Virus record (IMG/VR): IMGVR_UViG_3300005529_000001
Location: 1-16,881 of that record
Strand: one strand, 5' to 3'
Source of the DNA: a virus
Length of the DNA stretch: 16,881 bases
In this document: one piece after another, positions 1 through 16,881 of the stretch
Layout: each line of letters begins with the position of its first letter
Position numbering within the stretch: the first letter of the stretch is position 1
Notes under the pieces: model-generated
Told to the model about the DNA's origin: nothing
Databases searched by the model: none
Seen by the model: the letters and a program-made list of their open reading frames with translations, nothing else
Position numbers and translations under genes: made by a program

Positions 1-55
1 GCGTTCACTTGTTCCTGTGTCACCTTCCGGCGAGCATGCTTGATCTTCTTGTCTT

Positions 56-382
56 TCACTTCAATCTCTCGCTCGCTTTGATCGCCTGTTCGTGACTACT
101 CCCGATCATCTTATACAAGTCTTCGGGTGACCATCCTGGTAGTGCCGTTCCTGTCGAGTGAAAGACCTCAGCTTTCTGGTGACACGGCGGGCACAACGAG
201 ATGCCATTTTCCTTGACGTAGCCACCGTTTGGCATCAGGTTTCGATCGGTGATGTGATGAGCATCGAGCTCCACTTCACCCGGTCGGATGAGAGCCCAAC
301 CACAACCCCGACACCGGCTGTTGTCGCGATGAAACACGGCATTGCGAAATCGCTCTCTGACCAGCTTTTTCTCGCTTGACAT
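56..382 (-). CDS. HNH endonuclease (small, about 108 aa)
   Basis: ORF frame with CxxC...HH...N...CxxC-H signature (CRGCGW...DAHHITDRNLMPNGGY...CPPCH). Internal ATG at 380-382 is preceded by AGGTGA 6 nt upstream. The longer GTG-initiated version up to 646 is unsupported. Confidence 0.7.
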   Translation of the reverse strand: MSSEKKLVRERFRNAVFHRDNSRCRGCGWALIRPGEVELDAHHITDRNLMPNGGYVKENGISLCPPCHQKAEVFHSTGTALPGWSPEDLYKMIGSSHEQAIKASERLK

Positions 383-766
383 CGCATCACCTGAACAGCA
401 TGCAAAACTCTTCCCACCTACGTCGCCAGATCGCTCGTCTCTGAGCCCGACGAGCTTGGCGCTTTCGCTCTTTGGCTTCTTGTTCCTGTGTGCACTGCTG
501 GCACCAGCGGCCAGCACCATTCTGACAGTTGTGCTTCCAGCACCACGGGATGCAGAAACAAGAATCAGGTGGGTTGCCGCAGTTGAAACACTCGAACATT
601 TGAACTCTTGGCGGTGACGTCCCGCTTCAGGACTGCACCGTACCACACTGGGTTGCAGTTATGCATTAGTCTGTAGTTCGATACGTTCACCTTAGCGAGT
701 CACCCGCTTATGCCAGGCGCAAGGACCCGAGCGACCGTCGGCGATGGTTACTTGCGTCTTCCTGGG

Positions 767-837
767 AGCGACCGACGGGGTTCGAACCCGTGCCTGCAAG
801 TTGGGAACCTGCATTGCTACCACTACACCACGGTCGC
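767..837 (-). tRNA. tRNA-Gly(CCC)
   Basis: T-arm acggg/gttcgaa/cccgt at 775-791. Perfect 7-bp acceptor (768-774 vs 831-837). Anticodon loop reads TTCCCAA in tRNA sense. Discriminator U. CCA encoded at 764-766. D-stem imperfect. Confidence 0.6.
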
Positions 838-903
838 GTTTCGCTTTCACCTACGCCCCCTCCGGGTCATACCCAGCGGGGGTTTGGGAGTGGTTACTTG
901 CGG

Positions 904-975
904 AGCGGGCAACGGGATTCGAACCCGTGACACCCTGCTTGGAAGGCAGGAACTCTACCGCTGAGTTATGCCCGC
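904..975 (-). tRNA. tRNA-Gly(UCC)
   Basis: T-arm 912-928. Acceptor 905-911 pairs with 969-975. Anticodon stem cctgc/gcagg with loop CTTCCAA. Canonical D-arm. Confidence 0.8.
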
Positions 976-993
976 ATGTCTTTAACTATCTTA

Positions 994-1869
994 CTACGCA
1001 GCTACGTCTCCGTTCAACTTGGTGCTCAGAGCCTGGTAACGTACCAGGATGTCGGTCTGGTCTTCCAGCACCGCTCGTTGGTGTGAGAAAGCGAAGTGAC
1101 AAACCACTGCATCTCCAACGATCCACAGCGGTTTCAATAACTGTTCTGGGATCCGAGTCGTCAGTTCCACTTCGTCACGGGGGCCCACCTGACCGCCAAA
1201 CCTCTTGAATGATTCTCCGGTCCATGCCATCGTACCGATGCGTTGCCGGCCGGTGATGTAGTGAGAATCAAAATAGAGATCCTCGACGTGGTTGGTCTCA
1301 GCAAGCTCAAGAAAGCGCTTGTGGATGTGTGCTGCAAACTCGCCGTTGGTGCACGCGATTGGGCACCGTGGGTCACCAGTCGAGTGACCGAGATCGACGT
1401 CTAGGGTCCCCCTGTCCTGTTGCAGCTTTGACGTGTATGGGATGTTGAAGACATTACCAACGCAAGCGTAGTTGTGAGGCTCCCGATCGATGACAGCCCC
1501 GAACATGTTCTGGAAGAACTCATCATGCACGTAACAGATGTCATCATCGATCTTGCAATACAACGTGTTGGGTTCGATGCAATCAGAGTAGAACCTGTAG
1601 ATCGAGTCGTTGAACTGGTAGTGGTTACGTTTGGCGTCGTACAGGGCTTTGTTCAGCTGCCCCTTCGGCATCGATCGCTTGACCTTTGGGAATGTCTGTT
1701 CCATTCTCGCGAAGTACTCGAGGTCGCTCTCCACGTCGGTGTTGACCCACAACCTGACCTCATCAATGATGCCAGCATGACGGTCAGCCAAGAGGTACGG
1801 GAGCAACACCCTGAGGTACCGGTAACGGCCCGAAGGCACGCAAATGACGACCTTTCGTCCTTGGAACAT
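994..1869 (-). CDS. hypothetical protein, possibly GT-A-like glycosyltransferase (DxD motif)
   Basis: 291-aa ORF with ATG at 1867-1869. N-terminal VVICVPSGRY...LL and KIDDDICYV (DxD) are reminiscent of nucleotide-sugar transferases. Function not established. Confidence 0.55.
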   Translation of the reverse strand: MFQGRKVVICVPSGRYRYLRVLLPYLLADRHAGIIDEVRLWVNTDVESDLEYFARMEQTFPKVKRSMPKGQLNKALYDAKRNHYQFNDSIYRFYSDCIEPNTLYCKIDDDICYVHDEFFQNMFGAVIDREPHNYACVGNVFNIPYTSKLQQDRGTLDVDLGHSTGDPRCPIACTNGEFAAHIHKRFLELAETNHVEDLYFDSHYITGRQRIGTMAWTGESFKRFGGQVGPRDEVELTTRIPEQLLKPLWIVGDAVVCHFAFSHQRAVLEDQTDILVRYQALSTKLNGDVAA

Positions 1870-1884
1870 GCCAGATTATACCAC
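1870..1884 (-). promoter_or_regulatory. extended -10 promoter-like element (TGGTATAAT) directly upstream of the 1869 start, possibly leaderless
   Basis: Minus-strand sense reads ...TAGGTGAACGTGGTATAATCTGGC-ATG. TGn-TATAAT lies 5 nt before the ATG and no SD is present. Confidence 0.35.
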
Positions 1885-1950
1885 GTTCACCTATGGCGGC
1901 CAGTGTCGTTATCTGTTAGCTGGTGCACGCTTACGACTGGTTACTCGTGG

Positions 1951-2022
1951 AGCGGATGACGGGGCTCGAACCCGTGACATTGTGCTTGGCAAGCACACAT
2001 TCTACCACTGAATTACATCCGC
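1951..2022 (-). tRNA. tRNA-Gly(GCC)
   Basis: T-arm 1959-1975. Acceptor 1952-1958 vs 2016-2022. Anticodon stem tgtgc/gcaca with loop TTGCCAA. CCA encoded at 1948-1950. Sense sequence closely resembles canonical bacterial tRNA-Gly. Confidence 0.8.
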
Positions 2023-2046
2023 AATGATCGTAACTATACAACACGG

Positions 2047-2134
2047 AGGAAGCGAAGGGATTCGAACCCTTGGGAGCCCAAGGGGCTCCACCAGCTTTCC
2101 AAGCTGGCCGTTTCAACCTCTCACGCACGCTTCC
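2047..2134 (-). tRNA. tRNA-Ser(GGA), type II
   Basis: T-arm 2055-2071. Acceptor ggaagcg 2048-2054 vs cgcttcc 2128-2134. Long variable arm. Anticodon stem ccagc/gctgg with loop TTGGAAA. 88 nt. Confidence 0.8.
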
Positions 2135-2137
2135 ATG

Positions 2138-2335
2138 TCACAGTTGTCTTGCTAGCTCATACTGCTCCTGTCGCAGGAGCTCAATCGCCGCATCGCCGAC
2201 GAAACACAAGCTGTTTTTGTTATCTTCAGCTTCGCGGATCATCTCCTTGATGTGTTTAGCACGCTCAAGAAGACGTTCCCTGGTAGTTGGATTGCGGCCC
2301 CCGAACACGTCTGTTTTCAAGCACATCAGGCACAT
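2138..2335 (-). CDS. hypothetical small protein
   Basis: 65-aa ORF between tRNA-Ser(GGA) and the upstream gene. Weak SD. Coiled C-terminus. Confidence 0.35.
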   Translation of the reverse strand: MCLMCLKTDVFGGRNPTTRERLLERAKHIKEMIREAEDNKNSLCFVGDAAIELLRQEQYELARQL

Positions 2336-2350
2336 GTTGTAACTTACCGT

Positions 2351-2878
2351 TCAGTTGGAGCTGTGTTTCTTTGACTTGACTGGTGGTTTGGGACGGAGCG
2401 TGTTCCACAACGCTTCTTGGTCTTCGTACGAGTCATGGACCATGCGCACGAAGTCTTCAGCTCGTGACATCGGCAGGATGAGAAAGGTTCCCTTGGGCAA
2501 ACGATTTTTGTTGGGTCGACCCGGGTACCGAGTCTGGCCTGGTTGCAATCCATCTTCAGCGTGGGAACCAACGTACGAAGCGAGCGACAACGTTGGGTGC
2601 TTGCTGTTTCGTAACTCAGCGCCCATGTCCTCAAGATCATCACCAAAGCCGCCCAAGTCGTAGTCAGATACATCAAAGGCGTACTTTTCATCACTTTCGG
2701 GATCGAATCCCGGGAGAAACGATCCGTCATCAGGACCAAAATCTGAGGGTTCACCGCAACGAGCGCATTGCTCACCGTGTATCCCGCTGGTTTTCTGGTC
2801 AAAACCACACCGACCACATGACCAGGTCGCAACAGCCTCCTGAACCAAACGGCGAAGCATTGCAAGACGGATCCGCAT
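2351..2878 (-). CDS. hypothetical acidic zinc-ribbon protein
   Basis: Internal ATG at 2876-2878 starts immediately after the tRNA-Ser(CGA) 3' end. Two CxxC pairs (CGRCG...CARCG) followed by a D/E-rich tail. The N-terminal extension in the ORF track is a read-through of the tRNA (RGSNP peptide). Confidence 0.5.
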   Translation of the reverse strand: MRIRLAMLRRLVQEAVATWSCGRCGFDQKTSGIHGEQCARCGEPSDFGPDDGSFLPGFDPESDEKYAFDVSDYDLGGFGDDLEDMGAELRNSKHPTLSLASYVGSHAEDGLQPGQTRYPGRPNKNRLPKGTFLILPMSRAEDFVRMVHDSYEDQEALWNTLRPKPPVKSKKHSSN

Positions 2879-2892
2879 CGCAGTAACTATGG

Positions 2893-2983
2893 AGGAAGGG
2901 AGGGGATTCGAACCCCTGGGAGCCCTCACGGGCCCCTCTCGCTTTCGAGGCGAGCGCCTTAAGCCAGACTCAGCCACCCTTCC
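2893..2983 (-). tRNA. tRNA-Ser(CGA), type II
   Basis: T-arm 2901-2917. Acceptor ggaaggg vs cccttcc (2977-2983). Anticodon stem ctcgc/gcgag with loop CTCGAAA. CCA encoded at 2890-2892. 91 nt. Confidence 0.8.
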
Positions 2984-2989
2984 AGTCGT

Positions 2990-3250
2990 TCAAATGCAAG
3001 ACTGTTTGCGATTCGATGCCCAACCCATGTCAACCGCATACGCATCCCGCGTCATCTTCAACGATTGTTTGGCAGTGAGCCAGTGATGTGGGTACACCGT
3101 GAAGTGGGTGATGTGACCGCACGCTGGACACTCGTGTTCGTACTCTCCGGGTTGGAACACCATCATTGATGGCGGCAGGTGTTCACGAGATTGGCACGGG
3201 TGAAAACGCTTGTCACAGGGGTCGATGTCTCTGATCTTTCGTGTGGGCAT
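2990..3250 (-). CDS. hypothetical small Cys/His zinc-finger protein
   Basis: 86-aa ORF with ATG at 3248-3250. Motifs CDKRFHPC...HECPACGH. Confidence 0.45.
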   Translation of the reverse strand: MPTRKIRDIDPCDKRFHPCQSREHLPPSMMVFQPGEYEHECPACGHITHFTVYPHHWLTAKQSLKMTRDAYAVDMGWASNRKQSCI

Positions 3251-3286
3251 TGTTTTTCTTTTGTTGTAGACCCATTGGGTCGTTAG

Positions 3287-3375
3287 AGGAGGGTGAGGGA
3301 TTCGAACCCCCGGGACCCCTTTCGAGGTCCTTCCGCTTTCAAGGCGGCTGCCTTAGGCCACTCAGCCAACCCTCC
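3287..3375 (-). tRNA. tRNA-Ser(UGA), type II
   Basis: T-arm 3295-3311 with one G-U. Acceptor 3288-3294 vs 3369-3375. Variable-arm hairpin ggacc/ggtcc. Anticodon loop CTTGAAA. Confidence 0.75.
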
Positions 3376-3383
3376 ACGTGAGA

Positions 3384-3590
3384 CTACTTTCGTTTCCCCT
3401 TCTTGGTCTTTGCAGATTGTTCTTGGTACATGTCTGGATGTTCTTGCGCGGTGTGTTCGTGATAGCAGTGGACGCACACCGTCGCCGGGCACTTGAGACA
3501 CAGCCACATCTCAGACGAGTCATTGGCGGGCCCGCGCTGGGGTGCGCTGACCTGGACGACCTTTTCACCGCAGTTAGGACAGGGGATCAT
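3384..3590 (-). CDS. zinc-ribbon protein
   Basis: 68-aa ORF (CPNCG...CLKCP...CVHCYHEH). Its ATG overlaps the stop of the upstream HNH gene (ATGA at 3587-3590), consistent with translational coupling. Confidence 0.5.
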   Translation of the reverse strand: MIPCPNCGEKVVQVSAPQRGPANDSSEMWLCLKCPATVCVHCYHEHTAQEHPDMYQEQSAKTKKGKRK

Positions 3591-4006
3591 CGTTTCTTAT
3601 GACCGAACGTGGGCGTCTGAGAATGACAATTAGGGCACAACAAGCGCAAGTTCTCGAGGAGATGATTCGATGGTTGACCATCACGGTGATCGAGTTGAAG
3701 CGTGATAGGCAAACCGTTCCAGTCAACAATCCCACACCCTTCGCACTTGTACTCCTTCAACCCTTCCTTGACGAGTCGTTTCGCAAGTTTATGTGTAGGG
3801 TAGCCAGGGTGTTTTCCAGCGAGAATTTCTTGAAGAGGAATTTTGAGTCGGAAACCACCGTTCGTTCTTTGATAAACGCCGAAGTCTCGAGCTCGACGTT
3901 CGAAAATTCCCTGACTGACACCACTACGCATCGCTGCTTCGCGAACGTTGTTGCTGGTATTGAGCAGATGTTCAATCTGTTCTTTCGTAAGACCGTCATC
4001 AACCAT
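3587..4006 (-). CDS. HNH homing-type endonuclease
   Basis: Classic HNH core (CEGCG...LQLDHRDGQPSNHLLENLRLLCPNCH) with an upstream HTH-like region. Internal ATG at 4004-4006. The longer ORF runs into the tRNA-Ser(GCU) T-arm. Confidence 0.75.
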   Translation of the reverse strand: MVDDGLTKEQIEHLLNTSNNVREAAMRSGVSQGIFERRARDFGVYQRTNGGFRLKIPLQEILAGKHPGYPTHKLAKRLVKEGLKEYKCEGCGIVDWNGLPITLQLDHRDGQPSNHLLENLRLLCPNCHSQTPTFGHKKR

Positions 4007-4009
4007 GGG

Positions 4010-4098
4010 AGGAAGCGGAGGGATTCGAACCCTCGGGAGCCCTTCCGGGCCCCACTCGGTTAGCAACCGAGCGCCTTAAGCCTCTCGACCACGCTTCC
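4010..4098 (-). tRNA. tRNA-Ser(GCU), type II
   Basis: T-arm 4018-4034. Acceptor ggaagcg vs cgcttcc (4092-4098). Anticodon stem ctcgg/ccgag with loop TTGCTAA. Confidence 0.8.
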
Positions 4099-4114
4099 AA
4101 TTTGCAGATATTAG

Positions 4115-4187
4115 TCGGCGCAGCGTGATTTGAACACGCGACATCCCGCTTGTAGGGCGGGCGCTTCTACCCCTGAGCTATGCGCCG
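4115..4187 (-). tRNA. tRNA-Val(UAC)
   Basis: T-arm gcgtg/atttgaa/cacgc at 4123-4139. Acceptor 4116-4122 vs 4181-4187. Anticodon stem cccgc/gcggg. Loop CCTACAA has C at position 33. Confidence 0.7.
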
Positions 4188-4196
4188 TCGCTGCTC

Positions 4197-4586
4197 TCAG
4201 AGCAGCGGTAAGTGTCCGGTGATCTTGTCGAGCTCTTCGACCTTGCACGGGCCGAAAGCAGCGCAGGTCAGGGTGGGGACACCATGGAACTCTGTCTTAC
4301 CGGCATCGATGATCGGGTGGACTTCGATGTCAGCTAGCTCTGCTCTGAAGATGAGGTCACGCAGTTCCTCTTCGCTGCCACAGCGGACGACAGCCTTGGT
4401 GAACGACCCGGACAGGAGCCACTGAGCCTCTTCAAGCGAGAGCTTGACAACGATCTCATCGCCACGCTCGCTTTCGTTGTTGTCAACGAGGAACTTCATT
4501 GCGGCGTGAGCACCTTGGGCGATCATCTTGCCCTTACGCATGTTCAGATCGGTGCGTACAACGATGACTTGCTTCACGTCGCTCAT
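4197..4586 (-). CDS. pth2: peptidyl-tRNA hydrolase, PTH2 family
   Basis: MSDVKQVIVVRTDLNMRKGKMIAQGAHAA... and C-terminal ...IIDAGKTEFHGVPTLTCAAFGP...ITGHLPLL match the PTH2 fold signature. ATG at 4584-4586 is preceded by GGAGGT with 5-nt spacing. The N-terminal extension in the ORF track reads through tRNA-Val(GAC). Confidence 0.85.
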   Translation of the reverse strand: MSDVKQVIVVRTDLNMRKGKMIAQGAHAAMKFLVDNNESERGDEIVVKLSLEEAQWLLSGSFTKAVVRCGSEEELRDLIFRAELADIEVHPIIDAGKTEFHGVPTLTCAAFGPCKVEELDKITGHLPLL

Positions 4587-4630
4587 AGCTACCTCCAGGT
4601 TTTCAAAGAACGCCACGTCCGAAGACGTGG

Positions 4631-4702
4631 TGACCCGTGTTGGATTCGAACCAACGACCACCTGCTTGTCGAGCAGGTGCGCTACCGCTGCGCCAACGGG
4701 CC
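4631..4702 (-). tRNA. tRNA-Val(GAC)
   Basis: T-arm 4639-4655. Acceptor 4632-4638 vs 4696-4702 with one G-U. Anticodon loop TCGACAA. CCA at 4628-4630. Confidence 0.8.
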
Positions 4703-4751
4703 TTGAAGAAGGTGTGTCCAGGTTCATGGTACACCTTCAAGTAAGTATCGA

Positions 4752-5147
4752 TCAGGTCTGGCGACTGTCTGCACCCGGGCGTTTCGAGCGTTCCTCTGCC
4801 CGACGGTCCTTGGCCTTCAGGCGCCCACCTGTCACCGTTTCGGGCGCTTCCGTGACCTGAACCGGGGTTGCATCCTTCGAAGCTTCCCTGGCTTTTCTGG
4901 TGGGCTTGGAGGGGTTGTCGATCAGGTCCTGGAGCCGAGCGCGTTGGGCCTTAGCCCCGACGCCCTTGCCCAGCCGCGAATCGAGCGCAGCAAGCTGAGC
5001 CTTCGGGCTCAGGGCTGACCACACCCCCTGTCGCTCCTTGGCTTCCTTGCGCCGGAGCTCGATGTTGGCCGGGTTGTGGCGTCGCCCGCCGACGCCCGGG
5101 TAACGTCGCTTCGAGTTGTCCTTCTTGCCTGACTTCGTGCTTTCCAT
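4752..5147 (-). CDS. hypothetical highly basic protein
   Basis: 131-aa K/R-rich ORF. ATG at 5145-5147 is preceded by GGAAGG 7 nt upstream. Sits in a GC-rich region where other frames are also open. Confidence 0.45.
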   Translation of the reverse strand: MESTKSGKKDNSKRRYPGVGGRRHNPANIELRRKEAKERQGVWSALSPKAQLAALDSRLGKGVGAKAQRARLQDLIDNPSKPTRKAREASKDATPVQVTEAPETVTGGRLKAKDRRAEERSKRPGADSRQT

Positions 5148-5150
5148 GTG

Positions 5151-5375
5151 TTACCTTCCGTATGTTGGGTCCTGGTGATCGAGATCGCGAGGGTTTCTTG
5201 CGGGAGGGCTTGGGCACACAGGGGCGACGTAGACGTACTTGTCTTCGACCTCGTGCGTGCATGGGTCACGTCGAGGCGTCTTGGGGATGTCCCACTCGCC
5301 AACGCAACCCACCAACGACGCCAACAACACGGCCCAAACGAGCGTCCGCATGGTGGAATCGTACCACTGCAACAT
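5151..5375 (-). CDS. small secreted or lipoprotein-like protein
   Basis: Start ATG at 5373-5375 (or 5349-5351). The N-terminus has a hydrophobic signal-like segment (VWAVLLASLVGC). The upstream ORF extension overlaps tRNA-Arg(UCU). Confidence 0.35.
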   Translation of the reverse strand: MLQWYDSTMRTLVWAVLLASLVGCVGEWDIPKTPRRDPCTHEVEDKYVYVAPVCPSPPARNPRDLDHQDPTYGR

Positions 5376-5389
5376 CACGCTTTCACTTG

Positions 5390-5464
5390 TACCCCCGACA
5401 GGATTCGAACCTGTATGTTTCCGCTTAGAAGGCGGATGCCTAAGTCCGTTCGCGCCACGGGGGC
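5390..5464 (-). tRNA. tRNA-Arg(UCU)
   Basis: T-arm acagg/attcgaa/cctgt. Acceptor has a G1-U72 wobble. Anticodon stem tccgc/gcgga with loop CTTCTAA. D-arm could not be folded cleanly by eye. Confidence 0.6.
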
Positions 5465-5596
5465 ATTTCACACGTTCACCTACAGTCCATCGCGGGAATT
5501 GCACCCGCACCCCCTGGATTTCAGCCAAGTGTGCTACTGTTACTACCAGACGGCTCAGAGACCCGCTCCGTTAGGAGCTTTGGGTTACTGGTGTGG

Positions 5597-5669
5597 TCTC
5601 ACCGGCGAGAGTCGAACTCGCGGCTTTCACCTTCGGAGGGTGACACTCTGTCCACTGAGTTACGGTGAG
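5597..5669 (-). tRNA. tRNA-Arg(CCG)
   Basis: T-arm 5605-5621. Acceptor ctcaccg vs cggtgag. Anticodon loop CTCCGAA. CCA at 5594-5596. Confidence 0.8.
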
Positions 5670-5765
5670 ATGTCGGGATCTTTCAACTGTTGCCGGACTC
5701 GCACCGGTTGAGCGACTCTTTGATGCGCCTCGTCTTAGTTGATCGTTTACTGGATCCCTGTTTGG

Positions 5766-5839
5766 TCTCCGAGGAGGGATTCGAACCCCCGACGTCCGCC
5801 TTAGGAGTGCGGCATTCTGTCCAGCTGAATTACTCGGAG
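5766..5839 (-). tRNA. tRNA-Arg(CCU)
   Basis: T-arm 5774-5790. Acceptor ctccgag vs ctcggag. Anticodon loop CTCCTAA. CCA at 5763-5765. Confidence 0.75.
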
Positions 5840-5987
5840 AGTTTTGCCGGATCATCGCCCGGTCGCTTACTCTTAATGTTGTGACCTCTTGTGGAATGGA
5901 TCAACACGTTACCAACATCGCATTTCACATTCACCTATGTGGGTACAAACCACTGCGACGGGCGAACCCGCCATCGGACTTCAGTTG

Positions 5988-6659
5988 TTACTTGGCGATG
6001 TCTTTGATGAAGCGAGGGTAGTGCTCGTCATGGACGGCTTTCAGCTTCGCTTGCAAGTCTTGGAACCTACCCTCAAATGGTTCCAATTTCTCGCTCTTTT
6101 CGAAGATCTTGCCGCCTTCAGTCAGGTATGCTTGGACCTCATCGTAGAAAGTCTTCTCAGTGTAACCCTTAGCGAACAGGACCTCACGCATCAGGTCCAA
6201 CAACTCCGGGTCCGTCATGTGGATGATACCCAGGCACCGGTCGCGGTAGCTGTGGTCAAGGTAGAACATCGCATGTGTCATCTCGTGGACATCAAGCACC
6301 CCATCATCCATGACACCGATCAGATATGCTTCACGAGTCTCCATCTTGATGAGACGGTAGATCGCATACATCAGCTGGTCATACTGGTTTGGGTCCTCTA
6401 GGCCCATGTCAAACACCTGTTTGATGACCTCGACCGGGATGTTGAAACCGCCCCAATCACCCGAGGCATAGCTGAAGTGCCCGTCTTCGCCTTGTTCTTT
6501 TGAGTACCACGTCATGAACTCAGCGATCGTGAACTTCTTGTCATGGTACCGTGGGCTCTCGTAGAACTCCTGGTAGCGCAAGAAAGTCATGCACATCTGG
6601 AACGAGTCGTTGAAACGTAGCTCGTAAACTCCTTCGCGAAGCTTGCTGAATTTGAACAT
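5988..6659 (-). CDS. HExxH motif protein (putative zinc metallohydrolase)
   Basis: About 223-aa ORF starting at ATG 6657-6659. Contains VLDVHEMTHAMFYLDH (HExxH...H). Family not recognised by eye. Confidence 0.55.
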   Translation of the reverse strand: MFKFSKLREGVYELRFNDSFQMCMTFLRYQEFYESPRYHDKKFTIAEFMTWYSKEQGEDGHFSYASGDWGGFNIPVEVIKQVFDMGLEDPNQYDQLMYAIYRLIKMETREAYLIGVMDDGVLDVHEMTHAMFYLDHSYRDRCLGIIHMTDPELLDLMREVLFAKGYTEKTFYDEVQAYLTEGGKIFEKSEKLEPFEGRFQDLQAKLKAVHDEHYPRFIKDIAK

Positions 6660-6785
6660 GGTTGTAGGTGATTGACGTTCACCTCTTCGGAGTTTCACCG
6701 ACTTCGCGTACTCACCCAGCCTTAAAAGCGACCGAGCTTTCGACTGCCGATCCCGGCGAGTTTATGTTGGTTACTCTGTCAATCG

Positions 6786-6868
6786 TACCGACGAAGGGAT
6801 TCGAACCCCCACGCCCTTGCGGGCACTGCGACCTGAACGCAGCGTGTCTACCGTTCCACCACGTCGGC
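6786..6868 (-). tRNA. tRNA-Leu(CAG), type II
   Basis: T-arm 6794-6810. Acceptor has a G1-U72. Variable-arm hairpin gccc/gggc. Anticodon stem ctgcg/cgcag with loop TTCAGGT. Confidence 0.7.
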
Positions 6869-6883
6869 GTGGCTACACTCTAC

Positions 6884-7438
6884 TTAACCCTCTTCTCGTT
6901 TGCACTCATCACGGACCTCCATGAGGATGCGTCCGAGCCAGTTCGAACCCTTCCCGCGGCAAACGCCCCAGAACGTGTCATTCCACCAGTTGCCCTCAAC
7001 GAGCTTTGCATCACCCGTTGCCAGCAACATCGCTCGGAATAACGGGTTCTTGAACTTCTCCTGGACGAGCTGGCGCATCAGAGCGACTTTTGTCGATTCC
7101 CAATCACGGGGGAGCGAAGCTGCCTTGCCTAATTTCTTAGCTTCTCCAGGCGTCTTGGCGTTCCTAACCAGCTCGTGCCCACTGCCTTCTTTGCCAAACT
7201 TGAAAGCTTGGTATGCGTGTTCGACTGACGGGTAACGTAGACCGTTGACCCAGATCGATGACTCGTGGAAGTTGCTCAAGAAACCGAAGTCACCCCTGAA
7301 GGAGTCAATCACCGTCTCCGAGATCAAAGTCTCTGATGTCCGCGGGAGGGTCGGGAGCTGGGGTTGCTGATGGTCCACCTTCGTTGATGCTTCGTTTGAT
7401 GGCAGCGATGAGTTCTTCGGTTTGTCGTTGTTGCTCAC
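6884..7438 (-). CDS. NADAR (YbiA/DUF1768-like) domain protein
   Basis: FRGDFGFLSNF...YPSVEHAYQAFKF...TPGEAKKLGK...TGDAKLVEGNWWNDTFWG...GSNWLGRILMEVR is a near-textbook NADAR signature. The ATG at 7438 has a strong GGAGG SD but overlaps the upstream gene by 134 nt. A GTG at 7310-7312 is an alternative start. Confidence 0.75.
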   Translation of the reverse strand: MSNNDKPKNSSLPSNEASTKVDHQQPQLPTLPRTSETLISETVIDSFRGDFGFLSNFHESSIWVNGLRYPSVEHAYQAFKFGKEGSGHELVRNAKTPGEAKKLGKAASLPRDWESTKVALMRQLVQEKFKNPLFRAMLLATGDAKLVEGNWWNDTFWGVCRGKGSNWLGRILMEVRDECKREEG

Positions 7439-7982
7439 GTTCGTCCTCCGGGATGATGTGATTGATCGCGTAATAGAAGAGTGAACTGAAACCGGGAGCG
7501 TACTCTTCGAGCTCCGCTTCGAAGTAATTGCAACGCTTCAGAGCAGCTGCGGCTTCACGTGGGTTGCCCAAGTCAAACCTGACCAATGCAGGTTGGCATC
7601 GCTTGATAACTCGCCAGTATGCCGCGGCAGCATCATCAAACGCGTAAAACGCGCGGTACCAGTGCTTGTCACCCTTGTTGAAGTAGGTGGGTTGGTCTAC
7701 AGATGTCGGCCCAACGTTGCCCAAGTTGTGGTTGTATGATGCTCGCCCAGCTGCGTTCTCAAACGCTACCTGACCCCAGGCCATCGCAAGACGGTTCTTG
7801 CTGGGGTAGCTGCCAAAAACTTTCAGGTGACCGTCACGCAACGCTTGCAGCAGCTCCAGTTGAGTTAGTGGCGTCTTCACCGTTTCTACGTGTTCTCGCT
7901 TGGGTGGCTCCGCTTGTGCAGATCCGAGAGTGCAGCTGAACACAACAGTGATCAACGCGAAGAGCTTCTTCGCCCGGGACAT
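7305..7982 (-). CDS. secreted peptidoglycan hydrolase, glucosaminidase (GH73/FlgJ-like) family
   Basis: N-terminal signal peptide (MSRAKKLFALITVVFSCTLGSAQA). AMAWGQVAFENAAGRASYNHNLGNVG resembles the glucosaminidase catalytic region. Confidence 0.55.
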   Translation of the reverse strand: MSRAKKLFALITVVFSCTLGSAQAEPPKREHVETVKTPLTQLELLQALRDGHLKVFGSYPSKNRLAMAWGQVAFENAAGRASYNHNLGNVGPTSVDQPTYFNKGDKHWYRAFYAFDDAAAAYWRVIKRCQPALVRFDLGNPREAAAALKRCNYFEAELEEYAPGFSSLFYYAINHIIPEDEREQQRQTEELIAAIKRSINEGGPSATPAPDPPADIRDFDLGDGD

Positions 7983-7999
7983 TGACTCAATCTACTAAG

Positions 8000-13951: not shown

Positions 13952-14022
13952 AGCTGGCGAAGGGATTCGAACCCTCACAGGCCTGCTTACGACGCAGGAG
14001 CCCACCGTTGGGCGACACCAGC
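13952..14022 (-). tRNA. tRNA-Thr(CGU)
   Basis: T-arm aaggg/attcgaa/ccctc. Acceptor has one U-G. Anticodon stem cctgc/gcagg with loop GTCGTAA. Confidence 0.7.
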
Positions 14023-14026
14023 AATC

Positions 14027-14100
14027 ACACGATCTGAGGACTCGAACCTCACCTCCCCTTGCATGCCGGGCAACCCGCCCATGTACGATTCGAACGTACC
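14027..14100 (-). pseudogene. two tandem tRNA 3'-half-like fragments (T-arm plus 3' acceptor strand) without matching 5' acceptor strands
   Basis: Canonical T-arms tgagg/actcgaa/cctca (14035-14051) and gtacg/attcgaa/cgtac (14083-14099). No complementary 7-mer was found within tRNA distance for either. A small 4-bp/3-nt hairpin typical of a variable arm lies between them. Confidence 0.3.
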
Positions 14101-14143
14101 AACAACTAGACGGGGCACATGCACCAGCGCACCCATCGCGTGG

Positions 14144-14215
14144 TCAGGGTGGTGGGACTCGAACCCACGGCCTCGTCCATCCGAGGGACGCCGTCTGCCA
14201 CTGACTTACACCCTG
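14144..14215 (-). tRNA. tRNA-Pro(CGG)
   Basis: T-arm gtggg/actcgaa/cccac. Acceptor cagggtg vs caccctg. Anticodon stem CGTCC/GGACG with loop CTCGGAT. CCA at 14141-14143. Confidence 0.75.
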
Positions 14216-14528
14216 AAATCATCGACCGTCCGATCGCCTCGGCGAGGATATCACCCCTCACACCTGCTCACGTCAGTCACGTTGTTCCGTCACAAGGCTC
14301 AGCAGCTAGCTAGGCCGCCTCAACACCCTGGCGGGAGTTTACCCGCATGCGCTGTTGCTCTGATCGCCGTAAGGCAGCGCACCGTCTTTCCCCCGAATAA
14401 GGAACTGTCTGATCGGAGTACGGACGACGTTACGTTTCCGCGTGCATCGGACCTGACCAGCTCCCGTTGCCAGTGCCTTTCCCCGAGCCAGGGATGGGCT
14501 TTCAGCCACGTGACGGTAGGACGGTCGA
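14216..14528 (-). ncRNA. candidate structured non-coding RNA with RNase P RNA-like sequence patches
   Basis: 313-nt tRNA-free, ORF-poor spacer. Its minus-strand sense contains GGTAAACTCC (identical to a conserved RNase P RNA segment), GAAAGCCCATCC, CACTGGCAACGGGAGC, GGGGGAAAGACGGTGCG and GACGGAAC in the same order as in rnpB. It lacks the P4 GGAAAGTCCGG / ACAGAACCCGGCTTA pairing. A long-range 7-bp pairing GTCACGT / ACGTGAC exists. Confidence 0.3.
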
Positions 14529-14531
14529 TGG

Positions 14532-14607
14532 TCAGCGTAAGAGGATTCGAACCTCCGACCTCGTGCACCCCAAGCACGCGCTCTAAACCAGGCTGAGCTA
14601 TACGCTG
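14532..14607 (-). tRNA. tRNA-Pro(GGG)
   Basis: T-arm agagg/attcgaa/cctcc. Acceptor cagcgta vs tacgctg. Anticodon stem cgtgc/gcacg with loop TTGGGGT. Canonical D-arm. CCA at 14529-14531. Confidence 0.8.
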
Positions 14608-14737
14608 ATACGTTCTTCACAGTCTCCACCTCAGTAGGCGTCAGCCAAACACCGTGAGGTGGGCCGCTCCAGACGCTTCTTCGGGTATTCCCTTAGAGAG
14701 GCGTCAAACCTGAGGAACGCAGAGTCTGTTTGTTTCG

Positions 14738-14810
14738 TGGGAAAGGAGGGACTCGGACCCTCGATCTTCTCCGTGTGAGAGAGCTGTTCTTGCCGCTGAA
14801 CTACATTCCC
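14738..14810 (-). tRNA. tRNA-Val(CAC)
   Basis: T-arm gaggg/actcgga/ccctc. Acceptor has one U-U mismatch. Anticodon loop CTCACAC. Anticodon stem 4 pairs plus a wobble. Confidence 0.55.
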
Positions 14811-14836
14811 GAAGATTGAAGCCTCCTTGGCTTCCG

Positions 14837-14910
14837 TCGGAGCGGTCGGATTTGAACCGACAACATCTTGCACCCAAAGCAAGTGCACTACCGGATTGTG
14901 CTACGCTCCG
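14837..14910 (-). tRNA. tRNA-Pro(UGG)
   Basis: T-arm gtcgg/atttgaa/ccgac. Acceptor CGGAGCG is Pro-like. D-stem GCAC/GTGC. Anticodon stem cttgc/gcaag with loop TTTGGGT (G37). Confidence 0.8.
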
Positions 14911-15104
14911 TTTTTCTGTCTTCTGCCGGGCGTCTCTGCCGGCTTGCCGTTTTCAACCCCTATGGGGGCACGGCAATCGAAACGGCAGCACTCCTGTGGT
15001 AGACGTGAGGCCGCCGACGCTTGAGCGCCGTGGTTCACTTCTGCCTAATAGGATGCTCGACATCATGACGAATGATCTCGTTTCGTTTGTTCGGCTTTCG
15101 CCGG

Positions 15105-15179
15105 TGACCCTGGGGGGATTCGAACCCGCCATTTCCACCGTGAGAGGGTGGCTGCCTTAGCCGTTAGCAAGACAGGGCC
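15105..15179 (-). tRNA. tRNA-Glu(CUC)
   Basis: T-arm ggggg/attcgaa/cccgc has one mismatch. Acceptor has one G-U. Perfect anticodon stem ccacc/ggtgg with loop CTCTCAC. Confidence 0.6.
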
Positions 15180-15249
15180 GTGTAGAACCATACTCTAGGT
15201 GGTGGTCGCCGCTTGTTTCACAACTTTTTGCACTTTTTTCGTGTGTGAA

Positions 15250-15606
15250 TCAAACGGTCTCTTCAAGGTCATCAAGGATGCCGCCCCATTGCGGGTACAC
15301 AGCGTCGACGTCAACGCCCATCTTCCGGAGCTTTTTCTGGTTGCTCCTGATGACCTGACGAGCCCAACGTTTCATGAACGACTGCGAGTGAGCCGAGCTA
15401 GACTCTGTTGACTGGGCGATGATGACCTTGCCGTTGCTGTCCTTGACGGTTGCTGTCAGCTGCCACGTTGCGCTAAGGAACAACGCAATCGTCTTGTCTT
15501 CGATCTCCAGCGTAGCGCTGCCTGGCATCCTCTTTGTCGAGGGAGGCGGGTCTTCGTCGATCAGATCGTCTAGCTCAAGCTCTTCGAAACTTCCGAACCC
15601 ACTCAT
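15250..15606 (-). CDS. hypothetical protein
   Basis: 118-aa ORF with ATG at 15604-15606. The antisense plus-strand ORFs are S-rich low-complexity. Confidence 0.45.
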   Translation of the reverse strand: MSGFGSFEELELDDLIDEDPPPSTKRMPGSATLEIEDKTIALFLSATWQLTATVKDSNGKVIIAQSTESSSAHSQSFMKRWARQVIRSNQKKLRKMGVDVDAVYPQWGGILDDLEETV

Positions 15607-15624
15607 TGTTGTGACCCTTACGTA

Positions 15625-15888
15625 TCAGTTGATCTGAGCGTAACGGTACCACACTTTTCCCTCATCGGTGCTCCAAACCCGGCTGTGACCGGGACTGGCA
15701 CCGAGTTCAGGTGGGATGTTGGGCCATTCAAGAGCAATAGCCCACCGGTTTTCGGTCGGGACAAAAGCACAGTCAGAGACGATCGCGGTGGCATAGCGTT
15801 GCAGGTTGCCACCGACAACGACACGCTCACCCTTCTGGACGGGCGGGTTCATGTCTTTACGGTACCACTGACAGGCACCATCCTTCAC
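15625..15888 (-). CDS. hypothetical protein (GTG start)
   Basis: 87-aa ORF beginning 12 nt after the stop of the upstream gene. Confidence 0.35.
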   Translation of the reverse strand: MKDGACQWYRKDMNPPVQKGERVVVGGNLQRYATAIVSDCAFVPTENRWAIALEWPNIPPELGASPGHSRVWSTDEGKVWYRYAQIN

Positions 15889-15900
15889 TCGACGTTGCCC

Positions 15901-16152
15901 TCAGACAACTTCAAGGAACGCGCCGAAGGCCCAACCCCCGCCGTGAGGGCCCAACACATAGACGCTACCCCCGTCGCTTCTCTCAATCGCGATGACCAAC
16001 GCAACCTCTCGAGTCTCAAGACGGCTGATGCGCCGGGGCAACACATCACCAGCCATTGGCCGTGCGCCGCCCGGAACGCTGAAAAGGTCTATGGGCTCAT
16101 CGAGCCAGCTGACTGGCTTCACCAGCTGGCCTGCTTTGAAGATCCCGCTCAT
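15901..16152 (-). CDS. hypothetical protein
   Basis: 83-aa ORF. ATG at 16150-16152 is preceded by GAGGACGAGG. Confidence 0.4.
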   Translation of the reverse strand: MSGIFKAGQLVKPVSWLDEPIDLFSVPGGARPMAGDVLPRRISRLETREVALVIAIERSDGGSVYVLGPHGGGWAFGAFLEVV

Positions 16153-16354
16153 CCTCGTCCTCGAACATCAGATCAAGTAGGTACATCAGGTGTTCCCCGT
16201 TGTCACCGTCGCCTCCCGACTTGAAACAAAAAGAGTCATTACCCTCTTCGTAGTCAAGCTTTTTGATAGCTTCGTAGATCTTGATTGACCTTGGATCGTG
16301 TGGGACCCCGTTCTCCCAACGCTCGTTGATCCTATCTCTCTTCTTTTTGGTCAC
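16097..16354 (-). CDS. hypothetical protein (GTG start, overlaps both neighbours)
   Basis: 85-aa K/E/D-rich ORF. Overlaps the downstream gene by 56 nt and the upstream gene by 23 nt. Confidence 0.25.
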   Translation of the reverse strand: MTKKKRDRINERWENGVPHDPRSIKIYEAIKKLDYEEGNDSFCFKSGGDGDNGEHLMYLLDLMFEDEDERDLQSRPAGEASQLAR

Positions 16355-16682
16355 GTTGCCCCCTCAACGATCCGAGCATCCACTCCTCAATGGGTAAGTG
16401 CTGGAGCCAACGCTCTAAGGTTGGGATGAAACCAAGGTCTTCGACGACATGATCTTCACCGATGTCACGAACGCTGACACGTTTGCCATCACTGTTGGTG
16501 ATGTTGTGCCCAAACTGCTGCTCCAACAAGAAGATGCCAAAGCTGGAGTGGAGGATGGCACGGTGGCGCATGTCAGGTAGCGCCGACTTCGTCTGGTCAA
16601 ACCAGTCGTGAAGAGCGACGTAGTCTTCGGGTTTGCCGCCCCACTTCTTTGCCGAGTTTTTGGCGTGTTGCCAGGGCTTCAC
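16332..16682 (-). CDS. conserved-looking hypothetical protein
   Basis: 116-aa ORF (…HAKNSAKKWGGKPEDYVALHDWFDQTKS…). GTG start at 16680-16682 overlaps the stop of the upstream small ORF. Confidence 0.45.
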   Translation of the reverse strand: MKPWQHAKNSAKKWGGKPEDYVALHDWFDQTKSALPDMRHRAILHSSFGIFLLEQQFGHNITNSDGKRVSVRDIGEDHVVEDLGFIPTLERWLQHLPIEEWMLGSLRGQRDQKEER

Positions 16683-16870
16683 GTTGCCGCAGGCGGACCG
16701 GGCGGGTCTTTCTTGTTGTCCTGATCGTTTCGCTCATGCGCAAGCGCCAGGTGCAAGATGTGCCACGCTTCCACGCCCTCGGTCAGGATGCGAAGCGAGA
16801 TCCACATGATCGAGATCAGAAAGAGAAGGGACAGCGATTGTTCGCGGTGACCCGAGCAGTTTCCGACCAT
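16679..16870 (-). CDS. small hydrophobic protein
   Basis: 63-aa ORF with one predicted TM-like segment (LSLLFLISIMWISLRIL). Its upstream region is outside the window. Confidence 0.3.
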   Translation of the reverse strand: MVGNCSGHREQSLSLLFLISIMWISLRILTEGVEAWHILHLALAHERNDQDNKKDPPGPPAAT

Positions 16871-16881
16871 GCCAAAGACAA

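What the first reader, a model, noticed from the sequence alone, without database searches (positions are those of the whole stretch)
14216..14528. Second, ORF-free structured-RNA candidate with scattered RNase P RNA-like segments
A 313-nt gap between tRNA-Pro(CGG) and tRNA-Pro(GGG) has no credible ORF. The ORFs called there contain T-arm-derived GSNP peptides. Read on the minus strand it contains GGUAAACUCC (10/10 identity with a conserved RNase P RNA stretch). It also contains GAAAGCCCAUCC, CACUGGCAACGGGAGC, GGGGGAAAGACGGUGCG and GACGGAAC in the order found in rnpB. It lacks the P4-forming GGAAAGUCCGG / ACAGAACCCGGCUUA pair present in the bona fide copy at 11030-11388. It could be a decayed second rnpB, a divergent or minimal RNase P-like RNA, or an unrelated regulatory RNA.
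Basis: partly seen in the sequence, partly recalled or inferred. Interest (0 to 1): 0.55.

Follow-up and report, generated by a model that had tools for sequence, protein, structure and literature searches.

The report
New structured RNA in phage tRNA array
The 313-base gap between two proline tRNA genes encodes a roughly 310-nucleotide, intricately folded non-coding RNA found only in a small clade of very large soil phages; it is not RNase P RNA and matches no described RNA family, so it looks like a new class of large viral RNA whose job is still unknown.

Summary
The gap 14216-14528 is real, ORF-free and lies between tRNA-Pro(GGG) and tRNA-Pro(CGG). Their likeness to RNase P RNA is at chance level. 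No Rfam family, including every RNase P model, matches even at E<=10.

The region is still a genuine structured RNA gene. Seven further distinct homologues (71-92% identical) were found in related large-phage contigs, always single copy and on the tRNA strand. It is the only inter-tRNA spacer conserved full length in all six relatives compared. A structure-blind MAFFT alignment gives 90 base pairs, 32 with compensatory double changes and 98% of cells paired. Slid controls give 2-9 such pairs.

The fold has an 18-bp terminal stem, ten further helices, a consensus kink-turn, and a loop-loop tertiary pairing whose variable pair takes all four Watson-Crick forms. The 5' end of the terminal stem abuts the 3' end of a tRNA in 7 of 7 complete copies. 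A tRNA follows within 5-8 nt in 4 of 8.

Best reading: a new stable RNA cut out of the polycistronic tRNA transcript by tRNA-processing enzymes. Its niche resembles GOLLD/ROOL and the T4 species 1/2 RNAs. Its function is unknown.

The parts
14221..14529 (-). Whole structured RNA, from the first to the last base pair of the terminal stem P1 (about 309 nt). The covariance-model match spans 14214-14530.
   Evidence: CM R1 scores 343.8 bits on the minus strand. In L012 the opposite strand scores only 10.5 bits against 336.4. Homologues were found in 7 other distinct contigs. Structure. Coordinates.
14512..14529 (-). P1, 5' strand (AUCGACCGUCCUACCGUC). It begins inside the encoded CCA of tRNA-Pro(GGG).
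   Evidence: 18-bp helix. 6 pairs show compensatory changes and 96.6% of cells are paired. The arms were seen as inverted repeat I4. Junction sequences.
14221..14238 (-). P1, 3' strand (GGCGAUCGGACGGUCGAU). Five nucleotides (GAUUU) separate it from the first base of tRNA-Pro(CGG).
14503..14508 (-). J1/2 segment UGGCUG, within the nearly invariant stretch GUGGCUGAA. It could form a 6-bp pseudoknot with loop L9.
   Evidence: Invariant in all 8 sequences. It is complementary to L9 UAGCUA. Because nothing varies, covariation cannot test this pairing, and by my own estimate about three such matches are expected by chance.
14480..14494 (-). P2 hairpin (UCCCU GGCUC GGGGA).
   Evidence: Invariant among the first 7 sequences. 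One compensatory U-A to A-U change appears in L087.
14449..14477 (-). P3 hairpin (GGCACUGGCA.CGG ... CUGGUCAGGUCC), almost invariant in sequence.
   Evidence: The helix is predicted but has no covariation, because it does not vary. Its 3' strand holds the 11-mer GGUCAGGUCCG that is shared with E. coli 4.5S RNA.
14426..14444 (-). 5' strands of the long-range helices P4, P5 and P5a, which enclose the inner multi-helix domain.
   Evidence: P4/P5 has 4 pairs with compensatory changes. P5a gains a C-G to U-A change in L087.
14269..14291 (-). 3' strands of P5a, P5 and P4, including the conserved joining segment GAACA.
14384..14425 (-). P6 arm (three stacked helical segments).
   Evidence: 4 pairs with compensatory changes, e.g. 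CC/GG changing to GG/CC at alignment A4 columns 116-117 with 139-140.
14347..14382 (-). P7 hairpin with a 23-nt loop L7. Loop bases 14361-14364 (AUCA) pair with L10.
   Evidence: P7 has 2 compensatory pairs. The L7-L10 pairing is NUCA with UGAN'. N-N' reads AU, GC, GC, AU, UA, CG, CG across 7 sequences, and CG in L087.
14331..14346 (-). P8 hairpin (GCGGG UAAACU CCCGC).
   Evidence: 3 pairs with compensatory changes in 8 sequences.
14293..14330 (-). P9 arm. It has a kink-turn-like internal loop (GUUGA at 14320-14324 opposite GA at 14299-14300) and the terminal loop CUAGCUA (UAGCUA at 14307-14312).
   Evidence: 8 of its 12 pairs show compensatory changes in the 8-sequence alignment, and one pair takes 5 pair types. 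The G-A/G-A dinucleotides and the 3-nt bulge are conserved. The kink-turn assignment is made by consensus only. UAGCUA is invariant and palindromic.
14241..14263 (-). P10 hairpin. Loop bases 14250-14253 (UGAU) pair with L7.
   Evidence: 3 compensatory pairs in the stem.
14529..14607 (-). Upstream tRNA-Pro(GGG), whose 3' end abuts P1. It probably supplies the signal that creates the RNA's 5' end.
   Evidence: ARAGORN and Rfam tRNA, 62.6 bits. A tRNA (Pro-GGG in 4 copies, Val-CAC in 3) abuts P1 with no spacer in 7 of 7 complete copies.
14141..14215 (-). Downstream tRNA-Pro(CGG). RNase P cleavage at its 5' end would leave the RNA with a 5-nt 3' tail.
   Evidence: A tRNA starts 5-8 nt after P1 in 4 of 8 copies: window, L004, L012 and L043. 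In the other four it starts 115-845 nt after the element.

Best explanation
The gap is the gene for a new, roughly 310-nt, highly structured non-coding RNA. It is carried in the tRNA array of a small clade of large (up to at least 369 kb) environmental phages.

Shown:
- It is transcribed from the tRNA strand.
- It folds into a closed architecture. An 18-bp terminal stem P1 pairs the two ends and encloses hairpins P2, P3 and P10.
- P1 also encloses a long-range stack, P4-P5-P5a, which carries four arms, P6 to P9.
- A loop-loop pairing between L7 and L10 ties the fold together.
- P9 carries a consensus kink-turn.

Inferred:
- The RNA is made as part of the polycistronic tRNA transcript.
- Its 5' end is created when the abutting upstream tRNA is cut at or just after its discriminator base. 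This would be an RNase Z-type cut, because the third nucleotide of the encoded CCA/CCG is paired in P1 and covaries.
- Where a tRNA follows, its 3' end is created by RNase P cutting 5-8 nt downstream of P1. The enzyme could be the host's or could use the phage's own rnpB. Elsewhere the 3' end would form by trimming back to P1.
- P1 then protects both ends, giving a stable trans-acting RNA.

Guess:
- It is a folded scaffold or catalytic RNA serving the phage's translation, tRNA and RNA-repair takeover programme. The neighbouring genes encode a release-factor-like protein, PTH2 and an RNA ligase, and a phage RNase P RNA lies nearby.
- It occupies the same niche as GOLLD, ROOL and the T4 species 1/2 RNAs.

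It is not RNase P RNA and not a decayed copy of it.
For: Real gene under selection:
- It is the only inter-tRNA spacer of the array conserved over its full length in all six relatives compared, with 93-100% coverage at 75-93% identity. Most other spacers do not align in the distant relatives.
- There are eight distinct sequences, 71-92% identical.

Structure:
- On a structure-blind MAFFT alignment, RNAalifold finds 90 pairs, 32 with compensatory double changes.
- 98.2% of 620 cells are paired, against 36-45% when partners are slid.
- 28 pairs carry double changes, against 2-8 in the slid controls. 0 of 500 shuffles reach the observed values. The result is the same on the model-based alignment.

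Tertiary pairing:
- In L7 NUCA with L10 UGAN', the variable pair is AU, GC, GC, AU, UA, CG, CG, and CG in L087.
- Only 2 of 315 highly variable unpaired column pairs keep pairing in all sequences. This one is the only pair that is all Watson-Crick, and it sits next to three invariant complementary pairs.

Strand and RNA level:
- About nine pair positions are G-U in most or all sequences.
- In L012 the opposite strand scores 10.5 bits against 336.4.

Non-coding:
- Stops interrupt every frame in one homologue or another, and substitutions show no codon periodicity.

Not a known family:
- No Rfam hit at E<=10 in the window copy. In L043 the only hit is a chance-level 18-bit match.
- ARAGORN finds no tmRNA.
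- No match in 50,697 phage records or in plasmids.

Processing:
- A tRNA abuts P1 in 7 of 7 complete copies although its identity changes between Pro-GGG and Val-CAC.
- A tRNA starts 5-8 nt after P1 in 4 of 8 copies.
- No sigma-70-like promoter and no minus-strand terminator-like site lies in 12000-16881.
- A full-length class A RNase P RNA lies at 11028-11385 (267 bits).

Phage origin:
- The source contig is 369.5 kb.
- The relatives are IMG/VR viral contigs of up to 309 kb.
- Neighbouring proteins match PHROG families.
Against: - There is no expression or end-mapping data. Transcription, the exact ends and stability are all inferred.
- The eight sequences fall into about three subclades, so the compensatory changes are fewer independent events than counted cells.
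- P3 has no covariation support and P2 has only one covarying pair.
- The J1/2-L9 pseudoknot rests on invariant bases, and by my own estimate about three such matches are expected by chance.
- In 4 of 8 copies no tRNA directly follows the element. In L003 a roughly 230-aa ORF follows. RNase P therefore cannot be the universal 3'-end maker.
- The function is not shown by anything here.
- The public collections could only be scanned with exact patterns, so the true spread of the family is unknown.
- A 2023 catalogue of about 10,000 candidate viral RNAs (PMC10690425) could not be checked for this motif, because no supplement is held.
Confidence: 0.8

Rival explanations
1. A decayed second rnpB, or a divergent or minimal RNase P-like ribozyme.
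For: - GGUAAACUCC is identical to E. coli M1 RNA 229-238, and GACGGAAC is shared with the window's rnpB.
- The size (about 310 nt), the long terminal stem and the multi-helix fold are RNase P-like in a general way.
- It sits in a tRNA array, which is full of RNase P substrates.
Against: - No RNase P model of Rfam matches at E<=10 in the window copy or in a divergent homologue. The true rnpB scores 267 bits.
- The shared 10-mer and the local alignment scores are at chance level: 43/300, 45/300 and 61/300 shuffles.
- One quoted motif is not conserved in relatives. Another is a covarying local hairpin.
- The conserved regions I and V that form P4 are absent, and the helix order differs.
- The sequence is under selection for its own fold, so it is not decaying.
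Confidence: 0.02
2. A cis-acting element of the tRNA precursor rather than a free trans-acting RNA. It could be a self-cleaving ribozyme that cuts at its own 5' edge and so makes the 3' end of the abutting tRNA. It could also be a structured trailer that controls processing or stability of the neighbouring tRNAs.
For: - There is zero spacing between the tRNA 3' end and P1 in 7 of 7 copies, even though the tRNA identity differs.
- The size and the many invariant loop and junction nucleotides are typical of ribozymes.
- The phage clade invests heavily in tRNA maturation: its own rnpB and 35 tRNAs.
Against: - No known self-cleaving ribozyme model matches.
- A 310-nt fold is far larger than any known 5'-edge self-cleaver.
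- Ordinary tRNA 3' processing explains the junction without new chemistry.
- Only one tRNA of the 35 in the window has such a trailer.
Confidence: 0.08
3. A DNA-level feature: a miniature inverted-repeat mobile element, or a replication, recombination or packaging site marked by the 12-22 bp terminal inverted repeat.
For: - The terminal inverted repeat CATCGACCGTCC/GGACGGTCGATG bounds the gap exactly (pair I4).
- Inverted repeats bound by one protein could also co-vary.
Against: - It is single copy in every locus and always at the same place in the array.
- Nine internal helices also covary.
- About nine positions are G-U pairs, which only work in RNA of one strand. The opposite strand scores 10.5 against 336 bits.
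- No transposase gene is adjacent.
Confidence: 0.02
4. Degenerate spacer or tRNA-gene debris with no function, or a small protein-coding gene.
For: - Other gaps of the array do hold tRNA-like debris, e.g. 14023-14140.
- Others hold small ORFs, e.g. 12442-12573 and 13312-13650.
- The single-sequence folding z-score is only -2.2.
Against: - The element is conserved full length in all relatives, while most neighbouring spacers do not align in the distant relatives.
- 32 of its pairs covary.
- It has no tRNA or T-arm signal.
- Stops occur in every frame across the homologues, and indels shift the frames.
Confidence: 0.01
5. A protein-binding mimic of a host RNA, for example a decoy for the SRP protein Ffh or for a kink-turn-binding protein.
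For: - The near-invariant 3' strand of P3 carries GGUCAGGUCCG. This is identical to E. coli 4.5S RNA positions 43-53, the 5' strand of the Ffh-binding domain IV. Such a shared word appears in only 14 of 2000 shuffles.
- P3 is conserved in sequence rather than through covariation.
- P9 carries a consensus kink-turn.
Against: - The comparison was chosen after the fact.
- No SRP RNA model matches.
- The partner strand differs from that of 4.5S RNA. The nucleotides that would form the tetraloop and the 3' strand of domain IV are instead in the covarying helix P4.
- L087 has GGUCAGAUCCG, so the word is not strictly conserved.
Confidence: 0.04

Closest known systems
GOLLD and ROOL RNAs (Rfam families; large 'ornate' RNAs of phages and prophages)
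   Same: - They are large, multi-helix, covariation-supported non-coding RNAs of unknown function.
- They are encoded by phages and prophages, often near tRNA islands, and tRNAs are sometimes embedded in GOLLD (PMC12286853, read).
- Kissing loops are central to their folds. Here a covarying loop-loop pairing and a palindromic loop are present.
   Different: - No Rfam family, GOLLD and ROOL included, matches at E<=10.
- This RNA is about 310 nt. From my own knowledge ROOL is about 580 nt; GOLLD often exceeds 800 nt (PMC12286853).
- The secondary structure is different.
- So far it is known only from about 8 environmental large-phage contigs.
- Oligomerisation is not shown.
Bacteriophage T4 stable RNAs species 1 and species 2 (rnaC, rnaD) in the T4 tRNA gene cluster (from my own knowledge; no paper retrieved)
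   Same: They are non-tRNA stable RNAs encoded inside a phage tRNA cluster. They are co-transcribed with the tRNAs, released by the host tRNA-processing enzymes, and their function is still unknown.
   Different: - The T4 RNAs are about 120-140 nt and far simpler.
- No sequence relation is known or was tested.
- This RNA is more than twice as large and has a tertiary pairing and a kink-turn.
Bacterial RNase P RNA, class A (RF00010), e.g. the window's own copy at 11028-11385
   Same: - Similar length, a long terminal stem pairing the two ends, and a multi-helix core.
- The same array and the same strand.
- A 10-mer is shared with E. coli M1 RNA.
   Different: - No covariance-model match.
- Conserved regions I and V and the P4 pairing are absent.
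- The helix order is different.
- Sequence likeness is at chance level.
tRNA-punctuated non-coding RNAs: MALAT1/mascRNA, murine gammaherpesvirus 68 tRNA-miRNA units, plant tRNA-snoRNA dicistrons (from my own knowledge)
   Same: A neighbouring tRNA or tRNA-like fold is used as the signal for RNase P or RNase Z to create the end of another RNA. Here a tRNA abuts the 5' end in 7 of 7 copies.
   Different: Those are eukaryotic or eukaryotic-virus systems with unrelated cargo RNAs. Processing is inferred here, not demonstrated.
SRP 4.5S RNA, domain IV
   Same: An 11-nt identity, GGUCAGGUCCG, with E. coli ffs positions 43-53.
   Different: - It is a single-strand word only.
- The partner strand and the local structure differ.
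- No SRP model matches.
- The word is altered in L087.

Membership tests
RNase P RNA (RF00010, RF00011, RF00373 and the other RNase P models of Rfam) | Scores at or near the family covariance-model threshold | tested here: not met
   No RNase P match at E<=10 in 551-nt and 321-nt searches of the window copy, or in a 331-nt search of L043. The true rnpB scores 267 bits.
RNase P RNA (RF00010, RF00011, RF00373 and the other RNase P models of Rfam) | P4 long-range helix formed by conserved regions I (GGAAAGUCC) and V (ACAGAAnCCGGCUUA) | tested here: not met
   Neither sequence is present. The best match to region I lies in a stretch that is not conserved among homologues. The covariation-supported long-range helices P4-P5a are of a different kind.
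RNase P RNA (RF00010, RF00011, RF00373 and the other RNase P models of Rfam) | Sequence similarity above chance to bona fide RNase P RNAs, in colinear order | tested here: not met
   The longest shared word and the Smith-Waterman score fall within the shuffle distribution (43/300, 45/300, 61/300). The motif order is not colinear with the window's rnpB.
RNase P RNA (RF00010, RF00011, RF00373 and the other RNase P models of Rfam) | Cleaves pre-tRNA 5' leaders | not testable with these tools
   Needs a biochemical assay.
GOLLD / ROOL ornate phage RNAs | Match to the family covariance model | tested here: not met
   No Rfam family matches at E<=10. None reaches its gathering score anywhere in the window.
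GOLLD / ROOL ornate phage RNAs | Phage or prophage location near tRNA islands | tested here: met
   It lies inside a 35-tRNA array of a 369.5-kb phage-like contig. For the niche of GOLLD and ROOL see PMC12286853.
GOLLD / ROOL ornate phage RNAs | Homo-oligomeric assembly through kissing loops | not testable with these tools
   A palindromic invariant loop (UAGCUA) and a covarying loop-loop pairing exist. Whether any contact is between molecules cannot be told from sequence.
tRNA / tmRNA / tRNA-like | Cloverleaf or tRNA-like domain detected by ARAGORN or by the Rfam tRNA and tmRNA models | tested here: not met
   Nothing was called inside 14216-14528.
SRP RNA | Domain IV hairpin (GNRA loop with symmetric and asymmetric internal loops), and a match to the SRP models | tested here: not met
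   Only an 11-mer is shared. The downstream bases form the covarying helix P4 instead of the domain IV 3' strand. No model matches.
Kink-turn motif (structural module, not an RNA family) | Canonical stem, 3-nt bulge, tandem G-A/A-G pairs, then a non-canonical stem | tested here: met
   P9 reads ...GGU-GUU-GA-GG... opposite ...CU-GA-GCC.... The GA/GA is invariant in 8 sequences and the bulge is GUU or GCU. This is met by sequence consensus only; the kinked geometry is not shown.
Protein-coding gene | An open frame conserved among homologues, with codon-periodic substitution | tested here: not met
   Every frame carries stops in one homologue or another. Variable columns by position mod 3 are 38, 45 and 49 of 105 each.
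Miniature inverted-repeat transposable element | Multiple dispersed copies bounded by terminal inverted repeats | tested here: not met
   There is one copy per locus, at a fixed position. There is no paralogue in the window.

The most novel reading that the evidence does not exclude
The RNA is a new large ribozyme or a self-assembling RNA machine dedicated to tRNA metabolism in large phages. It might make the 3' end of the abutting tRNA by cleaving at its own 5' edge. It might act on tRNAs in trans alongside the phage-encoded RNase P RNA. Or it might oligomerise through its palindromic loop into a higher-order particle, as ROOL and GOLLD do.
Probability: 0.12. Interest if true: 0.9.

Novelty: categorically new. 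Interest (0 to 1): 0.68.

Why it matters
Large RNAs with elaborate, conserved folds are rare. Most of those understood so far are ribozymes or cores of ribonucleoprotein machines.

This one has about 100 supported or proposed base pairs, a kink-turn and a covarying tertiary contact. It matches none of the 4,227 Rfam families.

It sits in a translation and RNA-repair gene island of very large phages. That island holds 35 tRNAs, a phage-encoded RNase P RNA, a release-factor-like protein, PTH2 and an RNA ligase.

The RNA adds a third, much smaller member to the puzzling set of ornate RNAs that phages keep next to their tRNAs. Its size, about 310 nt, makes it suitable for structure determination and biochemistry.

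The novelty claimed is at the level of the RNA family. The niche itself, a stable RNA embedded in a phage tRNA cluster and probably released by tRNA processing, has precedents.

Tried and rejected
- RNase P: all Rfam models and direct comparison with E. coli M1 RNA and the window's rnpB. Rejected.
- Every other Rfam family at E<=10, including tmRNA, SRP, 6S, Y RNA/YrlA, group I/II introns, GOLLD, ROOL, raiA, OLE, HEARO and riboswitches. No hit in the window copy. The only hit in L043 is a chance-level 18-bit match to a 48-nt archaeal leader.
- Coding potential: rejected.
- Paralogues in the window or in 47 other loci: none.
- GenBank phages (near and distant modes) and plasmids: no match to the element.
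- GTDB genome scan with a two-block pattern: 34 hits, none of which is the element. Most belong to an unrelated conserved coding region, and the rest are chance.
- More distant relatives of the phage, found through the release-factor-like protein (L005-L008): no copy in the stretches held.
- SRP mimicry, suggested by an 11-mer shared with 4.5S RNA: interesting but not supported by structure, and not strictly conserved.
- Y RNA likeness (words such as GGUCCGAUG and GGUAG recalled from human Y RNAs): no model match, so not pursued.
- J1/2-L9 pseudoknot: kept only as a hypothesis, because both partners are invariant and chance complementarity of that length is expected.
- Literature: no paper was found on phage RNase P RNA or on this motif. 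The supplement of the viral candidate-RNA catalogue is not held.
Full report
**Setting.** The window carries 35 tRNA genes, all on the minus strand. It also carries a full-length bacterial class A RNase P RNA at 11028-11385(-), scoring 267 bits against a threshold of 100. An exact protein look-up places the window on a 369.5-kb metagenome contig (ENA ERZ27279688, k141_1055159) and on a 247-kb Logan contig. Neighbouring genes encode a short release-factor-like protein (PCRF and RF-1 domains, 196 aa), PTH2, a YspA/SLOG protein, NADAR, an RNA ligase and HNH endonucleases. Several of these match PHROG phage families. The closest relatives are IMG/VR viral contigs of 23-309 kb. The setting is therefore the tRNA and translation island of a very large environmental phage. 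I could not inspect structural genes, so "phage" rests on these indirect points.

**Checking the observation.** The gap 14216-14528 is bounded by tRNA-Pro(CGG) at 14141-14215 and tRNA-Pro(GGG) at 14529-14607. The minus-strand ORFs that reach into it start inside or upstream of the upstream tRNA, and one carries the T-arm-derived GGSNP peptide. All five quoted motifs are present. GGUAAACUCC is indeed identical to E. coli M1 RNA 229-238.

The likeness to RNase P does not exceed chance. A shared 10-mer arises in 43 of 300 dinucleotide shuffles. Local alignment scores against M1 and against the window's own rnpB lie within the shuffle distribution. The motif order is not colinear with the window's rnpB. 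Rfam searches at E<=10 return only the two flanking tRNAs, weak hits overlapping them, and in L043 one chance-level 18-bit match to a 48-nt leader. These covered a 551-nt stretch, the 321-nt element alone, and a divergent homologue.

**Homologues.** nhmmer and blastn against loci fetched through the release-factor-like protein found full-length copies in L004 and L003. Exact-pattern scans of IMG/VR and of the metagenome collection added L012, L040, L043 and L027 (the last cut at a contig end), and later L087, which is the same sequence as L088. This gives eight distinct sequences, 71-92% identical. Each is single copy, on the tRNA strand, and at the same place in the array.

No copy was found in 50,697 GenBank phage records or in plasmids. 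A pattern scan of one genome per GTDB species also found none. Its 34 hits are an unrelated coding region or chance. The collections could only be scanned with exact patterns. L087 was missed by the first patterns because two "invariant" blocks differ in it. The family is therefore probably wider than the eight sequences seen.

**Selection.** I compared every spacer of at least 60 nt and every tRNA between 10000 and 15200 with six relatives. The 313-nt gap is the only spacer that aligns over 93-100% of its length in all six, at 75-93% identity. Most other spacers do not align at all in the more distant relatives. No reading frame is kept, and the substitutions show no codon periodicity.

**Structure.** On a MAFFT alignment made without any structural information, RNAalifold predicts 90 pairs. 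With seven distinct sequences, 28 pairs carry compensatory double changes. With eight sequences the number is 32.

| Measure | Observed | Controls |
|---|---|---|
| Cells forming standard pairs (of 620) | 98.2% | 36-45% when partners are slid 1-3 columns |
| Pairs with double changes | 28 | 2-8 in slid controls |
| Shuffles reaching the observed values | 0 of 500 | |

The model-based alignment gives the same picture. The helices, with window minus-strand coordinates, are:

| Helix | Window coordinates | Notes |
|---|---|---|
| P1 | 14512-14529 with 14221-14238 | 18 bp |
| P2 | 14480-14494 | |
| P3 | 14449-14477 | |
| P4/P5/P5a | 14426-14444 with 14269-14291 | long-range stack |
| P6 | 14384-14425 | |
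| P7 | 14347-14382 | 23-nt loop |
| P8 | 14331-14346 | |
| P9 | 14293-14330 | |
| P10 | 14241-14263 | |

P1, P4-P5a, P6, P7, P8, P9 and P10 each have two or more covarying pairs. P2 has one, which is a U-A to A-U change in L087. P3 has none because it hardly varies. About nine pair positions are G-U in most or all sequences. In L012 the opposite strand scores 10.5 bits against 336.4. The structure therefore exists in RNA of the tRNA strand and not in DNA.

**Tertiary features.** I searched all pairs of unpaired, highly variable columns. Only 2 of 315 keep a standard pair in every sequence. One is L7 column 170 with L10 column 287 (numbering of alignment A4). It reads AU, GC, GC, AU, UA, CG, CG, and CG in L087. 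It sits directly next to three invariant complementary pairs (UCA with UGA). Together these form a 4-bp loop-loop helix.

P9 contains an internal loop that fits the kink-turn consensus: a canonical stem ending in U-G, a 3-nt bulge (GUU or GCU), tandem G-A/A-G, then a stem opening with G-U. The G-A dinucleotides are invariant. This assignment is by consensus only.

The P9 terminal loop carries the invariant hexamer UAGCUA. It is complementary to the invariant J1/2 segment UGGCUG, and it is also a palindrome. A kink-turn-assisted pseudoknot, or a contact between two molecules, are both possible. Neither can be tested on invariant bases, and chance complementarity of this length is expected.

**Ends and processing.** In all seven complete copies the first pair of P1 lies two nucleotides after the discriminator base of an upstream tRNA. 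That tRNA is Pro-GGG in four copies and Val-CAC in three. The nucleotide that would be the A of an encoded CCA is paired in P1. It changes with its partner (A-U in four copies, G-C in three). This suggests that the cut which separates the tRNA from the element falls at or just after the discriminator, as RNase Z does.

Downstream, a tRNA starts 5-8 nt after P1 in four of eight copies: Pro-CGG in three and His-GTG in one. In L040 and L027 a tRNA-like remnant follows. In L087 there are 121 nt before the next tRNA. In L003 a roughly 230-aa ORF follows.

No sigma-70-like promoter and no minus-strand terminator-like site was found in 12000-16881. This is weak evidence, because phage promoters may differ. 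I infer co-transcription with the tRNAs and release by tRNA-end processing, with P1 shielding both ends. None of this is shown experimentally.

**What it is not.** It is not RNase P RNA and not a decayed copy. It is not tmRNA, SRP RNA, Y RNA, an intron, GOLLD or ROOL, because no model matches. It is not a coding gene, a mobile element or neutral spacer. An 11-nt identity with E. coli 4.5S RNA (GGUCAGGUCCG, ffs 43-53) occurs in only 14 of 2000 shuffles. However, I picked that comparison after the fact. The local structure differs, and the word is altered in L087. I record it as a lead only.

**Comparison with known systems.** The niche matches that of GOLLD and ROOL, which are large, ornate RNAs of unknown function encoded by phages near tRNA islands (PMC12286853). 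From my own knowledge it also matches the T4 species 1 and 2 stable RNAs, which lie in the T4 tRNA cluster and are released by tRNA-processing enzymes. The use of a tRNA as an end-forming signal recalls MALAT1/mascRNA and the herpesvirus tRNA-miRNA units, again from my own knowledge. Membership in any of these families was tested where possible and was not met.

**Verdict.** The RNase P interpretation is wrong. The region encodes what appears to be a new family of large structured RNA. I give 0.8 to the statement that it is a new, independently folded stable RNA excised from the tRNA transcript. I give about 0.1 to cis-acting or ribozyme readings, and a few percent in total to everything else. 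Function remains unknown. Interest is 0.68. The covariation evidence is unusually clean and the context is striking, but only eight closely related sequences are known and no functional evidence exists.

Noticed in passing
window 11028-11385 (-): A full-length bacterial class A RNase P RNA (267 bits, model positions 1-367) lies inside the phage tRNA array. It is conserved at 85-92% in L003, L004 and L043. Only a handful of GenBank phage records match it at all, e.g. a partial unannotated match in the 274-kb Microcystis phage MaAM05. The huge- and jumbo-phage overview papers retrieved do not mention RNase P.
   Followed up: partly
window 14608-14736 (-): A 129-nt spacer upstream of tRNA-Pro(GGG) is conserved in L040, L003 and L004. 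It folds into a closed structure of about 110 nt with 38 predicted pairs, 9 of them with compensatory changes and few broken. No Rfam match. This is probably another small structured RNA.
   Followed up: partly
window 14911-15102 (-): A 192-nt spacer is conserved in L040, L004, L003 and L043, and partly in L012. It contains the invariant block GUCAUGAUGUCGAGCA and the hairpin CCCCAUAGGGG. RNAalifold finds 56 pairs, 8 of them compensatory, but more cells are broken. No Rfam match. This is a weaker RNA candidate.
   Followed up: partly
window 14023-14140 (-): A 118-nt module carries two T-arm-like hairpins (GUACGUUCGAAUCGUAC and GAGGUUCGAGUCCUC). No tRNA is called at normal stringency. Relaxed ARAGORN gives two overlapping poor models. 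It is conserved in L003, L040 and L027, and in L040 and L027 it sits directly 3' of the 310-nt RNA.
   Followed up: partly
window 13111-13234 (-): A T-arm-like sequence (AAGGGACTCGAACCCTTAC at 13133-13151, plus strand as written) lies in a 124-nt gap with no tRNA call (family D5). It could be a further degenerate or unusual tRNA.
   Followed up: no
window 12442-12573 (-): The spacer between tRNA-His and tRNA-Thr holds a small ORF of about 40 aa (MKMKNKLKLAAIVIAVIAGAVLYKNHH...). It has a hydrophobic stretch and is partly conserved in L003, L004 and L040.
   Followed up: no
window 13312-13650 (-): A 112-aa ORF fills the gap between tRNA-Cys and tRNA-Phe. It is conserved at 80-86% DNA identity in L003, L004 and L040 and has no PHROG match. 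Protein genes are interleaved with tRNAs throughout the array.
   Followed up: no
window 8929-9519 (-) and neighbours 4197-10073: The release-factor-like protein is only 196 aa (the end of a PCRF domain plus an RF-1/GGQ domain). By my own knowledge this is the size of PrfH-type ribosome-rescue factors. PTH2, a YspA/SLOG protein, NADAR, a Rit1/DUSP-like protein and an RNA ligase lie close by. Together they look like a translation-rescue and RNA-repair island.
   Followed up: no
window 14449-14459 (-), within P3: The 11-mer GGUCAGGUCCG is identical to E. coli 4.5S RNA positions 43-53, the 5' strand of SRP domain IV. It is seen in 14 of 2000 shuffles. It is invariant in 7 of 8 homologues and reads GGUCAGAUCCG in L087.
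   Followed up: yes
L012 8156-8251 (-): ARAGORN calls a 96-nt tRNA of undetermined identity with a four-base anticodon (gttc). It lies just upstream of the tRNA-Val that abuts the element.
   Followed up: no
L003 4032-4751 (+): In this relative a roughly 230-aa ORF is inserted between the 310-nt RNA and the tRNA-like module. The array is therefore rearranged by insertions while the RNA and its upstream tRNA junction stay intact.
   Followed up: no
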